Positions 1 to 64,000 of a stretch of DNA of 64,000 nucleotides are shown piece after piece. Under the pieces are notes generated by a model, which did not search any database, was not told the DNA's origin, and saw nothing but the letters and a program-made list of their open reading frames with translations. A program made the translations under genes and the position numbers. The first letter of the stretch is position 1; every line of letters starts with the position of its first letter. Source of the stretch: Macrostomum hystrix (lineage: Eukaryota; Animalia; Platyhelminthes); assembly GCA_950097015.1 (NCBI GenBank), contig CATNEN010000031.1, positions 2,046,001-2,110,000 on the forward strand, given 5' to 3'.

Positions 1-1171
1 ATGAAACGTTCATTATTCTGGATCGATTAATATTTATCAATTAATCAAAGTGGATAGTAAACGCTCCGGGTTTTAATTTCTACCATAATCCCACTCTTAG
101 CTGTGTTTGACCCCCCCGTTGGTCGAAAATGCTCGCATAGGCGTCCACACGGATGGCAGAATCGATGGTAAAGTACCTAGGGCGACAAAATGGAGGGATC
201 TCAAGGATAATCGGAATGGAAATCCGAAGGATTATTGCCAACTGTTCGTCTAGCGTTTGCCGAGACTCTTGGGAATCTCTCAGCCGATTGAGCTGAATAG
301 GATTTTCTTTGAATGAAAGAAGAAAATGGTTTTCTTTTTGTCAAGAAAAGGAGGAATATCCCCTCTCCGGTTCTTATCTTCCCTCGCATGAGTGAGCTGC
401 CGCCTACTTCTCATTCGGGAATTACACTTTTCTAAGCAATGCGGCCATTCGGCAGGTTTTCCAAGGCTATGTAATGAAACCTTAAAAAATTAAAACATTA
501 AAAAGTTTTTCTCCTATACGAAACCTTCACGGGCTTCTAGAATTCTGCAAATATTTTTAGTCAGAAGCTGTAAAACACTGGGTACAAATTCCTTAAGCGA
601 GACCGTCTCTGATACACTGACATATAAATATCTCTATCTATAGGACTAGGTATAGTTCACCCGTCGTAAATTATGGGTCATGCCAGACTTTATGATCGGT
701 AATTGCTTATTTATTGTTTTTATAAGCCGTCATTCTGTACTACTATGTTTGCATAGTAAGCAGTAGTATGCATGCGCATAGTGCAAAAAAATCCTGTATA
801 GTATACTTGGCGAAAGTAATGCAGTTTTCTTTAGCAAAAATATATGACCCAAATATTTCCGAGTTCCTGTCATTCTTTCTCTAAACCCCTTGGGATTTTC
901 TGGGTCTGGCTGGCTGGCTGCCAGTCCATCTTTGCTTTGCCTTAATTATGATTTTTTCTTCACCTTGCATGCGAGGCGGGCAGTTATTGTACAGGTTACT
1001 TTGCGATGATTCACACCTGTTCAAGCCTGATTCTCTGGCTAAGGATTTAGTTTTGTAGGGCTAAATTATGAAATTTGCCATCATCTACAGATCATCCACG
1101 TTGTATGCTCTACATCTACAGATCCTCAACCTTGATCGCTTACATCAGATCTTGAATCTTGAAATCCCCTT

Positions 1172-1450
1172 ATCTACAGATCCTCAATATTGAATCCCCT
1201 ATGTCTACGGATCCTCAATATTGAATCCTCTATATCTACAGATCCTCAATATTGAATCCCCTATATCTTCAGATCCTGGATCTAGAAATCCCAATTATCT
1301 ACAGATCCTCGATCTAGAAATTCCAATTATCTACAGATCCTCAATCTAGAAATCCCAATTATCTACAGATCCTTAATCTAGAAATCCCAATTATCTACAG
1401 ATCCTCGATCTAGAAATCCCACTAATCTACCGATCCTCAATATTGAATCC
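1172..1450. repeat. Minisatellite, ~38-39 bp unit (ATCTACAGATCCTCAATCTAGAAATCCCAATT-like)
   Basis: Tandem copies visible directly; degenerate copies continue to just before the 1531 acceptor. Confidence 0.85.
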
Positions 1451-1531
1451 CCATTATACACAGTTCCTGAAACTTGAATCCCCTTGATTTAAAGATCCTC
1501 AGTGTCAAATCCCCTCAACCCGCTCCACCAG

Positions 1532-4500
1532 TCTGCAGCCCGACCTGCACCGCTGAGGAGTTTGAGCAGTCGCCCTGCCTGGGCTCGCACAACCGTCGGT
1601 GCGCCCCGAAGTCGCAGCTGCCCGGCCTGTCGCCGGACCGGGCTCCGCACCAGGGCCCGGACGCCAACCTCATCTGGGAGGACCTCGCCACGGCGGACGC
1701 CGCAGCGTCAGCCTCGCCCGCCGGCCTCTCGGTCGACATCGCCTGGGACTCGGAGCGACGTCAGCAGGCTACGCTTCGCCGCTCAGGCGCCTTCACAATC
1801 GCCGTCACCCTAGAGGAGATGAGCTTCGGCGTGGAACTGTTGCCGGTGAATCATTCGGTTGCCAATAGCAACGCGGCCTACCTGCGCCGAACGGACCTGC
1901 CGCCGGGTCAGGCCCAGGGCAATCTCGCTAGCCGCTGTCCTTATCCTTTGCCTCTGGCCTACGTTTTGACTTCGCACGAATCGGCGCCAAATCTTCTGAG
2001 CATGGGCGAACTGGACAAGCAACTGCCCGGATATTCGCCAACCCTGAAGGAGTGCATGACCTACGAGCACTGGAACAAGCCGCCAGAGCGATGGAACCTC
2101 GGCTCCCTTCCCGGAGTTGTGTGCGCCGCGCCCTGCCGACTGACCGACTTGTTTAGCGACAGCGCCGACCTGTCTGGGCACGAGGGCACCCTGGTTGTCA
2201 GCCAGCCGTTCTGCAAACTGGTCAGCAACAAAATAAACTGGAAATATCTTAGCAGTCATGCGTTTTAAACCTATATTGGGGCATGTTTTCTTTTGCTGAT
2301 TCAAAGGCGGTTTCTTTCGATTCTTCGGCAGTTTCTTCTGATTCTTCGGCAGTTTCTTCTGACTTTTCGGCAGTTTCTTCTGATTCTTCGGCAGTTTCTT
2401 CTGATTCTTCGGCAGTTTCTTCTGAATCTACGGCGGTTTCTTCTGATTCTTCGGCAGTTTCTTCTGATTCTTCGGCAGTTTCTTCTGATTCTTCGGCAGT
2501 TTCTTCTTATTCTTCAGTGGTACTGATTTTTTCGACAATTCATTTTTCTGACTGTTTAGCAGAATTTTTCAGATTTTTTTAGAACGTCTTGTTGTTCGGC
2601 AGTTTTCTTTGTCAGATTTTCAGCGGTTTCCAGATCAGATTTTTAGGCGGCTTCTTAGTCAGTTTGAGCCTGTTTGAGTCGTTAATTTACACCTGCTAAT
2701 TCTATGCAAAAATGACAAAATTCTCACCACCAGCACCTGGAAGACTGTCAGAGCTGCCTGCTAAAGTGCAGCAGGCCGGTCAGTCACGGCCACCCGGCCT
2801 GCGCCATCACCACAGACGAGCTGGACGACGGCTGGTCGCCAAAGCTGGCCGAGTGCTACACCTGCTGCGCCAGGGACAACTGCACTGACGCCTGCGACAA
2901 ATACTACACGCCCAACTGCAAGACCTTCCGCTGCATGAACGGCACCTTCTTCTATTACACCATGCAGCCTGTCTGGGCGCCGGGGGCCGAGTCGTTCCAC
3001 TGTCACGTGACACCTAAGCCTGGCCAGGTGCTGTACAAAGCCACCGCCGTTGTCACCTACGAGCGGCTGTCTCTGAAGCGCACTTTGGCAATCGAGGCTC
3101 GCATTGACGACAGCGGGCGGCCGGGACCCGCCACCAGACAGTTTGATTCCGTGATCAACGCCACCCTGCATGCCGGGCCGCCCGACCAGCTGCCCGATGT
3201 CGTCGGCGGCGTCGGCGAGGGCAGCGGCGGCGTCCTGCACGCTGGCTATTGGCGCGGCGGTCAGGTCGGACAAAGTCTGGACAATGTGCGCATGGCAAAG
3301 GTCACTAGGTGAGTCTTGGAGGATTTGGTCTCGTCTTTTCTCTTATTCTTCATCGGTTTGCATGTCGATGTTTTCATGCATTTCTTCTGTGTGTTTTAAT
3401 CTGTTTTGGTCGGTTTCATGTTACTGTGCATGTTTGTGTTGCTATGCAGGTTTTTTTCGTATCGATTTTACTTCAGAAACTTATATATTTTTAACTTTAA
3501 GGAAGTTTTTTCGTCCGATTCTTCGGGAGTTTTCTTCGTCCGATTCTTCGGGAGTTTTCTTCGTCCGATTCTTCGGGAGTTTTCTTCGTCCGATTCTTTG
3601 TTGGTTTCTTCGTCCGATTCTTTGGGAGTTTTCTTCGTCCGATTCTTCGGGAGTTTTCTTCGTCCGATTCTTCGGGAGTTTTCTTCGTCCGATTCTTCGG
3701 GAGTTTTCTTCGTCCGATTCTTCGGGAGTTTTCTTCGTCCGATTCTTTGTTGGTTTCTTCGTCCGATTCTTTGGGAGTTTTCTTCGTCCGATTCTTCGTG
3801 AGTTTTCTTCTTCCGATTCTTCCGGAGTTTTCTTCGTCCGATTCTTCGGGAGTTTTCTTCGTCCGATTCTTTGGCAGTTTTCTTCGTCCGATTCTTCGGG
3901 AGTTTTCTTCTTCCGATTCTTCGGGAGTTTTCTTCGTCCGATTCTTTGTTGGTTTCTTCGTCCGATTCTACGGCAGTTTTCTTCGTCCGATTCTTCGGGA
4001 GTTTTTCTTCGTCCGATTCTTTGTTGCTTTCTTCGTCCGATTCTTCGGGAGTTTTCTTCGTCCGATTCTTTGTTGGTTTCTTCGTTCGATTCTTCGGAAG
4101 TTTTCTTCGTCCGATTCTTCGGGAGGTTTCTTCGTCGGATTCTTCGGGACTTTTTTTCATCTGATTCTTCGATAGTTTTTTTCGCCGGATCCTTTTTTTC
4201 GGGAAAAATATTTTTCCTTCGAATTTTAAATCTGAGCATTCGCAACGCCAACAACCCGCAGGTCCATCACGGTGTGGCCAGCCGCACCCATGGCTGTCAC
4301 TGCGGACCAATGGAATCGCACCGCCTGTTCGCAGGCCGACGCCATCCTGGCCAACATGCGCGGCGATGTCGGCTCATCCGCTTCCCTCAGCGCCGCCGAT
4401 GCGTCAGCCACTCCGGCTACCTTTGAGCCGGCGGCCGACCTGCAGGTGGACAAGCTGACCGGCCTGGCCTATCGGGTCAGGCGGCGCGGCTCGCAGCCTC

Positions 4501-7500
4501 GGCTGCAGCTGCACGTGGATCCCGGCTCCTCCGTGCTGGCCAGCCTCGGCCTGCCGGAGGCGGTGCTGGTGCGCAGTCGGCTCCGCTCCGCTGTCTACCT
4601 GCGGCCCGACGGCGCCTGGATTGTCGAACTAGCGGGCGGGCTGAAATCGGCGCCAGGCCGCTTCCGGCTGGAGGTTTGGGACCCGGCGGTAGGCAGCGGC
4701 GGAGCCAAGCCTAACCGGCTGTACAACTATGAGATCGGCCTGCGCGATAATCCCAAGTGAGGACCGCAGTAGCGACTCCTAGTAATGGCACATCATTTGG
4801 TGACACTAGACTCGCAGCCAGCGAGGAGGCAAATCTGCCCTGACTTTCTCATCGTCAGGCTGTCTGAGGGCCTTGGAGGTTTTGCCCTCAGGGCGGTAAA
4901 TTTTACGAACAAGACCCCAAGCCTTCTCTCCGCGTCGGCGCCCCAAATAAATGTGGCCTCGCCGCAGAATCGAGCTCGGGACCTTAGTGCGAGAGGCAGA
5001 CGCGTTTGACCGCTCTTTTGGTCCGCAGGTCCATCACGGTTTTACTACTGTATGGGATAATCCAAAGAGTACTACTGTATGGGATAATCCAAAGAGTACT
5101 ACCGTATGGGATAATCCAAAGAGTACTATCGTATGGGATAATCCAAAGAGTACTACTGTATGGGATAATCCAAAGAGTACTACCGTATGGGATAATCCAA
5201 AGAGTACTACTGTATGGGATAATCCAAAGAGTACTACTGTATGGGATAATCCAAAAAGGGCTATTGTATGGCATAATCCAAAAAGGACTATTGTATGGGA
5301 TAATCCAAAAAGGACTATTGTATGGGATAATCCAAAAAGGACTACTGCGTGGGATAATCTCAGGTAGGCACTGTGTGAACGGTGGAAATTAAGCCAGGTG
5401 TATATTGTCAAAAAATCCCTACATAAATTTCCCAATTTCAGATTTCAACTTCGCTTCGTAGTTCCGGGCCAAAGTGCGTCCAACGTTGATTACAATCGCA
5501 CCTTTCATCTGGTTGCTATAGACGCGTGGGGCACCGTGCGCATAGTTACGGAGCGCTTGGCCACCGCCTCCTCCGCTTCGTCCGCTTCGGCTTCAGCTGC
5601 TTCGATCCTTTTTCCCCGTTCTGAGCGTCTCCATGGCAACGCTGTAGCCAATCAGCAGGCGAAGCAGTCTGGAGCAGCTCCTTCGTCCGCTTCGCTGCCG
5701 GCCCTCCACCTCGGCCTGCTGGTGGCGGTCGCCGGGATCTGCCTGCTGCTGCTCGGCCTGGCCCAGCTTTGGCCGGCGCCTCCACCGCCGCCCGATCATT
5801 CGCCGAAGCGATCCCACCGCCTGCTGTTCCTGCTGTACGCCCTGGCCCGTCCCGCCTACCTGATTCTGTTCTCCTTCACCGCCCTCACCTTGTCGCTGTG
5901 TGTCCTGGCCGGACCGCCTGTGGCTTCGCTGCGCGTTCAGCTGGCCGATTTTCTTCGGACGGCTCGGGCCGGCCAGGCGCTGCGGCAGGCCGAACTGGCC
6001 GGACACCTGAGCTCCGAGCTGGCCAGGCAGTACGATCACCTGGTGCTGCATCGGCGCCTGTGCGCTGAGCAGCTCAAGCGAACCTGGCTGGATGTTGAGT
6101 CCAATTTGAGTAGCATGTCGGCCAGGTGAGACTGGAGATAAAGGGAACGAATGGGATTAGGGACTGGGGATAGAAGATGCAGGGCAGAGGCGAGACCTGA
6201 GGGATAGAGTGGAAAGACCTGAAGGTTAGAGTAGAAAGACCTGAAGGATAGTGGGAAGAGACCTGAAGAATAGAGGGGAGTGACCTGAAGAATAGAGGGG
6301 AGAGACCTGAAGAATAGAGGGAAGAGACCTGAAGAATAGAGGGGAGAGACCTGAAGAATAGAGGGGAGAGACCTGAAGAATAGAGGGGAGAGATCTGAAG
6401 AATAGAGGGGAGAGACCTGAAGGATAAATGGTAAAGACCTGAAGGATTGAGGGCTGAATGGCAGATGAGAGCGGCTAAAGGGAAGACTGCAGGGAAGCGT
6501 GGAGAGCAGAAGGGAAGGGTGCTGCACTGGCACACCTACTCTCCAGATACCTGGGCCGGGGCGAGCAGTTCTCGGAGCTGCAGTCGGCCGTGCTCCACCG
6601 CATGCAAACCGTGGCAGACGAGCTCAACTCCGACCTGGCCCAGTTTCGCAATCGCTTCAACGAGCTGTACTCCGAGTATGCTCAGCGCATCGATTCCCGT
6701 ATCGCTCACGACCGCGTCATCAACAGCTGGTGGGTGACACCTGTCAAGCAGCTCTATAATGAAGTGAAAAGGCAGCGCACAGCCAAGGGCGTGAGCACGC
6801 GGCCGTTTCCGCTCTGGTCCGGCCTGCAGCCGCCAAGCGGCAGCTCCGACTCCGGCGACAGTCCGCGAATATTCGCCCAGAATTTGCCCCGGCTGACGCT
6901 GGAGAGAATCAACGCCTCGGTTAGCGCCGGCCAGGGCCGCAACGGCCAGCCGTACAGGCCGTACGATGCTAGACAGATGCAGCACGAGTTCAGGCCGACT
7001 AAAAACGATTGGAACATCCTGACCGATCGGGGCTCGGGGCCACGCGGAGCCGATCCAGCCGCAGCCGGCGAAGGCGACGGCGACAGTGGCAGTGGCAGCG
7101 GTGGCGGCAGCAGCGGCTGGCCTGAGCTGACTGTGTGGCACCTGCTGGCTGGCAGCATCGCCCTGGACGCCCTGTGGCTGTTGCACAACATATTCGCCAG
7201 CCTGCACACGGCAGGCATGATGCTGACTGGGCAGCCACTCATTGTTAACTGCCGGTCGGACCAGGGAGGCGGCGGCAGCGGAGGTTCAGTCGCTAGCAAA
7301 GGCGGCCGCGTGTCCGCAGCAGCCGGCCGAGTGCTGAGATCAACCTTCGTGCCCAGGCTGGTTGGCGGAGCCGCCGTTCTGCTGGCTCTCTGGCTGCTGT
7401 CGGCCAATGTCGACGAGCTTGCGTCGCCTCGCTTCCTGGACGCTGTCGGCTTCTACGACGGCCTGCTGATGCCGGCCAGGGCCCGCCTGAGGCTGGTCAA

Positions 7501-8381
7501 CGCCGGCCTGGCGCAGCACGCGGCCCGCCTCAACAAGCTGGTGGTGCAGGCCGAGGAGCGGGCGGTCGAGGCTCGGCTGCAGCACTATCAGGTTTGCACT
7601 TTTACGATTGAGATTAAGTGTGTGCTCACAATTATCATCCCTGGGAACCAAAAACTGGGACTCTGCGAATGTCTGGGATTTTAAAAGGGTCTTAGTAACA
7701 TAGATGTCTGTTTAAAGATACTGAAATGTAAGAAGAATCTGACATAGGGTTGGGATCTGAATTAGCGATTCTGAGGAGAATCTGACCTGAGCATTCTGAG
7801 GAGAATCTGACCTGAGCATTCTGAGGAGAATCTGAGCTGAGCATTAATTCTGAGGAGAATCTGACCTGAGCATTCTGAGGAGAATCTGAGCTGAGCATTC
7901 TGAGGAAAGGAAAGGATGGAAAGGATCTGAAGAGGGAGCCAATTTGAAATGATAGTGGAACCGAATCCCAATTCAGGAGATTGTCCGAGTCTGGCACGCC
8001 TGGCTGTCCAGGCTGGCCGGCGCCCAGTGCGAGGCGGCCCGGGCCTACCGGCCGGACGCGGCCTGTCCCGATTGGCCGGCGGTTAGCGAGCCGCCCCGAC
8101 TGCAGCTCAGCCCGTGCCGCCTGCCTCTGGTTACAGCCCGGCCGTTCGTTGCCTACGATCCGAGCGCTGAGCTGGACGACGTTGTGGCCGCGTCCTGGCG
8201 CCTGCTGGCACCGACCAGACACCTGGCCGGCATCGCCCTGTCAATCATCTTCTATTTCTACGCCGGCAAGTTGGCCTGGAACCTGCTTGGGCCGCTGCTT
8301 TGGGAGGCCTGCCTCCGGCTGAAACTGCTGCCCAGACGACGGCTGTACCGTGTGCCGGTCGCTTCTCAGTGTCAGAACTGA
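1532..8381 (+). CDS. Large multi-pass membrane protein, 5'-partial (~1300 aa): TNFR-like Cys repeat, Cys-rich region, cadherin/Ig-like beta modules, DC-STAMP/OC-STAMP-like TM region
   Basis: Phase-consistent GT-AG exons 1532-2220, 2734-3308, 4262-4756, 5442-6125, 6547-7591, 7977-8381 (TGA). N-terminal CSPTCTAEEFEQSPCLGSHNRRC resembles a TNFR Cys repeat. Beta-rich modules (e.g. GRFRLEVWD, FHLVAIDAWG) precede several hydrophobic TM stretches. The splice model is well supported; the domain names come from recalled similarity, not a search. The first exon was not found. Confidence 0.6.
2319..2517. repeat. Intronic minisatellite, 21 bp unit (TTCTTCTGATTCTTCGGCAGT)
   Basis: About 9 tandem copies inside intron 2221-2733. 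Confidence 0.9.
3508..4170. repeat. Intronic minisatellite, ~24 bp unit (TTTTCTTCGTCCGATTCTTCGGGA)
   Basis: Tandem variant copies inside intron 3309-4261. Confidence 0.9.
4775..5015 (-). mobile_element. tRNA-derived SINE, family 1
   Basis: Reverse complement matches the copies at 47441-47780 and 48731-49068 (tRNA-like head, TGGCCTCG/CCCCAAG core, CTCCTCGCTGGCTGCG 3' part). Confidence 0.75.
5041..5363. repeat. Intronic minisatellite, 27 bp unit (ACTACTGTATGGGATAATCCAAAGAGT), ~12 copies
   Basis: Tandem copies visible directly in intron 4757-5441. Confidence 0.92.
6190..6450. repeat. Intronic minisatellite, 22 bp unit (AGAGACCTGAAGAATAGAGGGG)
   Basis: Period 22 (6301, 6323, 6345) in intron 6126-6546. 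Confidence 0.88.
7765..7905. repeat. Intronic minisatellite, 25 bp unit (CTGAGCATTCTGAGGAGAATCTGAC)
   Basis: About 5 copies in intron 7592-7976. Confidence 0.85.
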
Positions 8382-9949
8382 ACGCTTTTTTGCCTACTTT
8401 AAGTAGTCTAATTGAATTTGTACGTTTAGAAAATCCTGTTTTGTAAAAGTTTCCTAACTAGTATGTTGCATTGTAATGAATGTTGTCCAACATAGTCCTA
8501 GTGTATATTAAGCCCACACAAACACGCATACCTCACTTAGTTTTGTCTGCTAATTATCTATGCGCACCGATTTTAATATTTAAATTCCGTAAACGAAATT
8601 ACTGCTAGTAGTAATGTTAGGCTTGTAGCTAGAAATTATACTTTTTTACAGCTTTCTGTAACTGGAATCTGAATTTTACTGTAGTTGTAAGTCTTAAAAA
8701 ATGTATGGACCATTTTGATTTTGTTTTTTATTAAAGTACTCGTAGTGAAAAAAAACTACGTATTACAACTTTATTTAAAGCACTTTCCTTGTCTTGTTAT
8801 TTTTGTTTTTGTTATTGTTATCGCTAAATTACAATTTTGCTGCTGCATTTGTGGTTTCTGTTCTCTGCTCCATGCCTGGCTTAAATTTTCTACACGAGAA
8901 ATGACTGTACAGCCGTCATGACAAAAAGCACATTGTTTTTACGAGTTCTTATTTGCTATGCTTTTTCTTACAAGTAGAAATTCGAACGCATAATGCATAT
9001 CACACTTATACTACTAACAGAAACAAGTAGTATCAGTAGTGACATGAATATGGATTCTAATTTAAATTTTCTCTCATCTCGAATTAGGTGTTTTTAATAT
9101 TTTAAAGCAACCTGTTAGCCATACCCATAATTTTCCTACTCTTTTCTTATTTTTTTCTTAACAACAATGTTGTTTTAGGGATTTTGAACAAAGTTTTTTC
9201 ACAGATTTTCCTCAGTATTTCAACAGCTCGCAAAAATTAATTTTTTATCTACATGTACGCTCGTAAATGTTCAGAGCAGCAAACTATTATTGTTGAAACT
9301 GTTTTAATAGACTGTTTAAAACACATAAGAACCTACTTCTTAGTTCTGTTTGTGCACATATTATGTTCCGAATTGGAGCTTGAGTTTGTCCTTTCTATGA
9401 AGCTTCTAGCCTCATGGTTAGAGAATCTATCGGACTTCTAGCCGAGAGGTCGAAAGTTCGAATCTTCAGTACAAAAGTAAAAGTAAAAGCTGGCACAGAT
9501 TTTTTTGCTGAACAGATAAAAAACAAGGCATAGCAAAGCAAACAGCTTTAGTTTACTGGATTTCATATAATATTAGGAACAGTTTAGCATGCAGTAAAAC
9601 AACACAGGTGTCTTGCATCGAAGGTGTTATAAAATTAGAATGGCAAAAAAGAAATATATACCGAACAAAATGTAAGGAGGCCACACGACTGTCTATGGCG
9701 AACAACTTTAATTAATTACCTATTGTAACCGAACGTTTAACGCCTTTTTAAATGACAATAAACAGCTAGGAAAATCAATATATAAAAAACTATTAAAGTA
9801 AGACATAACAAACCGCATTCCAAACAGTCTACTATTGTAAGTAAGCGTAACTGAGCATGACTTCTCTAGGACATACATAATATTAAAATTTAGGTAAACT
9901 ATTTGCCAGTTATGCTATGACTCAGCCTAATGACATGTTAATTACCCTA

Positions 9950-10805
9950 CTGGCACTCTAGATCCCATCCTGACACTCTAGATCCCATCCTGACACTCTA
10001 GTTCCTACCCTGACACTCTAGATCCCATCCTAACACTCTAGATACCATCCTAACACTCTGGATCCCATCCTGACACTCTAGATACCATCCTGACACTCTA
10101 GTTCCTATCCTGACACTCTAGTTCCTACCCTGACACTCTAGATCCCATTCTGACACTCTAGATCCCATCCTGACACTCTAGATCCCATCCTGACACTCTA
10201 GTTCCTATCCTGACACTCTAGTTTCCATCCTGGCACTTTAGATCCCATCCTGGCACTCTAGTTCCTACCCTGACACTCTAGATCCCATCCTGACACTCTA
10301 GATCCCATCCTGACACTCTAGTTCCTACCCTGACACTCTAGATCCCATCCTGACACTCTAGATACCATCCTAACACTCTAGATACCATCCTAACACTCTA
10401 GATCCCATCCTGACACTCTAGTTCCTATCCTGACACTCTAGTTTCCATCCTGGCACTTTAGATCCCATCCTGGCACTCTAGTTCCTACCCTGACACTCTA
10501 GATCCCATCCTGACACTCTAGATCCCATCCTGACACTCTAGTTCCTACCCTGACACTCTAGATCCCATCCTGACACTCTAGTTCCTATCCTGACACTCTA
10601 GTTTCCATCCTGGCACTTTAGATCCCATCCTGGCACTCTAGTTCCTACCCTGACACTCTAGATCCCATCCTGACACTCTAGATCCCATCCTGACACTCTA
10701 GATCCCATCCTGGCACTCTAGATCCCATCCTGGCACTCTCGTTTCCATCCTGGCACTTTCGATCCCATCCTGACACTCTAGATCCCATCCTGACACTCTA
10801 GTTCC
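9950..10805. repeat. Minisatellite, 20 bp unit (GATCCCATCCTGACACTCTA), ~42 copies
   Basis: Exact 20-bp periodicity with recurring variant units. Confidence 0.95.
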
Positions 10806-10881
10806 ATACGATCAAATATAGAGTACATTGAAATCATCTCGGACACCCTCAATCCAGAAAAACTGTCCCTGTTCCTGTTCC

Positions 10882-11460
10882 TCAGGCCTCGACTCCGGTA
10901 AGCTTAGCCTGCTTAGTTAGCATAACGCCGTGATTGTAGAGTCTGGCAATGTTCACCTCGGATGTGGTGATCTGGTCCTTAATATAGTCCAGATTTTTCT
11001 CAAGCTCGGCTAGGTTGGTCTCGGCCGATTCCAGATTACGTTTTAGTAGGGCCTCGGCTTCGGCCAGATCGTATTCAAGCATGACATTGGCGCCTAGCCA
11101 GACGCCAACTTTGCTACAGTCGCTTACCGTAGCCTTAGTGTAGACATTGTCGGCTAACAAAAATGATGTTGTGAAGTCTTGGCCTCCGCTCTGGCGAGAT
11201 TTCATAAACTCAATGGCGCTTAGATTGTTAGATAGATCAGGAATCTGGCGACGCAGTCGAGACCGCTTCATAGAGAAATGCTGCTCCATAAATTTGTACT
11301 TCTGGTATAGCTCTTCGGCGTCCTTGATCGCCTCCTGAACTGGCTGGTCGTGATTGCGCTGGAGAAATGCGGCCACATCGTCAATGAACTGGCAGGCTGG
11401 GATGCCCGAGCTGTTCTCGTTTACGTCTTCGCCACTCCTGGCTGCCACAACTTCGGACAT
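10882..11460 (-). CDS. VBP1: Prefoldin subunit 3 (von Hippel-Lindau binding protein 1), intronless, 192 aa
   Basis: Characteristic motifs GIPACQFIDDV, LYQKYKFME, FLLADNVYTKA, KVGVWLGANVMLEY, DYIKDQITTSEVNIARLYN. Single ORF from ATG to TGA. Confidence 0.95.
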   Translation of the reverse strand: MSEVVAARSGEDVNENSSGIPACQFIDDVAAFLQRNHDQPVQEAIKDAEELYQKYKFMEQHFSMKRSRLRRQIPDLSNNLSAIEFMKSRQSGGQDFTTSFLLADNVYTKATVSDCSKVGVWLGANVMLEYDLAEAEALLKRNLESAETNLAELEKNLDYIKDQITTSEVNIARLYNHGVMLTKQAKLTGVEA

Positions 11461-12040
11461 GTTCCACTAGCTGGAGTAGAATTTAACTTTTTAATTTAAT
11501 ATCTAATTTAGGTGGTGACATTCTGCAGTATCCTTTGTGTATTAACTGAATATCAGTTACAAATAACCAGCAAAATCATCGTTTTGGATTGTCTTTTTAG
11601 GAAAAATGCCTAGGACAGAATCGGTTAGCAACTTAGTAGATTATATAACTAATTAGTTAGCTACTAGAAATAAGAAGATATGCAGTCTTTTTAATATTCA
11701 AATTTAATGACACTTTTAAAAAGTCAAGAACTAAAACAATTGGTTTTTACTAGCACTTTTTGTAAGTTTCTTTCAGACAAATAACTAAAGTTATTTATAT
11801 CGGTGAGGCAAAATTTCTTTAAATCGAAACTGAATTTCAATTTAAAGTTGAAACACTGTCCAACCAACCATATTCTAGGAATTAGCACTGGTAGCATCAT
11901 AGATAGTCACTAACATCATCAGGAAACAAATCATAGTTTTTCCAGCATTTTTGGTATGCTCTAAATTATTTTAACACATTTTAACACACTCTTAACCACT
12001 CAATAAGACCTTAACACCTAGAGGCCTCTAAGCCTAAGGC

Positions 12041-12748
12041 GGTTTACGATCATTTTTCCACCCGTATTTCGGTTCACGATCCCCCTGTATTTTTCCATTT
12101 CAGTGATCATGGCCTGCTCGAAAGAAGCAAAAATTGAGAAACCAGGATTATTCGTTTCACTGGAAAAACTGAACGGAATAGCCGACCTAGTTTCTCCCAT
12201 GGCATGGCGATTCGTTGACAAAGGAAATTGGATTTCACTACTTCAAGCCGAAGGTCTTCTAGCTGAGTCAATGTCGTGTCTAACATGCGGTAGCGCAATG
12301 AAACTGACGCCTGCGCACAACACTGCAGACGGCCTCGTTTTTCGGTGCAAAACCAACAATACGTCTCCCTTTGGTGCCCATGTAAAACGCGTATCCATCC
12401 GGAAATCCATAGCAAAGCGAAATTCAAGTCAATGCAAGGAACGTCAGCTGTCCATTTTGCTTTGCATCTCGTCGAGCAGATGTATCGAACTCACCAAAGC
12501 AGCAAAGAGCCACGCGAACTTGTGAAGCAGTTCTGGAACGACCTGAAGGCAGTCTATTCGTGTGCGGCGCCAGCAGCAGTTTCTGACAGTCGTCTGTTCG
12601 ACTTGGACCTATCGGCGATTGAAATGGCTTGAATTAACGAATTCACATGCGCTCTGAACTAACTTTGCCACTTACCCGTTACCTCCCCCCCTCAGCTTCG
12701 GTTCATGATCATTTACATGTATGTTTGCCATTTAAATGATCGTAAACC
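12041..12748 (+). mobile_element. Non-autonomous Merlin/IS1595(ISXO2)-like DNA transposon derivative
   Basis: Perfect 15-bp TIR GGTTTACGATCATTT (12041-12055) / AAATGATCGTAAACC (12734-12748). Internal ORF has the zinc-ribbon-like GLLAESMSCLTCGSAMKL...DGLVFRC...KRVSIRK typical of the N-terminus of these transposases. No DDE core and no TSD seen. Confidence 0.65.
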
Positions 12749-13629
12749 AAAGTGGATATATAGGATCCTCTTCATGGAACAGTTCTGAAACGAGTTCTGT
12801 AACAAGCAACTCTTTCAATTTGATGAATGTATGCAAATGAGCAGATCTCTTTGCATAGTTTCATTCTGGTTGGCATTCAATCATTTAACGACAGACAGAT
12901 AAAAAGGCTTGAAGTTATTTTCAGTGCTGGTTTAAAATATGATTAAAAAACACGATTTTCTTACTAGTTACTCTTGCATATCTTTCTTATCCCGCCTGGA
13001 CTTTGGTCCGCTTATTTGTCCGATTCCCATCCGATATTTGACCGATTTCCGTACGAAATTCAGAAGCGGACGAAATTCACCCGGTTTTCGTCCGATTTCG
13101 ACGTCGTACGAAGCTGCGGACCAAATATCGGGCGAATCATCCGCTTCTTTTTGATGTTTCGTCCGAATTTCATTCGATTTCTCGTCCGCTTCCATTCCAG
13201 GCCAAAAAGCGGACGAGAAAGTGGACGAGAAAGCGGATGAATTTAGGATGAGGGAAAAATTTGTCCGATCTGTCGTCCGGTTTTTTATCCGACTGTTTGT
13301 CCGCTCCAATTTCAGAAAAATGCGTGCAGGCCGATACTTTGTGAACTGTATAAATTCTTTCGCTCTTGTTTGTGTTCCGTACTGTATTCAGCGTTGGCTT
13401 AAGCCACGTTTTTTTAAACCGCTTCGTTATTGCAATTATTTCAACTGTACCATTTTGTGCTCACTTTTGACACTATTGTTAAATAATAACTGAACGAAAA
13501 TAGTAATAATAATAGTAGTATAATAGTATTAATATATAGTATTATTATAATACGTATTTTAATCCGGGCTGTCGCCCGCCTAACAACCGGACGAAGAGCG
13601 GACATGTTTCCGGGTGATAGTGGATATAT

Positions 13630-13905
13630 ATATACACAGAAGACTCACGGTCTTCTTCCTTCACACACAGGCAGGCATACATACACAGAAGACTCAAGGT
13701 CTTCTTCCTTCACACACAGGCAGGCATATATAAACAGAAGACTCACGGTCTTCTTCCTTCACACACAGGCAGGCATATATATACACAGAAGACTCACGGT
13801 CTTCTTCCTTCACACACAGGCAGGCATATATAAACAGAAGACTCACGGTCTTCTTCCTTCACACACAGGCAGGCATATATACACAGAAGACTCACGGTCT
13901 TCTCC
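13630..13905. repeat. Tandem repeat, 49-51 bp unit x6, containing a splice acceptor
   Basis: CAGAAGACTC recurs at 13637, 13686, 13735, 13786, 13835 and 13884. Confidence 0.9.
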
Positions 13906-15047
13906 GCGAACTCCAAACAGAGCAGCGGCGCGCTGCCACACTGGAGCACAGAGCGGCGCAGTGCAACGGCTTAATTACGCAAGCCTCGACCTTGCTCTGT
14001 GGCAACGTCTCGGCAGCGACAGTCGTCCTGCCCGACGAACATTCAGAGGAAGAAGCCGTCCAAGCCGAGCAGCGTCAGGATAGCGAGGCAGACTTTGCAG
14101 TACAAATCGACACGTGCTTGTCAGCTGCACAGACACGTGCACTGCTCAATGTGTGTGCGAAAAGCTCCGCAGCGGGTGAAGCGTCGTCTTCCGACTCCTC
14201 TTTGAAAGTGCCGCTGTCGGAAAAGCAGCCGTACGTCCTTGTCAAACAAAAAAGAAAAATGGAGCTGCAGACGACCTTGCAGAATTGGAAGGATGTTGTC
14301 GTTAAGACGAGTGCCGAGTTGGTCCACACGGAGGAGCACATGGAGATGCGCAGCACTGCACGTCTGACAGTGATACGCAGCCTTCTTCGATGCCTGTTTA
14401 GCGACGCGGAGTTTACTAACAGCTCCATCTCCGGTCGCAAGTCACGGGGCCGTGTCTGCCTGGCAGCCAATCCGGCGAAGATTGCCACCGCGGAACTGTG
14501 GCTGTCAGCTGAAGGCGTTGACTACCGTCCGCGCGATTTTAAGCGGTCGTTCAACAGGTGCGAAGATAAATATATAAATGCTGCTTCTATACCTTTATAT
14601 TAAAGGCGCTCCGCTCCGCTCTTTAATACTCGTATAAAGCTATAGAAGCAGCGCTTAGCACCTTACCTTAGCGCTAATTGGTGCAGCTAGGTTTTAACTA
14701 TTCATTCCAGGTGCACTGAGACGGCTCGAAAGCGCGCCGGACAATCGGTCAGTACGACAGTAGCAAGCAGTGGACGGCGTGCTGTAGGCAATAAAAAGCC
14801 GATACGCAAGCGCAGCGCGAAAGTAGCTGCGAAGACGACATCAACATCGGCAGCAAGCTCCTCAGCTTCAGTGGTACTCCGTGTTATCACTGAAGGCGAG
14901 GCGGATGAGGCAGAGTCGCACGCCTTGCCTATTTCCTCGATGACGACATCTGCCAATCAAATCGTTTCTGATGTCAATCAGCTCATGGGCGACGAGCGTG
15001 CTGAACATGCTGAACAGGACATGCTGAACGTCTTGCTCGTTTCATGA
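13887..15047 (+). CDS. BEN-domain protein (coiled coil, BEN domain, basic/low-complexity tail); 5' end unresolved
   Basis: Exon ~13887-14557 (AG|gtgcga) splices in phase 2 to 14711-15047 (ttccag|G...TGA). The joined frame is open: IRSLLRCLFSDAEFTNSSISGRKSRGRVCLAANPAKI...FKRSFNRCTETARKR, matching the BEN pattern from memory. Confidence 0.65.
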
Positions 15048-16319
15048 ACTGCAGTTAGTGTGGTACAAGGATCGTAACATATGTTAGATAGATCGTAACA
15101 TACAACCGAAATATTTCGGTTGTAGGATTCTAGGATTTCCGGTTCTTTAATCGGTTATTAGGAAAAATGAAAATTTTATGATTACAGTCAGGATTGAAGC
15201 GGCTCTCCTTTTGGGCCGGGGACCGCTTGGCTCAGCTCGAGCTCGCGAGGCTGGGCACTTGTTTAATTTGGGTCATAGGTATGTCCGCCACAAGATCTTT
15301 GACGTTCGAATTCGGGATCTTTGATAATTATTTCCAGGATGTAGGACTCTTCTTTATAATTTTTTGTTTGCGAATCGATCTACATATTACTGGCTTTGGG
15401 ATCTTTCATATACTACATTTTGTTTCTGGGATTATGTGGTTAGCAGCTAGAATTTCGTGTCGTTCTGTTTTATCATTTTTCTTATCCTTTATCCAGCTTA
15501 TCATTTATCCTTATCCTATAATTTTTCATTTATCTTTTTTTCGCGTCTATTATTTTTTGTAAAAAACCACAATTTGCAGTTTTCTGATTTGGAGGTTTTT
15601 TGGTACTACGCACGGCAATTTCGTGACAAAATTTGAATGTAATTATGATATGATCACACTCGAAGGAGTGATATACAGTTTGATTTGATCGAAGAGGTAT
15701 GGCCTCTGATATACAATGAGCAAATTTTACAGTTCCACTAAACATGTAATATAATGGACTGTATTAGCAATAGGCTAATATTAGCAACATCATGGGAAGC
15801 TATGTGTAGTACCCTTTTTCCTCCGGGTTCGATCTTTCCAACTTGATTCCCTGTTATGTCGATCAAACCCATACATTAGTATTGCCTAAATCTGTATACA
15901 CATATTTTTAAAGTGATGTGTTCACTTTTCAACTTTAAAACAACATTTTGCAAACTTAAAAGTCAACCATTTCGAGGCCGCCTTCCAAAACTACACTAGT
16001 AACACTTGTCTAGTACACTTCCTAAAGCAATGTTTTTGTGCTTTTTTGGCCATTTTGCAATTTGACAATTTACAGCATTTGTCACTCAATACGTCTCTAT
16101 TCTGTCCCTCAATATATGCATTTTTGCTGCTTGGCTTCAATTTAATACATTTCTTATATACTCGGTGAATAAACTGAAATACAATTTACAGTGCCAGTCT
16201 GGATGCCAAGAATATACATAGTACGTCAATTTTTGCTATTTTCACAAATTAATCGACACCATTGTGGCTACGCTATTATTTTAGGCCTTCACTTACTTTT
16301 CTGTCCGCGTTTAACCGGC

Positions 16320-16575
16320 TTTTAATCTGCCTGCTTGTCCGAATCGCCAAATGAAGCGATTTGGTCCGCATTTCACCCGCTTCTAATCCGCCTGCTCGTC
16401 CGAATCGCCAAATGAAGCGATTTGGTCCGCATTTCACCCGCTTTTAATCCGCCTGCTCGTCCGAATCGCCAAATGAAGCGATTTGGTCCACATTTCACCC
16501 GCTTTTAATCCGCCTGCTCGTCCGAATCGCCAAATGAAGCGATTTGGTCCACATTTCACCCGCTTTTGATCCGCC
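16320..16575. repeat. 60 bp tandem repeat x4 in the right subterminal region of the TIR element
   Basis: Exact 60-bp period; each unit contains GTCCG motifs. Confidence 0.9.
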
Positions 16576-18549
16576 TGCTTGTCTGATTTGTTTAGTCAGT
16601 GCTAAAGTGAAACGGACGAAGCATCGGCAGATAAACGGATCAAACACCGGACTAACGAGCGGACGAACGTCACATGAGGTGAAGTTTTCGTCCGCTTTCG
16701 TAACTTTTCGTCCGCTTCGTCCGATTTTTCCTAATGGAAAAAATACATTATCAACCGGACGAACTATCGGATAAGTGAGCGGACAAAAGAACCGGACAAA
16801 AGTCCAGGCGGGATGGGGATCCTCACCAATTTCAGGGATTTTAAACCAAAGGAATGCCAACTTTTATTGTATTTACTAAAAAATTGTTGTATAGCTGTCA
16901 TAATGCTTTAGCAACAGCATATAAATTTGATAGTAATGTAGCTACTTATTTTTTAGTACCAAAAATGATAGCTAACTATTAATATCCATATTTTCAAAGA
17001 CAGTCTATTACTTAATGCATTTAAATGTATTGTTGTAAGCAATTTGTACTAGCCATAGTTAATTTAGACCTATATTGAACAAATTTTAAGGCTTTGTAAT
17101 GTGACAATGTGATGTGACTAAGTAGCTTGACTTGCTTAGCTAACTCACTGAAGTGACTTGCTCAGGTGTAAATTTGTTTGATGTTAAAACTAATACTATA
17201 GGGAATAAGCCAAAAATGTGTTCTACTTAATATTATGTTATAACAAAGTTTGTGTAACAGCCTTTTTGATTAGGTGAATATTAATAAAAAACAAGCAATA
17301 AGCCAATAAGCATATCATTAAACTTGATTACACAATTCATTTGCCCTTCTGCCTTTTCTAAATATCCATAGCCTTACCTATAACCTATACATACTTGAAT
17401 ATTGTGCCAGACCAGTAAGACCCCAAATACCAAGCTGGGGTATAAAAAAGTCTATTATATTTAATATATTAATATATTAAAGCGCCAATGGGTGCAATTA
17501 AAAACAAAGCACAAGCAGGGCATGCTAATCGCAACCTAATAAAACAAATTAAGTAAAAAATGTAATGATTCATGGCAATGCTGTCTAAACACACTATACT
17601 GCAAATATGCCTTAATCGATAACAACCGATACTTTAAACTGAAGTCCCAGCCATAGCTTTATGGATAGCCAGGTTCAGTTAAAAAAGGGAATATCTATAT
17701 ATTTTATAGATATGAATGAAGTTGGCATGAGTTCTTTAGCAAATTAAATTGATATTGATATATTTAGTTTTCTTCACATCAATTAGCCTACATCACAGTA
17801 CAACAAATTCCAAGAATGTAATGCTGATGCCGTCTTCACTCAAACATGCGCGCATCTGTATAGTCCGGATAAGCGCATGACTACGTTCGATCGATTGACA
17901 TAAAAATGGGTGACATTCTATTTTCGAATTTCGTCGTGGCATTTATCTTGTACATGGTTAAACAATTATTGAATCCTTTTATGTATAATCGTGGCCATAT
18001 ATTTGCAGAATAATCTTTTTGCTTTTTAAATAATCAGAAAAATTATTTTCAGAAAAAGACTGAAGCTGAGTAGCAATAAAAAAACTATTTTTTTCGTTGA
18101 TCAGTGCATATCAGGTGTAAAAATTTGTAATTTCGATGTAATTCACTTATATTGTAACGTTAGGTGGAACTAGCTTACGACTGATGTCAGACGCCAAAGC
18201 TGGCCGAATTAAAATAATATATGTTTGTTTGCGAGTGAGAGATCGTAATCAGTTAAATTAAAGTATAGACTAAAGCGATAAGGTACGCAATGAGCGTAGC
18301 GAATCTTGAGCGAATACGCAATATACACTGTATTACCAAGGACCAGAAGTGGTCCTTGTGTATTACCCATGGATAGTCCAATTTTGGCTACTTTCGTGCC
18401 ATATACTTTATTATATAAAAATTTAATATATATAAGATACAGCTATAGACCTATTAAAATCAGTGGTCCTAATTGTATCTTATATCCATGCAAGGCGTGC
18501 AAGGACGTATCGCTCGTATGCATGCTGTAACTAATTTGCAGCGATTCCC

Positions 18550-19000
18550 TAGCCCACTTTGAATCCCAGGTGGTGTGCTATGCAGACGACAGAGGTCTCG
18601 GTAATTGTATACAACGCTGAAAATGGAATGTTACAGAGCTAGGCACAGGAAAAACAGCTCGAAGCAGTGCACTTTGGGCGCCTTCAAACGAACCGATAAT
18701 TTTATACTAACCCGCGCTTGCATTAACGAGCGCACGCATCTAGCTGTTACTGCCTTCGGCCGCGTGCTTTCGACTGCGACCTGTTTGTGGCTGGCAGTCC
18801 AGATGATTCGCTGCAGGGCCAACACTAGCTAGGAGTCCAATGACACGGACGAGTTATGATGGACTACTCGTACTTGCCCAAAATGTTCTGAAGAGGTCCT
18901 CAGCCTTTGTTCTAAGGCGTTAGATCTGATAGTCGTTGGGAATGTTTGCCTGGAGAGCTGAACACAATTTTTATGAATTGTGCCCATCATGATCATGCCA
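18550..19000 (+). mobile_element. Degenerate non-LTR retrotransposon reverse-transcriptase remnant
   Basis: VVCYADD motif (18570-18590) followed by frames broken by stops. Confidence 0.4.
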
Positions 19001-19783
19001 CTTTATCGGATTAACTCAAATGCAATAGAAAATTAGAAAATCTAATTAGAGGAAATCTGCCGAATTCTCCTAATTCAGCAAAGATATTTTACCTATGATG
19101 GTAAAATCGGCGCAAATGCCGCTCCAATTAACTGATTAATTAATAATTAGGTTCTGTTTGGATTGCCATTTGCGAGGAAAGTTGGCGCACGTACAGGAAA
19201 TTAATACGATGTATATGGCAGTTGCAGATGGATGCCACAGAGACAAGCTATTATAATAGATCTCATACTTTTGCCTGCTCTGATCCTGAGCCTTGTTTCA
19301 ATAAACCAGAGGATCTAGGCGCCATGGCAACCGAGTATCGATCGTTGCGTGGCTATTGTGTTGGCTCAGCACACATTTGACCCAGAACTCAGCTCCACAC
19401 CAGGTCTAAGTGTAGACAAAGGGCCGCTACATAGAAAGCTGCTTGTGCACTTTGTGCTGGGCTGAGATGAGAGAGGTTGGAAAATTGATGCGGTCTGCCT
19501 TCACAATTAGCGTATAGTCCCTAGCAATATGCCTCGATTGCTCTCTGATATTCTATAACAGGCGCTGGACTCCAACATCCAGTGCTCCTGCATGGGTGCC
19601 TCGCAATTTGGGAAGAGATTTTGGTTGGGAAGAACGAGAGAGAGAGCAGTCCGTAAAGTGCGGACACCAGAATTGGACCAATCGAGTGTGGCTTTCTCTT
19701 TTGTCGTTTGTCTTTCCACCCAACTATAATAAGTCTATGGCCAGAAAGAGACACCGGGCTGGACATTCAGCACAGGCTAAGGC

Positions 19784-22700
19784 ATGGCAACGTCGACTAT
19801 CGCAACGTCAACTCCAGTAACCTCCGCGATCAACGCCACAGTGGTACCACCTGGCCCCACCACAGCACCCTACCCGAGACTAGTGGGGCCGTGCCCCGAC
19901 CCGCGCTGGTACCTGCACCTGATAGCTGGTCTGGCCAGCCTAGTCATCGGGCCGCTGATCATCCTGATGGGCCGGCTAATCGGCTTGGCCCTGGCAACAG
20001 CGGTCGCTTCCAACGGGCTGCTGCAGCGAGCCATTGTTGAAGTCGATCCGCAGTCAACCCTGCACCCGGGCAACAAGAAGAGCTTAAAGATGCGAAAGAA
20101 GGCCAGGAAAAAGTTAAAAAAGGCTCAGAAGAGACCAACGTGCCCGTCGGCAGTGCGAGACTGGGCGGCCGGCCTGCTGTGCGCCCAGAGCCCCTTCGGC
20201 CTTGGCCTGATGCTCGTGGCGTTCTTCCTCAGCATGGCCTCGTTCGCCATCTACGCCACGGAGGCCGCAGCCCTGAACGGCCTGGTTGAGTACTGCGCCC
20301 GTCTGCAGAACTGGCCTCTGCTGTGCGTGGACCTGGCTTTCAACTGCTTCTTCGGCCTGCACTTCAGCTTGCGCTGCCTTGCCGCCCAGAATCCGCTGGC
20401 CTTCTGGCTGGAGCTACAATCCGTCATCGACTACTGCACCGTGCCGTCGACTGTGCTTGGAGCCTGCATTGGCCAGTACTGGCTGGGCCTACGGTTCATG
20501 CGTGGCCTACGACTGCTGGCCCTGCCTGATCTTCTGCTGCACCTGGGCCTGGCCCGCAGCGGCTACAGCATCCGCCTGCTGCAGCTCTTCACCATCTTTG
20601 TCAGCGTCTGGCTCATCGGCGCCGGCATGTTCCACGTCCTGGAGAACTTCGGAGACGCACACAGGCAGTTTGAGAATAACTATGTGAGTGATTCTCAGTG
20701 TCTGGAGTGATTCTCAGTGTCTGGAGTGATTCTCAGTGTCTGGAGTGATTCTCAGTGTCTGGAGTGATTCTCAGTGTCTGGAGTGATTCTCAGTGTCTGG
20801 AGTGATTCTCAGTGTCTGGAGTGATTCTCAGTGACTGGAGTGATTCTCAGTGTCTGGAGTGATTCTCAGTGTCTGGAGTGATTCTCAGTGTCTGGAGTGA
20901 TTCTCAGTGTCTGGAGTGATTCTCAGTGTCTGGAGTGATTCTCAGTGTCTGGAGTGATTCTCAGTGACTGGAGTGATTCCCAGTGACTGGAGTGATTCTC
21001 AATGACTGGAGTGATTCTCAGTGTCTGGAGTGATTCTCAGTGACTGGAGTGATTCCCAGTGACTGGAGTGATTCTCAATGACTGGAGTGATTCTCAATGA
21101 CTGGAGTGATTCTCAATGACTGGAGTGATTCTCAGTCACTGGAGTGATTCTCAGTCACTGGAGTGATTCTCAGTCACTGGAGTGATTCTCAATGACTGGA
21201 GTGATTCTCAGTCACTGGAGTGATTCTCAATGACTGGAGTGATTCTCAGTCACTGGAGTGATTCTCAATGACTGGAGTGATTCTCAGTGTCTGGAGTGAT
21301 TCTCAGTGACTGGAGTGATTCTCAATGACTGGAGTGATTCTCAGTGACTTGAGTGATTCTCATTATCTGTAGTGATTCTCAGTGACTGGAGTGATTCTCA
21401 GTGACTCAATAAACAGACTCAAGTGATTTCGGCGGCACATAAGAACTGTTTTCTTTAATAACAGAATTAATACAATTCTGCTGATTTGAGTTTGGCTAAG
21501 CAATGATTTAATACTTTCAGCTGCAATAAAAACTATTTAAGAACTGAATAATTGAAAAGATAATAACATAAAATGAATGAACTAATTAAACATTGGACGA
21601 ACCAAGAACGTGAATCAACCCCAGTATGCCATTCTTAACACGCTTGCGTATTTCTTATTCACACAGACATTCACGGTGCGGTGGCAAATTTAGTCAGTTC
21701 ACCTGGCTACCAATATTGGTCTTCCCCTTATGTGGACAATGGACATTAGGTTGGCCCAGAATAAATACACCTCATGCCCCTCTGACACCCAAACAGCTGG
21801 TCTGGTGTTTACTGTAGCTTACTGTCTGAGTAATTTAGAGCGTTGCTATTAGCAACGCTTAGCCTGAGCTAAATTTTCACTCTTGCCACAGCAGCAGAAG
21901 AAGCAGATTGATTTTTCAACCTAGATTTAATCCACAACTTTGTTTACACAGCAAATAAAAATAAGAATAGTTGATCACACCTGCCCAATCGGATCAGATA
22001 AGCAGGGATGCCACACCCACCCTTATTCACATCACCAACATTCACGCCGTTATAATTCGACATAGAACTGGTCGCTACGTTCTTTGGTCCTTTAGAAAGG
22101 GAACTGGTGGTTGCTTGGTCCTTCTAACAAAAAACTGGTCGCTACGTTCTTTGATCCTTTAGAAAGGGAACTGGTGGTTCCTTGGTCCTTCTAACAAAAA
22201 ACTGGTCGCTACGTTCTATGGTCTTTCCGACAGAGAACTGGTGGTTCCCTTGGTCCTTCCGACAGAGAACTGGTGGTTCCCTTGGTCCTTCCGACAGAGA
22301 ACTGGTGGTTCCCTTGGTCCTTCCAACAGAGAACTGGTAGTTTCATTGGTACTTCCGACAGAGAACTGGTGGTTCCCTTGGTCCTTCCGACAGAGAACTG
22401 GTAGTTTCATTGGTCCTTCCAACAGAGAACTGGTGGTTCCCTTGGTACTTCCGACAGAGATGGTGGTTCCCTTGGTCCTTCCGACAGAGAACTGATGGTT
22501 CCCTTGGTCCTTCCGACAGAGAACTGGTGGTTCCATTGGTCCTTCCGACAGAGAACTGGTGGTTCCCTTAATTTTTCCGACAAAGAACAGGTGGTTCCCT
22601 TGGTCCTTGAAGTCGTTAGACGTACAGTACTAAAGCCCGACAAATTTTCAAACGAGCAAGCAACTTCTGACAAGCACGCTTAGACAGCGATTTCTCACCG

Positions 22701-25700
22701 CCGGATCTTGTTTGCACGTTGGTTGCCTTGTCGAGTGCATTTTCATTGCGCCCAGTATACTGTCTCATGCAGCTCTTTACCTGGACATTTATTTGAACAG
22801 ACCTGGTGTCTCTCATAAGGCTATCCCTTGGGTCCGGAGGATGTAGGAAGAATGAATGTTGAGTCGTCCATGTTTGAATCTATTTGCTTGTCGCCCTTGT
22901 ATGCTCTGCCTGGGGTAGATTTATGTTCTTCGACTCGCTCGAGCTATGTTTGTTCTTTTTATTTGCACTTTTTACTAAGATTATAGAGGAACTACAGAAT
23001 CAGGCTACTACAGTGAGTCAGTTGAGTCTTGTTTATAGGATAATATAGATACATGAAGACTGAAACACCAGCTAGCCCAGTTTTGCCAGTAATTCAGTTT
23101 CACAGAAGTCCCATCTAGCACTGATTAGGAGTAATAATTTCTATGCTCAACCATAACTTCAGCACATTGGCTTCGGTGACAGTCTGTACTTCACCATAGT
23201 GACCATGAGCACAGTCGGTTACGGCGACATCTCGCCCAGAACGGACTCTGGCCGCGTGTTTGCCTGCCTGTACATCCTGTTCGCCCTGAGTGTATTCGCC
23301 TCACACATCCCGGAGATGGCCCAGATGCTTACCAGCACCAGTCCGTACGCTGGCAGCTATCGGAAGGAGACCGGCCGGCCGCATCTGGTGGTGTGCGGCG
23401 CAGTCTGCCACCAGTCGATGGAAAGCTTCCTGGCCGACCTCCTTCACAAGGACCGGAAACGAGCCACCGCTCGCAATCTGCAGGTGGGCTGTGTGGCTTG
23501 TCGAGAGAATAAGTGAAACTTAGACTTATAATAAGACGACAACAGAATGCAATATAAACACCCTCATATTATATTATATGGCAGTAAGAGGGGGTCGGTG
23601 CACGACCGAGGGTAAGAGAATTCAGCTTTAAAGCCAGCCAATCAGAAAGCGGCAGGGGGAGAGATAGAGAGCTAGACAGAATCGGCTTGTAGAGTGAAGT
23701 GAGAAAATACAAGAACGGAAGATCTAAAAGGAAACACAAGAAAGTTGCAACAGGCCAAGTCAGATTGGTCCGAAGAAAGACCACAAAGGGGTATTTCCAA
23801 CACCCACACTTTTCTTATTTCTGTATCTCACAAAATATTCAACCAATCGCTATGAAAATCTAAAAAACGGCAGTGGGTATGGCCTGGTCTTTCTGCTGTT
23901 AAAAACTGCAGTTTTTTGGTTGATGGAATTCATTAAATCAGGTTTTTTGTAATCGATCATTTGACTTATTTATTTTAGTTATAGAGGTTTGTTGATTTTA
24001 GCTAATCTCACAAGTACTTAATCACAGCTGCTTAATTAAGTATTCTTTCAGTGTTTAAAAGCAGATAACTTCACAAAAAGTAGAAACGTTGCATTGCAGG
24101 TGGTTTGCATAAGTCAGTTCCGACCGGACCTGGAGTTCCAGGGCCTACTTAAACGGCACTTTAGAAAGCTGGCCTACTTTGAGGGCACTATTCTGTCCCC
24201 TCATGACTGCACGTGAGTCTCATTGGTACTCCTATTTATACATTGTAGTAATAACACTCAGCTTCATTTTGAAGCCTCTTCACATCCCCAAGTCGTGTGG
24301 CCCTGGACTCTGCGGAGGCAGCCGTCGTGCTTGCCAACAAATACGCCGACGACCCGGACGAGGAGGACGCGACAAACATAATGCGCGCCATCGCCATCAA
24401 GAATGCCGCGCCTGGCCAGCGATGCATTGTGCAGCTGCTCAGGCAGCGAAATCGGTCCGGCCTGCTGAGCATTCCCAGCTGGGACTGGCAACTGGGCGAC
24501 GAGTGCGTGTGCATCTCTGAGCTGACCCTGGGCCTGCTGGCTCAGAGCTGCACTGCGCCAGGCTTTTCAACGCTAATGGCTAACCTGCTGGCCGTGCGCT
24601 CAATGTCGCCCGACTGCGACGTCGGCGATAGTTGGGAGGCCGACTACAGGCGCGGCAGCTGCTACGAGATTTACTCGGTGAGCTTGGGCGCCGGCCTGCA
24701 CGGCGTCGCTTTTTCCGAGGCGGCGGCCGCCTGCTTCGCTAGCAAAGGCGTCATCCTGCTGGCGCTGGAGGAGCCGGACGAGGAGAGTGACGCGAATGAC
24801 ACGGCTATGGCTGGGTATGCAAATTGTCCACTTAAAGACATTTGTTTCATATAAACTTTACTCATTTCTCACCGGTTCTAAACTCTGACACGCACACGGA
24901 TGCGTCTGCAAGGCTAATTTCACAATCCCCAATTTCACAATCCCCAATTTCACAATCCCCAATTTCACAATCCCCAATTTCACAATCCCCAATTTCAGAA
25001 TCCCCATGCTTTTAGGTAACCTGTTTTATAAAACCCCAAAACCGAAACCGAACTGTTATCACTTGGCACTGAATTTCACAAGAGGCCAAGCCAGGCATTT
25101 TGCAGCGCCAGGCCTTCAGACTGAGGACCTTCGCGCTAGAGCCTCGTTTACTCGTCGGCAGACGACTGCGGGCGTCGGCATGCTTTTCGGACCATGCCGA
25201 ACTTCACCACAGCTGGCCTTGGCGTGAAGAGCCAAATTGCGTGAAGCGGCCCAAGTTAAAGAGGCCTTGCCAAATCTGAACTCAGGAGCGTTATCACTCG
25301 TATTCTACGTATTTTATGATCATCAGATCATGTTCCGTAATCATTAGATCTACGAGCTAGTCTCATGATGTCAAGGCAAATAGCCAAAATTACCAAAAAC
25401 TCCACAAAACTTCAGCAAGTTAACTATGTACCGGCGACCAAGACGCCAGCGACATCTGCTGCTGAACCCCAGCCTGCAAGACAGTGTTGTCGGTGGCAGC
25501 GGTGTTAGCGCCTGCGGCTGCGTCATCCGTCAAGGCAGCCGGGGTCTATTCCTGGCCGACTCCTACGATGAGGCTAGACGAGCCGCTGAGCTGGCTATAT
25601 CCTCGCCTCGCGTCTGCTCAATGCTGCAGCCGTCCTTGACGGGGCCGCAGGCGACGCACAGCAGGAAACTGGAGGCGGTGGGAATGAAGGACGAAGAAGA

Positions 25701-27300
25701 GGACCTGCTTGATAGCACAGGTGAGCATTGTTCTGAAGCCAATGGGATATGCGCTGGTTCAAACATTTCATAAGCCGTCATTTGATTCATTTCATAAATA
25801 TTTCACAGAATAATTCTGTGGTCAAAAGCAAGGATATTTTAAAAAGAAGGACGTAAATCCTTTTACGGACGTAAAAACTTTCTTCGAATTCCTATTGATA
25901 TTCGTATCCGCAAACGACTAACACAGCGTTCGGGAATGTGAGCGAATGGGCATAGTAGCTCGTAAAAAGCGTCCCTAGAAGTCATTTACAAAAGGAAAGC
26001 TTTTACTGCTTCCGATAGCATGAAATTCGCTAAATTCTAAAAATCACAGGCTCCTGGCATTGGTGCCGGGCACGCCGATTCGATGAAGCCCTTCAGCTGC
26101 CCTCGAGACTGCGCGGGCACCACATCCTCTGCGTGGTGACAGCCGGCACGGACACAGCCGCCGCTAGTCTCGGCCTGGTCAGCTTCCTGCGCCCGCTGCG
26201 CTCCAGTAGTCTGCGCCGGCGAGAGCTCTCTCCCGTGGTGCTAGTTGGCGGCGACGAGTACCTGCGGCGCGAGTGGCCGGCTCTGCGCCATTTTCCTGAT
26301 CTCTACGCTCTGATTGGCTCACCCATGAGCCGCGCTACCCTGCGCCGCGCCGGCCTACACACCTGTGACACCTGTGTGATTGTTGGCGCCAGGTCGCGCG
26401 GATCGACTAGGCTCCGAGATCCGATCGACCCCTACTTAATGGACCGGGAGGTCGTGCTCTGCACGCTCAACATTCGGGCTATGGACGCCGACAGGGCGGC
26501 GCGGTCCGATGGACTGCCGTCTCCGCTGCCGACACCCGTAGTCACGGAGATATTCGTGGACAAGAATGTGCAGTTCCTTGATCAGGAGGATGATGATAGC
26601 CTGGTGAGTCCGATCATATAAAATTCTCAATTCTTCAGCCTTATTAAAATACAGCACCCCACGCATAAAATTTATTTGATAAACAAACCAGAACACAGAG
26701 ATGCACAACACTCAGCAATTCGCCTGTGGCTCAGCATTCGCTGCTAGCGCCCTAGACTCGCTTCTGTCCACCGTGTTTTACAATAAGAGCGCTATGAGCC
26801 TCATCCGAGCCCTCGTCACCGGCGGAGCCGAACCACCGAGTCTGACGGTTTCGGATGCTGAAAGTCTGGATGAAGAGGACTTTGAAGAAATAAATTCCGT
26901 TTTCAACAGGGATCATCATCTAGAGCAGCCGCCGCAGCAGCAGCAGCAGCAGCAGCAGCATCACCGACAGGCGACCAAGTCGAGCATGATTCCCGACCGC
27001 AAGCATCGGTCGAGAGTGGCCCGAATGCTGCTATCAGATCAGCGGCTGGCCCCCTATTCAAGAAGCACCTTTGGCGACCTGTTTCTTGGACTGCTGCGCA
27101 CATATGGCATCCTCTGCATCGGCATCGCCAGGTTCAAAGACGCCTACAGGCGGGCACGACAGGCTGGCGCTGATGCGGCCAGCGGCGCCCCATCGAGTCG
27201 ACGATTTGTCATCGCCTGTCCGGGTGCGGAGTTTCGCCTATCGTCCACGGACGCTGTCTATTGTTTGGTTCCGTTTCCGGTTGCTTTGAACGTTGAATAG
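19784..27300 (+). CDS. KCNMA1: Slo/BK large-conductance Ca2+-activated K+ channel alpha subunit (divergent Slo1-like), ~1098 aa
   Basis: Phase-consistent exons 19784-20683, 23163-23483, 24100-24212, 24293-24814, 25443-25720, 26050-26603, 26692-27300. Shows S0 helix, S4 WLGLRFMRGLRL, pore TMSTVGYGD, RCK1 (VLANKYADDPDEEDATNIMRAI, LLAQSCTAPGFSTL) and Ca-bowl NVQFLDQEDDD...QFACG. Family is certain; orthology versus paralogy is not. Confidence 0.93.
20686..21410. repeat. Intronic minisatellite, 19 bp unit (GAGTGATTCTCAGTGTCTG), ~38 copies
   Basis: Starts inside the GTGAGT donor of Slo intron 1. Confidence 0.95.
22060..22610. repeat. Intronic minisatellite, 32 bp unit (GGTCCTTCCGACAGAGAACTGGTGGTTCCCTT)
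   Basis: Period 32 (22261, 22293) in Slo intron 1. Confidence 0.9.
23774..23894. mobile_element. Short MITE-like element with AGAAAGACCA/TGGTCTTTCT termini
   Basis: 10-bp inverted termini. Internal GGGGTATTT and GGCAGTGGGTAT are shared with 34262-34320 (reverse) and 55925-55985. Confidence 0.5.
24917..25005. repeat. 15 bp tandem repeat (AATTTCACAATCCCC) x~6
   Basis: Visible directly in Slo intron 4. Confidence 0.85.
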
Positions 27301-28200
27301 TTTATATCTATTACTCCATTAATCATGTATTTTGAACTTATTTTATCTAAACTGAATTTCTCCCTTACTCTTCTTCCTAGAAAAATATTTTTAATCAAAC
27401 TCAACCAAAGCAAATCACCACTATACAAGAAAACTCTTTTGTCTACTTATTCCCTATTCAGTAAGTAATAGTGACTTATTTGCTGACCATTTTTATCGAG
27501 CGTTTCTTTTCTTACAAAATAAACTAAATCTGTGAGCCACTACATAAATGCTCTCTTTGATTACTTCGGGCTCTAAAAATCGCACACAAAATCTTCATTC
27601 CGGCAGGGCTCCCCATAGTCGCTTGTCAGTGCTTCTAGATAATATTTTCGAATATTTAATCCCCTTAGCAATAAAGTAAAGCTTAATAAAACTACGTGTA
27701 TATTTCTCCCCATTTTTAGCATATTTTGGTGAAGAAATGGTGAAAATCAGTTGAGCCGTTTGGGAGAAAATCAATTACAAGCAACCAAGCAAGCAAGCAT
27801 TTCATTTTTAGTATATAAGATTTGCCTATGGTAAAAACGATTGCAACTTGGATTTCACTCTATAGTCTGTTCTAGTGTCTTTTCTGGATAATGTCCACAA
27901 CTTGCGGATAATGTCCACAATATATTTAGAAGAATATTGGGTCATATTTTCTAGCCTGTTTGATTTCGACGTCCCTTTTGGCTTTCGCCGGATCAGCCGT
28001 CCTATTCTTTGTATTTGACGATGACAATGTGTAGTACAGATTGCCAGGGGTTAGCGATATGGGCGGCACCGGCCGCCTCCTCGCTACGTCCGTCATGGAG
28101 GCTCCCTGCCGCTAAGTCAAGTAAGTCAATGTGTAGTACAGCCTGCGTAGCAAAGCTTGGTGTCTGCTATAGAGCAAGGGGCAACACTAAAAGCCGCAGC

Positions 28201-28450
28201 AGCCATCCTGCAGTGCCGATTGCAACTGCGTATAGAATTATGCGAGCATATACTCAGGAAGGAAGGGTTCAGGCGTTACCAAGAGGTGGTAAAGAGGAGA
28301 GCAAATGCAAAGTGGACGAGTAGATGAAGGCCTGCCTTCATATCAAGCTGGAGCAAAACCCGTTTTTCACCTTAAGTGACCCGCGCCGACTGCTACATGA
28401 AGAGCTCCCACAAAAGCCCAAGGTCAGCTGCAAAACTGATCAACTGTTTG
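28201..28450 (+). mobile_element. Tc1/IS630-like transposase N-terminal HTH remnant
   Basis: VPIATAYRIMRAYTQEGRVQALPRGG...KVDE*MKACLHIKLEQNPFFTL, with an in-frame TAG at 28321-28323. Confidence 0.55.
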
Positions 28451-28942
28451 ATCGTTAGATTTTTTTGCCTTCCTAATTCTCGTTTTGAATGTCCTTAACT
28501 CCATGGCCGAATAGCTGAGCTGCGCGTGGCAGACCCGTCCGATAGCATGAGACCGAAGACATTATCGTTTTGAATGTTCAAATTATCAATAAGATTGACA
28601 ATAGCGATAGTCTTATTTGAGAGCTTTCATTTTCTCGACCCCCTCTCCCCCTCCGTGTCTGTCTTTTTCGATGACATATAGTCTATGGCCAAAACCTTTG
28701 TGATCAAAAGTACTACCGAGCGACAATTAGCGCACTCGTACCCCAGCCGTTATTATGAGTTCTAGCCTTCGTCCAACCACCCATTAGTTTCATTTTAAGG
28801 CACAAAAATTATTTCCATAGACATAACTGTGTAACAAACAGACGCACAGCTTACTCGGATACAAGCCATGACTATTGCCCCATGATTTTAGCAGGGTTCA
28901 GCAAAAACGTTGACCGATTCGAAAAGGACGAAAACATCTCAA

Positions 28943-31429
28943 ATGAGCACGCCTCCTAAAATCCAACAGAATGCTGAGGTCCTGGAAGCTTCGAATTTCA
29001 ATTCAGGCATGACTTCAAAACACATCAAAGTCTTCAAGCAATACAACAACACAAGTATTAAACAAGACCTTGACAGCAATAGAAAGGTAACAAACAGGGC
29101 CCTTCATTTCCTACGGTATGGTCGCACTGACAACAGCACTATAATGGCGGTGCAATACAATACAGCCAAAAAAGAATTGTACAACCAAATAATCGATAAT
29201 CAAAACGCCAAAGAAGCAATGACCCAAGAGGAAATTGTCGACGAGATTCTGCAGGGGATCCACACAGATGCGAAGTTCAGGAAGAAGTACGTCTTGTCTT
29301 CTATGTTCTTAATCGGTGCTGGCGCCTTCGGATCCGTGTTTCGAATCATCTCCAACGCCACAGGCTCTTCTGAAAATCCAAAGTACAATGAAGACTATGT
29401 GAAGTATCTCCAGAAGATGAGGAAAACCATAAAGCCCACTCGATCTGCTCTGTTGGACGCGTACAGAGACGAACACTGTTTGGACTTAGTAGCTGTCAAG
29501 CTTGAAGCCCTGACTCATGAGGACGTGGAAAACAATTCGATTGGAAAGATCAACCTCATCAGAGAGTTCTTCCTTCTCCAAGAGCTTTTCGCAAATCAAG
29601 ACAATCGGTACCCTATGGTCGGATTTCCACTGCCCATCGATTTCAACTATGTCGGAAATCAACACATCACCAAAGATCTCGGAAAGGTTCGGACTTTATG
29701 AGTTGCTGCTTCGAGCAGAATTTTTGTCGCATGACAGCTATTTCTCACCCGCGCATGTGTTAGCAACGGTCAAGGCTGAGTTTGAGTTGCGTGCTATATT
29801 TGCCTAGGCCAGATAGCTGAGTGTTTTGATTTGATTTGTATATGAACTGAATGCTGAGCTATTTACTGTGCTGTAAGGACACATATTGTTCGAGTGCAGT
29901 CGGGAATCAAATCCTAGGCGAGGCTACAATCCCCGTATCCTAGATCGTTTAAAACTGGCATTCGTATTATTACATAAACATGTAGAAGAATTATATAACG
30001 TGAATTTACTAATTTTCTGCAAATTTGGCCATCCAAAACAAGAATTTCGCCCTCCACTAATCCATACATTGTAACCCACAAAACAGGTGATCGTCTTTGA
30101 TCCGTATGGTGTGCAGTGCAGCTTCAAAGATACTTATCTTGACAAGCACAACATCTTCGGTCTGCAAGAGAGCGACATTACAGACAAGACGTATTTTACC
30201 ATGGAGCTGCTCGGACCAAATATGGATGACTGGAAAGAGTTCTTCGCGCTAAAGCACTCCCGCCAAGGTCGCATCTTCTTCTCTGTGCAAACCACTCTGA
30301 AGTTGATGGATCAGTTACTGTGTCGTCTGCTCATCATGCACCGAAAAAACATGGTGCACCTCGATCTCAAGCCAGACAACATGTGCATGGGTATCGGCAA
30401 AATGACCAACACTGTCTACCTGTTAGACTATGGTCTGTCAAGGTTCTGCTCAGATAACAAGCCAGACATCACCATGGGCAGCCGTCGCTACATGTCTGTA
30501 GGTGTGCTCAACATGCAGCCCACGAACTACATGATGGACATTGAGTCGTGGTTCTACATCCTGATTGTACTGCTCACTGACTACATTCCGTGGAGCGATG
30601 AAGCACTGTCCGGCCAGCTGGGCAAAAACGAGAAGGAGGGGGGTGCCAGAGAGGAGAAGCTGCTGATGCTGGTAGCCCAGACCAAGAAGCTATTTTGGGG
30701 CGACGATGGCATCTGGGATAAGTCGCTCATTCAAAAGGTGTGTTAAACACGATCTTATAATTTATAAATGTATGCTTGTACTACAGTGGACTGTTTTACG
30801 AGTTTCTACAGATGTAGATAAAATCCTTATAGAGAAATTCTTGCACGAGTTGAAATCCAATCATTACTCACCTAATTTGAACGCTTTAGGTGATCGATAA
30901 AGTCGAAGGCTTCCACGAATTTGACGTACCGGACATTGGAGCAATCATCATGGAAATCTATGAACACATCAAGCGTATGCGCTTGGACTTCTACAGCCTG
31001 TCTTGCATTCGCATGAACGCAGAGATTCGTGACGAAGATAGCGACTTGTTCAAGCGTTACAAAGCTCTCCGCAAACTACTGCTCTTTCCGTACGATTGTA
31101 ACTTTTCTAGCAAGGGCAGCTGCTTTGCCGGTGACAAAGATATGCAACGACGTCAGGCGAAGCGTCGGGCGAAGCACAACATGCTGATTTACGCCGAGAA
31201 CGGTCGCAACTGGCACTGGGACTGGGACGATTGGTACGCTGAGGACTTTCTAGTTGATGAGGCCGTTGCAGAACCGGCTACGAATTCTTCAGGCTCTGGT
31301 TCTCTTCGCACGACTAAGAAGACAAAGAAGAATGGTATTTTCCCTTCACAACGTCCGAGGCACGTCTCGGACGACTATGCCGTGACAAACGTGATTGATC
31401 ATGGCATCCTTCGAGTGAAAGCGCATTAA
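28943..31429 (+). CDS. Divergent casein kinase 1-superfamily (CK1/TTBK/VRK-like) Ser/Thr kinase, copy A, ~644 aa
   Basis: Exons 28943-29686, 30087-30737, 30890-31429, all phase 0. Motifs IGAGAFGSV, VAVKLE, HLDLKPDN, LLDYGL, MGSRRYMSV, DIESWFY...IPW. Confidence 0.85.
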
Positions 31430-32956
31430 AAACGATTTGCATTAAAGCACGTCCATTCGTTCATTGGCCTTGGTGACACTGCATAACGACCTTGAAAATT
31501 TACTTGTGAATGGTGAATTTTTACTTCATGTTGTAATTATTTTTTGCTCTGGTTGTCTGAAAATGCCCTACGAGCTGGAACTGGGCAAACCTTTTTCAAT
31601 AAATTAGAATGTAGAATGGATTTTCTTTTTGGACGTAAGCGGTTCGTTTAAAACATTATGTTCATGTTTTATGCTCGTATTATTTTACGAAGCTGTCAAG
31701 CTTTTGGTTCTCACGAGACGCTAAATAACAGTGGACACTTTTGTTTGCTTTTGACGACGTTCATAACGAATGCAATTGTCGTTCGTAAAGAACCGACAAG
31801 GTCGCCAAGCCAAAGGGAGGAGAGATTTCCACCCAGCAATAGAGAGCCATCCCCCTTTTAGCAACTGGCATCCTTTAGCAGGCAACCAATACCCCGTAGC
31901 AGAGAACTATGTCCCCCTTTTGTAAACAAAATGCCCCCCCTTAGTATAGAACAATGTCCCCCATTAAGCTCTTGCCGGGTGCGGGGGTAGTCACTACCCC
32001 GATTGCGTCTGGTGCACTCAACATAATTTTTACTATAATTGCAAACAATTGGAAGACCCATCGCCTGCGTCAGTATTGACAGCCCCTCAGTGCGGCTAGC
32101 CAGCATTATAAGGTCCTTGTCCATTTGGAATGTCCGCACGACAAGGAGCTCGTTCGCTTATTGGTCGCGACTCGCGACCACATCGCGTCCTCGGAGCCAG
32201 TGTTCCTCGGAGTCTGTTATAAGCCCCAGCACCAGCAAAAGACTGTAATCTGACACTAGCTGTTTCGCCTGTTTTACTGTCGTGGAATCGACCCTCAAGT
32301 TTTCGTTCACGGTCTAATAGAACTCATCAGATTCGTGAGTAATCAAATGTTGAGTGAGAACAATTCTTCAAGACACTTTAAAGAGTTCTATGCTGTGAAA
32401 ATAAATAACAACGGACCACGGAGATATTTGTCTATAAGCCAGAGTGTGAGTCACGCGGAAAGTTCAGGCGCGCGGGAGAGGGTTCTAAAAAGTGGCTGAC
32501 GTAGGTTCTAGAAAACCAATTAAACAAGTCACGCACGAAATTTCTAGAACCCTATGCTTTGCGCGCTGTTTCGAGTATCCTGTTTCATCATTCTCCTGTC
32601 TCATATTTCTATTTTCTACAGTCAATGCTCGCCATCGTCTTTTAGGTTCTCTCTTTCTCTCTCTAGGTTATCCTAGTGAACAATTGAAGTCTTTCAATCG
32701 GTCTCTCAAGTATGTCCTCCTGAAGGGCGTCTTTTTGTTAAAAAGAAAACGATTAACGAATAACTAAAATGTTGGTGTGAGCGCTTACCATTTGTTTTTG
32801 CCGAAGTGGTAAGACCTCCTCTTCTTAGCATTTAATGGTATAATTTCAGTGGATCGTTCCGATTCAGAAATTTCAGTTTGGATTTTTACTTATGTTTATT
32901 TAATTTTCAGGGACAACCCGGTTTTAGACTGGGTGTTTTCTTAGGTCATATATATG

Positions 32957-34232
32957 TAATGGTTTTATTCCTTGCCTTGCCTTAGGCAATAGGAATGCAG
33001 CACGGCATTTCGACGTCTCAAGGAGGCCCTGCAGCAGCCGTCAATCATCGGCCACCCGGGTTTCCCCCAGGAGTTCCAGCTCTACACGGACGCCAGCAAC
33101 ACCGGAGTCGGGATCATGCTCAAGCAAGGTGACCAGGTGATAGAGTACTGCAGCAAAGCGATCACGGCTCCGGAGAAGGGCTACTCAGCCAAGATGGTCC
33201 AAAAGCAGACTGCGACACCTCAGTCGCATCTGGCGGAAGTTTCGAGTTCAAGACGGCCTTCTCAGCCGGGCTTTCAACGACGCCGGGGGGGATCGAGGGA
33301 GGTCCCCGTGATCCCGGAGTCGCTGCGACGCCAGTTCCTTAACGACCTTCACGAAGGCATCGGCGGCCATTTCGGACCCGAGAAAATAGTCGAACACACT
33401 GAAGCACACCGCGTACTGGCCTGGGCCGCAGAGCGATGCGGTGAGTTTCTGCTTGGAGTGCCAGACCTGCCAGCTGAAAAAAGCACAGCACCGGCCCGCA
33501 GCCCCACTCGGCGAGATGCCGATCGGCAAGCCCTGGCAGACGGTGTCGATTGGTGTGCCGAAGTTGGCGACATCAGACTGAGGCAAACGCTACCTGCTGG
33601 TGATGCAGGAGTAGTTCTCCAAGTTCCTGACGGCCATGCCGATGCCAGACCAGACTGCGGACCAAGATCTTCGTGGACGCTGCAGTGAAGCTCTTCTCCC
33701 TGTTCGGAGACTGTTCAGGCAGGTCTGGCACTCCAAGCAGAAACTCACTGCATCGCTCTGCGGCCCAGGCCAGTACGCGGTGTGCTTCAGTGTGTTCGAC
33801 TATTTTCTCGGGTCCGAAATGGCCGCCGATGCCTTCGTGAAGGTCGTTAAGGAACTGGCGTCGCAGCGACTCCGGGATCACGGGGACCTCCCTCGATCCC
33901 CCCCGGCGTCGTTGAAAGCCCGTCTGAGAAGGCCGTCTTGAACTCGAAACTTCCGCCAGATGCGACTGAGGTGTCGCAGTCTGCTTTTGGACCATCTTGG
34001 CTGAGTAGCCCTTCTCCGGAGCCGTGATCGCTTTGCTGCAGTACTCTATCACCTGGTCACCTTGCTTGAGCATGATCCCGACTCCGGTGTTGCTGGCGTC
34101 CGTGTAGAGCTGGAACTCCTGGGGGAAACCCGGGTGGCCGATGATTGACGGCTGCTGCAGGGCCTCCTTGAGACGTCGAAATGCCGTGCTGCATTCCTAT
34201 TGCCTAAGGCAAGGCAAGGAATAAAACCATTA
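32957..34232. mobile_element. Fold-back inverted duplication of a Ty3/Gypsy pol fragment (RNase H to integrase)
   Basis: Arms 32957-33471 and 33718-34232 (515 bp each, 2 mismatches noticed) with a 246-bp spacer. Translation across broken frames: AFRRLKEALQQP..FQLYTDASNTGVG..IEYCSK, VIPESLRRQFLNDLHEGIGGHFG, CQTCQ, KPWQTV, RYLLVMQE*FSKF. Confidence 0.92.
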
Positions 34233-34780
34233 GTGGACTTCCATGAAAATTAGTAATCTGGTTTGGAGCTATCGTGAAGCAGGCAGTGGGTATTTGAAAT
34301 AGCCCCGTGGTCCTTCTCCAGGACTGATGTTTATACTGCGAAGCCTTGTTATACAACAGATACGTCGTGATAAGTCATGTTTTTCATGGTAACTTTTTGG
34401 CATTAAACTGGATAAACATCAAAGTACAGACTAAATGTGAAATTAAAAACAACCAACAGCGCTCACAATTTAGCTCTATGAATAGTGCATGCCCACTTTG
34501 CTGTCAATAGTAAATTTAGGCTACGTAAAAGAAGTATATAATCTCTCCCGTTTATTAATTTATCTGTGGCCGTCAGAGCGACTGAGAACTTGTTTCTCAG
34601 TTTGTCTATGGCCAGAACGAGTTTGAATTCGTTCTGGCCATAGACAAATTAATAAACGGGAGAGATAGTATTTTTCCCCAACTTGGCTCGGTCTTGCGGA
34701 AAAAAACTACGAGTATATATAGCTTAACAGTCTATGGTTCTGATCGAAACGGAACAGTCCCGAGTTTGATGCGATAGCTT

Positions 34781-35233
34781 GTGCACGAAATAGCTGAAGA
34801 CATGGCTGAAGACACTAGTGACTTTGCCAGTATTGACGACGATATAGCGCGAATGGTTGATTTGATTTTTGCGGACGGAACTACATCGGAGACACCCTCA
34901 AGCCCTCGCTTCGATTTTACGTCGGAGGAAGAGCTCATGGCTGTTGTCGATGGCTGTGTGCCAGAAGCTATTAAGAAGAAAGCTACTAGGATGGTCAACA
35001 CCTTCATTGAATGGCACAATGGCACAACAAGAAGACACAGTGGGTCTACGACGGTTGCCACTGTTCCTGATGCTGGAGGCGCTCCGACAACTGGGTCTAC
35101 GACGGTTGTCACTGTTCCTGATGCTGGAGGCACTCCGACAACTGGGTCTACGACGGATTTTACTGCTCCTGTGAAGAAAATGCGAATCGAAGTTTCTGGA
35201 AATGATAACACCGTCGTGATCACTATGGAGTGA
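34781..35233 (+). pseudogene. Crypton/DUF3504-like N-terminal remnant with an internal 51-bp tandem duplication
   Basis: FDFTSEEELMAVVDGCVPEAIKKKATRMVNTFIEW matches the RFxxLSEEE...PKNTxxxTxWAVxxFxEW pattern, from memory. Confidence 0.5.
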
Positions 35234-35917
35234 GAAAGACAAAAAGTACTTTACTGTCATTGACAATCGGTTTATTAGCGTTAGTGTCCACCATAGTTGC
35301 TTTTTGTGGCCCTTTTGTTGTTGTCAGTTCCAAATAAATCGTTTCCTCGTCCGGGACGAATAAATGGTATATATTCCCCATTTATTTTGTTGTCTAGCGG
35401 GCAAAAGCAAGAGGTGTCTCGTTTATGATCGAGACACCGAGTGCTTTTGGCCCTAGACAGCTAAATGAGTGGGGAATATGATATGTATCCCCCGTTCGGT
35501 GTGTGTAGCTTTTGTGTGCTACACTTTTTTGCTAGTTTTTGTTAGTCTATGGTTGTTGTCTCGAATTTATCAGCCCGCGGGGCAGCGGGAAATAAATGAT
35601 TTATTTACCTAGGGAAATAAATGAAAACATGCGTCATATAGACACTCGCCCGGGGCAAAAGGGGGATACATATTTCTTCGACCCGGACAAATAAATGCTT
35701 CAACACTAGACCATAGACTTATTTATGACCGGGTGCACGAGTGCATTTATTGCCATAGACACTGGAATAAGTGGGGAATATTATATGTATCCCTCAGTTG
35801 AATAGCATAAAGTACAAAGCTAAAAGCAAAAATGGCCATAGACACTAGCATTAAGGTACTGTACCGCTAAATGAAAGATGCGCTCGTAAAAAGAAGAGAG
35901 ACAGCTAGTTAGTTAAA

Positions 35918-36329
35918 ATGGCTACCGAAAGACTTGTCAATCTGACTGACGAAGAAGTCAGTTCACTCATCGAAGGAACGGTTCCAACAAACACGCTAAA
36001 GAAATGTCGCTGGATGTTTTCTACTTTCCAAGAGTAGAAATGCGGCGAAGAAAGTGCTCTGGTGTTCCGACGGTGGACCCTCGCTTATGGTACTGAAAGG
36101 CGCAGATTAGTTCTCGAAGTCCGATTAGAACTTTCTAATGAAAAGTTTCATTCTTGAGGTGAGGACAAAGCGCAACGGTCGCTACTCCGCTGGGACATTA
36201 AAGGATTTCTTTTCGTCAATACAATGCGCCATGTGTATCGCTGTCAGTGGTGCATCTGGACGGACATCGACATGCACAAGTGCAACTGTTAAATGGTTAC
36301 AATTTCATGTTGAATCGATTTCATTTTAA
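35918..36329 (+). pseudogene. Crypton/DUF3504 (tyrosine-recombinase transposon-derived) remnant
   Basis: MATERLVNLTDEEVSSLIEGTVPTNTLKKCRWMFSTFQE* (TAG at 36035 where W is expected), then FILEVRTKRNGRYSAGTLKDFFSSIQ. No catalytic core seen. Confidence 0.6.
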
Positions 36330-36699
36330 AACATAAAGTTCTCGTTTATTTGCACTCTGTGCCGGTGCAAATAAATCATTTATCTGCACCGGTGCAGATA
36401 AACGAAATAAACCATTAGAACATAGACTACTGCACCAGTGCAACTGGGGGATACATAAAAGAATCAAAGCTTTACTTCCAGTTCATTAACAAAGCGCAAA
36501 GTTGGACGCACTAACCTAGTTACTCGCACTAACCTGCAGGACAGCAACAGCTACGGGTGTGGCCCTAGACGTTGGTAATCGCGACTTGCTTCAAACAGTC
36601 AAGGCTGTTTAGCAGAAGCAGAATTTACGAAGCAATTATATCTCTTGTCCCACAAAACATCTGCCTTTAGTAACTAACTCAATCGATTCTTAAACTGCA

Positions 36700-39117
36700 A
36701 TGGAATCAATACATCAACAGGGCCGACCAAGTACTTTCTCGCAGCCATTGTCAAGTGCACGATCGGTAGAAGTTCTCAATACAAGAACAATGAATTCGGC
36801 ACAATCCAAGAAGTCAGACCCCGTAATGCGGACTCTGCACTTCATGCGTTACGGGCAAAGCGACAACAGCACAATCATGGCGGTTAAGCGAGGAGGGGCC
36901 AATGAGAATAGTTTTTCCAAGATTATTGCATTGCACAACGCCAAAGAAGATAGGACCCAAGAGGAAATTGTCGACGAGATTCTGCAGGGGATCCAAACAG
37001 ATGCGAAGTTCAGGAAGAAGTACGTCTTGTCTTCTATGTTCTTAATCGGTGCTGGCGCCTTCGGATCCGTGTTTCGAATCATCTCCAACGCCACAGGCTC
37101 TTCTGAAAATCCAAAGTACAATGAAGACTATGTGAAGTATCTCCAGAAGATGAGGAAAACCATAAAGCCCACTCGATCTGCTCTGTTGGACGCGTACAGA
37201 GACGAACACTGTTTGGACTTAGTAGCTGTCAAGCTTGAAGCCCTGACTCATGAGGACGTGGAAAACAATTCGGTTGGAAATATCAACCTCATCAGAGAGT
37301 TCTTCCTTCTCCAAGAGCTTTTCGCAAATCAAGACAATCGGTACCCTCTGGTCGGATTTCCACTGCCCATCGATTTCAACTATGTCGGAAATCAACAAAT
37401 CACCAAAGATCTCGGAAAGGTTCGGACTTTATGAGTTGCTGCTTCGAGCAGAATTTTTGTCGCACTGCTCAAATGAGAAATTAGAATCGATTAATTGATT
37501 ACACCTACCCATTCGGACATGATGTGCAGCCGACAGCAAAGCCACAGCTATTGCTCGGCGCATCCGACACAGTACGGCTGTCCAGTCCATGGACTGGGCG
37601 GAAGCCATATGCACTCTCAATTTCTCCAGTTAATGCTGGTACCCAATAAGCAGCTGGGTGAACTGAATCATGTAAGGGTGAAGCGTCAGCCAAATTCCGA
37701 CACCCGAAGACTAGGCTACAATCCCCGTATCCTAGATCGTTTAAAACTGGCATTCGTATTGTTACATAAACATGTAGAAGAATTATATAATGCGAATTTA
37801 CTTATTTTCTGCAAATTTGGCCATCTAAAACAAGAATTTCGCCCTCCACTAATCCATACATTGTAACCCACAAAACAGGTGATCGTCTACGATCCGTATG
37901 GTGTGCAGTGCAGCTTCAAAGATACTTATCTTGACAAGTACAACATCTTCGGTCTGCAAGAGAGCGACATTACAGACAAGACGTATTTTACCATGGAGCT
38001 GCTCGGACCAAATATGGATGACTGGAAAGAGTTCTTCGCGCTAAAGCACTCCCGCCAAGGTCGCATCTTCTTCTCTGTGCAAACCACTCTGAAGTTGATG
38101 GATCAGTTACTGTGTCGTCTGCTCATCATGCACCGAAAAAACATGGTGCACCTCGATCTCAAGCCAGACAACATGTGCATGGGTATCGGCAAAATGACCA
38201 ACACTGTCTACCTGTTGGACTATGGTCTGTCAAAGTTCTGCTCAGATAACAAGCCAGACATCACCATGGGTAGTCGTCGCTACATGTCTGTAGCTGTGCT
38301 CAACCTGCAGCCCGCGAACTATATGATGGACATTGAGTCGTGGTTCTACATCCTGATTGTACTGCTCACTGACTACATTCCGTGGAGCGATGAAGCACTG
38401 TCCGGCCAGCTGGGCAAAAACGAGAAGGAGGGGGGTGCCAGAGAGGAGAAGCTGCTGATGCTGGTAGCCCAGACCAAGAAGCTATTTTGGGGCGACGATG
38501 GCATCTGGGATAAGTCGCTCATTCAAAATGTGTGTTAAACACGATAATTTATAAATGTATGCTTGTACTACAGTGGACTGTTTTACGAGTTTCTACAGAT
38601 GTAGATAAAATCCTTATAGAGAAATTCTTGCACGAGTTGAAATCCAATCATTACTCACCTAATTTGAACGCTTTAGGTGATCGATAAAATCGAAGGCTTC
38701 CACAAAGTGGACGTACCGGACATTGGAGCAATCATCATGGAAATCTATGAACACATAAAGCGAATGCGCTTGGACTTCTACGGCCTGTCTTGCCTTCGCA
38801 TGAACGCAGAGATTCGTGACGAAGATAGCGACTTGTTCAAGCGTTACAAAGCTCTCCGCAAACTACTGCTCTTTCCGTACGATTGTGATTTTTCTAGCAA
38901 GGGCAGCTGCTTTGCCGGTGACAAAGACATGCAACGACGTCAGGAAGAGCGTCGGGCGAAGCACAACATGCTGATTTACGCCGAGAACGGTCGCAACTGG
39001 CACTGGGATTGGGACGATTGGTACGCTGAGGACTTCCCAGTTGAGGATGATAGCGTTGAAGCGGCTTCAAATTCTTCTGTCACCGACACCACTCGGCTGT
39101 CGGCCACGTGTTCCTAA
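36700..39117 (+). CDS. Divergent CK1-superfamily kinase, copy B, ~603 aa (C-terminal tail frameshifted relative to copy A)
   Basis: Exons 36700-37419, 37879-38529, 38677-39117. Same catalytic motifs as copy A; exon 2 differs at about 12 of 651 nt. Confidence 0.83.
37505..37680 (-). mobile_element. tRNA-derived SINE, family 2 (partial), in intron 1 of kinase B
   Basis: Shares CAGTCCATGGACTGGG and TAATGCTGGTACCCA...CAGCTGGGTGAACTGAA with 42470-42790. Confidence 0.7.
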
Positions 39118-40835
39118 ACACGTCTCAGACGATTACTCTGTGTCGGAGGTGATTGATCAAAAGACAACGGCATCTTTCGAGTGAAGCCACATTAAAGAGT
39201 TCTAGCCCTGACCTGACTAGCCCTGACCTGACTAGCATTCCTTTTCTTGTACCAACTACCATAATAGAATCGGCAGTTTACTACTTACGACATTGACATT
39301 ATTTTTAACGTCCCTTTCGTCAGCCAAGTCATGCGATGTTCGAGGAGATCGACATTTTTTCTTTTAAACGCATATATTGCCACAAATATACTATCAATCT
39401 CTAAATACTATGATATATACTATCATTCTTTCATCGCCAAAGTTGAATTAATATAAGTGAAGCAAGAGATCTTTGTACGAGTATCCTCCTTCTGCATTAC
39501 TCGTTTCTTGGTCTGCACCTCGCTTAGGTTTCTGACGCCATTACAGATACTATACTTCGTATCACCCCTCAGCAAGTGCTTCCTTGAGTGCGAATTTTGT
39601 CGGTCTTTTAACAGGAGACTTGATTCATACCACAGCAGACACAGCAGGCTCTGTCTAATAGTGAAAATTGAGACTCAACAACCGCAGAGAGATTATGTGA
39701 GCCTGATCAAGAATTTTCATTAACAAATATGATGAGCGCATACTGATAGTCACGTGCTCATGATTCTGGCATAAACGATATGTATTTTTGTGTTGGAGAG
39801 CTCCAGTTACAGTATTTTCGTGAATTCGTGATGCTGTCATGCATAACATAAAGACTAAAAATTTAATGAAGCAAGACAGGAAAATTGGGATTTAAATTAA
39901 TACAATACATTTAATCGAGTATATTTAGGACGAATACAGGAAGCCGTACACATAGTCCAAGTAAGCAGCTAAATTCGCAACTAACTCAATCAGTTTAACA
40001 TTTGGGCCCAGCCCATAGTCGAAAAGCAAGTGACGGATTAATGGAACAGAATGTAGCTCGTACTGCAAAGCCTCACAGCAGGTGAATGCAAATTAGATGT
40101 GAGGGAAATCATAGCAAAGGAACTCATTCAACTCTTTGGTTTGAGTAGCAATCAGTCTCAATTAAAATTGAAAAATGTTCTAACTGACAATGCCAGCAAT
40201 CAATATCGTCTAGGAGGAGCATATTCAGATCCGAGCGACTTGTGCCTATAATTTCTCTAAGTCTAGGCCATAGACAACTGGGTAGACAACCCGTATCTCA
40301 CTGAAGGAGGAAACTCACTGGACTTCCTTATCATGCAATATATATTCTAAATGTTTGTTTCAAAGCTGAATAAACTCTCTATAATTTAGTTAAAGCATGT
40401 GCGTCTACTGTTTTAGCTGCTGAGCTGTGCTTAAATAAAGCAAAATGAAGACAACAATTGTCACTTAGTAGTGCACGACCGTAGAAAGATGTGATGCAGA
40501 AAAAATTTTTAATTATCGCCCGATTTTAGCGAAATCTTGCTTAAATTGTAGAAAAAACATCAATTCCTATCGAATAAGAAAAACAATGACAATGTTCGTC
40601 TTCTTTAAAATTTATTTAAGCACAGCTCTAGCTAAAACAGGCGGACGCCTGAGGTTTTAGGCCAGCCAGTCAGCCTACACTAGTCCGGAAAATGGGGGTT
40701 TGGCGGGGAGTTGTCTCCCCAGTTTCTACATTCAGAGCTCCATGTCTCTGGAGCCAATGAAAATAGTTGTAGAATAACTTTAATAGTATCGAAACTGAAA
40801 TCTTAAACATAAAAACCGCGATGCAGAGTCCCATT

Positions 40836-43800
40836 CTATCCTAGCGTGGGTAGTGGAGTGCCTGCTGAGGTGAGTACATTGGCGTAGGACGTCTTGAGAA
40901 AGTTCACGTAGCTCTGCAACGATCGATTGGTGCTCTGAGACTGCTCCAGCCGCTCCTTGACGTCCTCCAGCCGCTGGTGCGTGCGCCGCGTCTCTTCGTC
41001 CTTGTCGCGCAGCGCTCTCGCCGACTCGGCTCGCTGCGCTGCCAGGTTGCTCTCCAGCTCGAGCACCCGCGCCTGCAGACGCTTCTCCGCCGCGGCGGCC
41101 GCCTCGCGCTCCTGCAGACGGCGAGATTCTGACGTCGCCTGCTCCAGCTGGTGAATGAGAGCCGAGCACTCGCGCTGCTTGGCCTCCAGCTGGCTGGCCA
41201 GGCCGCCTCCGGACTCCTGCTGGCGAGCTAGACTGCGCTGCGCCTCGCGTCTTTCATCTTCGGCCAAGCGGAGGCGCTTCTCGAGGTCCTCGCAGCGTTC
41301 GCGCAGGATGCGAGACTCCTGAGCCTGCAGCTCCGCCCGCTCCTGAGCACTGCCGCTCCGACCCGCCAGCTGCTCCGTCTGCGGATGAACATTTGCGCCA
41401 GTCTGATGAGTGTCATACCCATCCTGAACCTGTCTGTCTGATGAGTGTCATACCCATCCTGAACCTGGTCTGTCTGATGAGTGTCATATCCATCCTGAAC
41501 CTGTCTGTCTGATGAGTGTCATACCCACCCTGAACCTGTCTGTCTGATGAGTGTCATACCCACCCTGAACCTGGTCTGTCTGATGAGTGTCATACCCACC
41601 CTGAACCTGTCTGTCTGATGAGTGTCATACCCACCCTGAACCTGGTCTGTCTGATGAGTGTCATGTATGACCTAGTTAATTAAAAACAGCAAAGCAAACT
41701 GTATATTATTGGTTAGAAAAAAATGTTATTCATTAAATAAAACTGACACTTTTATTTTGCTAAATATTTTTAACACTTTTGATAAATCGAAGTAAAATTT
41801 AGACTCGCGCTAAAACCATTGCTACTAGAAAGACTATTTTTGTCTACTAACACTCTTAATGTCTATCCATTTAACGTGTCTATTAAAGTCGTCAATTTTT
41901 GTTGCGGCCAATCGGTATTATTGAGTTGTTGCTATTTTTAGAAAAATGGTCGGGGATCCCCTCTCCACCAACCTCATCCCCTAGCACGTGACTAGCCTAA
42001 GCCAATCACAATTTTAACGTCCATTTCAACTGATTTTGGAGGAGGTGTGTATCCACCAGTGAATCAGCATTCTGCAGCCAATAGTGAGCAGTACCTGCAG
42101 ATCCATCTGCTCATATCGCCTGAGCTGTGCCCTGGCATCAGCCAGTTCCATCTCTCGCTGTCGCAGGATATCCGGAACATCGTCAAGATCGTCCAGTCGT
42201 TGGGAGAGCTTGGAACGAACCTTTGTTTGTAATGTTAAGTTAAGGTTATTAGAAGTCACAGCAAATACATTACTGAAACAGTTAGAATAATTTTCAAGTA
42301 TTATTGTGTTATAAAAAGCCTTATTGTTAGTTAAGAATGAGGTTTGTGTCATTGGTGTTTCATTACCTTTGAAAATGTTAATTTTCATGGGGGCACATTA
42401 AAGTAAAATTTAAAATGCATGACTATACTCGTGTTAACGGTATTTAATTACTATAATTAATTACAACTGCCCCGATTGGCACAGATTTCTAGCCGACAGC
42501 ACAGCCGCAGCGGTGCATCTGAAAGCTGCGTACAGCTGTTCAGTCCATGGACTGGGGGGACGCCACACCCACCCTGAATTACCTACAGATAGTAGCATAA
42601 CTATCTGTAATTCTACTATCTGTGGAGTTACCCCAGCTAATGCTGGTACCCATTTACCAGCTGGGTGAACTGAAACAATTCAGAAGAAGACGTGTCTTGC
42701 TGAAGAACAAAATTTGTTCCCTCGGAGTCGGGAATCGAACACCCGACCTTCAAGTCGTGACTCCGACGCTCTAACCACCCTACAACCCTACCCCTACATA
42801 GAAATCTCTTCGTCTAAAATTGTTATCAGGCCCTGTCTTTTAAGGAAAAAATTTAAGCAAACGCACATATTTTAAAACTCTCTCCTGGAAACTCAAAAAC
42901 GAGACATTGTTAATGAGCTATTGGGAGGCCTAGTCTAAGTCGGAACGCAGAATAAAATTATAACAAATTATACTGACAGGCATGCACTTTAGCTTTATAT
43001 ATAAAAAATCAGCAATAAAATTTTATCAGACTTTAGTTCCTCTGCGGGACGCACAACATCACACGTTTTGCTATTTACTAACATTTGTTTTCAGTTCGTG
43101 CGTGCTGGATTTTAAAATTAAGCGCTCCAGCGTTCAAATAATGCACTTTAATAAAAAAAAACTGGAAAAGTGCAGAAACTGGACAGCTAAAGGCCGGCAT
43201 CATGCAAACTTATTTTGATAGTAATTTGTTAATAAAAATTCTTTACTTCTAATAAGAGTTTCAATTTATAAGTTATAATTGTACATTTAAATTCTGTCTA
43301 ATTTTAAAATGAGGCTCTGTCTACAACGCAATCCTTCTAAATGCCTAAACAGGTCACGTGTACAATGCACTGCTGCATATATGCTTAACAAGCAACGACA
43401 GTTGGGTAAAAGTGCAATTAAAAACATCTGCAGTGTCGGCTTTGCCAGCTTCATTGTTGTTAGGTGCGAATTAACCGCATGACTATTCTGGGCAATAAAT
43501 AAAAAACAGGAGTCTTAACTGGGCAGGGGTAGAGAGGGATAGAGTTCAGGAGTGAGGTGGGTTTTCTAGTGTGGGGTGGAGAGGGTCGGCCCGGGAGTGA
43601 GGTGGATGGCCTAGTGTTGAGATAGAGGCGGTCGGGGAGTGAGATGGTTGGCCTAGTGTGAGGTAGGAAGGGTTAGGGAGTGAGGTGGATTGCCTAGTGT
43701 TGAGATAGAGAGCGTCGGGGAGTGAGGTGGATTGCCTAGTGTTGAGATAGAGGCGGTCGGGGAGTGAGGTGGCTGGCCTATTGTGAGGTAGGAAGAGTAG

Positions 43801-46800
43801 AGGGCTTTCAGGTTCAGAACTTTTTTTAAAATAGTTTTTCTTGCTAGTAATCTAGAGCCCCAGTTTCTCAAGTTAAAAAAGCTAATCTAAAGTTTTAGTA
43901 GCGGTTGTAAAATGGAAAGCACTACACTAAGATACGATTCCGGGATTGAAGCCAGCAGCAGCACCTGTTGCAGCTGGCGCAGTGTGTACGCATGAGCCCG
44001 CATTGCCAGCTGATGCAGCAGCTGCAGCCGCTTCAGCAAGCAAGGCACGCACGGATCGTGCGGCCTGTGCGCGCACGCCGGGCACAGCTCAACGCTGAGG
44101 CCGGCGCCTACATCGCTGAAATGATGTCGACCGCCAAGAGTAGCCGATAGTGGCGGCGGCGGTGGCGGCGGATCGTTGTCGAACGAAGCGCCGTCACCGA
44201 ATGTTGTCTGACAATTCGGCGACGATATGGTAAAATCAATAAATTGCGTTATGCCCTTTTTTGTACGAGTTATACTCGTAGCACATCGATAGATAAAAAC
44301 ATAAAGTAGATAGACATCTGCTACATAGAAAATAAACACCTAGTCTTTATCGAAAAGGCAATAGTCAAATGAAAAATCAGCGAAAGACATTTTTGTACTC
44401 GCTTTGATTTCTCGTTTTCTTTAATTACTTCATTGATGGTGTGGTATTGTTGTTTTCTTGTTGGTTTTTAAAAGTGGTAAATTGCACAGCAAGCGTGTTA
44501 TCAAAAGCGAAAGTCTAAACAAACACACTGTACATTTCTGGGAAGCTATGTGCGTTCCATGGGGGATAGACAGCCTGCCTAATCTCACGGGCGGAGTGAG
44601 GTGGCGCGGCAGGCCATGTACATTTGGTAGCCAGTGGAATGTACATATCATAGCCAAGAACCAAGCCCGAAAGAGACTCACCTGCTGTTTATAGTCCTCG
44701 ATGAGGTTCTCATAATGACGCAAAGTGCTACGCAGGCCGTCCATCTCAGTCTGCTGGGTCTCCAGCTGTTTTTCGAGGCTCTTCACGGAGCTCTGCAGAA
44801 TGCAGGGGGTGATTCAGGGTTGATCTGCGATTTTTCTAGAGAAACATTTTCGACTGTGTGCGGGTGTGCGGGGCACAGCTGGGTAGATAGGGCCGATGAG
44901 GGCCAACTCTCTCCTGCAATCATTTTCTTATTACTCGTATTATTTAATGGTGTGAAAGTCCATCAAATGAGCGCACCTGCAGCCGCATTCGTTCCTCCCC
45001 GCTGACCAGCTCAGAGCGGGCGCGCAGCCGTTCATTCTCTTCGTTCAGCCGCTCGCAGCGATCCAGCAGGCTGGCGGCCTCCTGCCGAGCTCGAATCGCC
45101 TCCGCCTCCGCCCGGCTTGCGCGCTGCCTGGCTGCGGCTGCCTCCCGTTCGGCGGCTGCCGCGGCGCCGGCCGCCTCTCCTTCGGCGGCTGCTCCGTTGG
45201 CAGCGGCGGCTGCTTCCTCAACGGACTGGCGCAGCAGCTCACCGGCTTGGTCGCGCTCGACGCGCGCCCTGGCCAGCTCGGACTCCAGGCTTCTCAGCCG
45301 GCCAGCTAGGCGGGCGATCTCTGCATCCCGCTGGCTGAGCTGGAACTGCAGATGGCCCTTGGCCGACTCCAGCGCCACCTGCAGGCCATTGGCTGCGGCG
45401 TCCTGCGTGTGTGCGTGATGAGAAAGGGAGGAGATGAGAGAAGGGAGGGGATGAGAGAAGGGAGGGAATGAGAGAAGGGAGGGGATGAAAGTAAGAAAAT
45501 GAAGAACAACAAGTTATTAAATGCCGCACCTGTTCTCGCATCCCGGCAATCTGGGCCTTCAACAGTCCGGCCGACTCCTCGGCCGCAGCCCGGCCAGCGT
45601 CCGAGTCGGCCAGCCGACGCAGCAGCTCGGCTCGCTCCTCCGCTAATTCGGCAGCTTCGGCCTCGGCGTCGCCGCGCGCCCGAAGCTGACGGCGCAGGCG
45701 TTGCAGCGTGGCGCCCAGGTCGGCGGCCCGCTGGCTGAGCGTCTCCTGGGCGGCCACCAGCGCGTCCCGATCCGACTGGCGTCGCGGTGGCCGGCGGAGC
45801 AGATCGCCAAAGGCCAGCAGGTGGCGATTCAATGCCTGCAGCTCCAGTTCGGCGGAGATCAACTGCCTGGCGAGGTCGCCGCCTTCCACCTCCTGACTGA
45901 GAAGGTCCACCGACTGGCGCAGCTCGGCGTTCTCAGACTCGGCCTGGCCGAGACGTTCGCGCGAGGTCGAGAGTTCGCGTCTAGCGCGAGATAACTCCGC
46001 CTAAGCCCGAGTGCCGATTTTGGTTGTAGATTTTGGTTGGTTCTCGTGGGATGGAAAGCTCGTATGAAGATTTGGGTAAACAAATACAGCTCCCTTAAGG
46101 AATTGGGGCATCACTTACAGGTACCTGAAGGATTGGGGGAATCAAATACAGCTACCTGAAGGAATGGGTAATTGAATACAGCTACCTGAAGGAATGGATA
46201 ATTTAATACAGCTACCTGAAGGAATGGGTAATTGAATACAGCTACCTGAAGGAATGGGTAATTGAATACAGCTACCTGAAGGAATGGATAGTTTAATACA
46301 GCTACCTGAAGGAATGGAGGAATCAAACATAGCTACCTGAAAGTTCCATTGACAGTATAATATAGTGAAAATGTGATATTTCTGTGTGCATCAAATGCTA
46401 CGCGCTGAGTTTTCTAGTGACCAAAAATTATCGTGTCTTTGGTCATTAGAAATCCCTCAAATAAATCTACCTCCAATGATCGAACTCACCTCAGACCTAA
46501 GCTTGCCAACTTCGCTAATAAGAGACTCAACTCGGCCCTCGTAATCGTCCGGATCGTCAATGTCCCGCTCAGCTGGTTCATACTGAATGGTTGACAGATT
46601 TTGGTGAGGTGAAAAAATTGTGATTAAAAAGCTGCACTTCTACTTATAGTAGAGGAAAAAGATTCGCAATATATAATAACTCTAATAACTTTAATTATGT
46701 ACACCGAATAGTAAGCCGCCTGAGTGTAAGGCTCGCTCGTTGTGGGCCTGGGCACACAACGTGCAAAATCATAAGTGATTACGCCGAGATTTGACGTGCC

Positions 46801-49800
46801 ATTTCAAAATAGATTTTAAAATAGATATAAAAGAAAGCGAGAGAATGGACGAATGCCGCCAGGTTTATAAAACAGGCCAGGCGCTTAGTAGCTGGGCGCG
46901 AACTGATAAGACTGAGCGGTCAAGTCACCGACTGTAGAGGCAAGACAACTGACAGCACTCGCTTAAACACAGCAGCAACAGCAGGCGTCACAATGCTGCC
47001 CAAGCTCTGCCGCGGTGCCCTGCGTGTCTCCGAGGAGGTCCGGGCGGCGGTGTCTTCGGGCGCCGCTGTGGTCGCACTGGAATCCACCATTTTCACTAGC
47101 GGCATGCCCCGGCCGACCAACGTGGAGACCGCGCTGGAGGTCGAGAGAATCGTGCGAGCCCGCGGCGCCGTTCCGGCCACGGTTGGCCTTCTGGGCGGCC
47201 GGCTGGTGGTGGGCCTCAGCCAGGCCGAGATCGCTGCGCTTGGCTCCGACGATGGCGCTGTGAAGTGCTCAACCAGGGATCTGCCAACAGCCATGGCCAG
47301 AGGGATGAACGGAGGAACCACGGTGAGCGCCACTCTGGTTGGCGCCAAGCTGGCCGGGGTTCCAGTCTTTGTCACCGGCGGACTGGGCGGTGTGCACAGG
47401 TGAGGCCTTGAACAATGCCTTGTGATAACAACTTCGGACTGGGGGTCGGTAGCAGAGTGGTCTAACGCGTTTGCCTCTCGTGCCAAAGTCCCTGAGCTCT
47501 ATTCCGCGACGTGGTCACATATTTTTTTGGCTTGGGGGCTTGTCGTGCAATTGACGCCCCTGACGGCCAACCTCCAAGGCACAGTGAGTCTGTACACTGC
47601 CTGACGATGAGAAAGTCAGGGCAGATGTACACACCTGTGTGTGTGCCTGCTTACGGTATCTGTTCGGTGTGTGCTCAGGAGTCAGCGAAATGGGCGGAAT
47701 TGCCTCCTCGCTGGCTGCGGGTCTAGTGTCACCAAATGATGTGCCATTGCACACAGAACTCCAGCAATTATTATTATTAACAACTTCCGTCTTCTGTACT
47801 TAGGTTGGGCTGTTTATCAGGTCCAATAGGGTTAGCTGTTTCACACAGTTGTGAGAGCACAGGTTTGAGGGAAAATCTCAGGTATGATTCTGGGCGTGAA
47901 GGAGCTTCTCGATGCAAGTGACAGTGTCGCAAAACACCTGTCCTCAGACACGGGCAGGACAGCATGGACATCAGCGCAGACCTCATTGAGCTGGGCCGCA
48001 CGCCAGTCATGACAGTGTGCGCCGGAGTCAAGGCCTTCCTAGATGTTGGCCGCAGCCTGGAAGCATTGGAAACGCAGGGCGTCGGCGTTGCCACTCTGTT
48101 GCTAAGCGAGACTCAAACACCGGGCCAAGAGGCGGACTTCCCGGCCTTCTACACGCCCAGCAGCGGCCACAAGTCGCCGTGCACGCTGAGAAGCATCGAC
48201 GAATGCGTCGGCGTCCTAGCCAGCGTGCGCGCCCTGAACGGCCCCGGCTACCTGCTGGCCGTGCCGATCGCCGAGGAGTTCCGCGAATTCGGTGACATAG
48301 TCGACGCCGCGATCCGCTCGGCCCTAGCCGACGCCGAACGCCAGGGCGTCCGCGGACGGGCGACGACGCCGTTCCTGCTGGAGCGCATCAGCCGCCTGAC
48401 TGGCGGCGAGAGCCTGCGGGCCAACGTGGCGCTCGTGAAGCGGAACGCCGATGTCGGCGCTAGAATCGCCGCGGCATTCAGCCGACTGCGCGCAGCCGCT
48501 GCGTCGGCGGAAGACACGGCTAACAAGTAAAGTGCGCCGTGTCAACGCTTTTATTTGTACCCCGCAAAATGCAACTTCGTTACTTTTAGTAGTGTAAACA
48601 AATTCGTCAGATTTTTTTTATTTCTTTAAAGTTCTTCAATCACCTCACTCTCGACTTCTGCTAAATAAATCATTAATAATTAATTGTACGCCATGTTTTA
48701 AACATTAAATCAGCTGTAACCCCTTAGCAGGGGGTCGGTGGCAGAGCGGTTAACGTGTTTGCCGCTCGCACCAAGGTCCCTGAGCTCGATTCCGCAGCGA
48801 GGCCACATTAATTTGGGGCGGAGCCGCAGTGAGAAGGCTTGGGTGCTTGTCATGCAATTTACGCCCTTATGGGCCAACCTCCACGTCAAAGTGAAAGTGT
48901 ACACTGCCTGACGACGAGAAAGTGTGTGCCTGCGTACAGTATCTGTGTGCGTGTGTGCTCAGGAGTCAGCGAAATAGGCAGAATTGCCTCCTCGCTGGCT
49001 GCGGGTCTATTGTCACCAAATGACATTGCCCACAGCCCTCCTGCAATTATTCTTATTTTATTATTACGAGCTATTAATACCGTAGCCTAGCGTTTCTACC
49101 CTGGGATCCTGTGGTTGGTAGTTCGAATCTTTGTCCAAGGTGTAAAATCGGTGCCAGCACTAGCTGGGAGTAGAAATTTGGGTGGATCTGGCGGCTTCCC
49201 AGTCCACGGACTGAACAGCTCTGTGCATTTTGGAAGCGCCGTACTTTAGCTGCGGCTGCCTATCACTACCATCCCTATCTATCTGTATATTTTACTGGGA
49301 CAGCATAAAGAATGTTTGTGATTTCATTGTTTGTTTTAACAAAATCGCAACCCAACCCGACCAGCCCCACTGCGAATGAGACATCATCGGCGCTTGTGCG
49401 AACAACCGGCCGAGCTGTCATCATCGGCGGCTGCAACCTCGACTTGACAGCCCGGCTCGATGGCGGCAGCGGCGCAGCCTTCCCAGCCGAGGCCACGCAT
49501 AACGGCCGCGTTGTCGTGACCAGCGGCGGCGTCGGTCGGAACATCGCCGACGCGCTGGCCCGCTGCGGCCACCAGCCGGTGCTGCTGTCAGCTCTGGGCC
49601 GGGACCAGGCGGCCGAGCTGCACCAGCGGCTCTGCCCGCACCTCAACTGGTCCTGGGTGAGGCAGCCCAAGCTAGAGAAGGAGGCCAACAGCCTTGAAGA
49701 GTCTGGCAGCGGACAGGCCAGGTCGGCCGCCTACGCTCTGTCCCTGCGTTCGGACGGCAGCTTGCTATTCGGCGTGGCAGACATGGCTATCCACGATACC

Positions 49801-51543
49801 GTGGACCCCGGCTACCTGGACTCCAGCGCTGCTGCCGGCGCCTTCAACAACGCGGCGATAGTCTGCTGCGACGCCAATTGTCCGGCGGAGACGGTGGCTC
49901 GGGCGCGCTGGCTTGCCGGAAAGAGCGGCGCGGAGTTCTGGTTCGAGCCAACCGACACCCACAAGGCCGTCAAGTTATTCACCGGCCCAGTGGCCGAAGG
50001 CCGTCCAATGTGTGACTGGGCGACGCCGAACGTGTTCGAGCTGGTCGCCATGCACCAGTTCGTGACGGCGACGGCGACGGAGGAAGCTGAAATACTAATT
50101 GCTTTGGATCCTCGCCGCGCACTGCAAATGTGCCGCCGACTGATGTCAGCCGGCGCGGCGGCCTCTCTGGCAGTGAAGCTGGGCCCCGCGGGCCTCCTGC
50201 TGGTGCCCGGACCTGCCGACCGCCTGTGGGCCGGCCAGGGCCCGCTGCACTTCTCTGCGCCGCCGCTTCCGGCCGGCGGCATCGTCAGCGTGTCCGGCGC
50301 CGGTGATTCCCTGGTGGCTGGCCTGCTGGCCGCCAGGCTGGACGGCCGCAGCAGCCTGGCCGAGGCGGGCGTGTTCGCCAGTCTTTGCGCGCACGCCTCG
50401 CTGCTGGGCTACGAGGCGGTCAACCCGCGACTGCCAGCGCTGACGCAGAGCATCCAGCTTCGTAGCGAAGTGGCGGTCACCCGCTTGCTGGACGCTGATA
50501 GTTAGACCAGGAGAAATTTTGTGGTTTTGCACAGGGTAAACGGCGAGCGTGACTATGCCTTTTCTACCTGATTAGGATGATTCGTCATATAATTAGTGTG
50601 CGTATTTGATAATGCCATGGCACTCATTGATTTGTTTACCGCTTGCTCCGCTAAGGTAATTGTTATGGATAGTTCAGAATTATATTTTTTATCTTAAAAT
50701 AAATAATAAATAATTATTGTTAGTAAATATTGGATTGCTCGGTGATCAGTATTAAGCAATTTAGAGTACATACTATGACGTGTGTCTCATGTCGGATGTT
50801 GTGAAGCGAGTAGCGAACAACAACTATAAACATCGAAGCCAGACTTACAAATAGATGCTGGAAAGTAATCACGTTATTGTATAAAGCAATGTATAGAAAA
50901 GTTATTGATTTTATAGGATAGTGACATAAGCATGCAGAGAATAGGTAACAATCACAAAACATAAAAAGTTTCTAAATTGTATTAACATGCAACATTTAAG
51001 GATGTACGTACTCGCGCAGAAGGGCATGTGTGAAAGCTGGTTTTAGTCCAACTGTCAAAGGCAACCTGGAAAATATAAAAAATCAACAGAGGAAGAGGAA
51101 CTGACTGTTAACAATCGATTTAAAAGGTTGGAACTAAAAACAAGCTTAACACTAAGGCAAAAAAATTCGCTCTATCCGATGAAAGTAGTATGATAAGCAG
51201 ATTAGCATGATTCAATATCAATAGTGAATATCCTAGAGATCTGGGTCTCTAAACTCACCCGGCTGCCTTTGCTGCTCTTTGCCGGCGGCGGAATCCAAGG
51301 ACCCGGCGACTTGGGCGGCGATTTCGACTTCCGACGATTAGCAGCGGCGGCTGAGGTGGCATACGCGGCGCCGAAGCTGGACTTGTCGCCGATGCCGCTG
51401 GCTCCGCGATGGCGCGGCCTGGCCAGCCGCTCCGTGACAGCCTGGGCGCTGGGCCGGCGCGGCTTCTGCAGCCGATGGACATGCACCGGAGTGTTCACGT
51501 CAACTGTCACGTGAACTGGCGAATAGTCACGTGACCCAGGCAT
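40836..51543 (-). CDS. ODF2: Outer dense fiber protein 2 / cenexin, ~684 aa
   Basis: Phase-0 exons 51543-51259, 46582-46490, 46000-45530, 45402-44977, 44792-44682, 42220-42095, 41378-40836. N-terminal SPVHVTVDVNTPVHVH...PWIPPP; C-terminal RLEDVKERLEQSQSTNRSLQSYVNFLKTSYANV matches the ODF2 signature QSESTNRSMQNYVQFLKSSYANV. One small exon may be missing. Confidence 0.88.
41400..41665. repeat. Intronic minisatellite, 35-36 bp unit (GTCTGATGAGTGTCATACCCATCCTGAACCTGTCT)
   Basis: About 7 copies next to the last ODF2 acceptor. Confidence 0.9.
42470..42790 (-). mobile_element. tRNA-derived SINE, family 2
   Basis: Minus-strand head GGTTGTAGGGTGGTTAGAGCG...GGTGTTCGATTCC (A/B boxes), then CTTCAGCAAGACAC and CACCCAGCTGGTAAATGGGTACC core. 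A plus-strand relative lies at ~49090-49270. Confidence 0.75.
43540..43795. repeat. Intronic minisatellite, ~42 bp unit
   Basis: GGGGAGTGAGGTGGATTGCCTAGTGTTGAGATAGAG repeated about 6 times. Confidence 0.8.
46110..46340. repeat. Intronic minisatellite, 30 bp unit (AATACAGCTACCTGAAGGAATGGGTAATTG)
   Basis: About 7 copies in ODF2 intron 2. Confidence 0.9.
46993..50505 (+). CDS. Bifunctional pseudouridine-5'-phosphate glycosidase (PsuG/IndA) - pseudouridine kinase (PfkB family), ~708 aa
   Basis: Exons 46993-47399, 47948-48526, 49365-50505 (both introns phase 2). PsuG motifs VVALESTI, GGTTVSAT, TGGLGGVHR, MDISADL, VCAGVKAFLD, GRATTPFLL. PfkB motifs GGVGRNIA and VSGAGDS. Confidence 0.92.
47441..47780 (+). 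mobile_element. tRNA-derived SINE, family 1 (near full length, (TTA)n tail)
   Basis: Head GGGGTCGGTAGCAGAGTGGTCTAACGCG...; same body as the other copies; tail ATTATTATTATTAA. Confidence 0.8.
48731..49068 (+). mobile_element. tRNA-derived SINE, family 1
   Basis: Head GGGGTCGGTGGCAGAGCGGTTAACG...GCTCGATTCC; same body and TTA-rich tail. Confidence 0.8.
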
Positions 51544-53800
51544 GCCCGGCTGCAATGAGAATTGCATATAAAAAGGTGTTAAAAAACACAAGAAAACTTT
51601 CTGAATCTCATGTGCACCTTTTTCTCTGTTATCTTTATGCTGAATAGAAATTCTTTAGTTTAAATCATTTGACAATAGTAATTGAAGGAATGATTTGGGC
51701 CTTTGAAATCTTTATGAATTTAATTAATTAACGATATGCGTCCAAATATTCATAAATTAGGACACTTCGATACACATTTCATGCGCTTGTGCATGAAATA
51801 CTGATAAAACTTAACTTAGTAAACATTCCTCTCTTTTTTGGCACTCGCTGAAAAAAATGATATCACCTTTTTGCTGATAAAATAATTTGTAAATGCAACA
51901 TGTATTCCAAACCAACTCTGTGGGACACAGATCTACGAAAAAACACAAGCATACAAATAAATACATACCTAGAGACAAGTTATTTCAATACATTTAACCT
52001 ACATTGGCTTCTGTAATAAAAAAAATATGTTAGAAACAAAATTTTGCAATGCAATTTGATGTCATTTTTGTAAAAATTTATTGAGACATGCAATTATTAC
52101 AACCACTCATGAAGCAATTATTTGATTGCATATTAAAAAATCGCTAGATAAATAATATAGAATTTTATTTCAATACATGGCCTCATGTTATACATGTTAT
52201 ATATATTCTCTCACAGTAACAGACTGAATGCAAATATAACTGTGTATCACTAACGCGTTCAAAATCTCCGCTGCAATCACTGAAGAAATTTAACGCAGAA
52301 CAAACTAAAAAAATAAAATTCCACTGCAGCCTTCTGACCGTCACTTTTATTCATATTTAAATATGTATTTATACACTGGATCAAATATAAAAATAAACTA
52401 AGTTTTTATAGACATCGACATAAAGCATAAGTTTTGATTAATTTCTATATATACAATAATCATGTGACACAAAACATAATATAGCATTGAGCTATTTAAC
52501 TGCTTTACTGACGAAAATACAGCTAGGAAATGCAAGTTAAAATTGACGTTCGAAGAAATTTGTTTAGGTATCAAGTAGTAAAACAAATATCAAACTAAAA
52601 CTGAGCTTTAAACGGGCAACGAATATTATTTACGAAATGTAAAATCTGTTTACTAAATTTAAACTTTAGCTATATAAATCGTAAGGACGTACAGAAAATA
52701 AAAGCGAATACTTTTCAGAAGAAATACCGTTAAATTTCGTCTCAGCGCAGAACAATCTTATAATTATAACTAACTACTCGAGCCAATAATTTATAGGGCT
52801 ATATTAGCCAACTGCCTTATAAAGTATGTATACAATAGCTTTGAAGCGAAATAATTATTGCTTTTTACATATAATACTTACAAATAATTACACTACATAT
52901 AATTATTGAAATATGTATTGCTTTTATACACGCTTAATGATTGCTATCTAAATGACTTATTTACAGATTGCTGCCTATGGAGGCTCATTAGCTCTGCTGG
53001 CTAGTTCTTTAAGTTTACACTAATTTATTTTTCAAGGTAAATATTTCTTTTATGTGTAATCAAATCACACACAGTCAAGACATGATAATGATACCGTCGC
53101 ATGACGAACGGGATCTTCACTTGTATTTTAGTTTCTTTCACTTTACATTAGGCATTATTTAATATCAGAGCGCCCATACCTTTAGACACGATGACGCTTG
53201 CAGTTAATTCACCTCCTTTGTAAAATCTATAATTCTAAAATTAAACAACTTGTACACAGTACAAGAGCAAATAATTGCATGATATGAGCATTCTGAAGAT
53301 AAAATAGAAAGCATACGATATATAAGTTAAAGAAAATAGTAGTACAATATACAATACAATTCGCCCAGACTTTAAAAGAGAGGTAATACAAGCAGAAAAT
53401 ATATTGGTAGCATAGCTAGCATAGAAAAAATCTAGTAATTGTGCAGCTGCGCATACGAGCTCGTAATTGTGCAATTACAAAACAACTAATCAAGAAATCC
53501 TCGCTATCGCAATGGCAAGTAAATATACGATCGAATAAGAAACAATGCTGAAAATCAATATGACGGAGAAGGTAAGCATTCCACGAAACATTTATGATTG
53601 ATAATCATAAGTACCAAAAAAACTGCGAAAATTGAAACATTTTCTTTTCTAGTTAACGGTAAGAAAAACTTACCAAGCGAATCTAAAATTGTAACGAAAT
53701 TTCGACTCACACTTCTGTATAAAATGCTGCTTTTAGTTAATCCTACTCAATTCTAATTTACTTGAGCTTACGGTAGAGGCAGCTCACAGCATTCTGAATA

Positions 53801-56800
53801 TCAACCAGACGCAGCGGCCACCACAGCGACGCTGTTGTCGCCGCCACCTCCGCCCGCCTGCATCTGGTGCCTGAGGAAGTCGGCCTCCTTGGCCAGCAGA
53901 TCTCGCTCTCGTTGCAGCGCGGAGTGGCCGGCCAGTAGCTGCACAGCGCCACGGCTTTGCTCCTGCTGCTGACCGGCCAGCTGGCGCACTCGCTCGCGCA
54001 GCTCCGCCTCGGCGCGTGTGTGGCTAGCCAGCTGCTTCTCAGCGTCGCGTAGGCGCGCTTGGCTACGTTCGAGTCGCTCGACCGCCTAGTCGAGTGGGGC
54101 GAGCGGCTCAGATGGCGATGCTTAACAGTACAGGACCACGCTATTTTACCCCCCCCCTAGGGAAAGACCACGCTATTTTACCCCCCCCCACTAGGGAAAG
54201 ACCACGCTATTTTACCCCCGGGGAATGACCACGCTATTTTACCCCCGGGAAATGACCACGCTATTTTACCCCGGGGAATGACCACGCTATTTTACCCCCG
54301 GGAAATGACCACGCTATTTTACCCCCGGGGAAATACCACCCTATTTTACCCCTGGGGAAAGACCACGCTATTTTACCCCTGAGAAAGACCACGCTATTTT
54401 ACCCCAGGGGAAAGACCACGCAATTTTACCCCCCCCCTAGGGAAAGACCACGCTATTTTATCCCCCCCCCTATGGAAAGACCACGCTATTTTACCCCCGG
54501 GGAATGACCACGCTATTTTACCCCCGGGAAATGACCACGCTATTTTACCCCGGGGAATGACCACGCTATTTTACCCCCGGGAAATGACCACGCTATTTTA
54601 CCCCCGGGGAAATACCACCCTATTTTACCCCTGGGGAAAGACCACGCTATTTTACCCCTGAGAAAGACCACGCTATTTTACCCCAGGGGAAAGACCACGC
54701 AATTTTACCCCCCCCCTAGGGAAAGACCACGCTATTTTATCCCCCCCCCTATGGAAAGACCACGCTATTTTACCCCCCCCCAAGGGAAAGACCACGCTAT
54801 TTTACCCCCACCCTATGGAAAGACCACGCTATTTCCATAGCGTGGAAATATCTATGGAAATAAACGCTATTTCCATAGCGTTTCCATTTACGCCCACCCT
54901 ATGGAAAGACCACGCTATTTTACCCCCTATGGAAAGACCACGCTATTTTACCCCAGGGGAAAGACCACGCTATTTTACCCCCCCCTAGGGAAAGACCACG
55001 CTATTTTATCCCCCCCCCCTATGGAAAGACCACGCTATTTTACCCCCCCCCCTAGGGAAAGACCACGCTATTTTACCCCCACCCTATGGAAAGACCACGC
55101 TATTTTACGCCCACCCTATGGAAAGACCACGCTATTTTACCCCCTATGGAAAGACCACGCTATTTTAACCCCTATGGAAAGACCACGCTATTTTACCCCC
55201 TATGGAAAGACCACGCTATTTTACCCCCCCTAGGGAAAGACCACGCTATTTTACCCCTGGGGAAAGACCACGCTATTTTACCCCCCGGGGAAGACCACGC
55301 TATTTTACCCCTGAGGAAAGACCACGCTATTTTACCCCCCCCCCCTAGGGAAAGACCACGCTATTTTACCCCCCCCTATGGAAAGACCACGCTATTTTAC
55401 CCCCCCCCCTAGGGAAAGACCACGCTATTTTACCCCTGGGGAAAGACCACGCTATTTTACCCCCCGGGGAAGACCACGCTATTTTACCCCTGAGGAAAGA
55501 CCACGCTATTTTACCCCCCCCCTAGGGAAAGACCACGCTATTTTACCCCCCCCTATGGAAAGACCACGCTATTTTACCCCAGGGGAAACACCACGCTATT
55601 TTACCCCCCCCCCTAGGGAAAGACCACGCTATTTTACTCCCCCCCTAGGGAAAGACCACGCTATTTTACCCCCCCCCCCTTTGGAAAGACCACGCTATTT
55701 TACCCCAGGGGAAAGACCACGCTATTTTACACCCCCCCTAGGGAAAGACCACGCTATTTTATCCCCCCCCTATGGAAAGACCACGCTATTTTACCCCCCC
55801 TAGGGAAAGACCACGCTATTTTACCCCCCCCCCTTGGGAAAGACCACGCTATTTTATCCCCCCCCCTAGGGAAAGACCACGCTATTTTACCCCCCCTAGG
55901 GAAAGAACACGCTATTTTACCCCCGTGGAAAGACCACAGGGGTATTTCAAATACCCACTGCCTACTTCACGAAAGCTCCAAAATCGACTGAACGACTTTT
56001 GTGAAAGTCCACCATATGGAAAAAAATTCCGCCCTTTTACGATTGACTGAACTTTCAAAGCCGTCCGACGTCAGCATCGTCGAGATATTCAGCGATTCTT
56101 ATCGAAGACACTGGTGACAAGAACAGCTGACATTGCTCTGTCTAAACTTCTATAGCGAATGCCTATTTTGCCACCAGACACTTCGATGAGAATCGTTGAA
56201 TATCTCGACGACCCCGATGATGTCTTGTGATTGTGGAAGCTGTTGCATCGTATAGAGCGGAAAAGTTTATCCAACGTTCTGGATTATCTTGGCGATTGAT
56301 TGGATATTTTTAGAGCTCCAGAAAAAAATAATTGTGGCTATTTGAAATGCCCGCGTGGTTTCCTTCGTAGGAAAAAGCCTCGCCTCCTATTTACAAGCAG
56401 AAATTCTACCTGATCTCTTTCGGCGGCTAGCTCAGCGGTTTCCTGACAGGCGGCAGCCTGCAGCCCGGCCAGCTGTTCCGCGCTGCGCCGCAGTTCCCGA
56501 CGCAGCCGGTCGGCCAGCCCGGCGTGCTGATCCAACAGTCGCTGCATCTCGCCAATGGCCGCCTCGTGCCGCGCCTCCTGCTCGGCCAGCTGGCCCAGCA
56601 GATCCGCCTCGCGCCTGGCTGCCCGGCTGGCCGACGTCTCGGCTTCCTGGCGCGCCGCTCGCGCATTCGCCTCGGCGCCGGAGCGCGCCAACTGAAGCTC
56701 GCGCATCAGCGCCTCGGTGCGGCTGGCCAGCTGAAGCCGCTCCTCGCCGCCTTGCTGAAGCGCCTGCTCGGCCGCTGACAGCCTGGTGCGCGTCTCAGCC

Positions 56801-59800
56801 AGCTGGGACTGGAGACGGTCGCGCTCGCCGGCCCGATCGACCCGCTCCTGCTCGAGCTGCTGCCGCATCCGGCCCAGCTCGGACACGGCCTGGTCTCTGC
56901 GGATTGTTTAACCATTAGAGACCTAGTCAGAGAGTCTATGTCCCAACCCTCCAGCCAACCACCGCGCGGCATGTCGTGCAAATGTAGTTGTCGTCCCTTG
57001 TTGTATTTGCTAATCAATTCTATTTGCAATGTCTGTACTATAATAATTGCAGGAGGGCTATGGACAATGGCACATCATTTGGTGACACTAGACCCGCAGC
57101 CAGCGAGGAGGCAATAATGCCCATTTTGCTGACTCCTGAGCACACACGCACCAGATACCGTACACGGGCACTCGCTCACACAGTTGTGTACATCTGGCCT
57201 GACTTTCTCATCGTCAGCCAGTGTTAACTTTCACTGTGCACTCAAATGGCGTAAATCGCACGACAAGCCCCCAAGCCTTCTCTCTGCGGCTGCACCCCAA
57301 AATTAAATTGGCCTGGCCGCGGAATCAAGCGGTTAACCGCTCAGCCACCGACTCTCTATATATCTATCTGTACAATACCATCTTTAGTATTTCTCTATCG
57401 ATTTCCCCCAACCCCCTTTTACCCCTCTCCACTCATTAGTGGCCTACCTAACTCAATTGTCCACTCGATTCTAGAGCTTTCCCACCCGAGTCTCGCACCT
57501 GTGCAACGCCGCCCTGGTGGCAGCGCTGGCCAGCTCGTCCCGACCGCGCGTCAGCTCGCCCTCGTGCAGCCGCAGCATCGACCTGGCCTCCTCCAGCTGC
57601 TGACCGAGGCTGCGCTTCTCCCCGCCCAGCCTCTCCAACTTGGCTCCGGCCGCCGCCAGCTCGTCCTCGGCGTCGCGCAGTCGTCGGCGAAGTCCGGCCA
57701 GCTCGGCGTCGGCCTGTTCGCGAGCAGACGCTCGCGCCTCGTCAAGCCGGCGAGACTGGGCGGTCAGCAGCTCGTCGAGGCGGCCGCGCAAACCGAGGAG
57801 CTCGTCGGAGAGTTGGCGCTTCTCTAGCAGCGCGTTGGACTCTTCCAGCTTGGCCTGCTCCACCTGGATACGGGCCAATCGAATGGGATTTTCATGTGAG
57901 GATATAGATGGGATTTACGAAATTATAAAATTGTCGTAGTGTACAGCGATCGAAAAAAAATAGTTTAGCTCACCGTTTCAATGCTGGCAGTCAGCTGATC
58001 GTACAGCTCCTGCTCGCGCAGCCGCGACTCTTCCAGCTTGCGTTTCAATGACGTCACCGACTCAACGAGGCTGTCCCGCTCCCTGTATTGAGCCACAGGA
58101 TGGAGGTTTTGCAACAGTAAATGGCTAACTTCTATCTACTGATACTCATTATCGTAATTCTGCCTATATTTCTCACCTCATAGTCGTTTCTTGGGTGTTC
58201 CTGAATAATGTACAACTGTTCCAAACTGTACAACTGTTCCAACCTGTACAACTGTTCCAACCTGTACAACTGTTCCAAACTGTACAACTGTTCCAAACGG
58301 TACAACTGTTCCAACCTGTACAACTGTTCCAACCTGTACAACTGTTCCAACCTGTACAACTGTTCCAACCTGTACAACTGTTCCAACCTGTACAACTATT
58401 CCAAACGGTACAACTGTTCCAACCTGTACAACTGTTCCAACCTGTACAACTGTTCCAAACTGTACAACTGTTTCAAACTGTACAACTGTTCCAACCTGTA
58501 CAACTGTTCCAACCTGTACAACTGTTCCAACCTGTACAACTGTTCCAACCTGTACAACTGTTCCAACCTGTACAACTGTTCCAACCTGTACAACTGTTCC
58601 AACCTGTACAACTGTTCCAACCTGTACAACTGTTCCAACATGTACAACTGTTCCAAACTGTACAACTGTTCCAAACTGTACAACTGTTCCAACCTGTACA
58701 ACTGTTCAAAGCTGTACATCTGTTTCAACCTGTACTTCTGTTCCAAACTGTTAGTCAGTTGCCTTTTCCATCACCTGATCTGTCAATCAGTCCCCACCTG
58801 CCAATCAGTCCCCACCTGTCAATCAGTCCGCACCTGCCAATCAGTCCCCACCAGTCCTTTTCAAAATCACTCACCGGCGCAGGGTCTCAATGAGGCTGGC
58901 CTGACCCCCGGCGGAGGTAACCGGGAGGCCGGACCTGTCAATCATCACCGGCAGGGCGGAGAGGCCACCCGAGGCCAAGTCGGCGTTGTCGGACATCAGG
59001 CGGCGAACATCGGCCTTCAGCCGGTCCAGCTCTTCGTCGCGTTGAGCCATATCGGATCTGAGATTTAAAAGGTAGCAACAAGTTTAGATAGACGTGCCGA
59101 GAAGAAAATCTGGTTTGTTAGATGGCGAAGCTGCGGCAGCCACCGCCAACTCACCTGGCCTGCTTCAGCTGGGCCTCCAGCCGCTCGTTCCGCGTCTGAT
59201 GCATTGTACTGACGCGCTGCTGCAATAGAAAATGAATGACAACTGGTCAAAGATTATGGGATCTATGATGGGATGGGACAAGATCAAAGAGTTCCGACGG
59301 AATCAAATGGGATAGAATCAGAGAATGGGATTGGATCAGAGATTGGGATGGGATCAGAGAATGGGATGGGATCAGAGAATGGGATGGGATCAGAGAATGG
59401 GATGGGATCAGAGAATGGGATGGGATCAGAGAATGGGATTGGATCAGAGAATGGGATGGGATCAGAGAATGGGATGGGATCAGAGAATGGGATGGGATCA
59501 GAGAATGGGATGGGATCAGAGAATGGGATGGGATCAGAGAATGGGATGGGATCAGAGAATGGGATGGGATCAGAGAATGGGATGGGATCAGAGAATGGGA
59601 TGGGATCAGAGAATGGGATGGGATCAGAGAATGGGATTGGATCAGAGAATGGGATTGGATCAGAGAATGGGATTGGATCAGAGAATGGGATGGGATCAGA
59701 GAATGGGATTGGATCAGAGAATGGGATGGGATCAGAGAATGGGATTGGATCAGAGAATGGGATTGGATCAGAGAATGGGATGGGATCAGAGAATGGGATG

Positions 59801-61281
59801 GGATCAGAGAATGGGATGGGATCAGAGAATGGGATTGGATCAGAGAATGGGATGGGATCAGAGAATGGGATGGGATCAGAGAATGGGATTGGATCAGAGA
59901 ATGGGATGGGATCAGAGAATGGGATGGGATCAGAGAATGGGATGGGATCAGAGAATGGGATGGGATCAGAGAATGGGATAGGATTAAAGAATGAGATTGG
60001 ATCAGAGAATGGGATGGGATCAGAGAATGGGATGGGATCAGAGAATGGGATGGGATTAAAGAATGAGATTGGATCAGAGAATGGGATGGGATCAGAGAAT
60101 GGGATGGGATCAGAGAATGGGATGGGATCAGAGAATGGGATGGGATCAGAGAATGGGATTGGATCAGAGAATGGGATGGGATAAGAGAATGGGATGGGAT
60201 CAGAGAATGGGATGGGATCAGAGAATGGGATGGGATCAGAGAATGGGATGGGATCAGAGAATGGAATGGGATCAGAGAATGGAATGGGATCAGAGAATGG
60301 GATGGGATCAGAGAATGGGATCGGATTAAAGAATAAGAGCATAGGACGGGATTAAATAATTGGATGGGATCAAAAAAGATAATGGTCTCAAAGAAGCAAA
60401 GAAAAAGATAGGATCAAAGAAGAGGATGGGATCAAAGAAGAGGATGGGATCAAAGAAGAGGATGGGATCAAAGAAGAGGATGGGATCAAAGAAGAGGATG
60501 GGATCAAAGAAGAGGATGGGATCAAAGAAGAGGATGGGATCAAAGAAGAGGATGGGATCAAAGAAGATGATGGGATCAAAGAAGAGGATGGGATCAAAGA
60601 AGAGGATGGGATCAAAGAAGAGGATGGGATCAAAGAAGAGGATGGGATCAAAGAAGAGGATGGGATCAAAGAAGAGGATGGGATCAAAGAAGAGGATGGG
60701 ATCAAAGAAGAGGATGGGATCAAAGAAGAGGATGGGATCAAAGAAGAGGATGGGATCAAAGAAGAGGATGGGATCAAATAATCATAATGAGACAAAAACA
60801 TAAAATATTAAAGGGAACACAGATATTTTTCATGCGTACACAGGAGTGTACATCTACCCAGAATTTTTAATTGTCAGGCAGTGAACGTGCACACATTCAC
60901 TGTACTTTGGAGGTTGGCCCTTAGTGGCGCAAATTGCACGACAAGCCCCCAGCCTTCTCTCCGCGGCTGCGCCCCAAATTAATGTGGCCTCGCCATGGAT
61001 TCGAGCTCAGGACCTCGGTGCGAAAGGCAAAATTATTAACCGCATTTTCAAGCCCCCTGGAATGGGATGATAATGAGATCAGTGGGGAGGGGAAACTCAA
61101 GACAAGCAGGCAAGGTGCTCACCAGCTCCTCCTTGAACTGATCCACCGAGGCTCGAGTGATGTCCTGCAGGCTGGCTGTGGGCCGCATGGCGCCGCCGAC
61201 ATGGGAGGCCCGCCCGCTGGCCTGTTGCTGCAGCTGAAGGCATTCGTCAAGTTCAGATAGCAGGTCATGGCACGGGTCCAT
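53801..61281 (-). CDS. SDCCAG8: Serologically defined colon cancer antigen 8 homolog (centrosomal coiled-coil), >=550 aa; 5' end may extend further
   Basis: Phase-consistent exons 61281-61123, 59219-59155, 59057-58875, 58082-57974, 57863-57499, 56896-56410, 54085-53801. ERDSLVESVTSLKRKLEESRLREQELYDQL, READLLGQLAEQEARHE and AVQLLAGHSALQRERDLLAKEADFLRHQM align by memory with SDCCAG8 segments. Confidence 0.8.
54135..55940. repeat. Intronic array, ~26-30 bp unit (GGGAAAGACCACGCTATTTTACCCC with variable poly-C), ~60+ copies
   Basis: Visible directly in the last SDCCAG8 intron. Confidence 0.95.
57039..57353 (-). mobile_element. tRNA-derived SINE, family 1
   Basis: Reverse complement of the 47441 and 48731 copies, including the ATAATAATT tail. 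Confidence 0.78.
58209..58750. repeat. Intronic minisatellite, 18 bp unit (TGTACAACTGTTCCAACC), ~30 copies
   Basis: Visible directly; followed by ~21-bp repeats at 58780-58855. Confidence 0.95.
59275..60780. repeat. Intronic 18 bp arrays: GATCAGAGAATGGGATGG (to ~60345), then GATCAAAGAAGAGGATGG (~60405-60780)
   Basis: Visible directly in SDCCAG8 intron 59220-61122. Confidence 0.95.
60884..61045 (-). mobile_element. tRNA-derived SINE, family 1 (5' portion)
   Basis: GCACGACAAGCCCCCAGCCTTCTCTCCGCGG...TCGAGCTCAGGACC matches the other copies in reverse. Confidence 0.72.
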
Positions 61282-61589
61282 TTTAGATGAGAATCTATTC
61301 ATAGCATTATTTCTTAACCCAGCTGTGTATAGCCTGACTGCTAACTAATTCTCTCACTTTCTCTCAGTCTGTCTTATGAGACAGAATTTATAGCAGTATT
61401 TAATAACGTTCAACCCGGGCATCAGTTTGTTTAAAAAGGCAGCCGAGAATTGGGTGGGGGCTGATTACAAGAGCTCGTGTGCTCAAGGGGCTAGCAACTA
61501 GATATGACCCTGTACTGTGTCGCGAAGCGCAAACACTGCGCGATAATGAGAACCTTTTTATGTTAACAGAAATGATATGGAATGAGATG

Positions 61590-63240
61590 GGAGCTAAGTA
61601 GAGATGAGACAGTGAGATGGGAGCTGAGAAGAGATGAGACAGTGAGATTGGAGCTGAGTAGAGATGAGACAGTGAGATGGGAGCTGAGTAGAGATGAGAC
61701 AGTGAGATGGGAGCTGAGTAGAGATGAGACAGTGAGATTGGAGCTGAGTAGAGATGAGACAGTGAGATGGAGCTGAGTAGAGATGAGACAGTGAGATGGG
61801 AGCTGAGTAGAGATGAGACAGTGAGATGAGAGCTGAGTAGAGATGAGACAGTGAGATGGGAGCTCAGTAGAGATGAGACAGTGAGATTGGAGCTGAGTAG
61901 AGATGAGACAGTGAGATTGGAGCTGAGTAGAGATGAGACAGTGAGATTGGAGCTGAGTAGAGATGAGACAGTGAGATGAGAGCTGAGTAGAGATGAGACA
62001 GTGAGATTGGAGCTGAGTAGAGATGAGACAGTGAGATTGGAGCTGAGTAGAGATGAGACAGTGAGATTGGAGCTGAGTAGAGATGAGACAGTGAGATTGG
62101 AGCTGAGTAGAGATGAGACAGTGAGATTAGAGCTGAGTAGAGATGAGACAGTGAGATTGGAGCTGAGTAGAGATGAGACAGTGAGATGGGAGCTGAGTAG
62201 AGATGAGACAGTGAGATGAGAGCTGAGTAGAGATGAGACAGTGAGATTGGAGCTGACTAGAGATGAGACAGTGAGATTGGAGCTGAGTAGAGATGAGACA
62301 GTGAGATTGGAGCTGAGAAGAGATGAGACAGTGAGATTGGAGCTGAGTAGAGATGAGACAGTGAGATTAGAGCTGAGTAGAGATGAGACAGTGAGATTGG
62401 AGCTGAGAAGAGATGAGACAGTGAGATTAGAGCTGAGTAGAGATGAGACTGTGAGATTGGAGCTGAGTAGAGATGAGACAGTGAGATTGGAGCTGAGTAG
62501 AGATGAGACAGTGAGATGAGAGCTGAGTAGAGATGAGACAGTGAGATTGGAGCTGAGTAGAGATGAGACAGTGAGATGGGAGCTGAGTAGAGATGAGACA
62601 GTGAGATTGGAGCTGAGTAGAGATGAGACAGTGAGATTGGAGCTGAGTAGAGATGAGACAGTGAGATTGGAGCTGAGTAGAGATGAGACAGTGAGATGGG
62701 AGCTGATTAGAGATGAGACAGTGAGATTGGAGCTGAGTAGAGATGAGACAGTGAGATTGGAGCTGAGTAGAGATGAGACAGTGAGATTAGAGCTGAGAAG
62801 AGATGAGACAGTGAGATGGGAGCTGAGTAGAGATGAGACAGTGAGATGAGAGCTGAGTAGAGATGAGACAGTGAGATGAGAGCTGAGTAGAGATGAGACA
62901 GTGAGATTGGAGCTGAGTAGAGATGAGACAGTGAGATGGGAGCTGAGTAGAGATGAGACAGTGAGATGAGAGCTGAGTAGAGATGAGACAGTGAGATTGG
63001 AGCTGAGTAGAGATGAGACAGTGAGATTGGAGCTGAGTAGAGATGAGACAGTGAGATTGGAGCTGAGAAGAGATGAGACAGTGAGATTAGAGCTGAGTAG
63101 AGATGAGACAGTGAGATTGGAGCTGAGTAGAGATGAGACAGTGAGATTAGAGCTGAGTAGAGATGAGACAGTGAGATTGGAGCTGAGTAGAGATGCAACA
63201 GTGAGATTGGAGCTGAGTAGAGATGAGACAGTGAGATGAT
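61590..63240. repeat. Minisatellite, 30 bp unit (GAGCTGAGTAGAGATGAGACAGTGAGATTG), ~55 copies
   Basis: Exact 30-bp periodicity. Confidence 0.96.
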
Positions 63241-63252
63241 GAAAATCACTGC

Positions 63253-63530
63253 TCCTAATCTCAATCCTCATCCCAATCCCAATCCTAATCACCATCCTAA
63301 TCACATCCTAATTCTAATCCCAATCCTAATCCTAATCACATCCTAATCACATCCTAATCCTAATCCCAATCCTAATCCTAATCCCAATCCTAACCCTAAT
63401 CACATCCTAATCCTAATCACATCCTAATCCTAATCCTAATCCTAATCCTAATCATATCCTAATCCTAATCCTAATCCTAATCCTAATCCTAATCACCATC
63501 CTAATCCCAGTCCTAATCACAATCCTTAAT
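63253..63530. repeat. Degenerate (CCTAAT)n hexamer tract, i.e. (TTAGGA)n on the minus strand
   Basis: Visible directly; one canonical CCTAACCCTAA near 63389. Confidence 0.85.
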
Positions 63531-64000
63531 CCGAATCCTGTTCCATCACTAAAGCTCACTTGACATCCAAAGTCTTTTCCAAAAAAGCCGAAGTATAAGA
63601 GCGAAAAAGCGCAAAACAACAGGAGTGAAGCATAAATACGATCGAGAATAGGAAAAAAGTAAAAGCCTATTAATTTGCTGCTCCTCAAGACTTATGAATT
63701 GCTCATGGTATAACAAATGTAAAGTTGAAAATACTTTTTCGAATTTCGAATTTTCGTTTTTCAATTTTTTAAATATTTTTTTCGGATAAAAGGTTAGTAG
63801 AGCATAGGTCAGATTTCAGCCAATCAAAAGGAATCTGCGTTCTGATAGATTGATCAGATGATAGATTTGCAACCAATGATAAGAGGACTGCAGTTCAATA
63901 TGCATTATAATACATTAGCTGCCCATTACAACAAATTTGCAACACAGAAAAAACATCTAAAAAGTGACTGATAATTAAAAGACCAGAGAAAATTTATTCT

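Follow-up and report, generated by a model that had tools for sequence, protein, structure and literature searches.

A chimeric, internally deleted transposon copy in Macrostomum hystrix, probably derived from a two-gene CMC-group element with a BEN-fold partner protein

The locus considered here, an insertion of about 3.8 kb at positions 12991-16812 of a 64,000-nucleotide stretch of Macrostomum hystrix DNA (the window), raises the question of what an open reading frame for a BEN-like protein is doing inside a transposon that encodes no visible transposase. A sequence-only reading had treated this gene as cargo, kept as a regulator by a semi-autonomous element. The evidence set out below leads us to a different view, namely that the window copy is very probably a non-autonomous, internally deleted, chimeric derivative of a low-copy two-gene transposon of the CMC (EnSpm/CACTA-Mirage-Chapaev) group.

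The insertion itself is that of a true cut-and-paste transposon. Its inverted ends (CCC...GGG, approximately 20 nt) had been noted from the sequence and stand up to comparison with other genomic copies, in which the two ends agree at about 20 of 21 positions. The left terminal inverted repeat, CCCGCCTGGACTTTGGTCCG, occupies 12991-13010 (plus strand) and opens with a 14-nt perfect core, CCCGCCTGGACTTT; when the AT on each side is included, the inverted repeat pair spans 12989-13017 and 16786-16814 (29 nt, 90% identity). The flanking AT dinucleotides (12989-12990 and 16813-16814) are a genuine 2-bp target site duplication. At three paralogous empty sites, in host-repeat copies on contigs C9, C1 and C3, the left- and right-flank matches abut with an overlap of exactly 2 bp, as deduced from match coordinates and not from read sequence. 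The duplicated dinucleotide differs between copies, being AT in the window, GC in C25 and GT in C30, and TA and GG in the sister elements C39 and C12. A 2-bp duplication was found in five of six complete elements as well as at the three empty sites, and fits the short duplications (2-5 bp) of the CMC group. The termini are less typical: every related family examined begins with CCCGC(C/T)TGG, not with the 5'-CA...TG-3' termini (CACTA or CAC) of CMC elements. Since the source paper describes CA...TG termini as present "in most cases", they are no absolute requirement for membership.

Both ends of the element are also rich in a short motif. There are 32 occurrences of GTCCG/CGGAC in the element, 29 of which fall within 12991-13610 and 16280-16812, where about one would be expected by chance; for the longer form TTYGTCCGMT the window has 34 occurrences, where 0.47 would be expected. 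The arrays described in the sequence-only reading are thus real, with "dozens" amounting to about 30. On the left they lie in a 5' terminal region (12991-13498, plus strand) that is 96-99% identical to the corresponding region of C25, C41 and C30 and has 11 GTCCG in its first 330 bp. On the right, a 61-bp unit is tandemly repeated 4.6 times (16303-16583, plus strand); its consensus has two GTCCG, and seven exact matches lie inside the array, which in the C41 copy comprises roughly 16 offset copies (an estimate from staggered blast hits). Next to it is a 3' subterminal zone (16584-16812, plus strand) with nine GTCCG/CGGAC, terminating in the right inverted repeat (16793-16812).

Comparison with longer genomic copies revealed what the window copy lacks. 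The C25 (9,926 bp) and C41 (8,382 bp) copies share element positions 1-508 and 909-3822 with it and have 4.3-6.5 kb of extra DNA in between; a third copy, C30, is a MITE-like short derivative of 1,031 bp. In place of the extra DNA the window copy has an AT-rich junction filler of 12-bp units (13499-13549), not present in the long copies, followed by a segment (13550-13903, plus strand) made up of a subterminal piece with two GTCCG and a 49-bp satellite repeated 5.6 times (13628-13903). The latter segment is 96% identical to part of L016 (C1:20956373-20956728), a sister-family element with the end CCCGCCTGGATAGCC, and in another element, L030, the 49-bp satellite comes after the donor splice site of the first transposase exon. 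Alignment of the window copy to the long copies resumes at 13899 and shares 5 bp with the filler alignment at the right junction. The remainder of the interior, 15048-16302 (plus strand), is non-coding, with no ORF of note, and is common to the long copies. All of the element from position 508 into the main exon of the BEN-like gene has been lost, and a 354-bp segment of sister-family origin now patches the gap; the likeliest route is template switching in gap repair following excision. Neither the transposase gene (gene A) nor the upstream exon of the BEN-like gene (gene B) is present in the window copy. The absence of a transposase from this copy, and with it the need to borrow one, had been recognised from the sequence; such a copy could have moved only if the transposase of another element recognised its ends.

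A search for longer members of the family, suggested by the sequence-only reading, yielded a CMC-type DDE transposase gene upstream of gene B in C25, C41 and at least 12 sister elements. The two genes follow one another, gene A and then gene B, on the same strand at no fewer than 12 loci, usually with 4-5 kb between them and with an overall range of 1.5-8 kb. Because the longer copies and these sister elements carry both genes, gene B is the family's own partner gene and the description of it as cargo does not hold. Among the copies of the window subfamily that we found, none has an intact transposase; gene A of C25 is broken by three frame changes into four segments, and that of C41 is without the catalytic core. 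Pfam searches to E<=10 with the ORFs of the window, long and sister copies returned nothing usable and no direct match to Transposase_21, and a word-based search for gene A homologues gave two matches only. A gene A profile matched 7,715 proteins, and the sampled matches P0011, P0013 and P0022 pass the PF02992 cut-off; DUF1258 is also matched by some of the profile hits. In the ESM Atlas the neighbours of gene A are annotated as PF02992, DUF1258 or DUF4218. The gene A alignment contains, in order, SDGFP, FDAPARAD, GCDKC and H-x3-H-E (RHLRGHE), that is, D...D...C-x2-C...H-x3-H-E, which is the CMCT signature (PMC12730594); the motifs are conserved in the alignment rows that span the region in question, four rows for C-x2-C and five for H-x3-H-E, with the two outside proteins P0001 and P0002 among them. 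We therefore assign gene A, for the family and not for the window copy, as a probable CMC-type DDE transposase akin to Transposase_21 (tnp2). The 2-bp target duplication and the DUF1258 co-hits suggest that the family is Mirage-like within CMC. Placement of the locus among CMC-kind transposons with inverted repeats, short target duplications and subterminal arrays has accordingly been borne out.

Several structural comparisons support a BEN fold, a helical bundle with a short beta hairpin, for the C-terminal domain of the gene B product. Pfam BEN (PF10523) was not matched at E<=10 by the window exons or by full single-exon paralogues, and a word-based homologue search with a 7-sequence gene B alignment found no match. 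A PDB profile search with gene B matched the BEN domain of Bsg25A across the conserved core (E=0.26), and the three best ESM Atlas clusters for gene B are BEN (0.86-0.88). The predicted model of a sister copy (pLDDT 76.7) had BEN domains as its best five Foldseek matches (probability 0.97-0.99) and as all of its first 11 rows in VIA-align (Z 8.9-5.9), while the model of the window copy's own exon (pLDDT 78.7) gave BEN in all of its first 10 rows (Z 8.6-6.5); helical folds may attain Z values of 8-9 by chance. The exons were treated separately, and the last BEN helix, which spans their junction, was assessed through intron-less sister copies only. Because neither Transposase_21 nor BEN was matched directly in Pfam, the assignments of genes A and B rest on transitive and structural evidence. 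The earlier description of a coiled coil followed by a BEN-like domain thus holds at the level of the fold (Foldseek, VIA-align), and it does not extend to a Pfam BEN profile match.

Only a fragment of gene B survives in the window copy, and it has neither promoter nor start codon. The main exon (13904-14558, plus strand), truncated at its 5' end, encodes the last part of the coiled coil and the greater part of the BEN-fold domain (approximately 14109-14558), as judged from its translation, the paralogue alignment and the fold evidence. It is followed by a 153-bp GT...AG segment (14559-14711, plus strand) with a 7-bp direct repeat (CAGGTGC) at its borders, which preserves the frame into a second exon (14712-15047, plus strand) that encodes the last BEN helix, a basic tail, an acidic C-terminus and a TGA stop and is conserved in C25 and C41. 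The 153-bp segment is probably an intron peculiar to this subfamily, as the window, C25 and C41 copies alone contain it and the sister families read through uninterrupted. We had considered the alternative that it is a dispersed repeat; a search matched only the three copies of the subfamily, and for this reason it is not a known MITE. The two-exon frame without stops that had been proposed is therefore open and its GT...AG borders are in phase; its 5' end is cut and its native start codon is gone, the first in-frame ATG being at 14260.

Could this fragment nevertheless be a working regulator, TnpA-like or anti-silencing, in an element that borrows only its transposase? The open frame with its in-phase splice borders, the BEN fold retained in the window copy and the ATG at 14260, in frame and upstream of the BEN core, are what such an element would show, and exon 2 has a dN/dS of 0.2-0.26. 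That value was obtained from 5-10 differences only; it makes some residual constraint on exon 2 possible, and a signal on fewer than ten differences also counts against reading it as maintenance. In exon 1 dN/dS is 1.05-1.11 among the subfamily copies (window, C25 and C41), and dN/dS is about 1 within the subfamily versus 0.2-0.45 between families. The copies thus diverge neutrally, and the gene B remnant appears not to be maintained by selection. Moreover, the upstream exon, the native start and any promoter have been deleted together with the transposase, the open frame runs upstream into satellite filler of sister-family origin, and the other gene-bearing copies have decayed too. We consider a semi-autonomous element with a functional regulator unlikely.

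Even less probable, and contradicted by the sister elements, is a Pack-type element in which a fragment of a host BEN gene was taken up between transposon ends. The window copy does lack a transposase and does contain foreign filler, so DNA acquisition did occur in it; the source of that filler is, however, another transposon and not a host gene. Furthermore, gene B occupies the same place and strand after the transposase in no fewer than 12 sister elements that have ends and target duplications of their own, and it diverges jointly with them (32-54% identity), which places it in autonomous-type elements instead of among host-derived gene fragments. A piggyBac-like element, to which the CCC...GGG termini might point, is the least probable of all, being contradicted by a variable 2-bp target duplication (AT, GC, GT, TA, GG) where TTAA would be expected and by the family's transposase, which resembles Transposase_21 and has the motifs C-x2-C and H-x3-H.

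We favor, then, a decayed derivative of a two-gene element. The full element would be approximately 8-10 kb long, with ends CCCGCCTGG...CCAGGCGGG, a 2-bp target duplication and subterminal TTYGTCCGMTT arrays; gene A would encode the DDE transposase, and gene B, which shares its strand and lies some 4.5-5 kb further downstream, would comprise an upstream exon followed by regions for a coiled coil and, at the C-terminus, a BEN-fold domain. Given a two-gene family system, it is natural to propose a TnpA-like role for the second protein. Cleavage at the CCC...GGG termini would fall to the transposase, while the BEN-fold protein, at the level of the family, would bind the subterminal GTCCG arrays and help to bring the two ends into contact or regulate the element, a part played in maize En/Spm by TnpA. 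We infer that it may read the TTYGTCCG arrays in the manner of TnpA, and there is circumstantial evidence for this in that (G/A)TCCG arrays have been kept in each of three sister families whose gene B sequences are 32-54% identical. In a 72%-identical fragment (C28), itself dead and truncated, 41 of 55 positions in GTCCG columns were conserved versus 278 of 375 in their surroundings, so that the motifs show no extra conservation there. The literature searched yielded no paper in which BEN domains are connected with CMC or TIR transposons; its only matches for BEN and transposition concern a domain of the bacterial Tn3 TnpA. Our tentative suggestion, possible though short of probable, is that the BEN-fold protein is a sequence-specific reader of TTYGTCCGMTT arrays and an independently evolved TnpA analogue in a flatworm Mirage-like CMC clade; truncated copies could then matter as protein sponges or, were translation to begin at the internal ATG, as competitors that consist of the BEN part alone and damp transposition.

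For eukaryotic cut-and-paste transposons, a good understanding of accessory DNA-binding proteins is limited to a few elements from plants. If the suggestion is correct, an animal CMC family with a BEN partner and family-wide arrays would be a second, independent case of a transposase acting with a reader of end arrays, and such a family would be a plausible source of host BEN-domain transcription factors. The window copy is less informative in this respect than an intact copy; it is a clean, well-bounded example of decay, with its target duplication and empty sites, along a route that combines an internal deletion patched with sister-family DNA and a possible subfamily-specific intron gain.

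Among the closest precedents is the two-gene system of maize En/Spm (CACTA), with the transposase TnpD and TnpA, the latter binding subterminal 12-bp motifs. The flatworm family resembles it in transposase superfamily (a Transposase_21-like core), in its short target duplication, in its dense subterminal motif arrays in both orientations, in having a second element-encoded protein with a predicted DNA-binding domain and in giving rise to internally deleted, dSpm-like non-autonomous derivatives, of which the window copy is one. It differs in that the partner is BEN-fold, without similarity to TnpA, and is encoded by a separate downstream gene, whereas in En/Spm the partner arises by alternative splicing of a single transcript; the family has CCCGCCTGG at its termini where En/Spm has CACTA, the duplication is 2 bp versus 3 bp and the host is an animal.

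With animal CMC elements of the Mirage group (ENS1_Cis and the CMC-NA MITEs; PMC6004678) the family shares the 2-bp duplication, a CMC-type transposase with DUF1258 (a nematode Mirage-like family) among its profile matches, and short MITE-like derivatives such as the 1,031-bp C30 copy. ENS1_Cis and the CMC-NA MITEs end in 5'-CAC...GTG-3' (PMC6004678), unlike the CCC...GGG of the window family, and a BEN partner gene has not been reported for Mirage-group elements in the literature searched. As for the partner protein, its best structural matches, over approximately 90-100 residues, are to BEN-solo factors (Drosophila Insensitive and Bsg25A/Elba1; human BANP, NACC1 and BEND6). It matches Bsg25A weakly in sequence over the conserved core and, like Insensitive-type proteins, has its BEN domain at the C-terminus after a coiled coil. 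Unlike the BEN-solo factors it lies below Pfam detection, at about 13-20% identity to them, and whereas they are host transcription factors, it is encoded by a transposon.

At the two ends of the element at 12991-16812 lies an inverted repeat (12989-13017 versus 16786-16814; 29 nt, 90%), the core of which, CCCGCCTGG, has no further occurrence within the 64-kb window. The sequence-only reading had proposed a TIR-bounded element from these ends and the AT dinucleotides beside them, and the AT flanks do represent a genuine 2-bp target duplication, as the element has inserted into another repeat, one with paralogous copies. Empty sites, inferred from match coordinates, are present in three such copies, where matches to the left and right flanks overlap by exactly 2 bp: C9 (965177-965470 and 965469-965513), C1 (3937695-3937952 and 3937651-3937696) and C3 (15866034-15866259 and 15865987-15866035). 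The interrupted repeat is dispersed (window 12600-12990 plus 16813-16860), with 37 genome matches including these three.

The subterminal motif arrays were also borne out. The element contains 32 occurrences of GTCCG/CGGAC, 29 of them within 12991-13610 and 16280-16812, where window-wide shuffles predict about one, and a 61-bp tandem repeat (16303-16583) forms part of the right-hand array. The extended motif TTYGTCCGMT is found 34 times in the window versus 0.47 expected. Elsewhere, at window 3504-4184, a 25-bp tandem array of 27 copies (unit AGTTTTCTTCGTCCGATTCTTCGGG) shares the 10-mer TTCGTCCGAT with the transposon end arrays; it is apparently intronic, flanked by a donor near 3308 and an acceptor near 4262 of a GC-rich host gene. 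This array may be a satellite born from transposon end arrays, or the resemblance may be coincidental.

With the element as query against the whole 220-Mb assembly we recovered relatives of four types: a pair of longer copies, one MITE-like copy of 1,031 bp (C30), two solo right ends and a mini-copy of 214 bp. The long copies, on C25 (3641442-3651367; 9,926 bp) and C41 (1510638-1519019; 8,382 bp), match element positions 1-508 and 909-3822 and carry 4.3-6.5 kb of additional DNA between them. No transposase had been visible in the window copy, but the long copies do encode one, here called gene A, in the extra DNA, although it is decayed in both: four frame segments in C25, and no catalytic core in C41. 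Other complete copies have their own 2-bp duplications (GC in C25, GT in C30, TA and GG in a sister family), and the C41 copy, one end of which is mutated, has the imperfect duplication GG/GA.

When the 272-aa N-terminal gene A ORF of C41 was used as query, approximately 20 paralogous loci were found, at some of which the frame stays open for 600-999 aa. Gene A proteins were not recognized directly by Pfam. However, the ESM Atlas neighbours of an 871-aa fragment are clusters with PF02992 (Transposase_21), DUF1258 and DUF4218, and a gene A profile (alignment A1, six sequences) retrieved 7,715 proteins from a 1.84-billion-protein library, of which those sampled score above the Pfam threshold for Transposase_21, with additional matches to DUF1258 and Plavaka. 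The only named relative is a Macrostomum lignano protein. In the alignment the motif order is D ... D ... C-x2-C ... H-x3-H-E, which, together with 2-5-bp target duplications, is the signature of the EnSpm-Mirage-Chapaev-Transib clade (PMC12730594); duplications of 2 bp are on record for animal CMC elements (PMC6004678). On the strength of the Atlas neighbours, profile hits, motif order and duplication length, gene A encodes a transposase of the CMC group that is Mirage-like on the last of these.

The spliced BEN-domain gene (gene B) had been taken for cargo, and this did not hold up. Homologues of gene B lie on the same strand as gene A and downstream of it, mostly 4-5 kb away, at at least 12 loci, so that gene B is a partner gene of the family. 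In two sister elements with readable ends, one on C39 (about 8.0 kb) and one on C12, the gene pair lies between ends of the form CCCGCTTGGC...GCCAAGCGGG with GTCCG arrays and 2-bp duplications, and gene B is therefore not cargo taken from the host; the closest sister ends differ from those of the subfamily (the window, C25 and C41 copies) at only a few of the first 20 positions. In-frame, coding-like 21-bp/18-bp tandem repeats (PTAVSAP and DGSADDGS runs), which vary in length from copy to copy, also occur in one long copy and one sister element: in C41 they separate the gene A remnant from gene B (locus L048, 4563-5370), and in the other they lie in the N-terminal region of the gene A open frame in the C39 element (locus L056, 920-1793).

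The claim of a BEN-like domain stood at the level of fold but not of the Pfam profile. Even at E<=10, neither the window exons nor complete single-exon paralogues had a Pfam match, and a domain profile run against all PDB sequences found the BEN domain of Drosophila Bsg25A, the match coinciding with the conserved core, at an E of only 0.26. In the ESM Atlas the three closest clusters are BEN families (scores 0.86-0.88), and the top-of-list matches to AlphaFold models are exclusively solved BEN domains. The window exons were handled separately, and the last helix, which spans the exon junction, was assessed in intron-less sister copies only. For the sister-copy model (pLDDT 76.7), all five leading Foldseek matches are to Insv, Bsg25A or BANP (probability 0.97-0.99), and the first 11 VIA-align rows are BEN (Z 8.9-5.9, about 100 residues aligned), followed by a drop; for the window exon 1 model (14109-14558; pLDDT 78.7) the first 10 rows are BEN (Z 8.6-6.5). 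As these are intermediate Z values for a helical fold, we call the domain BEN-fold rather than a proven Pfam member; it is very probably a divergent member of the BEN family.

In sister families gene B is split by an intron of about 120 bp into an upstream exon and a single long exon, which codes for a coiled coil and the conserved C-terminal domain. The upstream exon (sister loci L071:376-1077, L069:514-1398 and L072:533-1372), lost from the window copy, specifies a conserved module, …YFLFKYS.YH.RTEVV…VLIVTAK.NR..AK.W.G.L.RGPF…, followed by C..C, for which these three loci gave no Pfam match. At the position of the 153-bp GT...AG segment that divides the window frame (14559-14711) sister families have no intron and the protein is continuous (…AFTRCGETAR…); in a genome search the segment was present only in the three subfamily copies. 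It is bordered by a 7-bp direct repeat, CAGGTGC, with a palindrome inside, and removal by splicing of everything from first GT to last AG would give back precisely the ancestral frame. Given its restriction to the subfamily, its borders and the restored frame, the segment is probably a young, subfamily-specific intron, and it looks like a recent gain through an insertion or duplication that made its own splice sites.

The window copy had been read as semi-autonomous, keeping its regulator while borrowing a transposase. This proved not to be so: tblastn of the window with intact sister proteins found neither gene A nor the gene B upstream exon, and the gene B frame has its first ATG at 14260, the native start having been lost. 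Two fillers replace the missing DNA: an AT-rich piece of 51 bp, and 13550-13903, which shares 96% identity with a portion of another element (L016, with the end CCCGCCTGGATAGCC) and comprises an inner subterminal piece and then a 49-bp satellite. The satellite (13628-13903) forms arrays at many loci, among them C1:20956373-20957366, C1:20970046-20970477, C39:71864-72143, C39:84310-84842 and C39:14463058-14463463. Since it lies immediately 3' of the transposase exon 1 splice donor in at least one sister element (L030), we regard it there as an intronic tandem array of a transposase gene. Alignment to the long copies picks up again at 13899, within the gene B main exon, where …KMESSLL(R/C)ELQ… in the long copies is replaced by satellite-derived residues and then …LLRELQ…. 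Filler and resumed homology share 5 bp (13899-13903), an overlap suggesting that gap repair by template switching with microhomology produced the junction. By its sequence, then, the window copy is dead.

Divergence between copies points the same way. Exon 1 of gene B (13904-14558) has a dN/dS of 1.05-1.11 between the window and C41 and diverges neutrally within the subfamily; exon 2 (14712-15047) gives 0.2-0.26, but on only 5-10 differences. Between families the ratio is 0.2-0.45, with dS saturated, which fits selection on gene B during element activity. None of the subfamily copies found has an intact transposase, so any recent movement would have needed the enzyme of a sister family; such cross-mobilisation is speculation.

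The BEN protein may bind the TTYGTCCGMTT arrays as an analogue of maize TnpA, a proposal drawn from that analogy and from the established sequence-specific DNA binding of BEN, described by Dai et al. (2013). (G/A)TCCG arrays are kept in all compared families though gene B identity is just 32-54%, a retention compatible with array binding but no proof of it; in one comparison, against an uninformative dead fragment, motif columns were not more conserved than their surroundings. No paper pairing BEN with CMC or TIR transposons was found in the searchable literature library. The window element is a real feature and a modest addition, contributing an insertion proven through empty sites, an illustrative case of a chimeric deletion derivative and a candidate intron gain. 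By function the nearest known system is En/Spm, with its TnpD and TnpA. The family described here belongs to the CMC group, but its termini are atypical (CCC...GGG, versus the CA...TG usual in CMC elements) and its accessory protein has a different fold.
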